Under the pieces are notes generated by a model, which worked only from the letters and a program-made list of their open reading frames with translations, was not told where the DNA came from and did not search any database. From the NCBI GenBank assembly GCA_963745025.1, contig CAVUWD010000005.1, positions 183,860-247,859 of the forward strand: 64,000 bases of DNA, read 5' to 3'. The stretch is from an uncultured delta proteobacterium (lineage in GTDB: Bacteria > Desulfobacterota > Binatia > JACPRU01). Below, piece by piece: positions 1-64,000 of the stretch. Each line of letters starts with the position of its first letter. Position 1 is the first letter of the stretch. Position numbers and translations under genes: made by a program.

Positions 1-2
1 GC

Positions 3-1121
3 GGCATCGGACGCTACGTGCGCTCGCTCCTCGAGGCGATGCTCCCGCTCGACCCGGAGCGGCGCATCGGCTTTCTCGCCGACGCCGACGGCGAGCTCGA
101 CGGCATCGGCCGCGGCAGCGCCGAGCGACTGCATCGTATTGCTTCACCGCGCTGGCTCAAACGGCTCGGGCCGGAAGCGGCCCACGTTCGCCAGCACATC
201 TACTGGCCGCGCGCCCTGCCAGCTCTGCCGTTCGATCTCTACCACTTTTGCTCGCAGACCGATGCCCCGGCGACGCTCGACTCCCCCTACGTGGTGACGG
301 TCCTCGATCTCATTCCCCATCGTCTGCCCGAGCTCTATCGTCAGGGAAAGAACCGTGCGCGCTTCCTGCTCGGCCGCTGGCTCGAGCGACGCGCGCTGCG
401 ACGCGCGCGCGGACTGATCGCGATCTCCAAGTATACGGCGGACGATTTGGTGAGGCTGCTTGGCATTCCGCGCAGTCGCATCGCGGTCACGCCGCTCGCC
501 GTGCGCGCCGGGCTCGCGCCTGCTCGGGAGCCCGAGGTCGCCGCCTTCTGTCGACGCCACCGGCTCCGCGCGGGCTACCTGCTTTACGTCGGCGGGATCG
601 ACCGGCGGAAGAACATCCCGTTTCTCCTCGAGGGGATGCGTGCGATCGTCGCCCAGCGACCCGACGCGGAGCTGGTGCTCGCGGGTCGCTATCGCGACGA
701 TCCCGACTTCGCCGAGCTCGTCGTACGCTTGAAGCGCCTCGGCCTCGAGGACTCGGTGCGGCTCGCGGGCTACGTGGCGGAGGAAGAGCTGGCGGCGCTC
801 TACGCGGGTGCTTCGGTGTTCGTCTATCCTAGCCTCTACGAGGGTTTCGGATTGCCGCCGCTCGAGGCGATGGCCTGCGGCGCGCCGGTCGTAGCCGCCG
901 ATCGCACCGCGCTCCCGGAAGTGCTCGGCCATGCGGCGCTGCTCGTCGATCCGCAAGACGTGGCCGAGTTCGCCGAGGCGACCCTCTCCTTGCTGGATCA
1001 CCCGGAGCGGAGACGGGAGCTCTCCGAAGCTGGGCAGCGGCAAGCGAAGCGCTTCACTTGGGATGCGACCGCGCGGGCGACGCTCGAGGCGTATCGGCAG
1101 TTCGCGGAGCTGCCGCCATAA
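3..1121 (+). CDS. Glycosyltransferase family 4 (GT-B), 5'-truncated by window edge
   Basis: Frame is open from base 3 (GIGRYVRSLL, a typical GT4 N-terminus); RKN motif and YEGFGLPPLEAMACG signature. Confidence 0.9.
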   Translation, partial: GIGRYVRSLLEAMLPLDPERRIGFLADADGELDGIGRGSAERLHRIASPRWLKRLGPEAAHVRQHIYWPRALPALPFDLYHFCSQTDAPATLDSPYVVTVLDLIPHRLPELYRQGKNRARFLLGRWLERRALRRARGLIAISKYTADDLVRLLGIPRSRIAVTPLAVRAGLAPAREPEVAAFCRRHRLRAGYLLYVGGIDRRKNIPFLLEGMRAIVAQRPDAELVLAGRYRDDPDFAELVVRLKRLGLEDSVRLAGYVAEEELAALYAGASVFVYPSLYEGFGLPPLEAMACGAPVVAADRTALPEVLGHAALLVDPQDVAEFAEATLSLLDHPERRRELSEAGQRQAKRFTWDATARATLEAYRQFAELPP

Positions 1122-1123
1122 GA

Positions 1124-1192
1124 GACTACCGGCTACCGACTACCGCAAGAGACACCGTTGAGTCTTTGCCGGTAGCCGGAACCCGGTAGCCG
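1124..1192. repeat. Heptamer-based palindromic intergenic element (copy 1)
   Basis: GACTACC-GGCTACC-GACTACC-GCAAGAG ... TCTTTGCC-GGTAGCC-GGAACCC-GGTAGCCG; the arms are inverted. Confidence 0.8.
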
Positions 1193-1208
1193 TTTTCGGA
1201 GGTGCATC

Positions 1209-1811
1209 ATGCGACTCTATGACTTTCTCCCTTCGGGCAACGGTTACAAGGTCCGGCTGCTGCTCACCCAGTTAGCCATTCCGTTCGAGCGCATGGAGAT
1301 GAACATCCTCGAGCAGGCCACGCGCACGCCCGAATTCCTCGCCAAGAATCCGAACGGCAGGATTCCCGTGCTCGAGCTCGAGGATGGGACGTTCCTCGCC
1401 GAGTCGAACGCGATTCTCTTCTACCTCGCCGAAGGGACGCCGCTTCTACCGAGCGGCCGCCTGGAGCGTGCGCGCGTGCTGCAGTGGATGTTCTTCGAAC
1501 AGTACAGCCACGAGCCGTACATCGCCGTGGCGCGTGCGTGGCTGCACATCTTCGGCATGGACGAGGAGCGCCGTCGGCAGCTGTCGCAGAAGCAGAAACT
1601 CGGCTACGACGCGCTCGGCGTCATGGAGGGTCATTTGGCGGCGCGCGCGTTCTTCGTCGGCGAGCGCTACTCGATTGCCGACATCGCGCTCTACGCCTAC
1701 ACGCACGTCGCCGACGAGGGCGGATTCGATCTCGCGCGTTTTCCGGCCGTGCGCGCCTGGCTCGATCGTGTACGCGCAGAGCCGCGGCACATTCCGATTA
1801 CGCAGGGATGA
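1209..1811 (+). CDS. Glutathione S-transferase family protein
   Basis: SGNGYKVRLLL, NPNGRIPVL, ESNAIL and SIADIALY GST motifs; GGAGG RBS. Confidence 0.92.
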   Translation: MRLYDFLPSGNGYKVRLLLTQLAIPFERMEMNILEQATRTPEFLAKNPNGRIPVLELEDGTFLAESNAILFYLAEGTPLLPSGRLERARVLQWMFFEQYSHEPYIAVARAWLHIFGMDEERRRQLSQKQKLGYDALGVMEGHLAARAFFVGERYSIADIALYAYTHVADEGGFDLARFPAVRAWLDRVRAEPRHIPITQG

Positions 1812-1812
1812 T

Positions 1813-1868
1813 CGGCTACCGGCTGCCGGCTACCGCACGAGAGACCTTGATATTCTTGCCGGCGGCCG
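1813..1868. repeat. Heptamer-based palindromic intergenic element (copy 2)
   Basis: CGGCTAC-CGGCTGC-CGGCTAC-CGCACGAGA ... TTCTTGCCGGCGGCCG. Confidence 0.7.
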
Positions 1869-1948
1869 CCTTCAGTCCGCGCCGGATCTCGACGACTCGT
1901 GAGAACCGCTCGTCGACGAGCTCGCGCGTCGTCATCGCGGCCGTTTCG

Positions 1949-2872
1949 TCAATCGCGCCTGATCCGATAGCCGACGCGCGGAAAGTGGACGATGACCTCG
2001 CCGACGGAGGCATCTTCGCGCAGCAGAGAGATCTCCTGCGCGCTCGTGCGCACGAGCGCGCCGGAGACCTTCTCGACGCCGTAATCGTCGGGCACGACGC
2101 TGACACGGTCTCCCGGCTTGAGCCCGTTCGGGTCCTCGCCGTCGATCCCCTCGGGAGTGAGCGGCAGGCTGTGACGGGCGATCGCCAGGGCTTCGTCCGG
2201 ATCGAGCGGGGTCATCTCGCCTCGCCCCATGGCGTCGACGCGGTCGAACCACTTCTTCAGCGCCGGGCGAGCCGCCACCCAGGCGAGCGAGTCGGCGTCG
2301 CTGCGCAGGAACCACAAGGGGTGGAAGCACGCGGCGTCGGCGAGGCTGAAGGCGGCGCCGAGCAGATAGTCCCGGCCACGCAGCTGCGTATCCAGCCAAT
2401 CGATCGCCGCGACCAGCCGACTGCGGCAGTCGGGCAGCGAGGCTTTGAAATTCTCGAACGTCAAGCCCGGCGACATCGCCTGGCGATCCTTCATGAACTC
2501 CGGCGGTAGCGCATCGATGATCTTGACGATCGCGGGGGGGACCGCCGCCATGAACAGCCAATGATCCGCCCAGTGGGCGATGATCTCGCATGCGCCCTGG
2601 CTGGCGCCGGGAAAGCAGGACGGCTCTGGTACGCGCTCTTCCAGGACGCGCGCGATGAGCGCGGTATCGCAGTAGACGTCCGCGCCGATCTGCAGCACCG
2701 GGATCTTTCGGTAGCCGCCGGTCAGCGGTGTCAGCTTCGGCTTCGGGGCGATGATCGGCTGCTCGACGCCGCGCCACGCGATGCCCTTCAGGGCGAGGAT
2801 CTTGCGGATCTTCTCGGAGAACGGCGAGACGTCGTAGTGATGAAGAATGATCTCTTCCATGAAGTTCCTCAA
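1949..2872 (-). CDS. Glutathione S-transferase family protein (long type with C-terminal extension)
   Basis: SPFSEKIR, GGYRKIPVLQIGADVYCDT and C-terminal VHFPRVGY motifs. Confidence 0.88.
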   Translation of the reverse strand: MRNFMEEIILHHYDVSPFSEKIRKILALKGIAWRGVEQPIIAPKPKLTPLTGGYRKIPVLQIGADVYCDTALIARVLEERVPEPSCFPGASQGACEIIAHWADHWLFMAAVPPAIVKIIDALPPEFMKDRQAMSPGLTFENFKASLPDCRSRLVAAIDWLDTQLRGRDYLLGAAFSLADAACFHPLWFLRSDADSLAWVAARPALKKWFDRVDAMGRGEMTPLDPDEALAIARHSLPLTPEGIDGEDPNGLKPGDRVSVVPDDYGVEKVSGALVRTSAQEISLLREDASVGEVIVHFPRVGYRIRRD

Positions 2873-3975
2873 CGGGCGCCGAGCGCGCGCCGCTTCTCGT
2901 AGGCCTCGCGGACGATGCGAACGTCCTCGAGGTAGCCTGGGAGATCGCGGAGGAGGAGGGCCTGCGGGCCATCACAGAGCGCGACCTCGGGTGCCGGGTG
3001 GAAATCGACGAGCAGCATGTTGGCGCCGGCGATGACCGCCTGGGCCGAGACGTGATGGATGTCGAGCAGGCCGTCGGGGGCTGCCTCGCGGCGGCCGATG
3101 GAATGGGACGGATCGACGCACACGGGGAGCCGAGTCAGCCGCTTGACGACGGGCACGTGAGCGACGTCGACGAAGTTGCGGTGCGGATCGCCGAGGTTCG
3201 ACTTGACGCCGCGCAGACAGAAGACGATCCGACGGTTGCCCTCGCTCGCCACGTATTCACACGCGTTGAAGGACTCCTCGAGCGTGATTCCCATGCCCCG
3301 CTTGTAGAGCACGGGAAACTCGGTCTGCTGCCCGACCACCTTGAGAAGCTCGAAATTCTGCGCGTTGCGGGTTCCAATCTGCAGCATGACACCGGTCGGG
3401 TTCCCGGCTGCGGCGAGCGCGGAGCGGATCTCCCCGATCTGTTGCTCGTGGGTCACTTCCATGGCGATCACGCGGATGCCGTATTTACCGGCGAGCTCGA
3501 ACACGTAAGGGAGGCACTGGCGGCCGTGGCCCTGGAAGTCATAGGGGCTGGTGCGCGGCTTGTACGCACCCATGCGCGTCGTCACCTGGCCGGCGTCGCG
3601 GAGCGCGCGCATCGTCTCCTCGGTGTGCTCGCGCGAGTCGACCGCGCAGAGCCCGGCGAACACGTGCAGCGACTCCTGATCGAATCGCACGCCATTGTAC
3701 TCGAAGCCGAACGACTCCACCTGACCGCGGTGCCGGCCGATCAGCCGGTAGCGGTCCGAGACTCGCACCACCTGCTGCACGCCGGGCAGCTCTTCGAGCG
3801 GCTCCTTGGGGATCGCCGCCGTGGTGCCGATCACGTGGATCTCGATCACCGAACGGGTCTGTCCGCGCTCGGCGTGGACGCGCGTGGTCACGCCCGGATA
3901 AGCGGAGAGAGCGCGCATGATCCGCTCGACCTCGGGACCGGTCGCAGTGACGTCGGGCTTCAGGAGAATGATCAC
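2869..3975 (-). CDS. aroF: 3-deoxy-7-phosphoheptulonate (DAHP) synthase, type I-beta with N-terminal regulatory domain
   Basis: AGLCAVDS, GAYKPRTSPYDFQG, QIGTRNAQNF and DPSHS motifs. Confidence 0.88.
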   Translation of the reverse strand: MIILLKPDVTATGPEVERIMRALSAYPGVTTRVHAERGQTRSVIEIHVIGTTAAIPKEPLEELPGVQQVVRVSDRYRLIGRHRGQVESFGFEYNGVRFDQESLHVFAGLCAVDSREHTEETMRALRDAGQVTTRMGAYKPRTSPYDFQGHGRQCLPYVFELAGKYGIRVIAMEVTHEQQIGEIRSALAAAGNPTGVMLQIGTRNAQNFELLKVVGQQTEFPVLYKRGMGITLEESFNACEYVASEGNRRIVFCLRGVKSNLGDPHRNFVDVAHVPVVKRLTRLPVCVDPSHSIGRREAAPDGLLDIHHVSAQAVIAGANMLLVDFHPAPEVALCDGPQALLLRDLPGYLEDVRIVREAYEKRRALGAR

Positions 3976-3985
3976 GGGAGTCGCT

Positions 3986-4885
3986 TCAGAGAACCTTGTT
4001 CAGGGGGTATTCGATGATGCCGACGGCGCCGGTCGAGAGCAGCTTTGGCACCAGCTCCCGAACCATCGCTTCGGAGATCACGCTCTCGACCGACAGCCAG
4101 TGCTCTCCGTGCAGGTTCGGGGTCGGATGGAGATTCGCCACCGTCGGCGCGGTGAGGCTCGGGATCAGCGCAATCACTCGCTCGAGGTCGTCCTTGCGCA
4201 CGTTCATCTTGATGCCGACCTGGCTCTCTGCGGCCATCGCCCCGACGACGAGTCGCTCGATCTGCGCAATCTTCTCGCGCTTCCAGGGATCCGCCATGGC
4301 GGAAGAATTGGCGACGAGCTGCGGATTCGATTCGAGCAGGTCGGCAACGATCCGTAGACCGTGCGCGCGGATCGTCGAGCCCGTCTCGGTGACCTCGATG
4401 ATCGCGTCGACGAGACCCTCGGCCGCCTTGGCCTCGGTCGCGCCCCACGAGAACTCGACTTGGACGGCGATGCCGCGCTCCTCGAAGTAGCGGCGCGAGA
4501 AATTCGTCATCTCGCTGGCGATCCGCTTGCCGGCGAGGTCCTCGAGCTTGCGGATCGGCGAATCGGCCGGCACGGCGAGCACCCAGCGCGTCGGGCGGCG
4601 GCTGACCTTCGAGTAAACGAAGTCGGCGACGACCTCGAGATCGACACCGTTCTCGACGATCCAATCTTTGCCGGTGACGCCTGCGTCGAGCGTGCCGTCG
4701 GCGATGTAGCGCGGCATCTCCTGCGGGCGCATCAGCGCGCAGCGGATCTCGGGATCGTCGATCGAGGGGAAGTAGCTCCGCTCGCCGGCGGAGATCTTCC
4801 ACCCCGCTTTGCGGAAGAGCTCGATGGTCGCCTGCTCGAGGCTCCCCTTCGGCAGGCCAAGCTTCAGCACGCGCTCGGTGCTCAC
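3986..4885 (-). CDS. hisG: ATP phosphoribosyltransferase (long form)
   Basis: [14 protein letters not shown] and [11 protein letters not shown] motifs; GTG start at 4885 overlaps the hisI stop (GTGA). Confidence 0.93.
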
Positions 4886-5274
4886 TTCTTCTTCGCTCCG
4901 TACACCTTCTCGGGATCGAACACCGGCTCGAGAATCGTCCGCCACGAGGCGCCGTCTTTGGTCTCGCGATAGAAACAGTTTCGCCGACCGGTGTGGCAAG
5001 CGGCTCCGCCGTGCTGGTGGACCTTCAAGAGGATCGTGTCGGCGTCGCAGTCGACGTAGATGCCGCGGACGTCTTGATGGTTTCCGGATTCTTCGCCTTT
5101 GCGCCAGAGTCCCCGCGAGCGGCTCCAGTACACCGCGCGCCGGGACTCCACGGTCGCGCGAAACGCCTGCTCGTTCATGTGCGCGAGCATCAGGACTTCA
5201 CCCGTCTCCGCGTCCTGGGTGATCACCGGCACGAGCCCGCCGCCCTTGTCGAAATCGATTTTGATCTCTTCCAT
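4882..5274 (-). CDS. hisI: Phosphoribosyl-AMP cyclohydrolase
   Basis: [22 protein letters not shown] and [10 protein letters not shown] motifs. Confidence 0.95.
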
Positions 5275-5334
5275 GGCTAAGCGGGCAAATATTCCGTACG
5301 GGAGGGGCAAAAGCAAACTGGCCTACTCTCGGCG

Positions 5335-5520
5335 CGCCCCACGATCGCATCGCGAAGCGTCTTCAGACGGGATCGTACCGGTGTGGAGCGAGGTGCCGCC
5401 GAGCCTGTGACGCCGGTCGGTGACCGCCACCCGCTTGCGTGGCATGGCCGCGCGGATCACGGCCTTCCGTCCGGCAGGTCCGCTGCCGATCACGACGAGG
5501 TCGTACGGATCGTCCGGCAC
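5335..5520 (-). pseudogene. N-terminal remnant of a SthA-like flavoprotein disulfide reductase (soluble transhydrogenase)
   Basis: YDLVVIGSGPAGRKAVIRAA...LGGTSLHTGTIPS, then KTLRDAIV after a one-base shift; no continuation follows. Confidence 0.7.
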
Positions 5521-5626
5521 GCCGCTGTTCCCAGAGCCCAGACGTCCGGCGGGCAAGCGACGCGCGCACGCGCGCTCCTGTCGCCGGCCCTTTTTCTTCC
5601 CGGCACGATTCGGTAATCAGCGAGTC

Positions 5627-6652
5627 ATGAAGCTCGGCGATCTGGCGCGGCAGCTCGGCTGCGAGCTCGAGGGCGATCCGACGATCGAGATCACCGGCCC
5701 GGCGCCGATTGGTGAGGCCGGCCCCGGCCAGGTGACCTTCGTTGCCAATCCGCGCTACCAGTCTAGGTTGAAGAGCCTGCAGGCGGCGGCTGTGATCCTC
5801 GCCCCGGGCCTGGAGGCTCCCGGCGTGGCCGTGCTGCGCTCGTCGCAGCCGTACGCCGCCTTCGTCCGCCTGCTCACTCTCTTTCACGAGCCGTATCGGC
5901 CTCCCCCCGGCATCGACGCGACGGCGCGGATCGCGCCGAGCGCGACGATCGGTCCGCGCGCGTCGATTGGCGCCTACGCAGTCGTCGGGGAAGACGTGAC
6001 GATCGGCGCCGATGCGCGCATCGATCCCCACGTCGTGATCTATCCGAGCGTGACGATCGGCGACCGCTTCACCGCGCACGCGGGCGCCGTAGTTCGCGAG
6101 CGCGCGACGATCGGTCACGACGTGAAGCTCCAGTCGGGCGTGCTGATCGGCGGCGACGGCTTCGGCTATCTGCCCGACGAGAAGGGCGGCGTGCACGCGA
6201 TTCCCCAGACGGGAAGCGTCGTGCTCGAGGACGGCGTCGAGATCGGCGCCAACACCGCAATCGATCGTGCGGCAGTCGGTGTCACGCGGATTCGCCGCGC
6301 GGCGAAGATCGACAATCTCGTGCAGATCGGTCACGGCTGCGAGGTCGGCGAGGGCGCGCTTCTCGCCGCGCAGGTCGGCCTGGCTGGAAGCACGCAGGTC
6401 GGGGCGGGGGCGCAGCTCGGCGGTCAGGTCGGAGCCGCCGGTCATCTGACGATCGGTGCCGGCGCACGAATCGCCGCACAGTCGGGAATTCCCAACGACG
6501 TCGAACCGGGAGCAGTGCTTTCCGGATACCCGGCGGTAGAGATCCGCACCTGGCGACGATATGTCGCCGCCGTGCTTCACCTTCCCAAGCTGCTTCGCCG
6601 GGTGCGCCGTATCGAACGACGGCTCGGCATCGGCGCGAGCCGGGAAGACTGA
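5627..6652 (+). CDS. lpxD: UDP-3-O-acyl-glucosamine N-acyltransferase
   Basis: Hexapeptide repeats; IGGDGFGY, VEIGANTAIDR and KIDNLVQIGH motifs. Confidence 0.95.
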   Translation: MKLGDLARQLGCELEGDPTIEITGPAPIGEAGPGQVTFVANPRYQSRLKSLQAAAVILAPGLEAPGVAVLRSSQPYAAFVRLLTLFHEPYRPPPGIDATARIAPSATIGPRASIGAYAVVGEDVTIGADARIDPHVVIYPSVTIGDRFTAHAGAVVRERATIGHDVKLQSGVLIGGDGFGYLPDEKGGVHAIPQTGSVVLEDGVEIGANTAIDRAAVGVTRIRRAAKIDNLVQIGHGCEVGEGALLAAQVGLAGSTQVGAGAQLGGQVGAAGHLTIGAGARIAAQSGIPNDVEPGAVLSGYPAVEIRTWRRYVAAVLHLPKLLRRVRRIERRLGIGASRED

Positions 6653-6680
6653 AGACGGTCTTCGACCTTCATCTTCAGTC
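6647..6680. terminator. Stem-loop at the 3' end of lpxD (possible terminator or stabiliser)
   Basis: GACTGAAGA (6647-6655) pairs with TCTTCAGTC (6672-6680), with inner GGTC-TTC-GACC; no U-tract. Confidence 0.35.
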
Positions 6681-6820
6681 CCCGGCGCGAGAGGCAATCG
6701 GCCAATTGCCCAGAGCCGCGAGCCGATGGCCGTTTCCGGTGGTCTTTCCTTGCACGGGGGTCCACGTTATATTCGCAAGTCTTGCTCGCCTTTTCACCCG
6801 GCGGATAAGCGGGGGCTGCC

Positions 6821-7345
6821 GTGAAGATTCGCATCGAGGAGATCAAGGACACCGAGAAGGACGCCGCGTTCGTGGAAGAAGTCTCGGAGATCAACGCAGA
6901 GCTCGCCCGTACGGGGGTGATCGACTATCAGTTCCAGGGCGCCGTGCCGGTGAACGTCCACTACTACCGCTTGGGCGCCGACCTTTTCTTCCGCGGCCAA
7001 TTCGCGGGCCGCGTCGCGGGCACCTGCGCACGCTGCCTCGCCAATTACCCCTTCTCCCTGCACAAGGAGTTCACGTTCATCTTGAAGCCGCACGCCGAGC
7101 AGGCGGCGGGCGAGGAACTCGCCGAAGAGGACTTGTCGCTCAGCTTCTATCAGGGAGACGAGGTGGATCTCGCGCCGCTCGTGCGCGAGGCCATGATTCT
7201 CTCGCTCCCGACACGACCCCTCTGCAGCGACGAATGCCGCGGGCTTTGCCCGCATTGCGGCGCGAACCGAAACGTCCGTGCCTGCGGCTGTCACGAGGAA
7301 TGGATCGACCCCCGCCTCGCGGTCCTGCGCACGTTGAAGCGGTGA
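6821..7345 (+). CDS. yceD: YceD/DUF177 family protein
   Basis: CARCL, LCSDECRGLCPHCGANRN and DPRLAVL motifs; canonical position before rpmF. Confidence 0.9.
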   Translation: MKIRIEEIKDTEKDAAFVEEVSEINAELARTGVIDYQFQGAVPVNVHYYRLGADLFFRGQFAGRVAGTCARCLANYPFSLHKEFTFILKPHAEQAAGEELAEEDLSLSFYQGDEVDLAPLVREAMILSLPTRPLCSDECRGLCPHCGANRNVRACGCHEEWIDPRLAVLRTLKR

Positions 7346-7369
7346 TCCCGCGCCCGACTGGAGATCGCA

Positions 7370-7552
7370 ATGGCCCTACCGAAGCGAAGAACGTCTCGTC
7401 AAAAGCGCAACAAGCGCCGCGCGCACGACGCGCTGGTCGTGCCGCAGTACGTCGCTTGTCCCGCCTGCGGCGAGCCCACGCAACGGCATCGCGCCTGCCG
7501 GCATTGCGGGCAGTACCGCGGGCGGCAAGTCGTCGAGATCGCGGAGGAGTAA
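7370..7552 (+). CDS. rpmF: 50S ribosomal protein L32 (Zn-ribbon type)
   Basis: [19 protein letters not shown]; CPAC...[13 protein letters not shown]. Confidence 0.97.
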
Positions 7553-7592
7553 GCGCGTGGAGCGGTCCTTCGGCGGCCGCATCCCTTGACCC

Positions 7593-8762
7593 ATGAAGAC
7601 CATTGCCGTCGATGCGATGGGCGGTGATCACGCCCCCGAGGCGATCATCGAGGGGGCCATCGCCGCGGCTCGCGAGCTGCGCATACCCCTGACGCTGGTC
7701 GGCGATCGCGACACGATCACCCACGAGCTCGGCCGGCATCGCGCGGGGAATCTGCCGATCCAGGTGCACCACGCCTCGCAGGTCGTGGAGATGGACGACA
7801 GCCCCGTCGAGGCTTTGCGACGCAAGCGCGACAGCTCGATCCGCGTCGGCTTCGCGCTCGTCAAGTCCGGCGACGCCGACGCTTTCGTCAGCGCCGGCAA
7901 TTCCGGGGCGATGATGGCTGCGGCGGTGATGCTGCTCGGCAACCTGTCCGGTGTCGACCGTCCGGCGATCGGCATCGAGCTCCCGTCGCGCCGCGGCCAC
8001 GTCACGCTTCTCGATGCCGGCGCCAACGTCGAATGCGCGCCCCTAAATCTCGTACAGTTCGCGGTCATGGGGGACGTGTTCGCCCGAAGCGTGCGCGGGC
8101 TCCTGTCTCCACGCGTCGGCATCGTCAGCAACGGCGAGGAGGAGAGCAAGGGAACCGAGCTCACCCGCGCCGCCGACCGGGTGCTCCGCCAGATGCCGCT
8201 CAACTACGTCGGCTACATCGAGGGGCGCGACATCAATGCCGGGAACGTCGATGTCGCCGTTACCGACGGCTTCACCGGTAACGCGATCCTCAAGTCGCTC
8301 GAGGGCCTCGGCAGCTTCGTACAGTTCCTGCTGCGGCAGATGTTCGAGCGGAATCTGAAGACCAGGCTTGCCTACCTGCTGCTAAAGAAAGATCTCGACC
8401 GCATCCGAGAGGTGCTCGACTACGACGCCGTCGGGGGCGCGCCGTTGCTCGGCGTGAAGGGCGTGACGATCATCGCCCATGGCTCGTCGAGCCCGAAGGC
8501 GATCAAGAACGCGATCCGCGTCGCCGCCGATTCCACGAGGAAGAACTTGATCGCCGAGATCTCGGGAGGGCTGCGAGTCGTCCCCGATATTCAAGAGCTT
8601 CCCGGGGCGGTTACGCGACGTGGCGGCCGCTTCTGGCAACAGCTGAAGGGCCGGTTCCGCCGCGATGGTAAGACCGATCGCAACGGCGACGCACGCGGGG
8701 AGGACGCCGAAGACAAGAGCGCATCGGAAGAGGAAGAGGAGGACGCTCCGAAGCGCAATTGA
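7593..8762 (+). CDS. plsX: Phosphate acyltransferase
   Basis: IAVDAMGGDHAP, SAGNSGA, LDAGAN, DGFTGN and GGAPLLG motifs. Confidence 0.96.
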   Translation: MKTIAVDAMGGDHAPEAIIEGAIAAARELRIPLTLVGDRDTITHELGRHRAGNLPIQVHHASQVVEMDDSPVEALRRKRDSSIRVGFALVKSGDADAFVSAGNSGAMMAAAVMLLGNLSGVDRPAIGIELPSRRGHVTLLDAGANVECAPLNLVQFAVMGDVFARSVRGLLSPRVGIVSNGEEESKGTELTRAADRVLRQMPLNYVGYIEGRDINAGNVDVAVTDGFTGNAILKSLEGLGSFVQFLLRQMFERNLKTRLAYLLLKKDLDRIREVLDYDAVGGAPLLGVKGVTIIAHGSSSPKAIKNAIRVAADSTRKNLIAEISGGLRVVPDIQELPGAVTRRGGRFWQQLKGRFRRDGKTDRNGDARGEDAEDKSASEEEEEDAPKRN

Positions 8763-8891
8763 CGGATGGACGCACACGGGAGCAGTGGTGGATCGCCAGG
8801 CGAGCGCCACGGACCCCGTCCGGCGGCTCCCTGTTCCTCGCCAGGTCGATGTGATAGGGACGCCGGAATCTCAACGGGAGGTCACACGAAC

Positions 8892-9149
8892 ATGGCAGGT
8901 GCTGAAGGGGCGGCGAAGGACACTGAAGCGCGGGTGAGGGAGATCATCTGCGAGCACCTCGGAGTGGGAGAAGAAGAAGTCACGCGGGAAGCCTCGTTCA
9001 TCGAGGATCTCGGGGCGGACTCGCTCGATATCGTCGAGTTGGTGATGGCGCTCGAGGAAGAGTACGAGATGGAAATCTCCGACGAGGATGCGGAGAAGAT
9101 CCGGACCGTCGGCGACGTCGTGAAGTACATCGAGGAACACAAGAAATGA
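8892..9149 (+). CDS. acpP: Acyl carrier protein
   Basis: [19 protein letters not shown]; GGAGG RBS before ATG 8892. Confidence 0.96.
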
Positions 9150-9150
9150 T

Positions 9151-9235
9151 GGCGACCGGCTACCGGCGACCGGCTGCCGCGAAAGATTCACGACGTCTTT
9201 TCCGGAAGCCAAAGCCGGAAGCTAGCCGGTAGCCG
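9151..9235. repeat. Heptamer-based palindromic intergenic element (copy 3)
   Basis: GGCGACC-GGCTACC-GGCGACC-GGCTGCC-GCGAAAGA ... TCTTTTCC-GGAAGCC...GGTAGCCG. Confidence 0.78.
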
Positions 9236-9243
9236 ACCCCCGG

Positions 9244-9753
9244 ATGAAATGCCCCTTTTGCCGAGATCTCGAAAACAAAGTCATCGATTCCCGCCTCAGT
9301 AAGGACGGCGACATCATCCGCCGCCGGCGCGAGTGCCTGCGCTGCCAGCGGCGCTTCACCACCTACGAACGCGTCGAGGAGATGCTGCCGATGATCGTCA
9401 AGAAGGACGGTCGTCGCGAGGTCTACGAGCGCCTGAAGGTGATTTCGGGGCTGAAGAAGGCGTGCGAGAAGCGCCCGGTCAGCATGGAGATGATCGAGCA
9501 GACCGCCGACCGGATCGAGCGCATGCTGCAGGAGCGGGGCGAGAAAGAGGTGTCGAGCTCGGTGATCGGCGAGGCGATCATGCGAGCCCTCTACGACCTC
9601 GACAAAGTGGCCTACGTACGCTTCGCCTCCGTCTACCGCTCCTTCGAAGACGTGAACGAGTTCATGCGCGAGCTGAAGGACCTGATCCAGCAGAGCCGCA
9701 CGGGCGAAGGCGCGAAGAAGAGCGGGCAGGGCAAAGGGAAGGCGAGGGCGTGA
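9244..9753 (+). CDS. nrdR: Transcriptional repressor NrdR
   Basis: MKCPFC...[21 protein letters not shown]-cone, AYVRFASVY. Confidence 0.97.
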
Positions 9754-10877
9754 GCGCGGCGCGACCCGTGCGCGCCACCGTGACGTCTGCCGACGCCCGT
9801 TACATGGCCGAGGCACTGCGCCTCGCGCGTCGCGGGCTCGGCCGCACGAGCCCCAATCCCGCGGTCGGCGCGGTCGTGGTGAGGGGGGGTACGATCGTCG
9901 GACGCGGCTTTCACCGCCAGGCGGGTGGACCGCACGCCGAGGTATTCGCGCTTCGCGAGGCCGGCCGGCGCTCCCGCGGCGCCACGCTCTACGTCACCCT
10001 CGAGCCCTGTTTCCACTTCGGTCGCACCCCGCCCTGCGTGGACGCGGTACTGGAATCCGCGGTGGCCCGCGTCGTGGTCGGCACGCTTGACCCGAATCCG
10101 CGGGTGCGCGGGCGCGGGATTCGGCGCCTGCGCCGCTCCGGCCTCGCCGTCGACATTGGCATTCGCGAGGCGGAGTGCCGCGCACTGAACGTCGACTTCG
10201 AGAAATACGTGGCGACGGGCCTTCCCTTCGTGGTGCTGAAGCTCGCGGCGACGCTCGACGGCCGGATCGCCACCGCCAGCGGCGATTCGCGCTGGGTGAC
10301 GGGTGAGGCCTCGCGGCGGAGGGTCCATGAGATGCGCAACCGTTGGGATGCCGTCATCGTTGGATCCGAGACCGTGCTGCTGGATGATCCGGAGCTGACC
10401 TGCCGGATCCGTGGCGGCCGGCATCCGTTGCGGGTCATTCTCGACGGGCGGCTGCGCAGCCCCGAGTCGGCCCGCGCGTTCGCCCACGATCCGGAACGCA
10501 CCCGGGTTTATACGCTCGCCGAGGACGGCGCCAAGGCCGGGCGGCTCCGGCGGCGAGGCGTCGCCGTGCATCGGGGGGCGGGAGACCGCGTAGGATCGCT
10601 CCGCCGCGTGCTCCGCGACTTAGCGAAATCGGGCATCAAGAGCGTCTTGATCGAGGGCGGAGGGGTGCTGGCGGCGCATGCGCTGCGGGGAGGTCTCGTC
10701 GATCGCGTCGCTCTCTTCTTCGCGCCGAAGCTGCTCGGCGGAGATGGCCGGCCCATGGTTGCGGCGATGGGTCTCGGCCGCATGAACGAGGCAATTCCGG
10801 TCGTTGACGCGACGCTCGAGCGGCTCGGGGAAGACCTCTTGATCGAAGGGCAGCCGGCCTTCCGAAAGAGCCGATGA
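9750..10877 (+). CDS. ribD: Bifunctional riboflavin deaminase/reductase
   Basis: SPNPAVG, HAE, TLEPC...[12 protein letters not shown] and IEGGG motifs; GTG start overlaps the nrdR stop. Confidence 0.95.
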
Positions 10878-10960
10878 AACGCTAGGATTGCCTTTGGCCG
10901 ACGACGATCGGGAATGGGCTTTGGCATCCCCAACGAGCCTTTGCCGAAAGCCGAAAGCCG
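10851..10960. repeat. Degenerate GAAAGCC/GGCTTT variant of the heptamer element
   Basis: GGCTTTGGC...CCTTTGCC-GAAAGCC-GAAAGCC-G between ribD and ribBA. Confidence 0.5.
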
Positions 10961-10967
10961 AGCGCAG

Positions 10968-12161
10968 ATGGATTTCACCCAGGTCCTCGAGGGAATTCGC
11001 GGAGGCGAGATGGTCGTGGTCGTGGACGACCGCGACGGCAGCGGTGAGCTTTGCCTCGCAGCCTCCCGTGTGACCCCGGAGGCGATCAATTTCATGGCGA
11101 CCCATGCGCGCGGCCTGGTGTGCTTGGTGCTCACCGAGGAGAAGCTCCGCGCGCTCGGCATTCCGCTCGTGGGGGGCGAGGGCAGCGCGCGACGGACCTT
11201 CGGGGTGTCCATCGAGGCCCGGCGCGGGGTTTCGACCGGGATCTCGGCGGCGGACCGTGCGACTACCATCCGCGCCGCGGTCGCCGAAGGCGCAAGCGCC
11301 GATGATCTGGTCATGCCAGGACACGTGCTTCCGGTACAAGTGCGGCGTGGTGGGGTACTCTCGCGCCCGCAGATTCCCGAGGCGGCCGTCGACCTCGTGC
11401 GTCTGGCGGGCATGCCTCCCATGGCAGTCACGTGCGCGATTCTTCGCGACGACGGTGCGATCGCGCACGCGGCGGACCTCGAGGCGTTCGCCGAGCGGTA
11501 CGATCTGTCGCGCGTCGGCATCGAATCGCTGGTGCGCTATCGTCTGCGATTCGAGACCCTCGTCACTCGCGTCGCCTGCTCGTGGATCCAGACTCCAGTC
11601 GGCGAGTTCGAGGCGATCGCCTACCGCAGTGAGGTGGACCCATACGAGCACGTGGCCCTGGTGCGGGGCGACGTCGCCGGAGACGACCCCGTCATCGTGC
11701 GCATCCATTCGCAATGCCTGACCGGCGACGTCTTCGGATCGCTGCGCTGCGACTGCGGCGATCAGCTGCAGCAGGCGTTCGTCCAGATCGCCCGTGAGGA
11801 TCGAGGGGTTCTCGTCTACATGCGCCAGGAGGGACGAGGCATCGGGCTCGGCAACAAGATCCGTGCCTACGCGCTCCAGGACAAGGGCCGCGACACCGTG
11901 CAGGCGAATCTCGATCTCGGCTTCAAGGAGGATCTGCGCGACTACGGCATCGCCGCGCAGATCCTCCGCGAGCTCGGCGTCTCCACGGTGCGCTTGCTCA
12001 CCAACAACCCGCGGAAGATCGCCGGGCTGCAGCGCTATGGGGTCAACGTGATCGAGCGGATCGCGCTCGAATCGACGCCGCACGACGACAACATCGAGTA
12101 TCTGCGCACCAAGCGGGAGAAGCTCGGTCACTTCTTCAACACGCTGCCGCTGATTACGTAG
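10968..12161 (+). CDS. ribBA: RibBA fusion: intact GTP cyclohydrolase II with a degenerate DHBP-synthase domain
   Basis: C-terminal half has RIHSQCLTGD..RCDC, QEGRGIGL and LLTNNPRK; N-terminal half is RibB-like but lacks RENEGD, GHTE and CE. Confidence 0.9.
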   Translation: MDFTQVLEGIRGGEMVVVVDDRDGSGELCLAASRVTPEAINFMATHARGLVCLVLTEEKLRALGIPLVGGEGSARRTFGVSIEARRGVSTGISAADRATTIRAAVAEGASADDLVMPGHVLPVQVRRGGVLSRPQIPEAAVDLVRLAGMPPMAVTCAILRDDGAIAHAADLEAFAERYDLSRVGIESLVRYRLRFETLVTRVACSWIQTPVGEFEAIAYRSEVDPYEHVALVRGDVAGDDPVIVRIHSQCLTGDVFGSLRCDCGDQLQQAFVQIAREDRGVLVYMRQEGRGIGLGNKIRAYALQDKGRDTVQANLDLGFKEDLRDYGIAAQILRELGVSTVRLLTNNPRKIAGLQRYGVNVIERIALESTPHDDNIEYLRTKREKLGHFFNTLPLIT

Positions 12162-12172
12162 GCGGGACGGTC

Positions 12173-12652
12173 ATGCCCCGTGAGATCAACGGCTCGCTCG
12201 ACGGCACCGGGCTTCGGATCGGCGTCGTCGTGGCCCGCTTCAACGCGTACATCACCGAGCGCCTGCTCGCGGGCGCGCTGCGGGCGCTCACCGACGCCGG
12301 GGTCATCGACGAAGACGTGACGATCGTTCGCGTGCCCGGAGCCTTCGAGGTGCCGCTCGCGGCTCGCGAGCTCGCCGCCAGCGGGGAGGCCGACGCAGTC
12401 GTGTGTCTGGCCGCGGTGATCCGCGGCGAGACGCCTCACTTCGAGTTCGTCGCGCAGTCGGCCGCCGACGGTGTCGGCACGACGATGCTGGATCTCGGTG
12501 TGCCGATTGCGTTCGGCGTGTTGACGACGAACACTGTGGAGCAGGCGGTGGAACGCTCCAACGAGGGCCAGGGAAACAAAGGAGCCGAAGCCGTACAGAC
12601 GGCGATCGAGATGGTCCGCGTGCAGCGTGCGATCCGGCGAGGGCGGCACTGA
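12173..12652 (+). CDS. ribH: 6,7-dimethyl-8-ribityllumazine synthase
   Basis: ARFN, VPGAFEVP, VIRGETPHF, FGVLTT and NKGAEA motifs. Confidence 0.96.
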   Translation: MPREINGSLDGTGLRIGVVVARFNAYITERLLAGALRALTDAGVIDEDVTIVRVPGAFEVPLAARELAASGEADAVVCLAAVIRGETPHFEFVAQSAADGVGTTMLDLGVPIAFGVLTTNTVEQAVERSNEGQGNKGAEAVQTAIEMVRVQRAIRRGRH

Positions 12653-13098
12653 TGGGAGCCCGGCGACAGGGTCGCGAGATCGCGCTGCAGGCGCTCTACC
12701 GAATCGAGCTCACGGGCGACGCCTCGCCCGAGGCGCTCGAGCGGCTCTGGCAGCACTTCGAAGCGCCGATCGAAGCCCGCGGGTTCGCGCTCGAGCTCAT
12801 CGACGGCGTGCTCGCCGAGCGCGAGGCGATCGACCGAATGCTCGCCGACGCGGCGGAGCATTGGCGCCTCGAACGGCTCTCTCGCGTCGACCTGAACGTG
12901 CTGCGCATTGCCGCCTACGAGCTCCTCCAGCACGACGAACACGTTTTCACGAGCGTGGTGATCGACGAGGCGATCGAGATTGCGCGCCGCTTCGGAGGCG
13001 AGGAATCGTCGCGGTTCGTGAACGGCATCCTCGACGAGATCGCCGGCCGGCTCGGCGTGCGCGAGCGCCGTGACCCGTCGCCCGCCGTCAAGGAATGA
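12652..13098 (+). CDS. nusB: Transcription antitermination factor NusB
   Basis: RRQGREIALQALY, WRLERL, DEAIEIARRF and FVNGILD motifs. Confidence 0.95.
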   Translation: MGARRQGREIALQALYRIELTGDASPEALERLWQHFEAPIEARGFALELIDGVLAEREAIDRMLADAAEHWRLERLSRVDLNVLRIAAYELLQHDEHVFTSVVIDEAIEIARRFGGEESSRFVNGILDEIAGRLGVRERRDPSPAVKE

Positions 13099-13157
13099 CC
13101 GCGCGGTTCGCCCTCGCAGACGACCCTGCAGCAGGCGCGACATAGCGAGACCCGTTC

Positions 13158-15683
13158 ATGCCCTACGACCACAAGACCGCCGAGCCCAAGTGGCAGTCCC
13201 GCTGGGAGGCGGAGCACGCCTTCGCGACCGACACCGACGCGTCGAAGCCGAAGATCTACCTTCTCGACATGTTCCCCTATCCGTCGGGTGCGGGGCTTCA
13301 CGTCGGCCATTGCGAAGGCTACACGGCCACCGACGTCCTCGCTCGCTACAAGCGGGCGAAGGGCTTCCGCGTGCTCCACCCGATGGGCTGGGATGCCTTT
13401 GGTCTTCCGGCGGAGCTCTACGCGGTGCGCACCGGCATCCACCCAGCGAAGACCACCGCGGCGGCGATTGCAACCTTCAAGCGGCAGATCCGCTCGCTCG
13501 GCTTCTCCTACGACTGGTCGCGCGAGATCGATACGACCGATCCTCTGTACTATCGCTGGACGCAGTGGATTTTCCTGAAGCTCTTCGAGCGCGGCCTCGC
13601 ATACCAGGACGTGGTGCCGATCAACTGGTGCCCGAATGACCGCACCGGCCTCGCCAACGAGGAGGTGAAGCAGGGGCGCTGCGAGCGCTGTGGCACGCTC
13701 GTCGAGAAGCGAAATCTCCGCCAGTGGATGCTGCGCATCACGGCGTACGCCGACCGCTTGCTCGCCGACCTCGAGGGATTGGATTGGCCCGAGGGCACGC
13801 TCACCATGCAGCGCGAATGGATCGGTCGGAGCGAGGGCGCCGACATCACTTTTCTCGTGGCCGAGGGCTCGCCCGGGGCCGGCGAGCCGATCGTCGTGTT
13901 CACCACGCGCCCCGACACGCTTTACGGCGCGACCTACGTGGTCCTCGCCCCAGAACATCCGCTTGTCGGGAAGGTCACGACGGAGGCGCAGCGCACGGCC
14001 GTCGCCGCATACGTGGAGGCGGCCCGGGACAAGAGCGAGCGCGAGCGGGTCGAGCAGGTGAAGACCAAGACGGGCGTTGCGACCGGGGCGTTCGCCATCA
14101 ATCCCGTGAACGGCGAGCGGGTGCCGATCTGGATCGCCGATTATGTGCTGTGGGGCTACGGCACCGGCGCGATCATGGCCGTGCCGGCGCACGACCAGCG
14201 CGACTTCGAGTTCGCCCAGGCCTTCCGCCTGCCGATCGTGCAGGTGATCGCGCCGAGGGACGGCTCGCCCGTTTCCGAGGATCGCGCCTTCCTCGACGCC
14301 GGCCCTGGCGTCGTGATGGTGAGCTCCGGACCACACACCGGCCTCGATTCAGACGCCGGTAAGAAGGCGGTCATCGAATCGCTGGCGACCAAAGCGCTCG
14401 CGCGCCCGAAGGTCGGTTACAAGCTCCGCGACTGGATCTTCTCGCGCCAGCGCTACTGGGGCGAGCCCATCCCGATCGTGCACTGCGAGCGCTGCGGGGT
14501 CGTTCCGGTGCCGGAGAAGGAGCTCCCGGTTTTGCTGCCGGCCGTCGAGCGCTTCGAGCCTTCGGGCACCGGGGAGAGCCCGCTCGCCACGATCGAGGAG
14601 TGGATCCGCACGCGCGTGCCCGAAGTGCGATGGCGAGGCTCGAGCGCGAGACCAACACGATGCCCCAGTGGGCGGGCTCGTGCTGGTACTACCTGCGCTT
14701 CCTGGACCCGAGGAATGACCAGCGCCGCGTGGGATCCGAGGATCGAGCGGCAGTGGATGCCGGTCGACCTCTACGTCGGCGGCGCCGAGCACGCGGTGCT
14801 GCATCTGCTCTACGCGCGTTTCTGGCACAAGGTGCTCTTCGATCGCGGGCCACGTGTCGACGAAGGAGCCGTTCGCGAAGCTGCGCCACCAGGGGATGGT
14901 GCTCGCCTACGCGTATCGCGACGCGCCAGGACCGCTGGCAGGGCTACGAGGAGATCGAGTTTCGCGGCGCCGAGGTGCACTTGAAGGCCACCGGCGAGAA
15001 GCTCGTCGCGTCGGTCGAGAAGATGTCGAAGTCGCGGCTGAACGTGCATCAATCCCGACGACGTGGTCGCCGAGCACGGCGCCGACGTGCTGCGTCTCTA
15101 CGAGATGTTCATGGGCGACTTCGAGCAGCCGAAGCCCTGGGACACGCGCGCGATCATCGGGCTCGTGCGCTTCGTGCACAACGTGTGGCGCCTGGTCGAA
15201 GAGCCGAAGTGTGTCCCGGGCGACCCGCATCTTCGTCTGCGCCACAAGACCATTCGCGCCGTGGGCGAGCGCATCGAGGCGCTCAAGTTCAACACCGCGA
15301 TCGCGGCGCTGATGGAGTACGTCGGCGAGCTCCAATCGAAGGGGGCGAGCCGCGCCGATCGAGAGACACTGCTCCGTCTCGCGGCGCCGTTCGCGCCTCA
15401 CGTGGCCGAGGAGGGTTGGCATCATCTCGGGCATGCCACGCTCCTCTGCAAGGAGCCCTGGCCGGACTACGACCCGGCACTGACGATCGACGCGACCGTG
15501 ACGATCGCGGTTCAGGTCTCGGGCAAGATGCGCGGCACCGTCGAGACCGAGCGCGGCGCCGACGAAGCGACGGTACGGGCCGCAGCCGAGAAGCTCGCCA
15601 CCGTGACGCGCGCCCTCGCGGGGAGGCGGATCGTGAAGACCATCTTCGTCCCCGCCAAGCTATTGAACCTCGTAGTCGATTGA
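13158..15683 (+). CDS. leuS: Leucine--tRNA ligase; about six apparent +1 frameshifts at 14600-15050 (probable sequence errors)
   Basis: [57 protein letters not shown] and KMSKS are spread over successive frames. Confidence 0.93.
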
Positions 15684-15702
15684 TGGAGAGTAGGGCGCGA
15701 CG

Positions 15703-16305
15703 ATGAAGCGAGAATCGACGCGAACGAGAGGCCTTTTCGCCGTGGCTCTGGCGTTCGGGTCGCTCGCGGGCTGCGGCTATCAATTCGCTGGCACCGGCAA
15801 CCGGCTGCCGCCGGAGATCCGCGCGATCAGCCTCGGGCCGATCCAGAATGCGACGCGCGAGGTCGGCATCGAGAAGCTGCTGATCGAATCTCTCGAGGAC
15901 GAGGTGGCCAGCCACGGCCGGCTGAAGGTCGTGCCGATCGGGGAGGGCGATGCGCAGCTGACCGGCGTGGTCCGCTACTATGTTTCGCGGCCCGTCGGCT
16001 ACAACTCCAATGACGAGGCGACGCTATATCAAGCCAGTGTCGCGGTGGACCTGGCTCTCCGCCGGCGGGACAATGGAAAGCTGCTCTGGAAGACGGTTGG
16101 CCAGCGCGGGACGCAGGAGTACAGCGCCGTGCCCGGCACGGTTGTCACCAGCTCGTCGCAGTTCCAGCGGAGCGCCGTGAACGTCAAGTCGATCCCTCAG
16201 TTCACCGACATCCAGCTGTCCGAGAGCACGCGGCGCGAGGCCAACGAGCGGCTGATCGAGCAACTCTCGCGCGACCTCTACAATGTGATGATGGAGGACT
16301 TTTAG
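15703..16305 (+). CDS. lptE: LptE-family lipoprotein
   Basis: Lipobox LAGC followed by GY; canonical leuS-lptE-holA order. Confidence 0.8.
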
Positions 16306-16308
16306 CGC

Positions 16309-16372
16309 TCGGCGTCCGGCTTTCGGCAAAGACGCATTGAGCCTCTGCCGAGAGCCAAAGACCGACAGCCGA
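16309..16372. repeat. Degenerate heptamer palindromic element (variant)
   Basis: TCGGCGTC-CGGCTTT-CGGCAAAGA ... CTCTGCCG-AGAGCC...ACAGCCGA. Confidence 0.55.
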
Positions 16373-16416
16373 TCGCCTCGTTCACCGAGCGCGCGCGCCC
16401 TGATACACTTCGCCGC

Positions 16417-17421
16417 GTGGACTCCCAGGTGTTCCGCGCGGCGCTCCGCCAGAAGAAGATCCTTCCCGCCTATCTCTTCACGGGAGCCCAGGACCTGCTG
16501 AAAGCAGAAGCGCTCGAGGAGCTCCGCCGTGCGGCGGGTGGCGAGCGTGCAACGGTCCGGAGCTTCTTCGGCGGCGAGAGCGAGGCGGCGAGGAAGATCC
16601 TCGAGGCGAAGCAGAATCTTTCGCTCCTCGATCCGGTGGCGGCGATCGTCGTGCGGCAGGCGGCGAAGCTTCCCCGTGCCGAAGCCGAGGCGCTCGCCGC
16701 GAGCCTCTCCCCCGACGGGCCGCCGGTCGTCTTTTGGGACCAGAGCCTCGACAAGCGACAAAAGCTCTACGCGGAGATCGCGCGCGCGGGAGGGGAAGTG
16801 GAGTTCGAGGCGCCCCGGGGGGAAGCGCTCGCCGCCTGGGTGCGACGCGAGAGCGAGCGCCTCGGCCATCGGCTCGATCCCGCAGTCGCCGGCGAGCTCA
16901 TCGAGCTCGTTGGCGACGATCTGTTGCGCCTGCGCTCGACGCTCGAGCGGCTCTCGCTCGCAGTCGGCAAGGGCGCGGCGATCGACGAGGAGAGCGTGAC
17001 GGAGCACGTGGCGTCGTCGCGAATGCACGCGATCTACGAGCTGCAGGATGCCCTGTCCGCCAAGCATGGGACGAAGGCGGTCGGCCTCTTCCGCCAGCTC
17101 GTCGACGAGGGAAGCGAGACGCCGGCGCTCGTCGGGGCGCTGGTCGCGCAGATTCGGCGGCTGCTGCTCGCCCGCGAGGCGTCGAGCTCGGCGAACCTCG
17201 CCGCACTCCTCGGCGTGGCGCCGCATCGTGTGAGGTACGTCGTCGAGCATTCACGGCGATTCTCCGCCGCCCGCCTTCGACGGGCGATCGAGGACCTCGC
17301 CGACCTCGACGTAGCGAGCAAGACCGGGCGCGGAGATGCGGTCGCCGCGCTCGAGGAATGGCTGATCGCGCTCTGCGCGCCCGAGCGCAAGCCGGCAAGC
17401 TCCCATGTGGGAAGACGTTGA
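16417..17421 (+). CDS. holA: DNA polymerase III subunit delta
   Basis: PAYLFTG, ELVGDDLLRLRSTLERL and DVASKTG motifs; synteny after lptE. Confidence 0.85.
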   Translation: MDSQVFRAALRQKKILPAYLFTGAQDLLKAEALEELRRAAGGERATVRSFFGGESEAARKILEAKQNLSLLDPVAAIVVRQAAKLPRAEAEALAASLSPDGPPVVFWDQSLDKRQKLYAEIARAGGEVEFEAPRGEALAAWVRRESERLGHRLDPAVAGELIELVGDDLLRLRSTLERLSLAVGKGAAIDEESVTEHVASSRMHAIYELQDALSAKHGTKAVGLFRQLVDEGSETPALVGALVAQIRRLLLAREASSSANLAALLGVAPHRVRYVVEHSRRFSAARLRRAIEDLADLDVASKTGRGDAVAALEEWLIALCAPERKPASSHVGRR

Positions 17422-18838
17422 ACGGTGCTTCCGGGAGAACGCTCCCGCGGTAGAACACTGCTCGCTTCGTCTGGTGGAAGAGCGAGAAGAGCACCTCTCG
17501 GTGCGCCGCGGCGTGTTGGAGACGGTTTCGAGTTCGCTCGACGTCGGGGCCATGGTCTCCGTGGTCGACGACGGCGGCATGGGTTATGCCGCGACCTCGG
17601 ACCTCACCGCCTCGGGCTTGCGGCATGCCGTCGATCGAGCCCTCGCCTGGGCACGAGAGACGCGCGGCCGCGGTCTCTTCGATCCAGCCAGGCTCATTCG
17701 GGCTCCGCGGGTCGGCGAGTATGCGAGCGTCGTGCGGATTCCCTGGGACTCCGTTTCCCTCGGCGACAAGATCGACCTCTTGCGCATGCAGAGCGAGCGA
17801 CTCAAGTGCGACCGCCGGATCGAGGACTGGGAGGCGGGTCTCTGGTTCACCGCGAAGGAGACTCTTCTCGTGAGCGCCGGCGGCGGTTGCCTCCGCCAGC
17901 GCTTCCAGCACCTCCTACCGACGCTCTCGGCGAGCGCGAACGAAGGCGCCGAGACCCAGACGCGCACGTTCGGCGGTCACGCCTATTGCCGCCAGGGCGG
18001 CTTCGAGGTGCTCGAAGAAACGGGATTCGGCGAGGCGCCCGCGCGGATCGCCGCCGAGGCGCTCGAGCTCCTGTACGCGCGGAACTGCCCGAGCGGCATG
18101 ATGGATCTTCTGCTCGCGCCGGACCAGATGATCCTCCAGATCCACGAATCGATCGGGCATCCGCTGGAGCTCGACCGCATTCTCGGCGACGAGCGGAACT
18201 ATGCCGGGCGAAGCTTCGTCACGCTCGACATGTTCGGCCACTATCGCTACGGCTCGGAGCTCCTGAACGTCACGTTCGATCCCACTCGGCGCGGGGAGTT
18301 GGCGAGCTACGCGTTCGACGACGAAGGCGATCCGGCGACGAGGGAAGAGATCATTCGCGAGGGCATTCTCCTCCGCCCGCTCGGCGGCCGGGTGTCGCAG
18401 GTGCGTTCTGGCATTCGGGGGGTTGCCAGCGCGCGGGCATCGAGCTGGAATCGGCCGCCGATCGACCGGATGGCGAATCTCAACCTCGAGGCCGGCCGGT
18501 CGACCCTCGACGAGATGATCGCCGGCATCGAGCGCGGCGTGTACATGAAGACGAATTGCTCGTGGTCGATCGACGACTCGCGCAACAAGTTCCAGTTCGG
18601 CTGCGAGTGGGCGCGGCTCATCGAGAACGGGCGCCTCACCGCGGTCGTCAAGAACCCCAACTACCGTGGCATCTCCGCGACGTTCTGGCGAGGCTTGAAG
18701 GCCGTCGGCGACGCCGACACCGTCGACGTGCTCGGCACACCCTATTGCGGCAAAGGGGAGCCGAATCAGGCGATCGCCGTGGGGCACGCCTCGCCCCCGT
18801 GCGTGTTTGCCGACGTCGACGTGTTCGGCGGCGCGTGA
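17405..18838 (+). CDS. tldD: TldD metalloprotease subunit
   Basis: HESIGHPLELDR (HExxxH), PIDRMANL, NKFQFGCE and CGKGEPNQ motifs. Confidence 0.9.
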   Translation: MWEDVERCFRENAPAVEHCSLRLVEEREEHLSVRRGVLETVSSSLDVGAMVSVVDDGGMGYAATSDLTASGLRHAVDRALAWARETRGRGLFDPARLIRAPRVGEYASVVRIPWDSVSLGDKIDLLRMQSERLKCDRRIEDWEAGLWFTAKETLLVSAGGGCLRQRFQHLLPTLSASANEGAETQTRTFGGHAYCRQGGFEVLEETGFGEAPARIAAEALELLYARNCPSGMMDLLLAPDQMILQIHESIGHPLELDRILGDERNYAGRSFVTLDMFGHYRYGSELLNVTFDPTRRGELASYAFDDEGDPATREEIIREGILLRPLGGRVSQVRSGIRGVASARASSWNRPPIDRMANLNLEAGRSTLDEMIAGIERGVYMKTNCSWSIDDSRNKFQFGCEWARLIENGRLTAVVKNPNYRGISATFWRGLKAVGDADTVDVLGTPYCGKGEPNQAIAVGHASPPCVFADVDVFGGA

Positions 18839-18842
18839 CGTG

Positions 18843-20165
18843 ATGGAAAGCTATTTCCACGACGTCGCCGCGATCGTCACGAGCCTGGTTCGAGGGCAAG
18901 AGATCCACCTCTCGAGCTTCTACGGCGAGGATTCGGACTTCGTGCGGATGAGTCAGGGACGGGTGCGGCAAGCGGGCGCGGTGGCGATGCGCTCGCTGAC
19001 GGTCGACCTCATCCGCGGCCGGCGGCATGCGTCAGGAAGCGTATCGCTCTCGGGTGACCTCAAGCTCGATCGCATGCGCATCGCTCGGCTCGTCGAGGAT
19101 CTCCGCGAGCGCTCGGCGGTGGTGCCCGAGGATCCGTTCCTCCTCTACGCCACCGAGCCGCGCTCGAGCGCGCGCCGCTCCGAGAACCGATTGCCGGGCG
19201 GCGGGGAGGCGCTCGAGGAGATTCAGTGCGCGGCGCGGGGCCGTGATCTCGTCGGAATCTACGCGGCCGGAGACATCTACTGCGGCTTTGCCAACACGCT
19301 CGGCCAGCGCAACTGGTACGCCAACTCGAGCTACAACCTCGACTGGAGCTTCGTGCGCTCCGCCGACCGGGCGGTGACCGCGAACTATGCCGGGTTCGAG
19401 TGGAAGCGGGAGGAGCTCCAGCGGAAGGTCGACGCTGCACTCGCGGAGCTCGAGCTGCTGTCGCGCCCGGCGCGCACGATCCCGCCGGGACGATATCGCG
19501 TCTACCTCGCTCCGGCTGCGCTCAGCGACTTTCTCGGCCTTCTCGGCTGGGGTGGATTCGGTCTGCGCGCGCACCGCAGCAAGACGACGCCGCTGCTGCG
19601 CATGATCGAGCAGGGCCAGCGCCTGCATCCGAGCGTGCGGCTCGTCGAGAACACGTGCGCGGGCCTCGCCCCCGATTTCCAGGAGGAGGGATTTCTGCGT
19701 CCCGACCAGGTGCCGCTGATCGAGGGTGGAGCGTACCGGGAGTGCCTCGCTTCGCCGCGCTCGGCGGCCGAGTATGGAGTGCCGACGAACGGCGCCTTCG
19801 CGGCGGAAATGCCGCAGTCTCTCGAGGTCGGCGCCGGCAGCGTCCCTCGCGCGGACGTGCTTCGGCAGCTCGGCAAGGGAATCTACATCGGCAACGTCTG
19901 GTATCTGAACTACTCGGACCGTGTCGCGTGTCGCACGACCGGTATGACTCGGTTCGCGACCTTCTGGGTCGAGAACGGGGCCTTGCAAGCTCCGCTCGAC
20001 GTCATGCGCTTCGACGAGACGATTTATCGGATGCTCGGCGAGAACCTCGTCGGATTGACGGCCGAGCGCGAGTGGATCCTCGATCCGAGCACGTACTCGC
20101 GGCGCTCGACCGCGACCACGTACGTGCCCGGGGCGCTGATCGAGGACTTCCGGTTGACGTTGTAA
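18843..20165 (+). CDS. TldE/PmbA-like partner subunit
   Basis: TldD/PmbA fold motifs (PGRYRVYLAP, WYLNYSD..TGMTRF) without HExxxH; directly follows tldD. Confidence 0.85.
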   Translation: MESYFHDVAAIVTSLVRGQEIHLSSFYGEDSDFVRMSQGRVRQAGAVAMRSLTVDLIRGRRHASGSVSLSGDLKLDRMRIARLVEDLRERSAVVPEDPFLLYATEPRSSARRSENRLPGGGEALEEIQCAARGRDLVGIYAAGDIYCGFANTLGQRNWYANSSYNLDWSFVRSADRAVTANYAGFEWKREELQRKVDAALAELELLSRPARTIPPGRYRVYLAPAALSDFLGLLGWGGFGLRAHRSKTTPLLRMIEQGQRLHPSVRLVENTCAGLAPDFQEEGFLRPDQVPLIEGGAYRECLASPRSAAEYGVPTNGAFAAEMPQSLEVGAGSVPRADVLRQLGKGIYIGNVWYLNYSDRVACRTTGMTRFATFWVENGALQAPLDVMRFDETIYRMLGENLVGLTAEREWILDPSTYSRRSTATTYVPGALIEDFRLTL

Positions 20166-20170
20166 CGTCG

Positions 20171-20554
20171 CGGGGGTCGTGGGTCATCGTGGCGATCGCC
20201 GCCGCGGTGGAAGGGGGCGTTGCCCCTCTAGTAAGGCCTCAGTTTTTGCCTCGAATACTTGTGGAGGACAACCGCGCGGAGCGCGGCAGGCAGTAACCCG
20301 CGAGTTGGTGCATTGCCTTCCGCGCTTGCGCGCGGTGGCTGGATTCTCCGGTTGACCCGAGTACGGGCCGACCGGAGAATCCAGCGCTTCGGAATCTCGA
20401 GCGCTCGAGGCAACACTGAGCGGATACCCAGCGCGCCGCTTTATCGGAATTGTTTCGACCGCTCGTAAGCTGTAAGCCAATTGTGGGGTAACAACGATAA
20501 AGCGGCAACGTCTCCTTCGCCATCTGCCCAGGTCCCAAAATGACCCACGCCCCG
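20171..20554 (+). ncRNA. Candidate large structured non-coding RNA (family not recognised)
   Basis: Nested helices span the whole intergenic region: 20178-87/20540-49, 20210-24/20504-18 and 20238-54/20405-20; hairpins at 20271-336, 20338-385 and 20435-506. Most imperfect pairs are G-U on the + strand. Confidence 0.55.
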
Positions 20555-20559
20555 GGCCG

Positions 20560-21309
20560 GTGAGCTTCTGGAAGAACTACTTTGCCGCGTATGCCGGCGA
20601 GTACCGGCGTTTTCGCCCGACCTATCCGAGCAGGCTGTTCGAGATCCTGGCCGACTTGAGCCCCGCGCTGCGGCTCGCGTGGGACTGTGGAACGGGAAAC
20701 GGACAGGCGGCGCTCGCGCTCGCGGCGCACTTCGAGCGCGTGGTCGCTACCGATGCGAGCCAGGAACAGATCGCACTGGCGACGCTCCACCCGCGTGTCG
20801 AGTATCGAGTCGCCCCCGCGGAGAACGGCGGGCTAGAGGATTCTTCGGTGGATCTAGTCACCGTGGCGCAGGCCGTCCACTGGTTCGACCTCGATCGTTT
20901 CTACGCGGAGGTACGGCGCGTGGCCCGCCCGCGTGCGGTGATCGCCCTGTGGTGCTACACGCTGCTCGAGATCGATCCGGCGATCGACGCGCTGATCGAG
21001 CGATTCTATGCCGACGTCGTCGGTCCCTACTGGCCGAAGCAGCGCGTTCAGGTCGATCGGGGATATCGGGATCTGCCGTTCCCCTTCGAGGAGCTCACGT
21101 CCCCGAGCCTCGCGGTGGAGGCGGAATGGAGTCTCGCCCAGCTCCTCGGCTACGTGGACACCTGGTCGCCGGTACGGATCTTTCGGGAGAAGAGGGGTGA
21201 GGACCCGCTAGCCGAGCTCGCCGAGCCGCTCGCGCGAGTCTGGGGAGAGCCCACGTGCGTGCGGCGGGTGCGTTTTCCGCTGTGCTTCCGGATCGGCCGC
21301 GTCGCGTGA
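20560..21309 (+). CDS. Class I SAM-dependent methyltransferase
   Basis: FRPTYP, WDCGTGNGQAA and AQAVHWFD motifs. Confidence 0.9.
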   Translation: MSFWKNYFAAYAGEYRRFRPTYPSRLFEILADLSPALRLAWDCGTGNGQAALALAAHFERVVATDASQEQIALATLHPRVEYRVAPAENGGLEDSSVDLVTVAQAVHWFDLDRFYAEVRRVARPRAVIALWCYTLLEIDPAIDALIERFYADVVGPYWPKQRVQVDRGYRDLPFPFEELTSPSLAVEAEWSLAQLLGYVDTWSPVRIFREKRGEDPLAELAEPLARVWGEPTCVRRVRFPLCFRIGRVA

Positions 21310-21318
21310 CGCGAGCCG

Positions 21319-22734
21319 TTACTTCGTCGTCGGCGCGGGAGCCGGCGTCGGCGGGGTCTCGACGAAGTCTTCCTTCTTCTTGTCGAGGTGCGAGTAGAGG
21401 TATCCGCGGAGGTGGTAGACGATATCCCCGCCTTCGGCCATGGCGTAGGCGTTGGTGTTCGAGCCGCTGCCGCTCTGGCTGGCGAGAATGCGGCCAAGCG
21501 GCTTTCCGCTCGCATCAATGAGCGAGAAGGCGATGTCGGGCTCGGCAAGGCCATATTGTCCGAGATCGCCCGGCTTCTCCGCGGCGATCTCGTAACCCTT
21601 GAGGTCGCGGAGATCGCCGACGAGCTCACCGATCTGTTCGCTCTTCGAGGTCTTGGCGCCGTCGACCTTCCAGGTCTCCGCCGCCGGGGTCGGTAGCGGG
21701 GTGGCGCCGCCGGGAGCGCTCTCCTTCACCAACCGATACGCTTCACCCCCGCGACGCACGACCTCCACCGTGGCGAGGCTCGAGAGCTCGAACGGCAGGA
21801 CGGTCTTGTCCCGGAAGGCAGAGAGATTCTTGTGTAGGCTCGTCCACGTCCAGGTGCCGACCGCGTAGACGGTGTCCGCATCGGCCCGCTTGACGTAGAG
21901 GACGTTCTTCGAGTCCTTGGCCTTCTCGGCGCCGATCCAGAGCTCCTTGCGCGCCATCTCCTTGCCGACGAGGACGGCGACTTTCTCGCGCGGATTGTCG
22001 AGGCCATACTCGGCGAACGCGCCCGGCTCGTCGATGAAGTCCTCGGCGCGGGCCCCGCGCAGTGAAGAGAGAAACGCGTTGACCTCGCTCGTGTCGGCCT
22101 TCAAGGGCTGCGGCTTCTCGATCTTCCAGCCCTCGCTCTCGCGCGCGAGCTCGATCGTCGATTCGGGCGTGGTCACCTCGATCGTCTTCACGTCGGCCTC
22201 CTGGAAATCCAGGACCGTCTTGTCGCGGAGGTCTTTCACCTCGCGCTTCATGCCCGTCTGGAGGACCGAAGGAACGAGCTTCACCTCCGTGCTGCCCTCG
22301 AGCTGCGCGTATGCCGAGAAGCCGACCGGCGCTGCCTTGCCGATGCGAATCGACGGCAGCGCCTTGCCGCTCGAGAGAGTCAGTGTGACGATCGCTTCGG
22401 GCTTGTCGAGGCCATAGACGTCCAGAGACTTCGCGTCGCCTTCGAGCGTCCGCTTGACCTCGGCATCGGCGACCGCGCGGACGAGATTTTGCACGGCGGA
22501 CTGATCGGCGCCGGCGTCGATCGGCTTCTGCAGGTGCCAGCCGGCGCCCGTCTTCCTCACGACGATCTGCTGGTCGGGGTAGGTGAGCACGACCTCGCTC
22601 ACGTCGTCCGGCTTGAAGTGCAGCAGCTTCTTCTGCTCGGCCTCCTGCTGATGGCGCGGTGTCTCGACGAAGTAGAGATAGCCGGCGAGAGCGAGGAACA
22701 GAACCGCGACCGCGAGCGTGTTGCGGGATTTCAT
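21319..22734 (-). CDS. DUF4340 domain protein (ABC-associated, periplasmic)
   Basis: N-terminal TM anchor; three repeats containing YGLDxP/YGLAEP and RDKTVL. Confidence 0.8.
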   Translation of the reverse strand: MKSRNTLAVAVLFLALAGYLYFVETPRHQQEAEQKKLLHFKPDDVSEVVLTYPDQQIVVRKTGAGWHLQKPIDAGADQSAVQNLVRAVADAEVKRTLEGDAKSLDVYGLDKPEAIVTLTLSSGKALPSIRIGKAAPVGFSAYAQLEGSTEVKLVPSVLQTGMKREVKDLRDKTVLDFQEADVKTIEVTTPESTIELARESEGWKIEKPQPLKADTSEVNAFLSSLRGARAEDFIDEPGAFAEYGLDNPREKVAVLVGKEMARKELWIGAEKAKDSKNVLYVKRADADTVYAVGTWTWTSLHKNLSAFRDKTVLPFELSSLATVEVVRRGGEAYRLVKESAPGGATPLPTPAAETWKVDGAKTSKSEQIGELVGDLRDLKGYEIAAEKPGDLGQYGLAEPDIAFSLIDASGKPLGRILASQSGSGSNTNAYAMAEGGDIVYHLRGYLYSHLDKKKEDFVETPPTPAPAPTTK

Positions 22735-22753
22735 CGGGCTTGCGTGGGCGGCC

Positions 22754-24292
22754 TCACAGCGTCCGGCGGCGGCTCCACACCGAGATCCCGAGCAGCAGCA
22801 GCAGCTCGGGAACGATCAGCACCGAGAGATAGAAGATCAGCGACACCTGGTCCGAGGTGAGCTGCACGCGCGAGGCGCGTACCGAACGCGCCCGGATCGA
22901 GATCTGCTTGTCCTCCCCGACCGCCCAATTCACCGCGTTCAGCATCAGGTCGCGGTTGTAGAAGTTGCTCAGGAACTTGTTGTCGACGAACTCGTCGCTG
23001 CCGAACACGACGAGGCGAGACGCGACGTCCTTGTCGCCCAGCTTGGCCGTTACGGTGGCGGCGACCGCGATCGAGATCGGTCCCTTGCGATCGGTCTTCG
23101 AGTCGAGGGTCGCCTGGCCCTTGTTGAAGAGCGCGTCGAGATCGGACTCGGCCCAGCTCGAAACGCTGGTCTTGACGATCGAGGTGGCCTCGATGCCGGC
23201 CTTCTTGTCGGCAGCGACGTCGACGGATCGGGTGAACGGATAGATCGTCCGCTGTGCGAAGCCCTCGGTGATCGGGTGCCGCCCGTACTTGTCGGCGATC
23301 GGCTCGACGCCGAGCGCCGGACCCTGGAAGAGGCGCAGCACTTGATCGACGACGACGTCGTTTCCGACCTGAATCCCATAGTCCGCAAGCAACGGACCGA
23401 GCTCGGGCCCGCGCCGCGCGGCGAGCAGGAACACGGCGCGGCCGCCGCTGGCGAGATAGTCCTTGACGAGCTTGATCTCCGGCTCGAGGTACGGCTTCTG
23501 CGGAGCGGCCACGATCAGCAGGTTGCAGTCCTCCGGCACCTTCTGCTGCGTGGCGAGCAGTACCGACTTCGTGATGTAGTTCTCGCTCTCGAGCGCGGTT
23601 CGGAAGCCGCCGTAGCCCTTCGGGTTCTCCATGTCGGCCGCGTCGGGCTCGCCGTGGCCCTCGACCAGACAGAGCGTCTTCTTGGTCGAGTGCGTGACCT
23701 TGATGATCGCGTTGGTGATCGATTCCTCGTTCCCCTTGGTGATGAGCGTCGACTGATCTCCGTACGCGACGCGGATCGTGCCGTAAGTCGTGATGTTGTA
23801 CTTCTGGGCGAGATCGGGGCTCTTGTCGGGATCGATCATCTGATACTTCACGTGGCTCGATTCTTCGGCATAGCTCTTGAATAGCTCCTCGATCCCCGGA
23901 TCCTTGCCCATCTCGACGAACGCCTGCAGATCGAGGTCCTGGTTCAGTTCCTTCACGTACGTCGCGGACAGCGGGGACAGGCTGTAGACGCCGGCCTCGG
24001 TCGTGTCGAAGCGCTTGAAGTGCCGCGCCGCCAGAAAGTTCACCATCACGAGAATGCCGATGAAGAGCACCGAATAGAGAGCCGCGTTGGCGCCGAACTT
24101 GGTCGAGCGCTCGCCGAGGAACGCGCCGAAGGTATCGCGAGCCGATGCCGCGTAGGCGATCAGCGCGAAGATGCCGAACAGCACGTTGGCCACGACGAAG
24201 AAGCTCACTTCTTGAGTGATCGCGTAGGCCACGCCGCCGAAGAACAGCGTGGCGAGGCCGATCGTCCCGAGGCTCGTCTGGCTCCGTCGCAT
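22754..24292 (-). CDS. GldG-family ABC auxiliary protein
   Basis: RFDTT...YSLS, IDPDKSP, ITNAIIKV, GHGE and N-DL-LNAVNW motifs; TM segments at both ends. Confidence 0.85.
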   Translation of the reverse strand: MRRSQTSLGTIGLATLFFGGVAYAITQEVSFFVVANVLFGIFALIAYAASARDTFGAFLGERSTKFGANAALYSVLFIGILVMVNFLAARHFKRFDTTEAGVYSLSPLSATYVKELNQDLDLQAFVEMGKDPGIEELFKSYAEESSHVKYQMIDPDKSPDLAQKYNITTYGTIRVAYGDQSTLITKGNEESITNAIIKVTHSTKKTLCLVEGHGEPDAADMENPKGYGGFRTALESENYITKSVLLATQQKVPEDCNLLIVAAPQKPYLEPEIKLVKDYLASGGRAVFLLAARRGPELGPLLADYGIQVGNDVVVDQVLRLFQGPALGVEPIADKYGRHPITEGFAQRTIYPFTRSVDVAADKKAGIEATSIVKTSVSSWAESDLDALFNKGQATLDSKTDRKGPISIAVAATVTAKLGDKDVASRLVVFGSDEFVDNKFLSNFYNRDLMLNAVNWAVGEDKQISIRARSVRASRVQLTSDQVSLIFYLSVLIVPELLLLLGISVWSRRRTL

Positions 24293-24325
24293 GGGCTCAG
24301 AATTCGTCAGGAAGTCGGCGGACGG

Positions 24326-25102
24326 TCATCTCCAGCGAAGCGACTCGACCGAACGGTGCGTGAGGAACAGCGCCGCGGCGATGAGCGAGACGAAGTAGGC
24401 GAGCGCGCGGCTGTCGATCACGCCCTTGACGAACTCGCTGAAGTGCTCCGTCACCGAGAGATAGTGGAGCACGGCGCCGATCGTCGGTGTCGAGGTGTCG
24501 GCCGGCCAGTTGATCACGTAGAGGAGAAGGAGCGCCACCAGGGACGAAACGGCGGCGATGATCTGGTTCTCGGTGAGCGAGGAGGTGAGGAGCCCGATCG
24601 ACAAGAAGCTCGCCGCGACGAGGAAGAGGCCGAGGTATCCGGAGAGCATGATGCCCATCTCGGGGTCGCCGTAGACGACGAGCAGAATCGGATAGATCGC
24701 GGTCAGCGACAGCATCAACGTGACGAAAACGAGTGCGCCCAAGAACTTGCCGGCGACGATCTCGCCGACGCGCAGCGGCGAGGTGAGCAGCAGCTCGAAG
24801 GTGCCGAGGCGCTTCTCTTCGGCGAAGGTGCGCATGGTGATCATCGGGATCAGGATCACCAGCACGACGGAGAGGTTGTGAAGGAGCGGCGAAATCACGA
24901 ACTCGTTCAGATTCAACCGCTCGAGCTCTGCGCCGCCGCGCCCCATGCTTCCGTAGATCTGCAGTAGGTAGCTGAAGCGCGCGAGCAGATTGAAGAAGAA
25001 CCAGCCGGAGAGGAGCAGGAACCCCGTCAGCACGACGTAGGCGATCGGCGAGACGAAGTAGGAGCGGATCTCCCGAGCGGCGATGGCCAGCGCGTTCTTC
25101 AT
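24326..25102 (-). CDS. ABC-2 type permease (GldF-like)
   Basis: REIRSYFVSPIAY and TMRTFAEEKRLGTFELLLTSP motifs. Confidence 0.9.
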   Translation of the reverse strand: MKNALAIAAREIRSYFVSPIAYVVLTGFLLLSGWFFFNLLARFSYLLQIYGSMGRGGAELERLNLNEFVISPLLHNLSVVLVILIPMITMRTFAEEKRLGTFELLLTSPLRVGEIVAGKFLGALVFVTLMLSLTAIYPILLVVYGDPEMGIMLSGYLGLFLVAASFLSIGLLTSSLTENQIIAAVSSLVALLLLYVINWPADTSTPTIGAVLHYLSVTEHFSEFVKGVIDSRALAYFVSLIAAALFLTHRSVESLRWR

Positions 25103-25860
25103 GGCGCTTCCGCGCCGGCTTCGGCCTGCGCCTCGGCTTCCTCCAGCGCTTCCTCTTTGGAGATCGCCTGAAGAAAGATCTCCTCGAGGCTCAAGCCCTG
25201 CTTCAAGAGATTCTCCATGCGCTCTTCGAGCGCGATTCGACCCGCCGCGATGATCACGACCTTCTCGCAGATCTGCGACACCTCGGGGAGGATGTGCGTC
25301 GATAGGATGACCGTGCGATTGCCGGCGAGCTCGCGGATGAGCTTGCGGATCTCGATGATCTGACGGGGATCGAGGCCGATCGTCGGCTCGTCGAGCACGA
25401 GGACCGGCGGATCGTGAATCAGCGCCTGCGCGAGCCCGACGCGCTGCCGGTATCCCTTCGACAGGTGGCCGGTCAGCCGCGCACGCACGTCCGTGAGCCC
25501 GCAGGTTGCCAATACCCGCGCGACGGCGTCGGCGATGTCGCTTCGCGGCACCGCCTTGATGCGCGCGACGAACTGTAGGTAACTCTCGACCGTCATGTCG
25601 GTGTAGAGCGGCGGAGTCTCGGGTAGGTAGCCGATCCGCCGACGCACCTCGAAGGAGCTCTCGAAGACGTCGAAGCCGTCGACCGTGACGGTGCCGCTCG
25701 TCGCCGGCATGAAGCCGGTGAGGATCCGCATCGTCGTCGTCTTGCCGGCACCGTTCGGGCCGAGGAACCCGAGGATCTCCCCGCGCGCGACGTTGAAGGA
25801 TACATCGCGGATCGCCATGAGATCGCCGTACCGCTTGGTGAGATTGCGGACCTCGATCAT
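25099..25860 (-). CDS. ABC transporter ATP-binding protein (GldA-like)
   Basis: GPNGAGKTT, LSKGYRQR and LDEPTIGLDP motifs. Confidence 0.93.
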   Translation of the reverse strand: MIEVRNLTKRYGDLMAIRDVSFNVARGEILGFLGPNGAGKTTTMRILTGFMPATSGTVTVDGFDVFESSFEVRRRIGYLPETPPLYTDMTVESYLQFVARIKAVPRSDIADAVARVLATCGLTDVRARLTGHLSKGYRQRVGLAQALIHDPPVLVLDEPTIGLDPRQIIEIRKLIRELAGNRTVILSTHILPEVSQICEKVVIIAAGRIALEERMENLLKQGLSLEEIFLQAISKEEALEEAEAQAEAGAEAP

Positions 25861-26026
25861 GGCGCAGTCAAAGCGAACAAGGTTTCACGCATCTGTAGGG
25901 TTCACCAATGAATGTGCAGAACGCTCGGGCCTCGTGAGCGGCCCCGATTAACCATCGACCTAGTCGAAGTCAAGGAAGCCGCCCGGCTCTATTGACGATG
26001 TCTCGCCGAGTATATTCATTGCCTTC

Positions 26027-28663
26027 ATGCCGAGGCCGGTGTCACGCCTCTATTTGGTCGACGTCAGCTCCTACATCTTCCGCGCCTTCCACGCGATCCC
26101 GCCCCTCAACAACAAGAACGGGTTGCCGACCAACGCGATCCTCGGCGTCGTCAACATGCTTCTCAAGCTCGTGAACGAGGAGCGTCCCGAGCGCATGGGG
26201 ATCGTGTTCGATGCGGCCGGGCCGACGTTTCGCGACGAGATCGACGGCGACTACAAGGCCAACCGCAGTCCGACGCCCGATGCGCTCGTGCCTCAGCTGC
26301 CCTACGTCCGGAGAGTCATCGAGGCGTTGCGGCTGCGTTGCCTGGAGATCCCAGGCGTGGAGGCGGACGACGTCATCGCCACGCTCGCGCGGAGCTTCGC
26401 TTCCGAGTCGATCGAGGTGGTCGTCGTGACCGGCGACAAGGACTTGATGCAGCTCGTCGGGCCGCACGTCACGCTGTACATGCCGAGCGGCGGCCGGGGC
26501 GGCACGCTCGAGCCGCGCCGTGTCGGTCGTGCGGAAGTCGAGGCGCGCTTCGGCGTTCCGCCGGAGAAGGTCGTGGAGGTCATGGGCCTCACCGGGGACT
26601 CGATCGACAACATTCCCGGCGTGAAGGGAATCGGCGACAAGACCGCGCAGGCGCTCATCCAGAAGTTCGGTTCCGTCGACGAGCTGCTCGCTCGGCTCGA
26701 CGAGGTGGGAACGCTCGGTCTGCGCGGCGCCAAGCGCATCCGCGAGCTCCTCGCGAACCAAGCCGACTCGGCGCGACAGTCGCGAGAGCTCGCGCGGCTG
26801 AAGAGTGACGTCCCGCTCGAGGTGACGCTCGACGACTTTCGCATGCAGGCGCCGGATTACCTGACGCTGCGGACGCTCTTCACCGAGCTCGGTTTTCAGT
26901 CGAAGATCCCGCTCGTCGCGCCGCGCGAGCCGTCGAAGAGCGGGACGACGGGATGGATCGAGACCCGGGCGGAGCTCGATCTCTTCGCCCAGACGCTCGC
27001 CGGCAGGAGCCGGATCGCGATCGAGCTCGTCGAGGGAGAAGGGAAGCGCCTAGACTGCCTGGCGGTCGCTCCGGAAGAGAGCGAAGCGTTCGTCATCACC
27101 TTCGGGCGCGAGATCCGGCCGAGCGACCTCGCCCCGTGGCTCGGCTCGGCGGCCCTCGCCAAAGTGGGTTCCGATCTGAAGCGCGCGGTCGTCCGCCTCG
27201 AGCGTGAAGGGGTCTCGCTCGGTGGCCTCGACTTCGACGTGGGCGTCGCCTCCTACGTGGTCAACCCTTCACGGCAGAGCCACCGCGTGGAGGACCTCGC
27301 GCTCGAATACCTCGGCCGGAGCCTGGTGACTGGCCTCGAGGAATCGGAGCACGGGGTGGGGGAGGCGGCGGCCGAGCGCGCGCGCTCCGTGGTCCGTCTC
27401 GAGGCGGTGCTCCGCGAGAAGCTCGCCGAGCAGCAGGCGGAGAGCCTCTTTCGCGAGATCGAGATGCCGCTCGTCTCGGTGCTCGCACGCATGGAAGCGC
27501 GCGGCGTGCGCATTGACACGGAGCTCCTCGCCGCGCTCGGAGCGGAGCTCGACGGGCGGATGCGCGCGCTGCTCGGCGAGATCTACGAGCTCGCCGGCGG
27601 CGAGTTCAACGTCAACTCACCGCCGCAGCTGCGCGAGGTCCTGTTCGCCAAGCTGAAGATCTCGACGCGAGGGGTGCGGCGCGGCAAGACCGGGCTTTCG
27701 ACCGACGTCGACGTGCTCACCCGTCTTGCCCGCGAGCATCCGCTCCCGCAGAGGATCCTCGACTACCGGAGCCTCGCCAAGCTCAAGTCGACGTACGTCG
27801 ATGCGTTGCCCGCGCTGGTCGATCCCGAGACCGGCCGCATCCACTGCTCCTTCAATCAGACGGTGGCGGCCACCGGGCGGCTCTCGTCGAGCGATCCCAA
27901 TCTGCAGAACATCCCGATCCGGACCGAGGAGGGGCGGCGCATTCGCGCCGCCTTCTTGCCCGCGCCCGGCCATCGCTTGATCTCGGCCGACTACTCGCAG
28001 ATCGAGCTCCGCGTGCTCGCCCACATCTCGGCCGACCCGATGCTGATCTCCGCGTTCCAGAAGCGCGAGGACATCCACATGCGCACCGCCGCGGAGGTCT
28101 TCGGGGTCGATGCCGGGGCGGTCAGCGCCGATCAGCGCCGCACCGCCAAGGTCATCAACTTCGGCATCCTCTACGGCATGGGTCCTTCGCGGCTCTCGAA
28201 GGAGCTCGAGATCTCGCTCGAGGAGGCGAAGAGCTACATCGACAGCTACTTCGCTCGCTATCCCGGCGTTTCGGAGTACATCCGCACGACGCTCGAGGAG
28301 GCGAGAGCCAGGGGCTACGTCACGACCCTCTTCGGCCGACGCCGATTCATTCCCGATCTCACGAGCACGGAAGGGGGTGTGCGGCAGTTCGCCGAGCGCA
28401 CGGCCGTCAACACGCCGATCCAGGGTACGGCGGCCGACCTGATCAAGGCGGCGATGGTACGGATCGATCGCCGCCTCGCCGAGCGAGCGAGCGCCGCCGG
28501 CATCATCCTACAGGTCCACGACGAGCTCATTCTCGAGGCACCAGAGGCCGAGGTCGATCAGGTGGTGGCGCTGGTTCGCGAGGAGATGGAAGGCGCGGCA
28601 CGGCTCTCGGTTCCCCTCGAAGTTTCGGTCGGGGTAGGATCGAACTGGGCGGAAATCCATTGA
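26027..28663 (+). CDS. polA: DNA polymerase I
   Basis: 5'-3' exonuclease EADDVIATL; polymerase motifs DYSQIELR, AKVINFGILYG and QVHDEL. Confidence 0.97.
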   Translation: MPRPVSRLYLVDVSSYIFRAFHAIPPLNNKNGLPTNAILGVVNMLLKLVNEERPERMGIVFDAAGPTFRDEIDGDYKANRSPTPDALVPQLPYVRRVIEALRLRCLEIPGVEADDVIATLARSFASESIEVVVVTGDKDLMQLVGPHVTLYMPSGGRGGTLEPRRVGRAEVEARFGVPPEKVVEVMGLTGDSIDNIPGVKGIGDKTAQALIQKFGSVDELLARLDEVGTLGLRGAKRIRELLANQADSARQSRELARLKSDVPLEVTLDDFRMQAPDYLTLRTLFTELGFQSKIPLVAPREPSKSGTTGWIETRAELDLFAQTLAGRSRIAIELVEGEGKRLDCLAVAPEESEAFVITFGREIRPSDLAPWLGSAALAKVGSDLKRAVVRLEREGVSLGGLDFDVGVASYVVNPSRQSHRVEDLALEYLGRSLVTGLEESEHGVGEAAAERARSVVRLEAVLREKLAEQQAESLFREIEMPLVSVLARMEARGVRIDTELLAALGAELDGRMRALLGEIYELAGGEFNVNSPPQLREVLFAKLKISTRGVRRGKTGLSTDVDVLTRLAREHPLPQRILDYRSLAKLKSTYVDALPALVDPETGRIHCSFNQTVAATGRLSSSDPNLQNIPIRTEEGRRIRAAFLPAPGHRLISADYSQIELRVLAHISADPMLISAFQKREDIHMRTAAEVFGVDAGAVSADQRRTAKVINFGILYGMGPSRLSKELEISLEEAKSYIDSYFARYPGVSEYIRTTLEEARARGYVTTLFGRRRFIPDLTSTEGGVRQFAERTAVNTPIQGTAADLIKAAMVRIDRRLAERASAAGIILQVHDELILEAPEAEVDQVVALVREEMEGAARLSVPLEVSVGVGSNWAEIH

Positions 28664-28666
28664 AGA

Positions 28667-28737
28667 CGGCTACCGACTACGGACTACCTAACGGTAAGGC
28701 ACCGTGGAGTCTTTTCTGGTACCGGCAGCCGGTAGCC
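28667..28737. repeat. Heptamer-based palindromic intergenic element (copy 4)
   Basis: CGGCTAC-CGACTAC-GGACTAC ... TCTTTTCT-GGTACC-GGCAGCC-GGTAGCC. Confidence 0.75.
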
Positions 28738-28780
28738 TGAATTTCGCTTCCCCGGCGGCCGTCAAACAGGACGTGGCGAT

Positions 28781-29335
28781 TTGGCTGAGAACGATTGGGA
28801 GCTCGTCCGGCGTAGCTTGGCTGGGGATCAGCAGGGGTTCCGAGCGCTCTTCGACCGCTATCATCGTCAGGTACTCGCGATCGCCGTCGGTATGACCGGC
28901 AACGGCGATGATGCGATGGATGTCGTCCAAGAGACTTTCGTACGTGCTCATAAGAACCTGGGTAGCTTTCTCGGCGAGTCGAGCTTCTACACGTGGCTCT
29001 ACCGGATCGCCGTCAACGTTGGCATCGACTTTCGCCGGCGCCAGTCACGGCGTGCCGAGATCGTTCAGCTCGAGCCCATCGATGAAAACGTGGGCGATAG
29101 CGAGCGTGCGGTCGACCCGAGAACGGAGGTCGAGCGACGCGAGCTCGGTCGGCGCATTCTCCAGGCGGTTGACGAGTTGACGCCCGAGCACAAAGCCGCC
29201 ATCATTCTTCGTGAAATCGAAGGCCTATCCTACGAAGAGATCAGCAAGGTCATGCAGTGTTCGAAGGGGACGGTGATGAGCCGCCTCCACTACGCTCGCA
29301 AGAAGTTGCAAGCGAAGCTGCGTGAGCTCTTGTAG
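28781..29335 (+). CDS. ECF RNA polymerase sigma-70 factor (RpoE-like)
   Basis: DVVQETFVRA, SSFYTWLYRIAVN, LREIEGLSYEEI and GTVMSRLHYAR motifs. Confidence 0.93.
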   Translation: MAENDWELVRRSLAGDQQGFRALFDRYHRQVLAIAVGMTGNGDDAMDVVQETFVRAHKNLGSFLGESSFYTWLYRIAVNVGIDFRRRQSRRAEIVQLEPIDENVGDSERAVDPRTEVERRELGRRILQAVDELTPEHKAAIILREIEGLSYEEISKVMQCSKGTVMSRLHYARKKLQAKLRELL

Positions 29336-29349
29336 GAGTGCATGCAGCC

Positions 29350-29889
29350 ATGACCTTCGAAAGAGATACGAGCTGTCAGGACTTCGCCAGGCGCTTCGAC
29401 GGCTTTCTCGACGGTGAGATGGATGCGCATTCGCTGCGCGCCATGGCCTTGCATGCGAGCCATTGTCCCGCGTGTGGTCTCGATCTCGAGAGCACGGAGA
29501 CTCTCCAGGAGCTGATCCTCAAAGCGGTCGAGGGCGAGGTCGAGCGGCTCGACACCTCCTCGCTCTGGGCCACGATCGAGACGCGGCTCGAGCCCCCGCG
29601 GGCGCCGCTCCGAATCCGGCTGCGCGGATATTTCGAAGAGCGGAGCTGGTCGAGGCCGGTGCCGGCGCTCGTGCTCGGGGGAGCGCTCGCCGCGCTCGTC
29701 GTCACGCTTCTCTGGCCGGTCGCGTTGGCGCCGGAGCGATTCGCGACCGCACCGGTCGAACCCGTCGACAATCGCGCGCAGATCGAGCGCATCGAATCGA
29801 ATCGATCGCATGTCGCGGTTTGGAGCGAGCCGTCGGCGCACACCACGGCGATCTGGGTCGCGAGCTACGAGCCGGAGGGAGCGCCGTGA
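29350..29889 (+). CDS. Zinc-binding (zf-HC2) membrane anti-sigma factor
   Basis: FLDGE...HASHCPAC (HxxxCxxC) followed by one TM helix; start could be 29338, 29342-region or 29350. Confidence 0.8.
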   Translation: MTFERDTSCQDFARRFDGFLDGEMDAHSLRAMALHASHCPACGLDLESTETLQELILKAVEGEVERLDTSSLWATIETRLEPPRAPLRIRLRGYFEERSWSRPVPALVLGGALAALVVTLLWPVALAPERFATAPVEPVDNRAQIERIESNRSHVAVWSEPSAHTTAIWVASYEPEGAP

Positions 29890-30359
29890 CGATCGGCTTG
29901 CCGTCCGTACGAAGCTGCGGGATCCCGTTGATCATCGTGCTATGCGTGTTCGCGGTGCGGATCGCGCTCGCCGATGACGAGGCGGTCGCCCTGCACGTTC
30001 GGACGGTGCTCGCGACCGACAGCGGATCGGACTTCGACACGCGCTTGGACGGCTACCGCCGACAGCTACGCGGCCTTTTCCGTTACAACTCATACCGTCT
30101 GGTCAAAGAAGAAGAGAGGCACTGTGCCTTCGGACGTTCCAACAACTTCGAGATCCCGGGCGGGCGCTACCTCGAGGTCCTGCCCGTGCAGTTTCGAGAG
30201 GACCGACTGAAGCTACGCGTGCTGCTGATCGAGGGCACGAGCTCCCCACCTCTCGATACGGACTTCACGGTCCCGAACCGCGGCAACATCTGGGTGGGAG
30301 GGCCGAGAAATCCCGATGGGGTGCTGCTGATCTCGATCGGCGCGGAGGCGACACAATGA
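29886..30359 (+). CDS. Hypothetical exported protein
   Basis: GTGA overlap with the anti-sigma stop; signal-peptide-like N-terminus; ATGA overlap with the next gene. Confidence 0.65.
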   Translation: MTIGLPSVRSCGIPLIIVLCVFAVRIALADDEAVALHVRTVLATDSGSDFDTRLDGYRRQLRGLFRYNSYRLVKEEERHCAFGRSNNFEIPGGRYLEVLPVQFREDRLKLRVLLIEGTSSPPLDTDFTVPNRGNIWVGGPRNPDGVLLISIGAEATQ

Positions 30360-30646
30360 ACTCACCGTTCACGATACTGCGAGAGCAGCTCTACGGATTG
30401 TGGCAACAGGTACGCGAGCGGGGCGCCGAGCAAGGGTATCTGCCGCTGCTTCGCCCGGTGGCTCCCTATGCCGGTCCCGAGGCGCTCTCGCCGGTCACCA
30501 TGCTCGGGGTGATGCTCGGGATCGTCGTGAGCTCCGGGGTGGCGCTCGCGGCGCTCGGCGTGCTGCTGCTCGCGCTCCTCGTGCTTTACTTCCTCTTCAC
30601 CGAGGTTCTCGGCCTCACCATCGAAGTGAAGCCGCTCGCCTTCTGA
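30356..30646 (+). CDS. Small hypothetical membrane protein
   Basis: Long hydrophobic stretch; GGAGG RBS; translationally coupled to neighbours. Confidence 0.65.
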   Translation: MNSPFTILREQLYGLWQQVRERGAEQGYLPLLRPVAPYAGPEALSPVTMLGVMLGIVVSSGVALAALGVLLLALLVLYFLFTEVLGLTIEVKPLAF

Positions 30647-31236
30647 ACTCCCTCCGCCTCGTTCTCGACTACGCGGGCTCCGCGGAAGCTCCGGCGGAGT
30701 ATCCGCGCTGGTCGCTCCCCGAGATCGCGCTCGCCGGGCGCTCGAACTCGGGAAAGTCTTCGCTATTGAACCGCATCGCCGGACGGCGCGATCTCGCGCG
30801 GGTGAGCAAGACTCCCGGCCGCACGCGGCGGATCCATTTCTTCGCCGACCCTCACGCGGGCCTCGCCCTCGTGGACCTTCCCGGCTACGGATTCGCGCAC
30901 GCGGCCAAGAGCGACCGCCGGCGCTTCGCCGCTGCGGTCGAGCGCTATCTCTCCGAACGGCCGCTGCTTCGCGGCCTCGTTCTGCTGCTCGACGTACGTC
31001 GCGCCCCCGAAGAGGAGGAGCGAATGCTCGTCGACTTCGCGCGGTCTCGGACGATCGGCATCGCGCCCGTCGTAACCAAGGTGGACAAGCTCGGCCGCGG
31101 CGAGCGGATACGACGGCTTCGCGAGCTCGATCGCGCTGGGATCGGTACCTGGATTCCCTTCTCGGCGACGACCGGCGAGGGGAAGGACGCGGTCCTCGAG
31201 GCGATCGTCGCGCTTGCCGCCGAACGCCGGCGTTGA
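30643..31236 (+). CDS. engB: Ribosome biogenesis GTPase EngB/YihA (start probably CTG)
   Basis: GRSNSGKS, SKTPGRT, DLPGYG and TKVDK G-motifs. Confidence 0.9.
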   Translation: MNSLRLVLDYAGSAEAPAEYPRWSLPEIALAGRSNSGKSSLLNRIAGRRDLARVSKTPGRTRRIHFFADPHAGLALVDLPGYGFAHAAKSDRRRFAAAVERYLSERPLLRGLVLLLDVRRAPEEEERMLVDFARSRTIGIAPVVTKVDKLGRGERIRRLRELDRAGIGTWIPFSATTGEGKDAVLEAIVALAAERRR

Positions 31237-31477
31237 CAGGGGCTCTATCGAGAGTGCATCCCCATGGATATGCGAACCAGGCTCGATCTCGGTGAGGTGG
31301 TCGTCGAGCGGAAGAGGCGCCTCGCGGCGCCCGGCAGGATGGAGGAGACGCTCGAACGGATGCCGTGTCGCCCCCTGCCGAGATGATGCTGGCAGCTACC
31401 TCCGTTTGGGTCGGTCCCCTGTGCGCGGAGGGGTGAGTGGGCGCCGCCCGACGGCGGCTCGGGAGTCGAAGCGGTTG

Positions 31478-32278
31478 GTGACGGGAGACAGAGACGCGAT
31501 CGGCATCTTCGATTCGGGAGTCGGTGGCCTCACCGTGATGCACCAGCTCATCGAGGCGCTGCCCGCGGAGAGCCTCGTCTACCTCGGCGACACCGGCCGG
31601 TACCCCTACGGCAGCAAGTCGCCCGAGACGGTGACTCGCTATTCCCTCGAGAACGCCGCCTTCCTCGTCGACAAAGGCATCAAGTTGCTGGTCGTCGCCT
31701 GTAACGCCGCCTCGTCCGTCGCTCTCGGCGCGCTGAAGGCAGAATGCCCTGTGCCGGTCGTCGGCGTGATCGAGCCTGGCGCCAAGGCCGCCGCGGCGCG
31801 CACGAGGAACGCCCGCGTGGGCGTCATCGGCACCGAGGTGACGATTGCCAGCGGCTCCTACACGCGCGCGCTGAAGCGCCTTCGGCCCGACTTCGAGATC
31901 TACACACGCGCGTGCCCGCTGTTCGTACCGCTCGCGGAAGAGGGATGGACCGACAACGAGGTGGCGAGGGCGACGATCGCCCTGTACCTCGGAAGTTTGC
32001 AGAAAAGCGGGATCGACACGCTGATCCTTGGTTGCACGCACTACCCGCTGCTGAAAGCCGCGATCGGCGAGTTTCTCGGCGACGCGGTGGCGCTCGTCGA
32101 TTCGGCCGAAGAGACCGCGCGCGAAGTGCGCGAGACACTCAAGGGAGCCGGCCTGCTGCGGCGCCGGGGCCGCGGCGGCGCGAGCTTTTTCGTCACCGAC
32201 GTTCCCGACCGCTTCATCAAAGTCGGCCGGCGCTTCCTCGGCGAGCGGGTGGAGTCGGCCGTGCGGATCGAGCGATGA
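31478..32278 (+). CDS. murI: Glutamate racemase
   Basis: IGIFDSGVGGLTV, PYGSKS, VACNAAS and LGCTHYP motifs. Confidence 0.95.
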   Translation: MTGDRDAIGIFDSGVGGLTVMHQLIEALPAESLVYLGDTGRYPYGSKSPETVTRYSLENAAFLVDKGIKLLVVACNAASSVALGALKAECPVPVVGVIEPGAKAAAARTRNARVGVIGTEVTIASGSYTRALKRLRPDFEIYTRACPLFVPLAEEGWTDNEVARATIALYLGSLQKSGIDTLILGCTHYPLLKAAIGEFLGDAVALVDSAEETAREVRETLKGAGLLRRRGRGGASFFVTDVPDRFIKVGRRFLGERVESAVRIER

Positions 32279-33195
32279 ACGACGTCGACAAAGCGGCCGT
32301 CGGCACCCCGGTCGGGATGGCGGGGATGATGGAGTGGATCACGCTCCTGCGGCCGTCGCAGTGGCTCAAGAACCTGCTCGTCTTTGCGGCGTTGATCTTC
32401 TCCCGGCATCTGGTCGTCGCGCAGTCGGTGGCGCGGGCGATCCTCGCGTTCGCGAGCTTCTGTCTTCTCGCCAGCGCCTCCTACGTGGTGAACGACGTCC
32501 ACGACGCCGAGAAGGACCGCCTTCACCCGATCAAGCGCCTGCGCCCGATCGCAGCGAACCGGGTCTCCACGCAATCGGCGCTCTGGCTGGCGGTCGTGCT
32601 CGCCTCGGCGGCGCTCGCGCTCGCCCTCGTCCTCGGTCCGGAATTTGCCGAGATCGTCGCGGCCTACGCGGTGCTCCAGCTCGTCTATTCCTTCGTGGTC
32701 AAGGACATCGTGATCCTCGACGTCATGGCGATCGCCACCGGCTTCGTGCTCCGGGCCGTGGGGGGTGGCGTGGTGATCGACGTGTACGTCTCGCCCTGGC
32801 TGGTCATCTGCACGTTCTTGCTCGCGCTCTTCCTCGGCTTCAGCAAGCGGCGCCACGAGGTCGTGTTGCTCGAGGGCGCCGCCAGCGCCCATCGCGAGAG
32901 CCTACGCGAGTATAGCCCGTATTTCTTGGATCAGATGATCTCGGTCGTCACCGCGTCGACCGTGCTCGCCTACGCGATCTACACCGTGTCGCCGGAGGTG
33001 CGCGAGAAGCTCCACACCGATTCGCTCTACCTGACCATCCCCTTTGTCTTGTACGGAATTTTCCGTTACCTATACTTAGTTCACCAGCGCGAGGGCGGCG
33101 GCAACCCGACGCGAGAGCTGCTCACCGACCGACCGCTTTGGGTGAACGTATTGCTCTGGATTGGGACGGCGATATGGCTTCTGTACGTTCACTAG
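32275..33195 (+). CDS. UbiA-family decaprenyl-phosphate phosphoribosyltransferase-like protein
   Basis: RPSQWLKNLLVF, YVVNDVHDAEKDRLHPIKRLRPIA and GFSKRRHE motifs. Confidence 0.88.
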   Translation: MNDVDKAAVGTPVGMAGMMEWITLLRPSQWLKNLLVFAALIFSRHLVVAQSVARAILAFASFCLLASASYVVNDVHDAEKDRLHPIKRLRPIAANRVSTQSALWLAVVLASAALALALVLGPEFAEIVAAYAVLQLVYSFVVKDIVILDVMAIATGFVLRAVGGGVVIDVYVSPWLVICTFLLALFLGFSKRRHEVVLLEGAASAHRESLREYSPYFLDQMISVVTASTVLAYAIYTVSPEVREKLHTDSLYLTIPFVLYGIFRYLYLVHQREGGGNPTRELLTDRPLWVNVLLWIGTAIWLLYVH

Positions 33196-34322
33196 TCGCG
33201 GTCGTGAAGACCAAACCCGAGTCCGTTCTCGAGGACTACGGGAGGGTGATGCACCTGGCGGGATACCAGAACACGGTCTCGCCTGCAGGCGACACGCTGC
33301 TCAAGCTGAACCTCTCCTGGACACAATACTTCCCGGCGTGCTCGACAGAGCCCTGGCAGCTCGAGGGCGTCGTCCGGACCCTGCTCGAGGACGGCTACGC
33401 GCGTGAGCGCCTCTTCCCGGTCGAGAACAAGACCGTGGTCACCAACCCGCGGAAGGGCTGCAAGAACAACCTCTGGGAGCCGATTCTCGACCGTTACGGC
33501 CTCACGTTCCAGCCGCTTCCCGAGGTCGAGTGGACCGTCTACAAGTTCCAGTCGCCGCTGCTCAAGCTGAACGACATCTTCCCCGAGGGCATCGAGATCC
33601 CGAAGATGTACATCGGCAGGAGCATCATTCACTTTCCGACGGTAAAGACGCACGGCCACTCGATCACCACGGGAGCCATCAAGAATGCGTTCGGCGGCCT
33701 CCTCAAGGAGGTTCGCCACTATGCCCACAAGTACATCCACGAGGTGATGGTCGACCTCGTGATGATGCAGAAGGAGATCCATCCGGGAGTGTTCGCCGTG
33801 ATGGACGGTACGGTGGCCGGCGACGGTGCCGGCCCGCGCACGATGTTCCCGCGCATCAAGAACTACATCCTGGCGAGCTCGGACAGCGTGGCGATCGACG
33901 CGGTCGCCGCCAAGATGATGGGCTTTGCGCCGATGGAGATTCCCTATTTGCGCATGTGCCACGAGCGCGGCCTCGGCGTGGCCGATCCGCGCGAGATCGA
34001 GGTCGTCGGCGAGGACGTGTCGAGCGTGAACTTCGGCTTCGAGACCAAGCGGAGCTTCGTGATCTGGGGAGACCAGATGCTGCGCAAGGGGCCGCTCCAG
34101 TTTCTCGAGAAGGTGGCGCTGCACTCGCCGCTGGTCGTCTGGGCGCCGATGGCCTCGAACGTCTACCACGACTTTCTCTGGTACCCGACGGTCGGCCGGC
34201 AACGGATCCGGGAGTTCGGCAAGACCGAGTGGGGCCGGCTCTTCGAGCGTTACCGGGCCGAGGGCACGCGCGGCGGACCGCTCGCCGAGCCGCCGGTGGC
34301 AAAGAGAGCCGCGGTGTCGTGA
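33174..34322 (+). CDS. DUF362 domain protein
   Basis: LLKLNLSW, PTVKTHGH..TGAIKNAFG, MDGTVAGDGAGP and VAIDAVAA motifs. Confidence 0.82.
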   Translation: MASVRSLVAVVKTKPESVLEDYGRVMHLAGYQNTVSPAGDTLLKLNLSWTQYFPACSTEPWQLEGVVRTLLEDGYARERLFPVENKTVVTNPRKGCKNNLWEPILDRYGLTFQPLPEVEWTVYKFQSPLLKLNDIFPEGIEIPKMYIGRSIIHFPTVKTHGHSITTGAIKNAFGGLLKEVRHYAHKYIHEVMVDLVMMQKEIHPGVFAVMDGTVAGDGAGPRTMFPRIKNYILASSDSVAIDAVAAKMMGFAPMEIPYLRMCHERGLGVADPREIEVVGEDVSSVNFGFETKRSFVIWGDQMLRKGPLQFLEKVALHSPLVVWAPMASNVYHDFLWYPTVGRQRIREFGKTEWGRLFERYRAEGTRGGPLAEPPVAKRAAVS

Positions 34323-34328
34323 GTAAGA

Positions 34329-34398
34329 GGCTACCGGTTACAGAAAAAGGCTTCGCGAACGCTCGGGTCTTTGCCGGTAGCCGGTAGCCGGAAGCCGG
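34329..34398. repeat. Heptamer-based palindromic intergenic element (copy 5)
   Basis: GGCTACC-GGTTACA-GAAAAAGG ... TCTTTGCC-GGTAGCC-GGTAGCC-GGAAGCC-GG. Confidence 0.8.
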
Positions 34399-34406
34399 AT
34401 CTTCCC

Positions 34407-38089
<3,683 letters not shown>

Positions 38090-38159
38090 CGGCTTCGACC
38101 GACCGCGCAGCGGGTTGAAGCGGAAGGGTCGGCCGTAGCGCATCGCCGCGGACGAACTC

Positions 38160-39386
38160 TTGAGAGCTGCGCGCAACGCGAAGCCGATCGTGATCGCCGG
38201 CGGGGGCATCGGCGGATTGGCGGCGGCGCTCGGTCTGGCCATCAAGGGTTTTTGCGTGCTCGTCATCGAGCAAGCGAATCAGTTCGCCGAGATCGGCGCC
38301 GGTATCCAGCTCGCGCCGAACGCCTGGCACGCGATCGATGCGCTTCGTGTAGGAGGGCGGGTGAAGGAGCAAGCGGTCTTCATCGAGCGCTTGCTGATGA
38401 TGGACGCCGTAAGCGGGGAGACGGTGATCGACATCCCCGTCGACGACCGCTTCCGCAGGCGCTTCGGTAATCCCTACGCCGTCACGCATCGGGCTGACAT
38501 CCACGGCGCGCTGCTCGACGGCTGCCGAGCGCGCAGAGATCGGATCGAGTTGCGTACCGAAAGCCGAGTCGTCGGATTCGACCTCGAATCGAACGGCGTG
38601 ATCGTGAAGCTCGACAGCGGCGAGCGCCTTCGCGCCGCGGCGCTCGTCGGCGCCGATGGTTGGCGCTCGGCCGTGCGGGAAGGCATCGTCGGCGACGGCG
38701 AGCCACCGGTCTCGGGGCACATGTGTTATCGCGCGGTACTCGACGTTCAAGACATGCCGAGCGACCTTCGCTGGCCGGCGGCGACCTTGTGGGCGGGACC
38801 CAATACGCACGTCGTTCACTATCCGCTGCGCGGTTGGAAGCTCTTCAACCTCGTGGCCACGGCCGTGCGCGAAGAAGCCGCCGGCGGCCACAACGAGGAG
38901 GCCCCGTCCGAGGAAGTGCTGCCGCTCTTCGCCGAGGATTGCGACAAGCCTCTGACGATCTTGCGAGTGCCGAAGACGTTCCGCCGCTGGATGCTGCGCT
39001 TCCGCGAGCCGGTCGACAATTGGAGCCGCGGCCCCGTGACTCTGCTCGGCGATGCGGCGCATCTGATGCTGCAGTACGCCGCGCAAGGCGCGGCGATGGC
39101 ACTGGAGGACGCGGTTTGCCTCGCTTCTCGAGTGGACGAAAGCGATGGCGACTGCGCCGCGGCGTTCCAGAGCTACCAGCAGACGCGGCTCGTGCGCGCC
39201 TCGCGGGTGCAGATCTCGGCGAGCCTTCTCGGACTTCTCTATCATGCCAAGGGAGTCGGGCGATGGGTGCGCAACGACGTCTACGCAGGTTGGCGAGGCG
39301 AGCGGCAGTACGAGGCGTTCGACTGGATCTATCAGCCGCCCGACTACGTTCGCGACTTTGCAGCGTCGGCGCGGCGGGATTTCTAG
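38160..39386 (+). CDS. FAD-dependent monooxygenase, 3-hydroxybenzoate 6-hydroxylase-like
   Basis: GGGIGG, EIGAGIQLAPN, FGNPYAVTHRADIH and GDAAH..QYAAQGAAMALED motifs. Confidence 0.85.
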   Translation: MRAARNAKPIVIAGGGIGGLAAALGLAIKGFCVLVIEQANQFAEIGAGIQLAPNAWHAIDALRVGGRVKEQAVFIERLLMMDAVSGETVIDIPVDDRFRRRFGNPYAVTHRADIHGALLDGCRARRDRIELRTESRVVGFDLESNGVIVKLDSGERLRAAALVGADGWRSAVREGIVGDGEPPVSGHMCYRAVLDVQDMPSDLRWPAATLWAGPNTHVVHYPLRGWKLFNLVATAVREEAAGGHNEEAPSEEVLPLFAEDCDKPLTILRVPKTFRRWMLRFREPVDNWSRGPVTLLGDAAHLMLQYAAQGAAMALEDAVCLASRVDESDGDCAAAFQSYQQTRLVRASRVQISASLLGLLYHAKGVGRWVRNDVYAGWRGERQYEAFDWIYQPPDYVRDFAASARRDF

Positions 39387-39499
39387 CCGAGCGAAGCGTT
39401 GCCGCCGTCAAACGAGCACAGGCAGCCGTCTCGCTCGAATGACAACTCCGGACGACCGGCCGTCTGGGAACGGGACCGAATCACCGGATCGAGTTCGAG

Positions 39500-40834
39500 T
39501 CAGCCGGCGACTGCGTAGAGTCGCCACTCCCCGGGGATTCCCTTGAGCTCGCGATCCCCACGGTCATCGAAGCGGAGGCCGGAGCCGGCGACGAGATCCC
39601 TGACGGTCCCCGAGACGAGGATCTCGCCGGGAGCAGCCGACGCGGCGACTCGCGCGCCGATGTGCACGGCGATGCCGGCGACCTTCTCGCCCGAGACCTC
39701 GCATTCGCCCGTGTGGAGCCCGGTGCGGACGACGAGACCGAGAGCGGCGACCGCATCGCGGATCGACTGAGCGCAGCGGATCGCCCGCGCCGGCCCGTCG
39801 AAGGTGGCGAAGAAGCCATCCCCCGCCGTGTCGACCTCGCGACCGCGGAAGCGGCCGACCTCGTCGCGGACGCGACCCTGAAAGCTCTCGAGAAGATCCC
39901 GCCAGCGGCGGTCGCCGAGCTCTCGGGCCCGCTCGGTCGAGCCGACGACGTCGGTGAAGAGTACCGTCGCGAGCACCCGGTCGACCTCGGAGGCCCCGCG
40001 CGTCCCCGTCAGAAACTCCTCGATCTCGCCCACGAACGGCTCCGCGTCCCCGACCCAGGGGAGGTGGTCCCGTCCCTCGAGCTCCACGAACCGTGCTCCG
40101 GGCACGAGCTGCGCCACGTACCGCCCGACCTCGACCGGGAGGTTGGTGTCGTCGCGCCGATGCAGGATGAGCGTCGGCACGCGAATCGACGGTAGAACGT
40201 TACGGACGTCGATCTCCGCGTTCATCCGCCAGAGCGCGATCGCCGCGCCGGGGCTGGCTCCGAGCCGCTCGAGCCGCGCGAACCAGCGCGCGATTCGCTC
40301 GTCGTCGGCGACGCTCGGGGCGAGGATGAAGCGAAGCAGCCCCTGGCCCCAGGTCTCGCCGAATGCTCGCGCGATCTGCTCGTTCGTCTCTGCGTCGGGC
40401 GCCCACGGGTAGCCGGGAGCCTTGGTGAAGGCCGCGGGCGCTCCGTAGAGCACGAGCGAGCGGGTGCGCCGTGGATGTGTTGCCGCGAAGAGCGCGCACA
40501 TAGGCCCGCCCTCCCAGAACCCGAGCAGGGTCGCCCGCTCCGATCCGCAGGCGTCGAGGACGGCGCGGAGATCGTCCATGCGCTGCTCGAGCGTCGGCAT
40601 CTCTCCGGGAGGCACGCGGTCGGAGAGGCCCGTGCCGCGCTTGTCGAAGAGGATGAGGCGGCTGAAGCTCGCCACGCGGCGCAGCATCGACGCATTTTCC
40701 GGCCACTCCCACTGGTGCTCGAGGTGCCACACGAATCCGGGCACGATGACGAGGTCGAGCGCGCCCTCACCCACGGTCTGATAGGCGATGTAGAGGTCGC
40801 CGCTTTTCGCGTAGCGCGTCTCGACGTCCGCCAT
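39500..40834 (-). CDS. Alpha/beta-hydrolase plus class III adenylate/guanylate cyclase fusion (LipJ-like)
   Basis: FDKRGTGLSD; cyclase motifs LFTDVVGST, GDGFFA, GLHTGECE and LKGIPG. Confidence 0.9.
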   Translation of the reverse strand: MADVETRYAKSGDLYIAYQTVGEGALDLVIVPGFVWHLEHQWEWPENASMLRRVASFSRLILFDKRGTGLSDRVPPGEMPTLEQRMDDLRAVLDACGSERATLLGFWEGGPMCALFAATHPRRTRSLVLYGAPAAFTKAPGYPWAPDAETNEQIARAFGETWGQGLLRFILAPSVADDERIARWFARLERLGASPGAAIALWRMNAEIDVRNVLPSIRVPTLILHRRDDTNLPVEVGRYVAQLVPGARFVELEGRDHLPWVGDAEPFVGEIEEFLTGTRGASEVDRVLATVLFTDVVGSTERARELGDRRWRDLLESFQGRVRDEVGRFRGREVDTAGDGFFATFDGPARAIRCAQSIRDAVAALGLVVRTGLHTGECEVSGEKVAGIAVHIGARVAASAAPGEILVSGTVRDLVAGSGLRFDDRGDRELKGIPGEWRLYAVAG

Positions 40835-40958
40835 CCGCCAACAGTGTATCGCGGGCCTCGCGCCGGGGGTAGCGATCGCCGCCGTCGCTCTCGGCGGGTT
40901 ACGAGTCGCCGCGGTTGCGGGCTTTTTCACGCACGAAATCCCTGATAACTCGCCGCGA

Positions 40959-42164
40959 ATGAAGATCGCCACCCAGCGAGAGGACATCCGCGTCCCTGGC
41001 TTCCTCTTCTCCGGGATCGCCTGCGGGCTCAAGGAGGACGGCCGGCAAGACGTCGCGCTCCTCTACGCCGAAAAGCCGGCGGCGGCAGCCGGCGCGTTCA
41101 CCACCAACCGGTTTGCCGCTCCGCCGGTGGCGGTCGCCCGCGAGCGCGTCCGCGCCGGTCGCATCCGCGCCGTGCTCGTCAACACCAAGTCGGCGAACGC
41201 GGGGACGGGGGCTTCGGGGCTTCGGAAGGCGCTGGCGTGCTGCCGGCTGGCTGCGGAGCTGCTCAAGATCCCGGAGAAGCAGGTGATCCCGTGCTCGACC
41301 GGCAAGATCGGCTTGCCGCTCTCCTGGGAAAAGATCTCGCGCGGGATCCGCTTGGCGGTCCTGAAGCTGTCGCCCGCCGGACTCTGGGACGCGGCGGAGG
41401 CGATCCGCACGACCGATGCTTTTCCCAAGGTCGCGGTTCGCTACTTCGGCGTGGAACGCTCCCGCATCACCGTCGCGGGCCTCGCCAAGGGCGCCGGGAT
41501 GATCCAGCCGGACATGGCGACGACGCTCGCCTACGTGCTGACCGACGCTGCGTGCGAGCCGGCGCTGCTTCGACGGACTCTCCGCGAGGGGCTCGCCGAC
41601 TCGTTCAATGCCATCTCCGTCGACGGCGATACCTCGACCAACGACACGGCGCTGCTGCTCGCGAGCGGCGCGTCGGGGGTGGCGGTCCCCGCGGGGGCGG
41701 CCGCCGCCCGCCGGCTCGGGAGCGCGGTCTCCGAAGTGCTGGGAGACCTCGCGCGCATGATCGTCGCCGACGGCGAAGGCGCCTCGAAGGTCGCCCGGGT
41801 CGTCGTGCGCCGGGCGCGCACCCGTGCCGACGCCGAGCGCGCCGCGCGAGCGGTCGCCAACTCGCTTCTGGTGAAGACCGCGATCTACGGCGCCGATCCG
41901 AACTGGGGCCGGATTGCCTGCGCCATCGGCTACTCCGGAGCGCGCTTCCGGCCCGAGCGGACGGTGATCGCGATCGGCGGAGTCGTCGTCGCACGCGCGG
42001 CGGAGGGGACGGGCAAGACGGCGGAACGGCGCGCGCGACGCGCGATGCAGCGCAAGGACTTCACGATCGACATCGACCTCGGCGAGGGTCGCGAACGAGC
42101 GGCGATCCTCACCTGCGATCTCGGCGTCGACTACGTGAAGTTCAACTCGGAGTACTCCTCGTAA
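40959..42164 (+). CDS. argJ: Ornithine acetyltransferase / N-acetylglutamate synthase
   Basis: FTTN, TTDAFPK, KGAGMIQPDMAT, DGDTSTND, DGEGASK and DPNWGRI motifs. Confidence 0.95.
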   Translation: MKIATQREDIRVPGFLFSGIACGLKEDGRQDVALLYAEKPAAAAGAFTTNRFAAPPVAVARERVRAGRIRAVLVNTKSANAGTGASGLRKALACCRLAAELLKIPEKQVIPCSTGKIGLPLSWEKISRGIRLAVLKLSPAGLWDAAEAIRTTDAFPKVAVRYFGVERSRITVAGLAKGAGMIQPDMATTLAYVLTDAACEPALLRRTLREGLADSFNAISVDGDTSTNDTALLLASGASGVAVPAGAAAARRLGSAVSEVLGDLARMIVADGEGASKVARVVVRRARTRADAERAARAVANSLLVKTAIYGADPNWGRIACAIGYSGARFRPERTVIAIGGVVVARAAEGTGKTAERRARRAMQRKDFTIDIDLGEGRERAAILTCDLGVDYVKFNSEYSS

Positions 42165-42217
42165 CAGCGATCGGCTGTCGGCAACGATTTTCAGAGAAGA
42201 CCGATGGCCACGAAGTA

Positions 42218-42249
42218 GAAGGGGCCGCCGGTTGCCCGGCGGCCCCTTC
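42218..42249. terminator. Intrinsic terminator hairpin between convergent genes (probably bidirectional)
   Basis: GAAGGGGCCGCCGG-TTGC-CCGGCGGCCCCTTC forms a perfect 14-bp stem, followed by GTTT. Confidence 0.75.
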
Positions 42250-42304
42250 GTTTCGCGGATTCACTGGTCAGCTAGAAGCTCACGCCTCGATTTGCCCAAG
42301 CGCT

Positions 42305-43636
42305 TTAGAAGCCCGCGCTCTTGATCAGGTAGTTGATCGTGAAGTTGTCCGGCGTGTTCCAGTCACGCGGAACGTTGTGGTACCAGTGCTTCACGCCGAG
42401 GTTCGGATAGAGGTACCCGTCCGGGCAATCCCAGTGGGAGGCGTGGCCCAGCTGCATGTCCACCACGCCGCCATGGTTCGGATAAAGGTGGTCGTACTCG
42501 TACTTCGGCGGGTCGATGGTCTTGGTTTCCACGACCTTCATCGAGCCGTCCGGAGCCTTCTCGATGCCGTGCGGGGTCTTGCCGGCGTCGGACATCATGT
42601 ACCAGCTCTTCCAGAGCTCGCCGCCCTGGTCATAGCCCTCGTTGTACTCGGCCATGTAGGACTCTTTGTCGACGTAGAGGATGCGCTTGGAGAACGCGTA
42701 CTGGGAGAATCCGGTGGGCGTTCCTTCCACCACCGCCGTTTCGCGTGCTTCGTGCGGTACGCACCAGATCTGCGCCCTGATGCCGCTCGTGCCGTCCGGC
42801 TGAGCGCACCACGCTTCACGCTGCCCGTATCCACCCGAGTGGAACGCGGCGAGCAGCTTGTGGACGCCGAGGAACTTGAAGGTCCAGAACGACAGCTTCG
42901 AGTTCCACGTCCAAATCGAGTCGATGTCGATGTCCGTGCCCCAGAACGCGTCGGAGCGGTTCGCCATCGACAGGCGGCGGACTTTCCGCAACTCCGGCAG
43001 GTACAGGTAGGAGTCGTCCGGAACGTCCGGGGAGACATAGCGGAAGTTCAGCACGCCCGAGCCCTTCAGGTCGTTCGGGTCGTGCAGCGGTCCCCACTGC
43101 TCGGTATAGCCGATCGCCGGATCGTGGGAGACGACCGGCTTCGGATCCATGTACATGCGGCCGCGCCACATCATGCGCCGCCAGAAGTTCGATCCGAAGA
43201 AGCGCTCCCGCTCACCCTTGCTGTTCACGAGCTCGACGTTCCACCCGCAGCCGACGTTGTCGGTATAAGGCGTCTTCTGCTCATGATTCCACATCCACTT
43301 GGCGCCCGCCTGCGGGTCGTTGTCGTCGATCGCCGGGAACGGTGCGCCGGCGACGTAGTTCAGCATGTCGCGGCCATCGGGGGATAGCTTGACCTGGCTC
43401 GCGTACTTTTCGGTTGCTTCTTTGTAGCGAGGCGGCCATTCATACTTCTGGTACGCGATGACCGGGATGACCATGCCATTGCGTACGAAGTATTGCATCG
43501 TCGGCAACATCGAGTCCTTATACTTTTCCAGATTGTCCTTGTTGACCACCGTGCCCGGGGGCGGCATCTCGGCCAGAGCCGCGAGGGGCAGGCCAATCAG
43601 CAAGGCGGTCACAAGGGACGTGACTGCTTTTCTCAT
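42305..43636 (-). CDS. DUF1329 family exported protein
   Basis: Signal peptide; NYVAGAPFP, YLYLPELRKVRRL, KRILYVDKE and YDQGGELWK motifs; AAGGAGG RBS. Confidence 0.82.
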   Translation of the reverse strand: MRKAVTSLVTALLIGLPLAALAEMPPPGTVVNKDNLEKYKDSMLPTMQYFVRNGMVIPVIAYQKYEWPPRYKEATEKYASQVKLSPDGRDMLNYVAGAPFPAIDDNDPQAGAKWMWNHEQKTPYTDNVGCGWNVELVNSKGERERFFGSNFWRRMMWRGRMYMDPKPVVSHDPAIGYTEQWGPLHDPNDLKGSGVLNFRYVSPDVPDDSYLYLPELRKVRRLSMANRSDAFWGTDIDIDSIWTWNSKLSFWTFKFLGVHKLLAAFHSGGYGQREAWCAQPDGTSGIRAQIWCVPHEARETAVVEGTPTGFSQYAFSKRILYVDKESYMAEYNEGYDQGGELWKSWYMMSDAGKTPHGIEKAPDGSMKVVETKTIDPPKYEYDHLYPNHGGVVDMQLGHASHWDCPDGYLYPNLGVKHWYHNVPRDWNTPDNFTINYLIKSAGF

Positions 43637-43707
43637 CGAATCCTCCTTTGTTTCGAGTTTGACGTAAACTTTCTATGGTGAATCCGCATGTTGTCATTAT
43701 TGGGAAC

Positions 43708-43723
43708 AGCAATGCTCATACCT
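43708..43723 (-). promoter_or_regulatory. Sigma-54 (-24/-12) promoter for the DUF1329 gene
   Basis: Minus strand reads AGGTATGAGCATTGCT = GG-N10-GC with TTGCT, about 70 nt above the start codon. Confidence 0.6.
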
Positions 43724-43748
43724 GCAATCGTGTGCCCCTTGGCGCCTC

Positions 43749-43761
43749 TAAGTCATTGATT
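43749..43761 (-). promoter_or_regulatory. IHF-binding site
   Basis: Minus strand AATCAATGACTTA matches WATCAANNNNTTR exactly, just upstream of the -24 box. Confidence 0.6.
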
Positions 43762-44011
43762 TTCAAGTTGTCCCGCTATCGGGAAAGCGTCATGGGGAAT
43801 ATCTATTGGGGAAATTCTCCAGGCCCGTGGAAAAACGCCCTCAAACAAGAATCATGGCTCGTTCTTTCGACTGCTTGCATCGTTCGAAAGTGCTGCACTT
43901 AGCAAATCGTCATCGGCGATTCCCTTGACGATGGGGCTCCGTTTGCTGGAACGTCTCGCTTTGATTCGGACGACCTCTGGACGATCCGCCGGCAGGAGGA
44001 GTTCTGACGGG

Positions 44012-44084
44012 GGCTACCGGCTACCGGTTTCCGGCTACCGGAAAAGAGATCGCGGTATCTTGCGGTAGCCGGCTGCCGGTAGCC
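44012..44084. repeat. Heptamer-based palindromic intergenic element (copy 6)
   Basis: GGCTACC-GGCTACC-GGTTTCC-GGCTACC-GGAAAAGA ... TCTTGC-GGTAGCC-GGCTGCC-GGTAGCC. Confidence 0.82.
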
Positions 44085-44087
44085 TCT

Positions 44088-44832
44088 TCAGCCCCGAAGC
44101 TCGGCGAGGAATGCCCTCGTGATCCGATGCCGCGGCGCCGCAAACACCTCCTTCGGCGGGCCGCTTTCGACCGCCAGGCCGTCTGCGAACACGTGAAGGG
44201 TCGTCGCCACATTGGCGGCGAACGACATCGCGTGGGTGACGACGATCATCGTCTGCCCCGCCTTGGCCAGATCCGTGATCACCGACAGCACCTCGGCCGT
44301 CATGACGGGATCGAGGGCGCTCGTCGGCTCGTCGAAGAGGATCACCTCGGGCTCCATGGCGAGCGCGCGGGCGATCGCCACGCGCTGCTGCTGGCCGCCG
44401 GAGAGGTGACGCGGAAGCGCGTCGAGCTTCTGGGACAGACCGACGCGGTCGAGGATCTCGCGCGCGCGGGCAACTGCCTGATCGCGCGCGAAACCGAGGA
44501 CGTGAACCGGCGCCTCGATCACGTTGCCGAGCGTGGTGAGGTGCGGAAAGAGGTTGAACTGCTGGAAAACGAAGCCGACGCGCCGCCGGACCTTCTGCAG
44601 CAGCGCCGCGTCTCGGCGCGGATGCGTAGCGGGTGTCAGGCGGCAGTCGCCGATCTCGATCTCGCCTGCCTGGAAGCTCTCGAGGCCGTTCACGCAGCGA
44701 AGGAAGCGTCGATTTTCCGCCGCCTGAGGGGCCGATGATCGCCGCCACCTCGCCCGCCTTTACCGCGAGCGAGATCCCTTTCAGGACCTCCACGCCGGCG
44801 AAGCGCTTCACCAGCTCGCGGGCCGAGATCAT
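44088..44832 (-). CDS. Polar amino-acid ABC transporter ATPase (apparent +1 frameshift near 44705)
   Basis: GPSGGGKST in one frame; [24 protein letters not shown] and [10 protein letters not shown] in the next. Confidence 0.88.
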
Positions 44833-46410
44833 ACCGGCGCCTCTACCGCGAGCCGTCTCTCCAGTCGACGGGAGAGAAAGGTGAGCGGGTAGCTCATCAG
44901 CAGGTAGAGGATCGCGGTGAGGATCATCAACTCGGCCGTTGCCTGCGTGCTCTGCGAGAGCACGGAGAAGCGCTTGGTGAGCTCGACGAGCGTGACCACC
45001 GAGCACACGCTCGTGTCCTTGAAGAGCGCGATGAAGTCGTTGACGACCGGCGGAATGACGATTCGCACCGCCTGCGGCACGATGATGCGGCGAAGCGCGA
45101 GCGGGCGCGACATGCCGAGTGACAGCGCGGCCTCCATCTGCCCGGGCGGGATCGCCTGCAGGCCCGCGCGATAGATTTCCGACTCGTACGCCGAGTAGTT
45201 GATCGCCAGGCCGAAGATCGCCGTCCAGAACGCCGGCACCGCGATGCCGATCTCGGGAAGGAAGAAGAAGATGAAGTAGAGCTGGAGCATGAGCGGCGTG
45301 CCGCGGAGGAACTCCACGTAGGATGCGAGGCAGCGGGCGGAGCCAGCCCGGCCCGTAGAGGCGCCCGAGCGCGACCAAGAGCCCGGCGACGATGGCGAGC
45401 GGAAACGAGAGCACCGACAAGATCACGGTCACGCCGGCCGATTCGAGCAAGATCGGCCCGTAGCGCCGGGCAACCTCCCAGCCGTGGAGCCGCGCCGACG
45501 GCGTGACGGCGCTCCGCTCGAGCGACGTTCCCGACGCGAGCTTGGTCCCGGCCGCGCCCGCGTAGCCGTAGAACCGGCCCGCGTCGGCGATCGTGGCGAG
45601 CTCTCTCTCGGCGTCGCTCCACAGTCCCCAACGTCGGTAGAGCCGTTCGAGCTCGCCGCCCCGGATCAGCACGATCAGCGACTGATCGAGCGCCGCGAGC
45701 AGCGCCGCGTCCCCTTTGCGAACGTAGATCACGTAGTAGCCGTGCCCGACCGGCGGACCGACAAGGCGCAGGGCGGGAAAGCGCGGGCCGTAGAAGACGG
45801 CGATCGGCGTGTCCTGGAGGGTCGCGTCGAGCCTGCCGGTCTCGACCTCGCGCAGCGTGTCGGTGTTGCCGTCGTAGTGAACGACGTCGACCCACGGCGC
45901 GAAGCTCTCCTGCGCGTAACTGTCAGCCGCCGAGCCGGTGAGGACGCCGACTTTCCGCTTGCGTGCCGAGCCGCCGCGCTTCTCGAGATCGTTTGCGCTC
46001 GTGAGCGTGGGGTCGTCCTTCCGCGCCAGCAATTGCAGCCCGTAGACGAAGTAGGGAAGCGTCGCATCCATGGTCTCGAGCCGGGTCGGCATCCACTCGT
46101 AGCCGTTCAGGATGATGTCGATCTTTCGCGTGCGCAGGAGGTCCGGCATCTTGTCCCACTGTCCCTGGAAGAAGCGCGGCTTGACCCCGAGCAATCCCGC
46201 GAGCCGTTCGGCGAGCTCCACCTCGAACCCGGTGACCTCGGCCGGATCGTCGTCGCGAGGATAGACGTAAGGCCCGCCTCCTTCTTGATCCGCTCCCCAC
46301 ACCAGCTCGCCGCTCGCGCGGACGTCGGCGAGCGTGTCGGCGTCCGCCAGTGAATGGCTCGAGAGCAGGACGACGATCGCGACGATGCACGCGCGCAGCG
46401 CTTCGCTCAT
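44829..46410 (-). CDS. Amino-acid ABC substrate-binding plus permease fusion (apparent +1 frameshift near 45330)
   Basis: Signal peptide; GADQEGGGPY and GFEVELA (SBP family 3); RGTPLMLQLY and GQMEAALSLG (EAA loop). Confidence 0.85.
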
Positions 46411-47618
46411 CACTCGACGCAGACGGGAAGCGCGCTCAAGCCGCGACCGAGGATGGTCGGCCGCCACAGGGGCCTCTCGACGACACGCAGGCCGGGCAGC
46501 CGCTCGGCAAGGGCGGCAAACGCGATCTGGCCTTCGAGGCGCGCGAGCGGAGCGCCGAGGCAGTGGTGGATGCCGAGCCCGAAGGCGATGTGATCGTTGT
46601 CGCCACGCGCCAGGTCGAGGCGGTCGGGTTCCGCGAAGCGCTCCGGATCGCGGTTGGCCGCCGCTTGACAGAGGAGCAAGCGCTGACCGGCTCGGATGCT
46701 CTTGCCGCCGAGCTCGACGCTTTCCTTCGCGATGCGCACCTGCATCTTGGTCGGCCCGTCGTAGCGCAGCAGCTCCTCGACCGCCGAAGCCGCGAGGCTG
46801 CGATCGTGCCGCAGCCTCCGCCGCTGGTCGGGATTGCGGTCGAGGTGGAAGGCGCCGGTGGCGAGCAAGTTCGCCGTCGTGTCGTGGCCGGCAAAGAGGA
46901 GCAGCACGCAGGTGGCGACCACCTCGTCGGACGAGAGCACGTCTCCCGTCTCCTCGGCACGGGCGAGATCGCTGAGCAGGTTGTCTGCGGGCTCGCGACG
47001 ATAGCGGTCGAGCAGAGCGCGGAAATAGCTCTCGAGCGCGAGCAGGCCGCGTGGCGCGCGATCACGCCGCCCGGCGCGATCCGGCGCTCCGAACACGATC
47101 GTGGCGACGTCGTCCGACCACTGCTTGAAGCGCCCGAGGTCGGATTCGGGGACCCCGAGCAGGTGGGCGATCACCGTGGCCGGCAGCGGGTACGCGAAGG
47201 CGCGCACGAAATCGATGCGGCACCGACGCGCGAGGTCGTCGATCAGGGTGTCGACGACCGACTCGATGACCGGGCGCATGCGCTCGACCGTGCGCCCCGT
47301 GAACGCGGCGCGAGCGAGCCGCCGCAGGCGGGAATGAGCCGGCGGGTCCGTGAAGACCATCCAGTTGCCGAGCATGCGGTAGATGGGGTCGAAGGTCTCG
47401 CGCTCCTCCGTGGTCGGCGTTGCTGGAAGCAGCGAGCCGACGCGCTCCGCGGAGAGTCGCGAGTCGAGAAACGCGCTCGCCACGTCGTCGTAACGCGTGA
47501 GGAGCCACGCCTGATGATGCTCGGTCCAGTGGACGGGGTCCTCGGCCCGCAGGCGGTGGAGATACGGGTGCGGATCCTCGACGAGATCCGGATCGAGAAA
47601 GCTCCGGTCGGCGATCAC
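46410..47618 (-). CDS. Cytochrome P450
   Basis: DPPAHSRLR, AGHDTT, EELLR and FGLGIHHCLG heme motif. Confidence 0.94.
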   Translation of the reverse strand: MIADRSFLDPDLVEDPHPYLHRLRAEDPVHWTEHHQAWLLTRYDDVASAFLDSRLSAERVGSLLPATPTTEERETFDPIYRMLGNWMVFTDPPAHSRLRRLARAAFTGRTVERMRPVIESVVDTLIDDLARRCRIDFVRAFAYPLPATVIAHLLGVPESDLGRFKQWSDDVATIVFGAPDRAGRRDRAPRGLLALESYFRALLDRYRREPADNLLSDLARAEETGDVLSSDEVVATCVLLLFAGHDTTANLLATGAFHLDRNPDQRRRLRHDRSLAASAVEELLRYDGPTKMQVRIAKESVELGGKSIRAGQRLLLCQAAANRDPERFAEPDRLDLARGDNDHIAFGLGIHHCLGAPLARLEGQIAFAALAERLPGLRVVERPLWRPTILGRGLSALPVCVE

Positions 47619-48538
47619 CGGGTTCCTTCCAGCGGACGGACGACCGCGTCGAAGCGGCGCGCGAGCTCGTCCGGCCAGCGCTCGGGCGCGACCAGCGGGA
47701 CCAGAATGAACTTGCTCGCGCCGGCGGCGATGAACGCTTCGATGCGATCGCAGAGCTCGGAGTTCGAGCCGAAGACGACGAGCTTTTCCGGCTCGACTCC
47801 CGGCCGCCGCGCCGCCAACGCCTGGAGGAACGGTCGAGCGGCGTTTGCATGCTCCGCCGCCAGGTACCCGACGAGCGCGCCGAAATGCTCGTCGTCGATC
47901 CGTCTGCCGGCTTTTTGGGCGAGTTCGCGGATGGCGTCGGCCTTCCCGCGGTACTCCTGCGGCGTCACGAACGAAGGGAGCCAGCCGGTGCCGAGCTCGG
48001 CGGTGCGACGCAGCGCGGCTCGGGAATGACCGCCAAACCAGATGTCCGGGTGCGGGCGCTGGAACGGACGTGGCTGTAGCCGAAGCTCGCGCGCCTCGAA
48101 GTAGCGGCCTGCGTGCGTGACTTCCTCCTCGGTCCACAACCGGGTGATCAGCGCGACCGCTTCTTCGGTGCGGCCGGCAGCCTCCGCCCGGTCGACCGCG
48201 AAGACGCGCTGCTCGTGCGCGTCCTCGACGCCGAGGCCGAACGCAGCGACGAGGCGCCCGTTCGACAAGAGGTCGATCGTCGCCAGCTCTTTCGCGAGCA
48301 GCACCGGGTTCCGTCCCGGGAGCACCATCACGCTCGTGCCGAACTTGAGGCGGCGCGTGCGCCCCGCGACCGCCGCGAGCGACGCGATCGGACCGAGCGT
48401 GCCGCCGCTGGCCCGCTCCGAGAACCAGATCGAGTCCCAGCCGAGGGCCTCGCACGCATCGATGATCGACCAGAAGCTCGCGCCGTCGAGCCCGCCGCCC
48501 GCCGTCGTGCCGAGACCGAAGCCGATCTTGATCTTCAT
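47615..48538 (-). CDS. LLM-class flavin-dependent oxidoreductase
   Basis: DSIWFSE, LAKELATIDLLSNGRL and PDIWFGG motifs. Confidence 0.9.
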   Translation of the reverse strand: MKIKIGFGLGTTAGGGLDGASFWSIIDACEALGWDSIWFSERASGGTLGPIASLAAVAGRTRRLKFGTSVMVLPGRNPVLLAKELATIDLLSNGRLVAAFGLGVEDAHEQRVFAVDRAEAAGRTEEAVALITRLWTEEEVTHAGRYFEARELRLQPRPFQRPHPDIWFGGHSRAALRRTAELGTGWLPSFVTPQEYRGKADAIRELAQKAGRRIDDEHFGALVGYLAAEHANAARPFLQALAARRPGVEPEKLVVFGSNSELCDRIEAFIAAGASKFILVPLVAPERWPDELARRFDAVVRPLEGTR

Positions 48539-48775
48539 CGTGTCGTCCTCAGCTGTCCCGAGTCGACGCGGCCGAACATCGCCTCGGCGTCGATTCGTCA
48601 ACCGCGTGCATCTTGCCTCAGGATGGCTTCGGCCGCCACGTCTTCGAGGATTTTCGGCGGCTTCGGCGAATGAGGGTTGCGCTCCAGCGGAATCAAGGGC
48701 ACTGCTGACGACAAGCCCACCGCGAGCGGAATGGCCTTGCTTCCCCCAACGGCTTCTCATAGGCAGCGGGCCGGG

Positions 48776-50069
48776 ATGCAATCGGAGCGAGCGGAGCTTC
48801 CTCGCCGGAGCTACGTCGGCACCGTGTCGCTCCTCGTCGCCGTCGGCGGGGCCGCGGCGTCGCGCGCTGCGCTGCTCACCGGCCCCTTTGCCGATGCGAT
48901 CTGGCTCCGCATCGTCGCCGCCGGCTTCGAGGCCGCAGTGGTCGGCGGCATTGCAGACTGGTTCGCGGTGACCGCGATCTTCCGCCACCCGCTCGGCTTG
49001 CCGTTTCCGCATACGGCGATCATCCCGAATCGGCGCGCCCGACTGATTCAGAGCATCGTGTCGACGGTCGAGAACCAGTGGCTCTCGCCGGAGGTGATCG
49101 CTCGTCGGCTCGAGCGAGTGGCGCCGAGCCAGTGGGTGATCGAATGGCTGCAGGATGCGCAGCACGTCGCCCGCATCGGCGATCCGCTGCGCGACCTGAT
49201 TCGACGTCTCGCTGGCGTGCTGACCGAGCCGGAGATCGTCGAATTCACCGAGCGCGCGATCGCTCGCCAGTTCCGCGAGCTGCCGATCGACGCCACGGCG
49301 GGTCGCTGGCTCGCCCGTGCCGCGGAGAGCCCGGCGGCGGGCGACGCGCTTCGCGCGCTGGCGCTGTCGCTCAAGAATCTCGCGGAGCGGCCGCGCACGG
49401 CCCAGGAGCTCCACTGGTGGATCCTCCGCTCGGCGCGCGCCCTCCGCGAGAGCGGCCAGCGCTTCGTGCCGTTTCTTCTCCGGCGCAAGATCGTCCAGCG
49501 GACGATCGTGGAGGCGGCGCTGCGCTACGCCTCCGCGGAGCTTCATGGCGCCGCCGAGGACCCCGATCACCCCCTGCGGCGCTTCGCGGTCGATGGGCTT
49601 CGCGGCTTTTCCGATCAGCTCTCGCGCGGCGACCCGGAGGCGATCGCACAGATCGAGCGCGTGCGGGCTGCGATCCTCGAGAGCCTCGAGACCGCGCCGC
49701 TCGTACGCCAAGCGTTGGTTCGACTGCGGCGGCAAGTCGAGGAAGAGCTCGACGCCCGCGACAGCCGTCTCTCCCGTTGGATCGACGGCAAGCTGCATTC
49801 GGCCATCCTCGCCTACCTGGAGCACGTCGAGCATCGAGGCGGCCTTCGACCGCTGGGTGCGCGGCACGGCGGTCGACCTCGTCCGCCGCAACCATCACCA
49901 GATCGGCGTGACGATTCGCGAGAACCTCGAGGGTCTGACCGACGATCAGCTGGTCGAGCAGATCGAGAGCCGCGTTGGCGCCGACCTCCAGTTCATCCGT
50001 CTGAACGGCGCCGTGGTCGGCGGATTGGTCGGCGTCGCGCTCGCGCTCGCCCACCTGTTGATGCCATAA
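48776..50069 (+). CDS. DUF445 family membrane protein (apparent +1 frameshift near 49835)
   Basis: EAAVVGGIADWFAVTAIFRHPLGLPFPHTAIIP; C-terminal DLQFIRLNGAVVGG in the shifted frame. Confidence 0.85.
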
Positions 50070-50078
50070 GCGGATCGG

Positions 50079-51470
50079 ATGCGGTGGCTGCTGACGGCGT
50101 GCGCGCTTCTCGCGGTCACGAGCGCGAGCTCCGCCGACGCGCCGGACTACGATCGCGCGGTCGAGGACTTCCGCGGGCTGCTCGCAGGACTCGTCGCCGC
50201 CGATACCAGCAATCCGCCCGGTAACGAGGCGCGCGCCGTGTCGATCCTCGCCGGGGCGCTCGAGGCGGCGAAGATTCACTACGAGGTGACCGAGTTTGCT
50301 CCCGGGCGGCAGAACCTGGTTGCGCGCCTGGCGGGCGACGGGAGCAAGAGGCCGCTCTTGCTACTCGCACACCTGGACGTCGTCGGGGCGCAGAGCCAGC
50401 CGTGGTCGAGCCCGCCCCACGAGCTTACCGAGCGTGACGGGTTCCTGGTCGGCCGCGGCGTGTCGGACGATCTCGGCATGGCGCTTATGGAGCTCGAGAC
50501 CGTGATTCTGCTCGAACGCTCGGGCGCTCGGCTTCACCGTGACGTGATTCTCGCGTTCACCGGAGACGAGGAGTCAAGCGGCGCGGGCGTACGCTGGCTG
50601 CTCGAGCACCGCCCGGAATCGATCGCGGCGGAAATCGCCTTCAACGAGGGGGGTGGGGTGCGGCTCGACGACGCGGGGCGAGTGAGCTTCGTCGGCCTGC
50701 AGGGGGCCGAGAAGACCTATCAGGACTTTCAGATCTCGGCGAAAGGGGCGACGGGGCACTCGTCGGTGCCGCTCGCCGACAACGCGATCTACCGATTGTC
50801 GCGCGCGCTCGATCGCTTGGGGCATCATACGTTCCCCGTGCGGCTGTTGCCGGTCACGCGCGAGTACTTCAAGGGGCGTGCGGAGGTGGAAGGCCCTCCG
50901 CTCGCGGTCGCGCTGCGGGAGGCGGCCGCGGCGAAAGGCGCGATGCCACGCGTGGCGCTGTCGACGCTCGAAGCCAATCCGACGCTTGCCGCTACCCTGC
51001 GCACCACCTGTGTCGCCACCACGCTCGCCGGGGGCACGCGCGTGAACGCGCTGCCGGCGGAAGCCCACGCCACGGTGAACTGCCGGATTCTGCCCGACGA
51101 GACGATCGAGCAGGTACGTGCGGCGCTCGTGCGTGTCATCGACGATTCCGCCGTCTCGGTCGAGCCGCTCGAGAGATTCGGCAGCGGACCGCCCTCGCGG
51201 CTCGATGCGCCGGCGCTCGGCGCCGTGCGCCGGGTGGCGGCGGAGATCTGGCCCTCGACGCCGATCGTGCCACTGTTCGCGCTCGGTGCCACCGATTCGC
51301 GTTTCCTCCGCGCGCACGGGATCCCCGCGTACGGTCTGAATCCCATCGCGCTCACAGAGTCCGACGCGCGTCGCGCGCACGGCATCGACGAACGAATCCC
51401 CGTCGCGAGCCTTCGCCCGGCGATCGAGTTCTTCTACCGGGTGGTGCTCGCGCTCGCCGTGGAACCGTAA
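50079..51470 (+). CDS. Exported M20/M25/M40 family metallo-hydrolase
   Basis: Signal peptide; HLDVV, GRGVSDD, DEES, GHSS and AHGIDERI motifs. Confidence 0.9.
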   Translation: MRWLLTACALLAVTSASSADAPDYDRAVEDFRGLLAGLVAADTSNPPGNEARAVSILAGALEAAKIHYEVTEFAPGRQNLVARLAGDGSKRPLLLLAHLDVVGAQSQPWSSPPHELTERDGFLVGRGVSDDLGMALMELETVILLERSGARLHRDVILAFTGDEESSGAGVRWLLEHRPESIAAEIAFNEGGGVRLDDAGRVSFVGLQGAEKTYQDFQISAKGATGHSSVPLADNAIYRLSRALDRLGHHTFPVRLLPVTREYFKGRAEVEGPPLAVALREAAAAKGAMPRVALSTLEANPTLAATLRTTCVATTLAGGTRVNALPAEAHATVNCRILPDETIEQVRAALVRVIDDSAVSVEPLERFGSGPPSRLDAPALGAVRRVAAEIWPSTPIVPLFALGATDSRFLRAHGIPAYGLNPIALTESDARRAHGIDERIPVASLRPAIEFFYRVVLALAVEP

Positions 51471-51642
51471 TCTCCGCTTTCGACCGACGAGCGCCGCTAT
51501 CTTCCCGGTATCGTGCCGGCGCGCATGAGATGGGCGAGGGGTGAGTCGCCGCGCTCGAACCCTCCGCCTATTTCGCTTTCAGGCGGACGGGTTGCTACCG
51601 GGGGTCGATTCTGCATAGTTTCCACGGGAGAGGTTCGAGCCG

Positions 51643-52068
51643 ATGCCCTGTTGCGCGTTCGCCGTTTGCATCGTCGCCCAGCTCGTATTTGGCGTGCGGG
51701 CGGTCCGGCGCGCGGTCTTCGGCGGCGCCGCCGCGGAGAGCACGGCGAGAAACGCGGTCGTCGAGTGGCGGCTCGACTCGGCAGGCGCGGCGTCCCTCGA
51801 TCTCGCGCCCGAATCCCGTGGGTGGCTCTGGGGTCGCCCATCGCTGCGGGGCCTCGCACTGGCTGCCGCTTTGGAGGTCGTGATCGTTCTCGGCGCGATC
51901 TACGGGGTCGTCGAGCATCTCGGCCACGGCGGGGGGCACTCGGGGAATGTTCACCGAGTCGAGGGCGTCGGCAGCGATCTGGGTGCGCATCGCGCAAACA
52001 CCGACGGCGCGCCAAACCCTGGCGCGGCGATCGCCCCAAGGGACGTTCTTCACACAGTAGGCGACTGA
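51643..52068 (+). CDS. Hypothetical small membrane protein
   Basis: GGAGAGG RBS; two hydrophobic segments; His/Gly tail; no family recognised. Confidence 0.4.
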   Translation: MPCCAFAVCIVAQLVFGVRAVRRAVFGGAAAESTARNAVVEWRLDSAGAASLDLAPESRGWLWGRPSLRGLALAAALEVVIVLGAIYGVVEHLGHGGGHSGNVHRVEGVGSDLGAHRANTDGAPNPGAAIAPRDVLHTVGD

Positions 52069-52102
52069 GCGGGAAAGAGATCTTTCCTAGGGAGGTGATC
52101 CC

Positions 52103-54127
52103 ATGAGCCACCCGAGCCCCATCAGAGAAATCCCTGATTCACTTACGCCGCCGTTCGCATGGAAGCAGGAAGTGCCGGAAACCTCGAGGGCAGCGCACGC
52201 GGAACCAGCTGTCCCCTCCGGCGAGATGGATCTCCGTAGTGGCTCGAAAGGCCCGGTGACCGCCTCGCGCCATCGCAGGAATGCGGTCGTCTACGGAATC
52301 CTCTGCGTGCTCGCGATCCTGCCTACACTCCTGCAGATGCCGGCGGGTTGGCAGGCCTTCGGGCTCGGTCTGTTCATGCCGGGATCGGGTTTTCTGGCGG
52401 TTGGCGGATGGGCAGTGCTGCTCTTTCCGCTGACGGTGGGGGTGTTCTGGCTCTCCGTCGTTGCCTGGTTCTGGGCCGGAATAGTGGTGGCGCCGGTCAC
52501 GGTGTGGCTCGGCTCGGCGGTGCTCGCGGCGGCGATGGTCGGTAGTGCGGCATGGGCGCCGGCGCCTTTTCTCGCGCCGCTATTCGCCGCGGCGACGTTG
52601 GGTGTCTTTCAGTATCGCGGGATGCGCAAGAGGGCGGCAGACCTGGCGCGGCTCGAGATGCGCAAAGGCTTCTTCTCCACCTCGCTCGCCGAGGTCGCTG
52701 AGCGCGTCGCCTCGAGTGCGGCCGAGCCCGAGCGCGAGCTCACGCCGGATCAGCTCGCCGCGCTCCGCTACGTCCTCGACCGAGCTCTGCAGCCGATCGG
52801 CCAATACCAGGGTTACGACATCATCGATCAATTTCAGCCAGCGGCGCTCCGCTACCAGATCAATCACCTGGGATTCGCGCTCGGCCTGGCGCGCTGTCAC
52901 TACGCCCCGAGCTTTCAAGGGTACCTCGATCAAGCGCAGCGAAACGTCGTCGAGACGTACCTGCAACGAAAGGTCTGGTCGTACTGGGTCTACGAGTCGA
53001 TGTGGGGGCATTTCAATTTCATCGACTTCGACCCCGCGCGCAAGAGCAACATCATGTTGACCGGCTGGTACGGCATGCACGTCGGCCAATACCTGCTTAC
53101 CTCGGGCGACCGTCGCTACGCGGAGCCCGGCGCGCTCTCGTTTCGGCTGAACGAGCGCACGGATTATCGGCACGATTACCACACCGTGATTCAGTCCGTC
53201 GTGGACAACTTCAAGCGCTCGGACTTCTGTCTTTTCCCCTGCGAACCCAACTGGGTCTACCCGGTCTGCAACATGTACGGGATGTCCGCGCTCGCGGTGC
53301 ATGACCGGCTCTACGGGACGACGTACGTCAAAGAGCTCCTCCCGAAATGGCTCGACATGCTCGACAAGGAGTTCACGGACGGGAAGGGATCGTTGTACGG
53401 GCTTCGCTCCTATTGGACGGGGCTGGCGATGCCCTTTTACTCCGGCGAGGCGGGCTTTGCGTTCTTCGCCAACGTGTTTTCGCCCGAGCTCGGCCGGCGC
53501 TTGTGGGCGATCGGCCGCAAAGAGCTCGGCTTCTTCATCGCGAAGGATGCGGAAGGAAAGCCGCGGCTGAGTCTCCCCCGCGAGGCGCTGTCGTTCCTCG
53601 ACAAGATCGATCCGGGCAACTACCGCCCCGGCTCGCTGTTCGCTTACGTCGCCATTCTTGTGAGCGCTCGCGAGTTCGGCGACGACGAGCTCGCCGAAGC
53701 GGCGCTGCGCTCGATGGATCAGGATTGCGGCTTCAGCCGAAACGGCGTCGCTTGCTACGCGAAGGGATCGAACCTGGCGAACGTGTGGGGCGTCGAAGGC
53801 CGCCTCATGCGGACCGGAGATTTTCGCAAGTCCTTCGTCGTCGGTCCGCCCGAGTCGGTCTTCACCGGCCCGATCTTGACCGGCGCGCGGTATCCCGACG
53901 TGCTCGTCGCGAAGGCGTTCAGCCGGGGAGACGACCTCGAGCTCGTTCTCTATCCCGGAGCGGGGAACGGTCCGCAGAAGATCGGGATCGAGCGACTGAA
54001 GCCCGGCGCGACGTACGAGCTTCGCGGCGCTCGAGAGACGACGTTCGGTGCAGACGATCGCGGCTCGGCATCGCTCGAGGTCGACCTCCGAGGCCGCACG
54101 CCCCTTCACGTAGTGCCGCGAAGCTGA
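52103..54127 (+). CDS. Membrane-anchored linalool dehydratase/isomerase-like protein (Lis-like)
   Basis: About four N-terminal TM helices; RYQIN, NIMLTGW and [11 protein letters not shown] (CEP-x6-CN cysteine pair); GGGAGG RBS. Confidence 0.75.
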
Positions 54128-54136
54128 GAGATCGAA

Positions 54137-55240
54137 ATGAAGATCCAGGCGGCGGTGCTTCGCGCGGGCGACCAGCCCTACTCCATCGAATCGCTCGAGC
54201 TCGCCGGCCCCGCGCCGGGTGAGATCCTCGTCCGCGTCGTCGGCGTCGGCATGTGCCACACCGACATGGTACCGCGCGCCCCGGACTTCGCGGCGCTCGC
54301 TCCGTTGCCGATCGTGACGGGCCACGAGGGAGCGGGAGTCGTCGAGGCCGTCGGAGCCGGAGTCGCCCAGATCGCGGTCGGCGATCACGTCGTGCTCTCT
54401 TTCGACAGCTGTGGAACCTGCACGACCTGCCGGGGTGGACATCCGGCGTACTGCGACACGTTCCTGCCGCGGAACCTGAGCGGGCGGAACCTCGACGGCT
54501 CGTCCCCGGCGACCGACGCGGCGGGAAAGCCGGTCGGTGCCCGCTGGTTCGGCCAGTCGTCGTTCGCGACGTATGCGATTGCCACTCCGCGCAACGCCGT
54601 GGTCGTCGACCGCTCGCTGCCGCTCGAGCTCTTGGGGCCGCTCGGCTGCGGCATCCAAACCGGAGCCGGCTCCGTGCTGATGGCCATGGGAGTCCGCGCC
54701 GGATCGTCGATCGCCGTCCATGGCGCGGGTGCGGTCGGTCTCGCCGCGGTGATGGCGGCGCGCATCGCTGGGGCGACGACGATCGTCGCCGTCGATCTCC
54801 ATCCCGCACGGCTCGCGCTCGCCCGCGAGCTCGGCGCCACCCACACGATCGACGGCAAGGCCAGCGACGTCACCCAGCAGATCCTCGCGCTCGCTGGCAG
54901 CGGCCTCGATTACGCCTTCGACACGACGGGAGTTCCTTCGGTCATCGCCGGAGCGGTCATGACGCTCCGGCCGCTCGGCGTCTGCGGCCTCGTCGGCGTG
55001 CGCGGCGCCGACCTCGTGCTGCCGCCGCTTTCGCTGGAGCTCGGGCGCACGCTCGTCGGTATCCTGGAAGGTGACGCCGTCCCGCAGCGCTTCATCCCGC
55101 AGATGATCACGCTCTGGCGGCAGGGCCGGTTCCCGTTCGACCGGCTGATCGGCACGTTCCCGCTCGCCAAGATCGACGAGGCCGAGCGCGCATCGCTCGC
55201 TGGTGAAGTCGTGAAGCCGGTACTGTTGCCGCAGGGCTGA
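54137..55240 (+). CDS. Zn-dependent aryl-alcohol/geraniol dehydrogenase-like MDR
   Basis: GMCHTD, GHEGAG, CGTCTTC..C, PLGCGIQTGAG, GAGAVG and GRFPFDRLI motifs. Confidence 0.9.
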   Translation: MKIQAAVLRAGDQPYSIESLELAGPAPGEILVRVVGVGMCHTDMVPRAPDFAALAPLPIVTGHEGAGVVEAVGAGVAQIAVGDHVVLSFDSCGTCTTCRGGHPAYCDTFLPRNLSGRNLDGSSPATDAAGKPVGARWFGQSSFATYAIATPRNAVVVDRSLPLELLGPLGCGIQTGAGSVLMAMGVRAGSSIAVHGAGAVGLAAVMAARIAGATTIVAVDLHPARLALARELGATHTIDGKASDVTQQILALAGSGLDYAFDTTGVPSVIAGAVMTLRPLGVCGLVGVRGADLVLPPLSLELGRTLVGILEGDAVPQRFIPQMITLWRQGRFPFDRLIGTFPLAKIDEAERASLAGEVVKPVLLPQG

Positions 55241-55346
55241 TTCGGACCGACCGCGGGATTGCCTGGCGCCTCGACTCGCTAGGAGCGTGCGTCACGGATC
55301 GCTCCTGTTGGTCGCGATCCCGGCCCCGACCGTACGTTCTACCAAG

Positions 55347-55808
55347 CTAGCGCTTGCTCGATTTCTTTCCGGAGGCCTTCGCGGTCCCGGCGGCCCGGAT
55401 CACCTTCGCCGCCTTCTCCGCGTCTTCCGCACTGTCGAACGCGGCGTAGGCGGCGAACCGGCTGCCGAGCACGGCGGCGGAGAGGCCACGCAGATTGATG
55501 CCCGCATTCGCGATCGCGCCGGCCATCTTCGCCCCGAGCCCGGGGCGGTCCGTCCCCTCGATACGTAGCGCTGCGACGCCTGGCGCCGGGCTCAATCCTG
55601 CCATGGCAGCAGCCTCGGTCACCTTGCGGCCTTTCACCGGGGCGAGAAAGACGATCCCAGTACCCGGCCTGTCGGGCTGGCGGCGGGCCACCACCATCTC
55701 GAGATTGGCGTTGGCAGCGGCGAGCTGCCGGAGAATATCCGCCAACCCGCCCGGTTTGTCCTGTATCTCACCCGACCACACGTCCATCTTCGTCACCTTC
55801 AACGACAT
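55347..55808 (-). CDS. Double ACT-domain protein
   Basis: DKPGGLA and DRPGLGA ACT motifs; AAGGAGAG RBS. Confidence 0.8.
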   Translation of the reverse strand: MSLKVTKMDVWSGEIQDKPGGLADILRQLAAANANLEMVVARRQPDRPGTGIVFLAPVKGRKVTEAAAMAGLSPAPGVAALRIEGTDRPGLGAKMAGAIANAGINLRGLSAAVLGSRFAAYAAFDSAEDAEKAAKVIRAAGTAKASGKKSSKR

Positions 55809-56088
55809 AGATCTCTCTCCTTGTTAGTGCAGCTCCCGGGCTCCTTCTACCGCATCCCCTGGAGCAGCGGCGAGAGCTCAGTTGCCGGGAACGAGAGATT
55901 TCACCGAAGCGCCTTCCGAATGCCAGGGCGAAGGTCGCTGCCAGCGCCGCCCGTGAGAGAGTCGCTTTCACGACGAACGGGGAGGCGTTACCAGTGCTCG
56001 AGGGCGCGCCGATTGCGGATGCGGAAAGACGGTCGGCCGGCGCTGCCGACCGACCACACGCGCGGCAAGGGGGTCCGCCCCCGTCGCA

Positions 56089-56505
56089 CTAAAAGTTGCT
56101 CGCCGCGGTTGCCGTTGCGATCAGGCGGCTGTCAGCGAGCGCCGCGGTTCGGTGCGTCGCAGCCTTTCGATAGTCCGGTCGCGAGACCATCGCGAGGAAC
56201 GCCTTCCGCGAGGGGTACTGGACGAGGATCGCATCGTCCCACGGCTCTCCTTCGGGGCCGATCACGGTCCGCTGAACGTTCCCGAGCCACAGGATCTTGC
56301 CACCGCACTCGGCGAGCATTGGCGTGACCCTCGCTCCGTACCGTTGGTACGCTTCGCGTCCGGAGCACGGCTCCGCCCCCGACCCGGGCGGATAGTCCGC
56401 GTGATCGCGATACTTCAGGAGGTTGATCATGACGATCGGTGTCTCGTCCGATGCCTCGGCGACGAGCTTCTGAAGTTGCTCGGGGGACGGCTCGATCCAG
56501 GCCAT
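56089..56505 (-). CDS. DUF1330 domain protein
   Basis: PIVMINLLKYR, SGREAYQRY, WDDAILVQYPSRKAF and HRTAAL motifs. Confidence 0.85.
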   Translation of the reverse strand: MAWIEPSPEQLQKLVAEASDETPIVMINLLKYRDHADYPPGSGAEPCSGREAYQRYGARVTPMLAECGGKILWLGNVQRTVIGPEGEPWDDAILVQYPSRKAFLAMVSRPDYRKAATHRTAALADSRLIATATAASNF

Positions 56506-56518
56506 TGAGCTTCTCCTT

Positions 56519-56628
56519 CCAAGCACCTGCCAAGCACCTGCCAAGCACCTGCCAAGCACCTGCCAAGCACCTGCCAAGCACCTGCCAAGCACCTGCCAAG
56601 CACCTGCCAAGCACCTGCCAAGCACCTG
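56519..56628. repeat. Perfect tandem repeat (CCAAGCACCTG) x10
   Basis: Ten identical 11-bp units counted directly. Confidence 0.97.
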
Positions 56629-56913
56629 AACGTTTGCCCGTCGGGCACTATCACGAAAGACCAGCCGAAGGCAGCCCGATTCGTCCGATCAGCGATCCCG
56701 GTATGGCTCTGCACAGCGGATCGGGAGTCCTCCGCATCGTCGGCGTTCGTTTACGCAGCCCACGCCGCCCAGACTGCGAGTGTATCGGCAACGTCGCGCG
56801 CCGGCGCGCCGCGGCGGTCTCACGCGCGGCAAGCCCGCGCGCGCGGGACGGCCTAGATGATAGCGAAGATGCTTGCGCTCCTCGACGTGCGACATCTGAG
56901 CTAGACTAACACC

Positions 56914-57504
56914 ATGGCTTGTCTGTTAGTCGCCGCGTGGACGTGGGTGATTGCCGGGGTCTCGCTCGCCGACCGCCCGGGATGGGCGTTGGTTTTCGCT
57001 GCAATGGGCGGATTCGCCATCGGCGCGCAACTCATGATCGCCGTATACGAGGACCAGCGCGGAAGGGGCCGCCGCCGAAGCGACGGCGTTCACGCCGGCC
57101 GGCTCAAACGCATGCGCTCAGCCTCCGGCGGATGGGGGCTTGTCGTAAGGCGCGTCGGAAAGCTCGCCGTTCTGCTGATCGTTTGCTTGCAGCACGCGCG
57201 AGCGGTGGCCGACATGCCGCCGCCCGCGGAATCCGTCGAGACGTGTACCCTTGAGAAGCAGCAACAGTCCGGCGAGGAATGCCTCATGTGCGGCGCCTCG
57301 GATGGGGACCCGGCGAAATGCCAGAAGCGGCTGGCGCCCCGGGGCTATCAGCGTCGCTGCCGCGGCTCCGGAGAGTCCGCGTGGTTGGAGGCTTGGTGCC
57401 GGTCGCGCAGTCCTGGAGGCCAGGCAACGCCGACTCCACGGACAGCACGTGGCCCGCTCGGGGTTCTAGCCCGAATCGCTCACCACTACTTCGAAACGCA
57501 CTGA
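56914..57504 (+). CDS. Hypothetical protein; C-terminal half looks like a secreted Cys-rich module
   Basis: Internal signal-like segment ending ARAVA-DMPPP, followed by six Cys; true start uncertain (possibly near 57112). Confidence 0.5.
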   Translation: MACLLVAAWTWVIAGVSLADRPGWALVFAAMGGFAIGAQLMIAVYEDQRGRGRRRSDGVHAGRLKRMRSASGGWGLVVRRVGKLAVLLIVCLQHARAVADMPPPAESVETCTLEKQQQSGEECLMCGASDGDPAKCQKRLAPRGYQRRCRGSGESAWLEAWCRSRSPGGQATPTPRTARGPLGVLARIAHHYFETH

Positions 57505-57646
57505 GCATCTGAGCGAGGGGGCTTTGCCCTCAAGGTCCCTCTGGAGGTGTACACACAGCATCACCGGAGCTACGATCGATATCCGCTACCGAGGCGCTGG
57601 TCGCCGATCCGCGCACCGCACCCTAGACAAGAAAGGGAAGACGATC

Positions 57647-58906
57647 ATGTCGTACTTCGATCTGAACCTGGACCTCACCGACGAGGACAAGGCCATCCGC
57701 GATGCGGCCCATTCATTCGCCAAGAATGTCGTGCGCCCGATCGGGATCGCGCTCGATCGGATGACCGCGCAAGAGGCCGTCGCGGAAAACTCGCCGGTGT
57801 GGGAATTCCTGCGGGAGGCCTACCGTCTCGGCTATCACAAGGCAACGCTTCCCGAAGCGATCGGCGGCCTGGGGATGACCGCGATGCAAGGCCACCTGAT
57901 CATGGAAGAGCTCTTTTGGGGGAGCCTCGGGTTGAGCGCCATCGTCCTGCTGTCCACCTGGCCGTTCATGAAGGTCATCCACACCGGCGACCAGGAACTC
58001 ATCAACGAATTTGTGCTCCCGTTCTGTGCCTGCAACGACGCCAGCATCCGCGGCTGCTGGGGCATTATGGAGCCGGACCACGGCTCGGACCACATCGGAC
58101 AGGGCGAGGCGTTCTACACGGACCCGAAGGTCAAGGGACGGGTGCGAGCTCGCCTCGACGGCGATTCCTGGGTCATCAACGGTGAAAAGGCCGCGTGGGT
58201 CTCCGCGGCGCCGCTGGCCACGGTGGCGATGCTCAACGTGCAGATCGACGTCAGCAAAGGCCTCGCCGGTGGCGGGACGTGCATGGTGCCGCTCGATCTG
58301 CCGGGCGTCTCGCGTGGCCGCCCGCTCGAGAAGGTCGGGCAGCGGGATTTGCCGCAGGGCGCGCTGATCTTCGACGACGTGCGCATCCCGCGCCGCTACA
58401 TGTTCTGCGGACCCGATCAGTACCCGGAGTGGGTGGCAAACAATCTCGGCTTCGGGAACACGGCCATGAGCGTCCTCGCGCTGGGCTTGGCGCGGGCGGC
58501 CTTTGAAGAGGCCTACGCCTACGCCAAGACGCGAGTGCAGGGCGGTGTGCCGCTCGCCGACCAGTATGCGATGAAGATCCGCATCCATCGCATGTTCACC
58601 AAGGTCGAAGCCATTCGGGCGATGAGCCGGGCGGTGTGGAACTTGACCGCGAATATCTACCCGCCCCTGCCCGAATACGGGTATGCCGCCAAGATCTTCT
58701 GCAGCGAGACGGCGCGCGAGGTCATCGAAGAAGCGGTGCAGATCCACGGGGCCAACGGGTTAACGAAGGAGTACTTCATCGAGAAGATCTGGCGTGACTC
58801 GCGGGCCCTGACCATCGAAGACGGCGTGAACGATGTATTGGCGCGTCTGGGAGGACAGATCCTGAACGAGACCTTCCCGCGCACGAGCGTGAACCGCCTG
58901 GCTTGA
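57647..58906 (+). CDS. Acyl-CoA dehydrogenase
   Basis: MEPDHGSD, WVINGEKAWVS, RVQGG, AVQIHGANG and IEDGVN motifs. Confidence 0.92.
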   Translation: MSYFDLNLDLTDEDKAIRDAAHSFAKNVVRPIGIALDRMTAQEAVAENSPVWEFLREAYRLGYHKATLPEAIGGLGMTAMQGHLIMEELFWGSLGLSAIVLLSTWPFMKVIHTGDQELINEFVLPFCACNDASIRGCWGIMEPDHGSDHIGQGEAFYTDPKVKGRVRARLDGDSWVINGEKAAWVSAAPLATVAMLNVQIDVSKGLAGGGTCMVPLDLPGVSRGRPLEKVGQRDLPQGALIFDDVRIPRRYMFCGPDQYPEWVANNLGFGNTAMSVLALGLARAAFEEAYAYAKTRVQGGVPLADQYAMKIRIHRMFTKVEAIRAMSRAVWNLTANIYPPLPEYGYAAKIFCSETAREVIEEAVQIHGANGLTKEYFIEKIWRDSRALTIEDGVNDVLARLGGQILNETFPRTSVNRLA

Positions 58907-58938
58907 CGCGTCGCGCGCACCGAAGGGAGACAAGCGAC

Positions 58939-59406
58939 ATGCAACAGCTCTGGGATATCCAGCAGATCAAGGATCTCAAAGCGAAGTACTGCTACTACGT
59001 CGACGAGTACTTCGAAGACCCGACGAACTTCGACCGCTTGATGCGCGAAGTGTTCGTGGACGACACGGAGCTAGATTTCGGTGACGCCGGAACGGCGAAA
59101 GGCCGTGCCGAGGTTGAGAAATTCTTCCGCAACGTGGTCTTCAACACTCTCTCGTTCTCGCAGCATCTCGTCCACAGCCCGCTGATCACCTTTACGGAGG
59201 CAGACGAGGCCGATGGAAAATGGCACTTCTTGGTTCCCTGCACGTACAGAGCCGGCAACACCGCTGTGTGGCTGTCCGGAACCTACTACGAGCGATATGT
59301 GCGGCGCGCTGGTGCCTGGTACATTCGCAAGCTACGCGCCAAGTTTTTCTTCATGACGCCGTTTGATCAGGGCTGGGCGAAGGCCTCGACCATGCGCATC
59401 GAGTAA
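58939..59406 (+). CDS. NTF2/SnoaL-like protein
   Basis: IKDLKAKYCYYVD, QHLVHSP, GTYYERYVR and WYI motifs. Confidence 0.85.
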   Translation: MQQLWDIQQIKDLKAKYCYYVDEYFEDPTNFDRLMREVFVDDTELDFGDAGTAKGRAEVEKFFRNVVFNTLSFSQHLVHSPLITFTEADEADGKWHFLVPCTYRAGNTAVWLSGTYYERYVRRAGAWYIRKLRAKFFFMTPFDQGWAKASTMRIE

Positions 59407-59536
59407 GGGCCGCGGCGGTGGCCGTTCGCGATGTCGCGAGCCGACTCCGGCGCAGAAATTAACCCACTTCGTCGATCACGTGATGGACTGAGCAGGTCAG
59501 GGAGCAATCCGAGCGCTTCCAAAGGGGGTCGTCGCC

Positions 59537-59956
59537 TCACCCCCTTCGCGGAAGCCGCACGCACGCCGTTCCCGGCATCAGCACGGCGCCTGTAGGGTCC
59601 TCTTCCCAGACTTCGAGGGCGACCTCGTCGCCGCGCACCTCCGTGACCCGGCCGCGGAAGGTAAGGTCGCACTCCGGGAAGGCGCGGCCGCGGTTCTGCC
59701 AGGAGAGCGCGAGCACCCGCCCGTTCGGCCCCGCCCAATCCGACACGAACTGGTGGAGCCAGGCGCCCTGCAGCGGGCCGTGGACCAGAAGATCGGAGTG
59801 CCCCTCGCTTTCCGCGTACGCGCGGTCGTAGTGAATGCGGTGCGGGTTGTTCGTCGCGGCGCTAAAGAGGAAGAGCTGCGCGCGAGAGGCGTTCTTCACC
59901 ATCGGCGGAAGCAGGTCTCCTGCGTTCACGTCCTCGATGCAGCGCGCTCCGCTCAC
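59537..59956 (-). CDS. MaoC-family dehydratase (catalytic-type subunit)
   Basis: FSAATNNPHRIHYD and LVHGPLQ motifs; GTGA overlap with the upstream gene. Confidence 0.85.
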   Translation of the reverse strand: MSGARCIEDVNAGDLLPPMVKNASRAQLFLFSAATNNPHRIHYDRAYAESEGHSDLLVHGPLQGAWLHQFVSDWAGPNGRVLALSWQNRGRAFPECDLTFRGRVTEVRGDEVALEVWEEDPTGAVLMPGTACVRLPRRG

Positions 59957-60444
59957 CGTGCGATGCTCCGTCCACGCGCACGTGCCACGAGCACACCCTG
60001 TTGGTTCGTATAGCGCGTTTCCGTCGTCTGGAGCACGAAGGGTCCCGAACTCCCGTGCTTCTCTTCGAGCGATTCGAGCCGCACGGTGGCCGTCATCGTG
60101 TCGCCGACATACACGGGAGCCAGGTACTCCCACTCCTCGGCCGCGAACATCACCCGCTTCACACGGAGCGCCACGCGCTTGCCGCGTGCCGTATAGAGCC
60201 CGTCCTCGCGGAGCTCGTCGAGCGGCCGGTACGGGGCCAGCGCCCAAGCCAGGAAGATCGGCGGGACTACGATACCTCGATACCCAGCTTCGCGTGCCGC
60301 CGATTCGTCGAAATAGATCGGGTTCATGTCGCCTGCCGCGAGCGCAAAGCGCTGCGACTCCTTCGCGGTGATGGTGCTCGTGATGGGCTCGTCGAGGAGC
60401 TCGCCCACCAGGGCGAAGGTCTCTTCGGGGATGAGGCCGCTCAT
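59953..60444 (-). CDS. MaoC N-terminal / FAS1-like dehydratase subunit
   Basis: RFALAAGDMNPIYFD...AGYRGIVVPP and YTNQQG motifs. Confidence 0.85.
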   Translation of the reverse strand: MSGLIPEETFALVGELLDEPITSTITAKESQRFALAAGDMNPIYFDESAAREAGYRGIVVPPIFLAWALAPYRPLDELREDGLYTARGKRVALRVKRVMFAAEEWEYLAPVYVGDTMTATVRLESLEEKHGSSGPFVLQTTETRYTNQQGVLVARARGRSIAR

Positions 60445-60905
60445 CGTTCGCTCCCATCCTGCTTGGGGAATGGTCGGACCCGGAATCGAGCGCCCGACGT
60501 TGCCAATGCCTTGCGACGCATCGCTCCTACTATAGGGGAAGAGCTCGGCGAGCGAAATGCGCGGGCTCCGGCCAGGGGTCGGGGCGGCGATGGGCGAGAT
60601 AGATTTACGGCGCGGCCATGACGCCGGTGGGCAGATACCGCACGCCCCTGCCGCCCGAGCTCGAAGATGCGGGCCAGCTTCGAAGAATTCTCCTTACCAG
60701 TAAGCTCTGCCGGATCTTCGACCTCGCGCCCATCGGCCGCGCAACTACCTCTTGCCGTGGTTCGGCCGCAAGTTCGCATGCGACGCGGATGCAACGGCCC
60801 TCTAGGGGGCAGCCGGTGGACCATCGGGCGGTGCCCGAGGCCTTTTCAAGACCCCGCTCGTCGACCTAGACTGCGCAGCACTCTACCCAGACACGGGAGG
60901 CATGT

Positions 60906-62654
60906 ATGGCAGTTGTCGACGGCACGGTGAGCGATGTAATCCTGGCGATCCTGAAGAAACACGGCGCGCGGTACTTCTGCGGTTTGCCGGCGGCGCAGAT
61001 CGGTCTGGTGATGCACGGCGCGTCCACCGACCCTGACCTGACGTACGTCACCACCCGCCACGAAGAGGCGGCCGGACACATGGCGCACGCCATCTCCCGC
61101 ATCAGCGACAGCATCGGCGTGTGTTTCGCCACCGTAGGTCCGGGTGCGAGCAACCTTGTTCCAGGCGTTGCCGCCGCCTGGGCCGACAACATCCCGCTGA
61201 TCGTGATCACGGGTCAGAACCAGGCCGCCCAGATCGATCCCTCACGCGATCAGTTGCAGAGCCTCGACCAGCTCGCTCTGTACCGGCCGATCACGAAGTG
61301 GAGCGCCGTCCTGCACCACGCCGAGCGCGCCCCGGAGCTGGTCGAACGGGCCGTGCACATGGCGCTGTCCGGTCGGCCGGGGCCGGTGCATCTCGATGTC
61401 CCGTGCGATGTCGGATCTTTTCCCTGCCGGTACGATCTCGCAACCGTGCCGCCGTATGCGCCGTTTCGCTATTTGCCCAGTCCTGCGGAGCTCAGCCGCG
61501 CCGCCGACGCGCTGCGCACCGCCCGCCGCCCGTTGTTGCTCGCCGGCGGCGGCGTGGTGCGGTCGGGCGGAGTGGCCGAATTCCGCCGGCTCGTGGAACA
61601 GACCGGCTTCCCGGCCACCACCACCATCATGGGGCGCGGCGTCCTGCCGCCGGACGCCGACGGATACATCGGCAGCGGCGGCATCATCGCCGGCCGTGCC
61701 GCGCTCGAAGCCCTGCAGACGGCCGACGTGATTCTGGCGGTGGGCTGTAAGTTCTCGACGTGGACCCTGGTCGACAAGCCGCCCCGCTTCGCGAAACCGG
61801 CCGGCCAGAAGATCATTCAGGTCGACATCGACCCGGCCTCGATTGGCAAGACCGTGGCGGTTGACATTGGCCTGGTGGGCGATGCTGCCGAAACGGTGCG
61901 CGCCCTCGCCGATCGCATGGCCGAAGAGGGGCCGTTCGCCCTCGACATCGGCTGGCGCGACAAACTGCGGCGGACGTATCTCGCTTACCGCGCCCAGGTG
62001 GACCAGATCGCCAACACGAAGGTGGTCGGCGCGCCTGAGATCCCCAACGAGGCGAGTCTGGGGCGGGCGCTGGCGGCGATCCTGCCGCGCGACGCCATTG
62101 TCACGGTCGACGGCGGACAGACCATGATGTGGACGTCGACCTTCTTCCGGCCCACGCACCCGTCGTGCGTGCTCACCGAGCCGGGCATGGGACACCTCGG
62201 CTTCGGCCTGCCGTTCGCCAACGCGGCCAAGCTGGCGCATCCGAACCGGCCGGTCGTCTGCGTGGCCGGCGACGGCGCCTTCGGTCTGACCATCCAGGAA
62301 CTCGAGACGGCGGCGCGCTACCGCATCAACACCATATCGATCGTGTTCAACGACAGCTTTTGGGGCATGTACAAGCCGTTCGGCGAGTTGTTGCAGAACC
62401 CGAACTTCGGCACGAAGCTCACCGACGTCAACTTCGCAAAGGTCGCGGAGGGTTTCGGCTGCTACGGAGAACAGGTGGCGGGCGTCGACGCCCTGCCGGC
62501 GGCGTTCGAGCGGGCAGTGCGCGCGGGCAAGCCCGCGGTGCTCGACGTCCGCACCGTCTACACGCCGCACCCGATGGACTTCGTCTGGACCGAGGTGATC
62601 CTACAGGGTATGCGCCTGCCGGTGCCCGGGGCGGCGCAGGAACTGGCCGCTTGA
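60906..62654 (+). CDS. Thiamine-diphosphate-dependent enzyme (acetolactate synthase-like)
   Basis: RHEEAAGHMA, GPGASN, GRPGPVHLDVP and GDGAFG...FND ThDP motif; GGGAGG RBS. Confidence 0.92.
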   Translation: MAVVDGTVSDVILAILKKHGARYFCGLPAAQIGLVMHGASTDPDLTYVTTRHEEAAGHMAHAISRISDSIGVCFATVGPGASNLVPGVAAAWADNIPLIVITGQNQAAQIDPSRDQLQSLDQLALYRPITKWSAVLHHAERAPELVERAVHMALSGRPGPVHLDVPCDVGSFPCRYDLATVPPYAPFRYLPSPAELSRAADALRTARRPLLLAGGGVVRSGGVAEFRRLVEQTGFPATTTIMGRGVLPPDADGYIGSGGIIAGRAALEALQTADVILAVGCKFSTWTLVDKPPRFAKPAGQKIIQVDIDPASIGKTVAVDIGLVGDAAETVRALADRMAEEGPFALDIGWRDKLRRTYLAYRAQVDQIANTKVVGAPEIPNEASLGRALAAILPRDAIVTVDGGQTMMWTSTFFRPTHPSCVLTEPGMGHLGFGLPFANAAKLAHPNRPVVCVAGDGAFGLTIQELETAARYRINTISIVFNDSFWGMYKPFGELLQNPNFGTKLTDVNFAKVAEGFGCYGEQVAGVDALPAAFERAVRAGKPAVLDVRTVYTPHPMDFVWTEVILQGMRLPVPGAAQELAA

Positions 62655-62689
62655 GCGAAGCTGGATAGAGGGCGGTGGCACGGCCGCGT

Positions 62690-62852
62690 TGCATGGGGCT
62701 CCGGAATCCCAACCGCGGATGCCATCACCGCCGAGTGGCTCACCGAGATGCTGCGCTCGAGGCAAACCACCCGGAGGCGAGCTCCGGGGCTTCACGCGTG
62801 AAGAGATCGGGACCGGTCAGATCGGCCGCTGCGTCCGCTTCGAGCTCGACGC
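62690..62852 (+). pseudogene. Frameshifted N-terminal fragment of an APH/ecdysteroid-kinase-like phosphotransferase
   Basis: IPTADAITAEWLTEMLR, then FTREEIGTGQIGRCVRFELD in another frame; ends abruptly. Confidence 0.55.
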
Positions 62853-63008
62853 GCGGTGCGTCACCTGGACGATGGGGGCGCGATCTGCTCCTCGAGCCGC
62901 GGCAGGCGGCCGGACCGGTCAACGCCAACCCGAAGGGCTACGTCGAGATCGACGGGGCCGAGTCCGCGAAGTTCGAGCGCAAGATGACGTTCCGCGAGGT
63001 GAAGTGAC

Positions 63009-63617
63009 GTGACGCCGGACGACGACCCGCTTTCGGCGGGCAGCATGTCGGAGCGCACGGCGGTGCTGCTCGCCACGGTGCGCGGCCTGCAGGGCCGCGG
63101 CTGCGGGCGCTGCGAGCACGTGCTGTGCGGGCACGAGGCCGTGCTCGCCGTCGTGCTCGGCTACAAGGATGCGCCGCGCTGCGCCTGCTGCATCGCCGCC
63201 GACCTGCACGAAGCGGCGCCAGATCTCTGCGAGCGATCGTTGCAGTGGATCCGGCGTCGCGAGTGCTTACTGCGCGCCTGGCACGTCGCCGGCGAGAGCG
63301 AGGGGCTCGGCGCGGTCGAGCGTCCGGCGTGCCTGTTCGCGGCCGGCGCTGCGGTCGCCGCCGCCACGGCTGCAGTTGTCGATGCCGCCTGGCAGCCGGA
63401 GGCAGCCGCTTCCTACGACGCCGGCGACCTCGGTTGCGGCGATCTCGTGCTCGAACTCCGCTTCCGGCTGCGTGAGCTGTCGCCCGGAGCGGTGCTGCAC
63501 GTGACCGCCCGCGACCCGGCGGCGCCGGTCGATCTTCCCGGCATGGTGCGGTCTTGCGGCCACGCGCTGCTCCATGCTTCCCATCCCGACTACTGGATCC
63601 GACGCAAACGAGACTGA
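63009..63617 (+). CDS. Cys-rich N-terminal domain plus TusA/SirA-like sulfurtransferase domain
   Basis: CGRC..LCGHE and CACC; C-terminal YDAGDLGCGDLVLELR...DPAAPVDLP. Confidence 0.75.
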   Translation: MTPDDDPLSAGSMSERTAVLLATVRGLQGRGCGRCEHVLCGHEAVLAVVLGYKDAPRCACCIAADLHEAAPDLCERSLQWIRRRECLLRAWHVAGESEGLGAVERPACLFAAGAAVAAATAAVVDAAWQPEAAASYDAGDLGCGDLVLELRFRLRELSPGAVLHVTARDPAAPVDLPGMVRSCGHALLHASHPDYWIRRKRD

Positions 63618-63633
63618 CAGGAGGGACCCGAAG

Positions 63634-63996
63634 ATGACCAAGAAGTTCTGTGTGAGTCTGACCTACGCCAAGAACGATGCCGACAAGGCCACCGTCGCCT
63701 TCGTCATCGCCAACGCCGCGGTCGCCTCCGACCAGGAGGCCGTTGTGTTCCTGAGCACCGAGGCCGTGCGACTGTCCCAGCAGGGCTACGCCGACGACGT
63801 GCACGAAGAGGGGTTCGCGCCCCTGCGCGAGCTGATGGCCAACTTCGTCAAGGCCGGCGGCAAGGTCTGGGTGTGTTCGCCGTGCTTCAAGCGGCGCAAG
63901 CTCGACGAAGGCAGGCTGATCGCCGGCGCGACGATCGTCGGCGGCGCGAAGCTCGTCGAGTTGCTGTCCGGCGGTTCGCCCTGCGTCAGCTACTGA
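63634..63996 (+). CDS. DsrE-family protein
   Basis: DADKATVAFVIANAA, VFLSTEAV, VCSPCFKRR and IVGGAK motifs. Confidence 0.88.
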   Translation: MTKKFCVSLTYAKNDADKATVAFVIANAAVASDQEAVVFLSTEAVRLSQQGYADDVHEEGFAPLRELMANFVKAGGKVWVCSPCFKRRKLDEGRLIAGATIVGGAKLVELLSGGSPCVSY

Positions 63997-64000
63997 GTTC

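Follow-up and report, generated by a model that had tools for sequence, protein, structure and literature searches.

Three nested palindromic mobile repeats probably make up a strongly folding gap between tldE and a methyltransferase gene

Bacterial MITEs include the Correia (CREE) elements of Neisseria, the ERIC (IRU) elements of enterobacteria and the RUP elements of pneumococci, and hosts are reported to make use of elements of the REP, BIME, Correia and ERIC types. Y1 (IS200/IS605-type) transposition is not known to leave a target duplication, and 8-bp flanking duplications are not expected of REPINs. Elements of the IS66 family have terminal repeats that start with GTAA and are flanked by an 8-bp duplication. 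One such element from the ISBst12 group, ISDge4, is described in PMC12898284: its terminal repeats are GTGACTACTCAGCA/GTAACTGCTCAGCA, its duplication is 8 bp long and its only transposase has 449 aa. For the GTAA/8-bp rule applied here, this is the one published example drawn on. REP classes tagged with GTAG/CGTC are described in PMC3733652. A review of MITEs (PMC10969869) gives them as typically AT-rich and describes MITE transcripts that form stable stem-loops able to act as regulators.

Here we analyse the gap between a tldE-like gene and a methyltransferase gene within a 64,000-nucleotide stretch of DNA (the window) from an uncultured delta proteobacterium, whose genome is assembled into 20 contigs totaling 5.65 Mb with an estimated contamination of 7.6%. 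The original prediction was that this gap encodes an undescribed large structured RNA on the + strand. We conclude that it is very probably not an RNA gene, but a nest of three mobile repeats, all palindromic, in which each of the two inner ones lies inserted in the repeat around it (Table 1). The flanking gene calls were borne out, with PmbA/TldD domains in two upstream ORFs and a class I methyltransferase downstream, the start of which is kept in a genome of the same genus, G001 (TTG AGC TTC TGG). A protein-coding reading of the gap itself was dropped because none of the four overlapping ORFs that were tested there had a Pfam match.

Table 1 Features of the gap and of the genes on either side (positions in the window)
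Feature	Positions	Strand	Basis
tldE/pmbA-like gene (context)	18807..20165	+	ORF; Pfam PmbA_TldD_3rd E 4.2e-18; stop TAA 20163-20165
Outer repeat 'family 2', low-copy, MITE-like, palindromic; ends GTCGTGGGTCAT... / ...CCAAAATGACCCACGCC	20176..20551		Profile matches, alignment
REP-like hairpin, outer half of left arm, severed from remainder by MITE	20210..20224		Pairs with 20504-18
IS66-type MITE copy, 197 nt, variant without hairpin A (the family's first hairpin)	20231..20427	+	nhmmer 158.8 bits; alignments
MITE left terminal inverted repeat, GTAAGGCCTCAGT...	20231..20254	+	14/15 first nt as in terminal repeat of 1,882-bp IS66-family element
MITE hairpin B	20271..20336	+	87.9% of cells paired in 65 aligned copies
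MITE hairpin C, 22-bp stem, 4-nt loop	20338..20385	+	95.9% of cells paired over 65 copies
MITE right terminal inverted repeat, degenerate here, ...CACTGAGCGGATAC	20405..20427	+	Alignments; 3/15 ungapped matches to IS end
REP-like hairpin, rest of left arm (20435-52), loop and right arm (~20478-20518)	20435..20518		Perfect repeat 20435-46/20495-506
Conserved asymmetric right part of family 2, ACGTC.CCTTC.CCATCTG..CAG.TCCCAAAATGACCCAC	20508..20552	+	Best-conserved alignment block, 12 loci
Class I SAM-dependent methyltransferase gene (context)	20560..21309	+	Pfam Methyltransf_11 E 1.2e-16; GTG start

Fold of the gap

The end-to-end folding that drew attention to the gap is real, and on both strands it lies far beyond shuffled controls. 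The + strand had an MFE of -212.5 kcal/mol compared to a shuffle mean of -162.8 (sd 5.0; z = -9.9), a value equaled by none of 100 shuffles, and the - strand reached -199.5 kcal/mol (z = -7.3). Each of the proposed helices was recovered at its place: an outer stem with perfect pairing (20178-87/20540-49), two further stems (20210-24/20504-18 and 20238-54/20405-20), a hairpin of 22 nt with 91% complementarity and a 4-nt loop (20338-59/20364-85) and a helix that is a perfect 12-bp inverted repeat (20435-46/20495-506). These stems are the paired ends of three nested palindromes. The outermost is formed by the ends of family 2; the second stem and the 12-bp helix are arms of the REP-like hairpin; the third stem consists of the left and right terminal inverted repeats of the MITE, and the two long hairpins are palindromes of its interior.

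In a nest of palindromes any single strand, whichever of the two it is, must fold end to end, and such a fold therefore requires no selection on an RNA. G-U pairs had been taken as the mark of a + strand RNA, an interpretation that was not confirmed, as the - strand also folds far better than shuffles. The strand asymmetry did not hold across the family either: when 37 near-full copies of the core repeat were compared, no more than 22 folded more stably in the family orientation, and we accordingly rejected asymmetry as evidence that an RNA is under selection. Because differences between the strands of these copies range from -22.5 to +16.6 kcal/mol, the 13 kcal/mol difference at the locus is within ordinary copy-to-copy scatter.

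Repeat families at the locus and a presumed IS66 partner

In the nest that we propose, the outermost layer would be the low-copy, MITE-like family 2, the middle layer a REP-like hairpin within it that also occurs alone elsewhere in the genus, and the innermost layer a MITE of ~100 copies, placed in the left arm of the REP-like hairpin. The repeat families, their ends, their target duplications and their absence from orthologous sites of the sister species are all directly observed, as follows.

The MITE is the most abundant of the modules. An nhmmer profile gave 100 non-overlapping matches on 16 of the 20 contigs, summing to 18.7 kb (0.33% of the genome). Correspondingly, the middle 152 nt of the gap (20269-20420) has dozens of genome matches on most contigs at 77-90% identity, and its flanks are nearly unique; the copy nearest to that in the window shares 93% identity with it over 144 nt. 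Near-full copies span 191-272 nt, with terminal inverted repeats that start as GTAA[C/T/G]GCCTCAGTCTTCGCC and end in the complement, GGCGAAGACTGAGGC.TTAC. With gene calls that are crude, 86 of the 100 matches lie at least 80% outside predicted genes. Relative to flanking genes that share a strand, copies are oriented the same way in 22 cases and the opposite way in 22, and they are somewhat commoner between convergent genes (24/86) than gaps in general (614/3,209). In hairpin C, compensatory changes occur somewhere in the family at 16 of 21 pairs (65 copies), with one pair split UA 15 / CG 14 in a 30-copy alignment. Hairpins A and C resemble REP doublets, the apex of one being the reverse complement of the other's.

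The family is thus short and non-coding, with terminal inverted repeats, dispersed copies and ends shared with an IS, and it also has target-site duplications, which the window copy lacks. In 16 of the 37 near-full copies the 8-mers on the two sides agree at no fewer than 7 of 8 positions, 9 of them perfectly, compared to 0/37 when the same copies are shifted by 40 nt. The 8-mers on either side of the window copy, CCCCTCTA and CCAGCGCG, agree at 2/8; shifts of up to 3 nt raised this to 5/8 at best, which is the control level, and a model with extra bases between the duplication and the ends, judged by eye, was unconvincing. The case for a simple insertion at exactly 20231-20427 is weakened by the absent duplication and the degenerate right end.

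Among 41 related genomes searched, the MITE family was limited to this genus. When the hairpin apex was scanned against one genome per species (185,579 species), multiple matches were found in one MAG only, from an uncultured delta proteobacterium, and the other five records were single matches in unrelated taxa. The sister-species genome G001 has a tldE-methyltransferase spacer of ~92 nt with unrelated sequence, compared to 394 nt in the window, and the whole insert is absent from it. All three orthologous sites examined in G001 were empty (the window locus, C6:284637 and C8:191823), with flanks at 76-91% identity. The insertions at the tldE-methyltransferase locus would then postdate the split from the sister species.

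A candidate partner for the MITE is present in the same genome as three identical 1,882-bp elements. They are bounded by a terminal repeat of 19 bp without mismatches (GTAAGGCCTCAGTCTCCGT) and flanked by duplications of 8 bp (AACGATCG and CTTCTGGA). Each has one ORF of 468 aa, a transposase with zf-IS66 and DDE_Tnp_IS66 domains (PF03050 (DDE_Tnp_IS66), E 6.2e-38; PF13005, E 1.1e-6) that scores 218.5 bits on the NCBIfam model transpos_IS66 (NF033517; cut-off 180). None of the three other + strand ORFs inside the element matched an IS66 accessory family, the sole match among them being DUF6788 at 27.0 bits, just below the cut-off of 27.2. Of their first 15 nt the MITE and the IS have 14 in common, and their interiors show no similarity; only ~15-19 terminal bases are common to the IS and the window copy. 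Based on these ends, we infer that the MITE is mobilised by an IS66 transposase: it would be moved in trans by the enzyme of the 1,882-bp single-ORF (ISBst12-like) element, which would bind the common GTAA..CCTCAGTCT termini and integrate by an 8-bp staggered cut. A search of G001 (82% complete) did not turn up the 1,882-bp IS, though G001 has 23 MITE matches, and the IS66 element that G001 does have is 2,436 bp long with different ends (GTAACCGTTCAC). Because no IS with matching ends was found in G001, the pairing of IS and MITE rests on one genome.

Family 2 is much rarer, with seven two-ended copies in the genome: three of 61-67 nt, which carry the outer ends only, three of 150-159 nt, and the window copy, which is swollen to 376 nt by the nested elements. 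A 20-mer from its right part had 16 matches in the genome with up to 4 mismatches. In a fixed register, flanking direct repeats agree at 46/72 positions compared to at most 26/72 in shifted controls; one copy has a perfect flanking repeat (GCGGACTC), and that of the window copy is weak (4/8). No pair of family 2 ends at IS distance, as an autonomous parent would have, was found in the genome, and a partial IS66 gene at C2 was dropped as a candidate parent for want of matching ends. Of six loci returned by a metagenome scan, one was an orthologue of the C16:813 copy, another a short form and the remaining four chance matches in AT-rich coding DNA. We did not file family 2 with the GTAG/CGTC-tagged REP classes, because its GTAG is in a paired stem and it has flanking duplications.

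The hairpin between these two layers is an inverted doublet of a ~25-30 nt unit. This unit gives most of 37 matches in G001, several of them as close opposite-strand pairs, and a 20-mer from it had 21 matches in the host genome with up to 4 mismatches. At C16:813455-813640 and C16:950921-951095 the outer element and its hairpin are uninterrupted, and the hairpin arm that the MITE splits in the window is continuous.

Possible host use, another proposed source of mobility and the RNA-gene reading

Three of the 100 MITE copies (the window copy, C11:480737 and C14:220177), belonging to different subtypes, are found within or abutting one and the same rare hairpin, GGGGACGTTGCGGC...GCCGCAACGTCCCC (rough Poisson p about 0.002 or less). 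Any targeting of hairpins by the MITE would be directed by structure or by sequence. Since their pairing is kept by compensatory changes, the internal hairpins of the MITE may be functional modules, either required for mobilisation or of use to the host. The full proposition, in which the MITE is drawn to REP-like hairpin stems, its internal hairpins are functional and the composite serves as a leader or insulator of the methyltransferase gene, is in our estimation unlikely.

Host use could also take another form, with the mobile debris now acting in cis, as RNA or DNA, either as a 3' stabiliser or attenuator of tldD-tldE or as a 5' leader or promoter of the methyltransferase gene. Compared with G001, the insert has replaced the whole region upstream of the methyltransferase, and hairpin C contains a sigma-70-like site on the + strand (20352-20380; TTGACC, 17 nt, GAGAAT; 9/12), where shuffles give a mean of 0.1 such sites. 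This site is a consensus match only, however, and its TTGACC is specific to the window copy. The modest excess of MITE copies between convergent genes and the regulatory stem-loops described for MITE transcripts (PMC10969869) also speak for such use, but the copies have no orientation bias and no site resembling an intrinsic terminator was found on the + strand. We consider such use to be distinctly improbable; the locus is ordinary selfish DNA.

According to a different account of the mobility, the core repeat is REPIN-like and was moved by a RAYT (Y1) transposase, its resemblance to IS ends being coincidental or secondary. The genome does have two Y1_Tnp genes, and the protein of one of them (C13:187849-188862) scores 74.6 bits on the NCBIfam model REP_Tyr_transpos, which is under the curated 80-bit cut-off. 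The REP-doublet appearance of hairpins A and C is also in line with this account, as are hairpin-C-like units that stand alone in a genome of another genus (G005, 4 matches) and the presence in G001 of MITE copies with no matching-end IS in the assembly. However, the clean 8-bp duplications and true terminal inverted repeats of the MITE family, with their near-identity to IS66 ends, speak against a Y1 element. The repeats beside the Y1 gene on C11 match 0/100 MITE loci, and the unit that lies ~110 nt upstream of the C13 gene is one of the inner family 2 hairpin rather than of the MITE; no clear second unit was found beside that gene. Movement of the core repeat by a RAYT is therefore very improbable, and the IS66-type MITE remains our preferred identification.

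A locus-specific + strand gene for a new large structured RNA, as originally predicted, has an extremely small chance of being correct and is close to refuted. The very strong fold speaks for it, together with the greater stability of the + strand and the ORFs of the gap without Pfam matches. The compensatory changes in the MITE hairpins, which count against our own reading, would also be expected of a functional structure in RNA or DNA. Such an RNA would also be new, as the prediction had supposed: Rfam 15 gave no match at the gathering score in the whole 64-kb window. Permissive searches of the gap returned only sub-threshold microRNA models (best 19.7 bits compared to a threshold of 82), and at four loci with uninterrupted or partial outer elements the best microRNA model reached 35.8 bits compared to 73; we rejected these matches, which are typical of any long hairpin. 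Against an RNA gene, each helix is accounted for by a repeat module that is present elsewhere, the - strand folds too, the asymmetry of the strands is not family-wide, and MITE copies take both orientations with respect to neighboring genes. Two checks proposed along with the prediction, of copy number and of empty sites, also went against it, with 100 dispersed MITE matches and target-site duplications in the family and with an orthologous spacer in G001 that is free of the insert. The alternative offered at the same time, a non-autonomous mobile element, is the one upheld by the many dispersed copies and their target-site duplications; it was right in kind, but three nested elements rather than a single one occupy the locus.

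Public sequencing runs bear on both transcription and assembly. Matches were found in 20 runs, none of which had half of the sampled words and three of which are recorded as RNA. In the contigs of four of these runs, RNA contigs cover part of tldE (19886-20136) and elsewhere only a 34-nt piece of the MITE, where their flanks are unlike those of the window and the match is probably another copy; no RNA contig over the gap was found, and because these are assembled contigs only, they do not serve to judge its transcription. An odd contig joint from 20574 to 20087 was disregarded, as its sides are <30 nt. An artefact, in which assembly from the metagenome collapsed repeats or joined them wrongly, has an almost negligible probability: repeats are prone to assembly error, and the assembly has 20 contigs and some estimated contamination, but a contig from a public DNA run bridges the right junction of the MITE (20356-20523, 1 difference) and others join the right junction of the outer element to the methyltransferase gene (20491-20761, 2 differences) and the end of tldE to the left end of the outer element (19910-20179), support that is only partly independent in that the best-matching run may be the source sample, and that leaves the left MITE junction (20230/20231) bridged by none of the listed contig pieces.

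Place among known elements

Nested palindromic transposons produce just the signal seen here, a very strong fold z-score over an entire intergenic gap, and genomic copy number should therefore be checked before a non-coding RNA is called. The locus adds, for a soil lineage that is uncultured, a MITE family of ~100 copies with ties to a single-ORF IS66 (ISBst12-like) element, a second MITE-like family without a parent and a possible insertion preference for REP-like hairpins; it touches none of the long-standing open questions. No description of an IS66-derived MITE was found in the literature searched, and IS66 is unmentioned in the available portion of the review PMC10969869.

With the large structured RNAs (RNase P, 6S, tmRNA, SRP, group II introns, OLE, GOLLD and ROOL) the gap element has only size and strength of folding in common. 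In contrast to the large RNAs of Rfam, it is multi-copy and modular, and the sister species lacks it at the orthologous site.

The likeness to REP/REPIN-RAYT systems and BIMEs is closer for the inner hairpin, which is an inverted doublet with a unit beside a Y1/RAYT-like gene (a match below the cut-off). As a combination of different palindromic modules, the locus as a whole is like a REP/BIME mosaic. Family 2 differs from REPs and REPINs in that its GTAG is within the paired end rather than in an unpaired tag, and in its 8-bp flanking duplications.

The 1,882-bp IS resembles the ISBst12 group in its GTAA start, 8-bp duplications and single transposase ORF; in that group, ISDge4 has GTAACTGCTCAGCA-type ends according to PMC12898284. 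The window MITE differs from the group in that it encodes nothing.

The core family is most like the bacterial MITEs, for which BOX of pneumococci and QMITE of Coxiella are further known comparators. It is ~130-270 nt long, non-coding and mostly intergenic, with terminal inverted repeats, target-site duplications, very stable single-strand stem-loops and ends common to an IS of the same genome, in keeping with the general features listed in PMC10969869. Judged by its sequence, the family appears to be new and of a kind already known. It departs from a typical MITE in being G+C-rich and in having an interior made of two or three long hairpins that vary separately.

Nested palindromes between tldE and the methyltransferase gene

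The gap between tldE and the methyltransferase gene, whose products carry PmbA/TldD and class I methyltransferase domains as originally predicted, folds end to end far beyond chance. As RNA, its + strand (20166-20559) reached -212.5 kcal/mol compared to a mean of -162.8 (s.d. 5.0) for 100 dinucleotide shuffles, none of which was as stable (z = -9.9), and its - strand reached -199.5 kcal/mol (z = -7.3). The predicted helices were also recovered: 20178-87 and 20540-49 are perfect complements (stem 1), 20210-24 pairs with 20504-18 (stem 2) and 20238-54 with 20405-20 (stem 3), 20435-46/20495-506 is a perfect 12-bp repeat (stem 4) and the long hairpin 20338-59/20364-85 has 22-nt arms (91% complementary) and a 4-nt loop. 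Pfam gave no match for four ORFs tested in the gap.

While real as an observation, this fold is ordinary in nature, being that of mobile repeats. The core (20231-20427) is a MITE; around it lie a second MITE-like repeat (family 2, 20176-20551) and a REP-like inner hairpin. Stem 1 comes from the inverted ends of family 2, stems 2 and 4 from the arms of the REP-like hairpin and the two long hairpins from the MITE's own palindromes. Stems 2 and 4 share bases because the MITE splits the left hairpin arm (20210-24 and 20435-52) and leaves the right arm (20478-20518) intact. As the MITE ends are inverted complements, stem 3 represents its terminal inverted repeats. Nested in this way, palindromes must fold along their whole length, whichever strand is taken. 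The proposed novel structured RNA is thus very unlikely, given folding on both strands and stems that coincide with ends and arms of nested repeats. Its supporting argument, that G-U pairs indicate a + strand RNA, also fails at the family level: the family orientation was more stable in only 22 of 37 MITE copies, with strand differences from -22.5 to +16.6 kcal/mol.

Features of the gap, the repeat families and the IS66-family elements (bare coordinates, window; C, contigs of the window's own genome, G000)
Feature	Location	Strand	Description
tldE stop	20163-20165	+	TAA
Methyltransferase start	20560	+	GTG
MITE left end			GTAA.GCCTCAGTCTTCGCC + linker
MITE hairpin A			After left end and linker; absent from window copy
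MITE hairpin B	20271-336
MITE hairpin C	20338-385
MITE right end			After linker; inverted complement of left end
IS66-family element (1,882 bp)	C19:80230-82111
Two IS66-family elements (1,882 bp)	C6:484414-488185		Tandem, head to tail, 8 bp (CTTCTGGA) between
MITE copy in or against REP-like hairpin	C14:220176-220478		GGGGACGTTGCGGC...GCCGCAACGTCCCC; clean duplication ACGTTGAG
MITE copy in or against REP-like hairpin	C11:480650-481016		GGGGACGTTGCGGC...GCCGCAACGTCCCC
Uninterrupted outer element	C16:813455-813640
Uninterrupted outer element	C16:950921-951095
Outer element, end			GG.(A/C)GTGGGTCAT..TGGCGATCG
Outer element, long hairpin			GACGTTGCGGCATTATCGGAATTG ... CAATTCCGATAATGCCGCAACGTC
Outer element, conserved block			CCCCTTCACCATCTG..CAGATCCCAAAATGACCCAC

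The core MITE and its IS66-family partner

Compared to its own genome (5.65 Mb, 20 contigs), the 394-base gap gave 70 matches, the repeated portion being only query positions 104-255 (window 20269-20420), at 77-90% identity and on most contigs; BLAST coverage was 1-5 matches in the flanks versus 80-108 in this middle, with 80 merged loci. Alignment of copies revealed a usual element longer than the window copy, and a profile built from 15 copies found 100 non-overlapping matches (18.7 kb, 0.33% of the genome), 37 of them near full length. Flanking 8-mers were identical at seven or more of eight positions for 16 of the 37, nine perfectly (for example, CTCCCGCC, GATCGTCC and GGCGCTCG), compared to 0 of 37 with flanks shifted by 40 nt. 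Based on crude, GC3-based gene calls, 86 of the 100 matches were at least 80% outside genes; between same-strand neighbours, 22 were oriented with the genes and 22 against. On these features the core is a bacterial MITE and works like one, in line with the non-autonomous mobile element that the original prediction offered as its alternative.

The window copy has no target duplication: its flanking 8-mers (CCCCTCTA and CCAGCGCG) agree at two of eight positions, its right end is degenerate and GCC is all that the hairpin arm has in common on either side of the cut. A sigma-70-like match at 20352-20380 (+; TTGACC, 17 nt, GAGAAT; 9/12) lies inside hairpin C, directed towards the methyltransferase gene; its TTGACC is unique to this copy, the others having TCGACC.

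The MITE occurred in 3 of 41 genomes (40 relatives plus its own), with 37 matches in its own genome, 23 in a sister species of the genus (G001) and four, covering just the hairpin C part, in G005, which belongs to a different genus of the family. The hairpin C module could therefore predate the MITE carrying it. All 33 genomes from other families of the class lacked the MITE. The four hairpin-C-only units (for example, L041 172-245 and L044) match at 83% over about 70 nt. A scan for the hairpin apex in one genome for each of 185,579 species, which may omit records of the window's own genome, yielded nine loci: four in a single MAG (title, 'uncultured delta proteobacterium') and five single matches in unrelated taxa, about the chance level for a 19-base pattern in 596 Gb.

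Three of four DDE_Tnp_IS66 matches in the own genome fall in identical 1,882-bp elements, whose 19-bp terminal repeat (GTAAGGCCTCAGTCTCCGT) is perfect and whose 8-bp duplications are AACGATCG and CTTCTGGA. In the tandem pair, the intervening 8-mer recurs directly after the second copy, indicating that one element inserted right beside the other. Each of the three elements contains one 468-aa ORF, which combines a zf-IS66 with a DDE_Tnp_IS66 domain and scores 218.5 bits on NCBIfam transpos_IS66 (cut-off 180); no IS66 accessory family matched the other + strand ORFs within the element, which identifies the single-ORF (ISBst12-like) kind. MITE ends share 14 of their first 15 nt with the IS ends, and so does the left end of the window copy (GTAAGGCCTCAGT), with no similarity between interiors. 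IS66 ends generally start with GTAA. A 2026 paper (PMC12898284) reports a single transposase, an 8-bp duplication and ends GTGACTACTCAGCA/GTAACTGCTCAGCA for ISDge4, a member of the ISBst12 group.

A single-ORF IS66 element is the most likely origin of the core MITE, and we infer its mobilisation by the 468-aa transposase. Counting against mobilisation, searches of G001 (82% complete), G005 and a third genome, G006, did not find the 1,882-bp DNA, and the IS66 element of G001 is 2,436 bp with different ends (GTAACCGTTCAC). No description of an IS66-derived MITE was found in the literature, whether among the best 15 of 1,631 papers from a broad search or in a MITE review, where the term 'IS66' does not appear; the family is new relative to the sources searched, with ISfinder and Dfam outside that scope.

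Hairpin conservation and the locus in a sister species

Across 65 MITE copies, hairpins A and C were 97.6% and 95.9% paired, with a compensatory change somewhere in 12 of 22 and 16 of 21 pairs, respectively, and 89.7% of all cells were paired compared to at most 85.0% in 200 shuffles. In a 30-copy alignment, such changes affected 11 of 57 predicted pairs, with a covariation term of just -0.2 kcal/mol and most of the signal in one pair (UA 15, CG 14). Compensatory changes of this kind would be expected of a functional RNA too. The aligned copies are paralogues within one mobile family; their pattern indicates that hairpins were retained in the master copies and does not demonstrate a functional RNA from this locus.

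In G001, tldE (88% identity) adjoins the methyltransferase gene (83%, start conserved) across ~92 unrelated bases. Two more MITE loci with perfect duplications are empty there, with flanks 76-91% identical and gaps shorter by about 276 and 410 nt. All three sites examined for empty alleles thus lack the repeat in G001, which fits insertion after the species split, with loss in G001 as the alternative. Misassembly is argued against by contigs from other public DNA runs that bridge three junctions of the nest; the best-matching run may be the source sample.

At 20540-20562, repeat insertion replaced the entire upstream region of the methyltransferase gene. A purine-rich GGGGGA lies a few bases before the TTG start in G001; in the window, CCCCGGGCCG precedes the GTG, with no obvious ribosome-binding site, and a short ATG ORF (ATG ACC CAC ... 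TGA) from the repeat's end overlaps the start.

Family 2 and the REP-like hairpin

The window MITE's flanks match a few other places in the genome, and Rfam has no family matching the uninterrupted outer copies. A family 2 profile found further copies (12 loci aligned). Seven copies are two-ended: three short forms (61-67 nt) that consist only of the ends, three (150-159 nt) that also contain the inner hairpin and the 376-nt window copy. In one fixed register, flanking 8-mers of nine copies matched at 46 of 72 positions, whereas shifted controls reached 26 of 72 at most; the duplication is perfect (GCGGACTC) in one copy and agrees at 4/8 in the window copy. Given this agreement, family 2 also resembles a small transposon-type repeat; neither the own genome nor a metagenome scan yielded a parent IS. 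Nesting may be a habit of family 2. On an unrelated soil metagenome contig (L079, about 190-330), a short unit seems to enclose a second partial unit, with CCAGCGG on either side.

The inner hairpin acts as a module of its own: it is the source of most of 37 matches in G001, several being close opposite-strand pairs, and the family 2 outer ends have no match there. In the own genome, a Y1 transposase gene has one unit ~110 nt upstream of it; as that protein scored 74.6 bits against REP-associated tyrosine transposases, below the 80-bit cut-off, we apply no label beyond REP-like. Inside or abutting this rare hairpin are three MITE copies that differ in subtype (p 0.0015 or lower in a rough Poisson estimate, for which the number of hairpins was guessed at ~10, each 150 nt long, and the non-coding DNA was estimated crudely); the hairpin may be an insertion hot spot for the MITE.

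A second Y1/RAYT-like gene (G000:C11:419866-420189) is flanked by a 30-45-nt unit at 419173-419203 and about 420340-420385. This unit matches no MITE locus and forms close inverted pairs elsewhere, at five or more places (C16:144077-144183, C5:17468-17570 and C6:242252-242354 among them); together, gene and units look like a classic REPIN-RAYT system.
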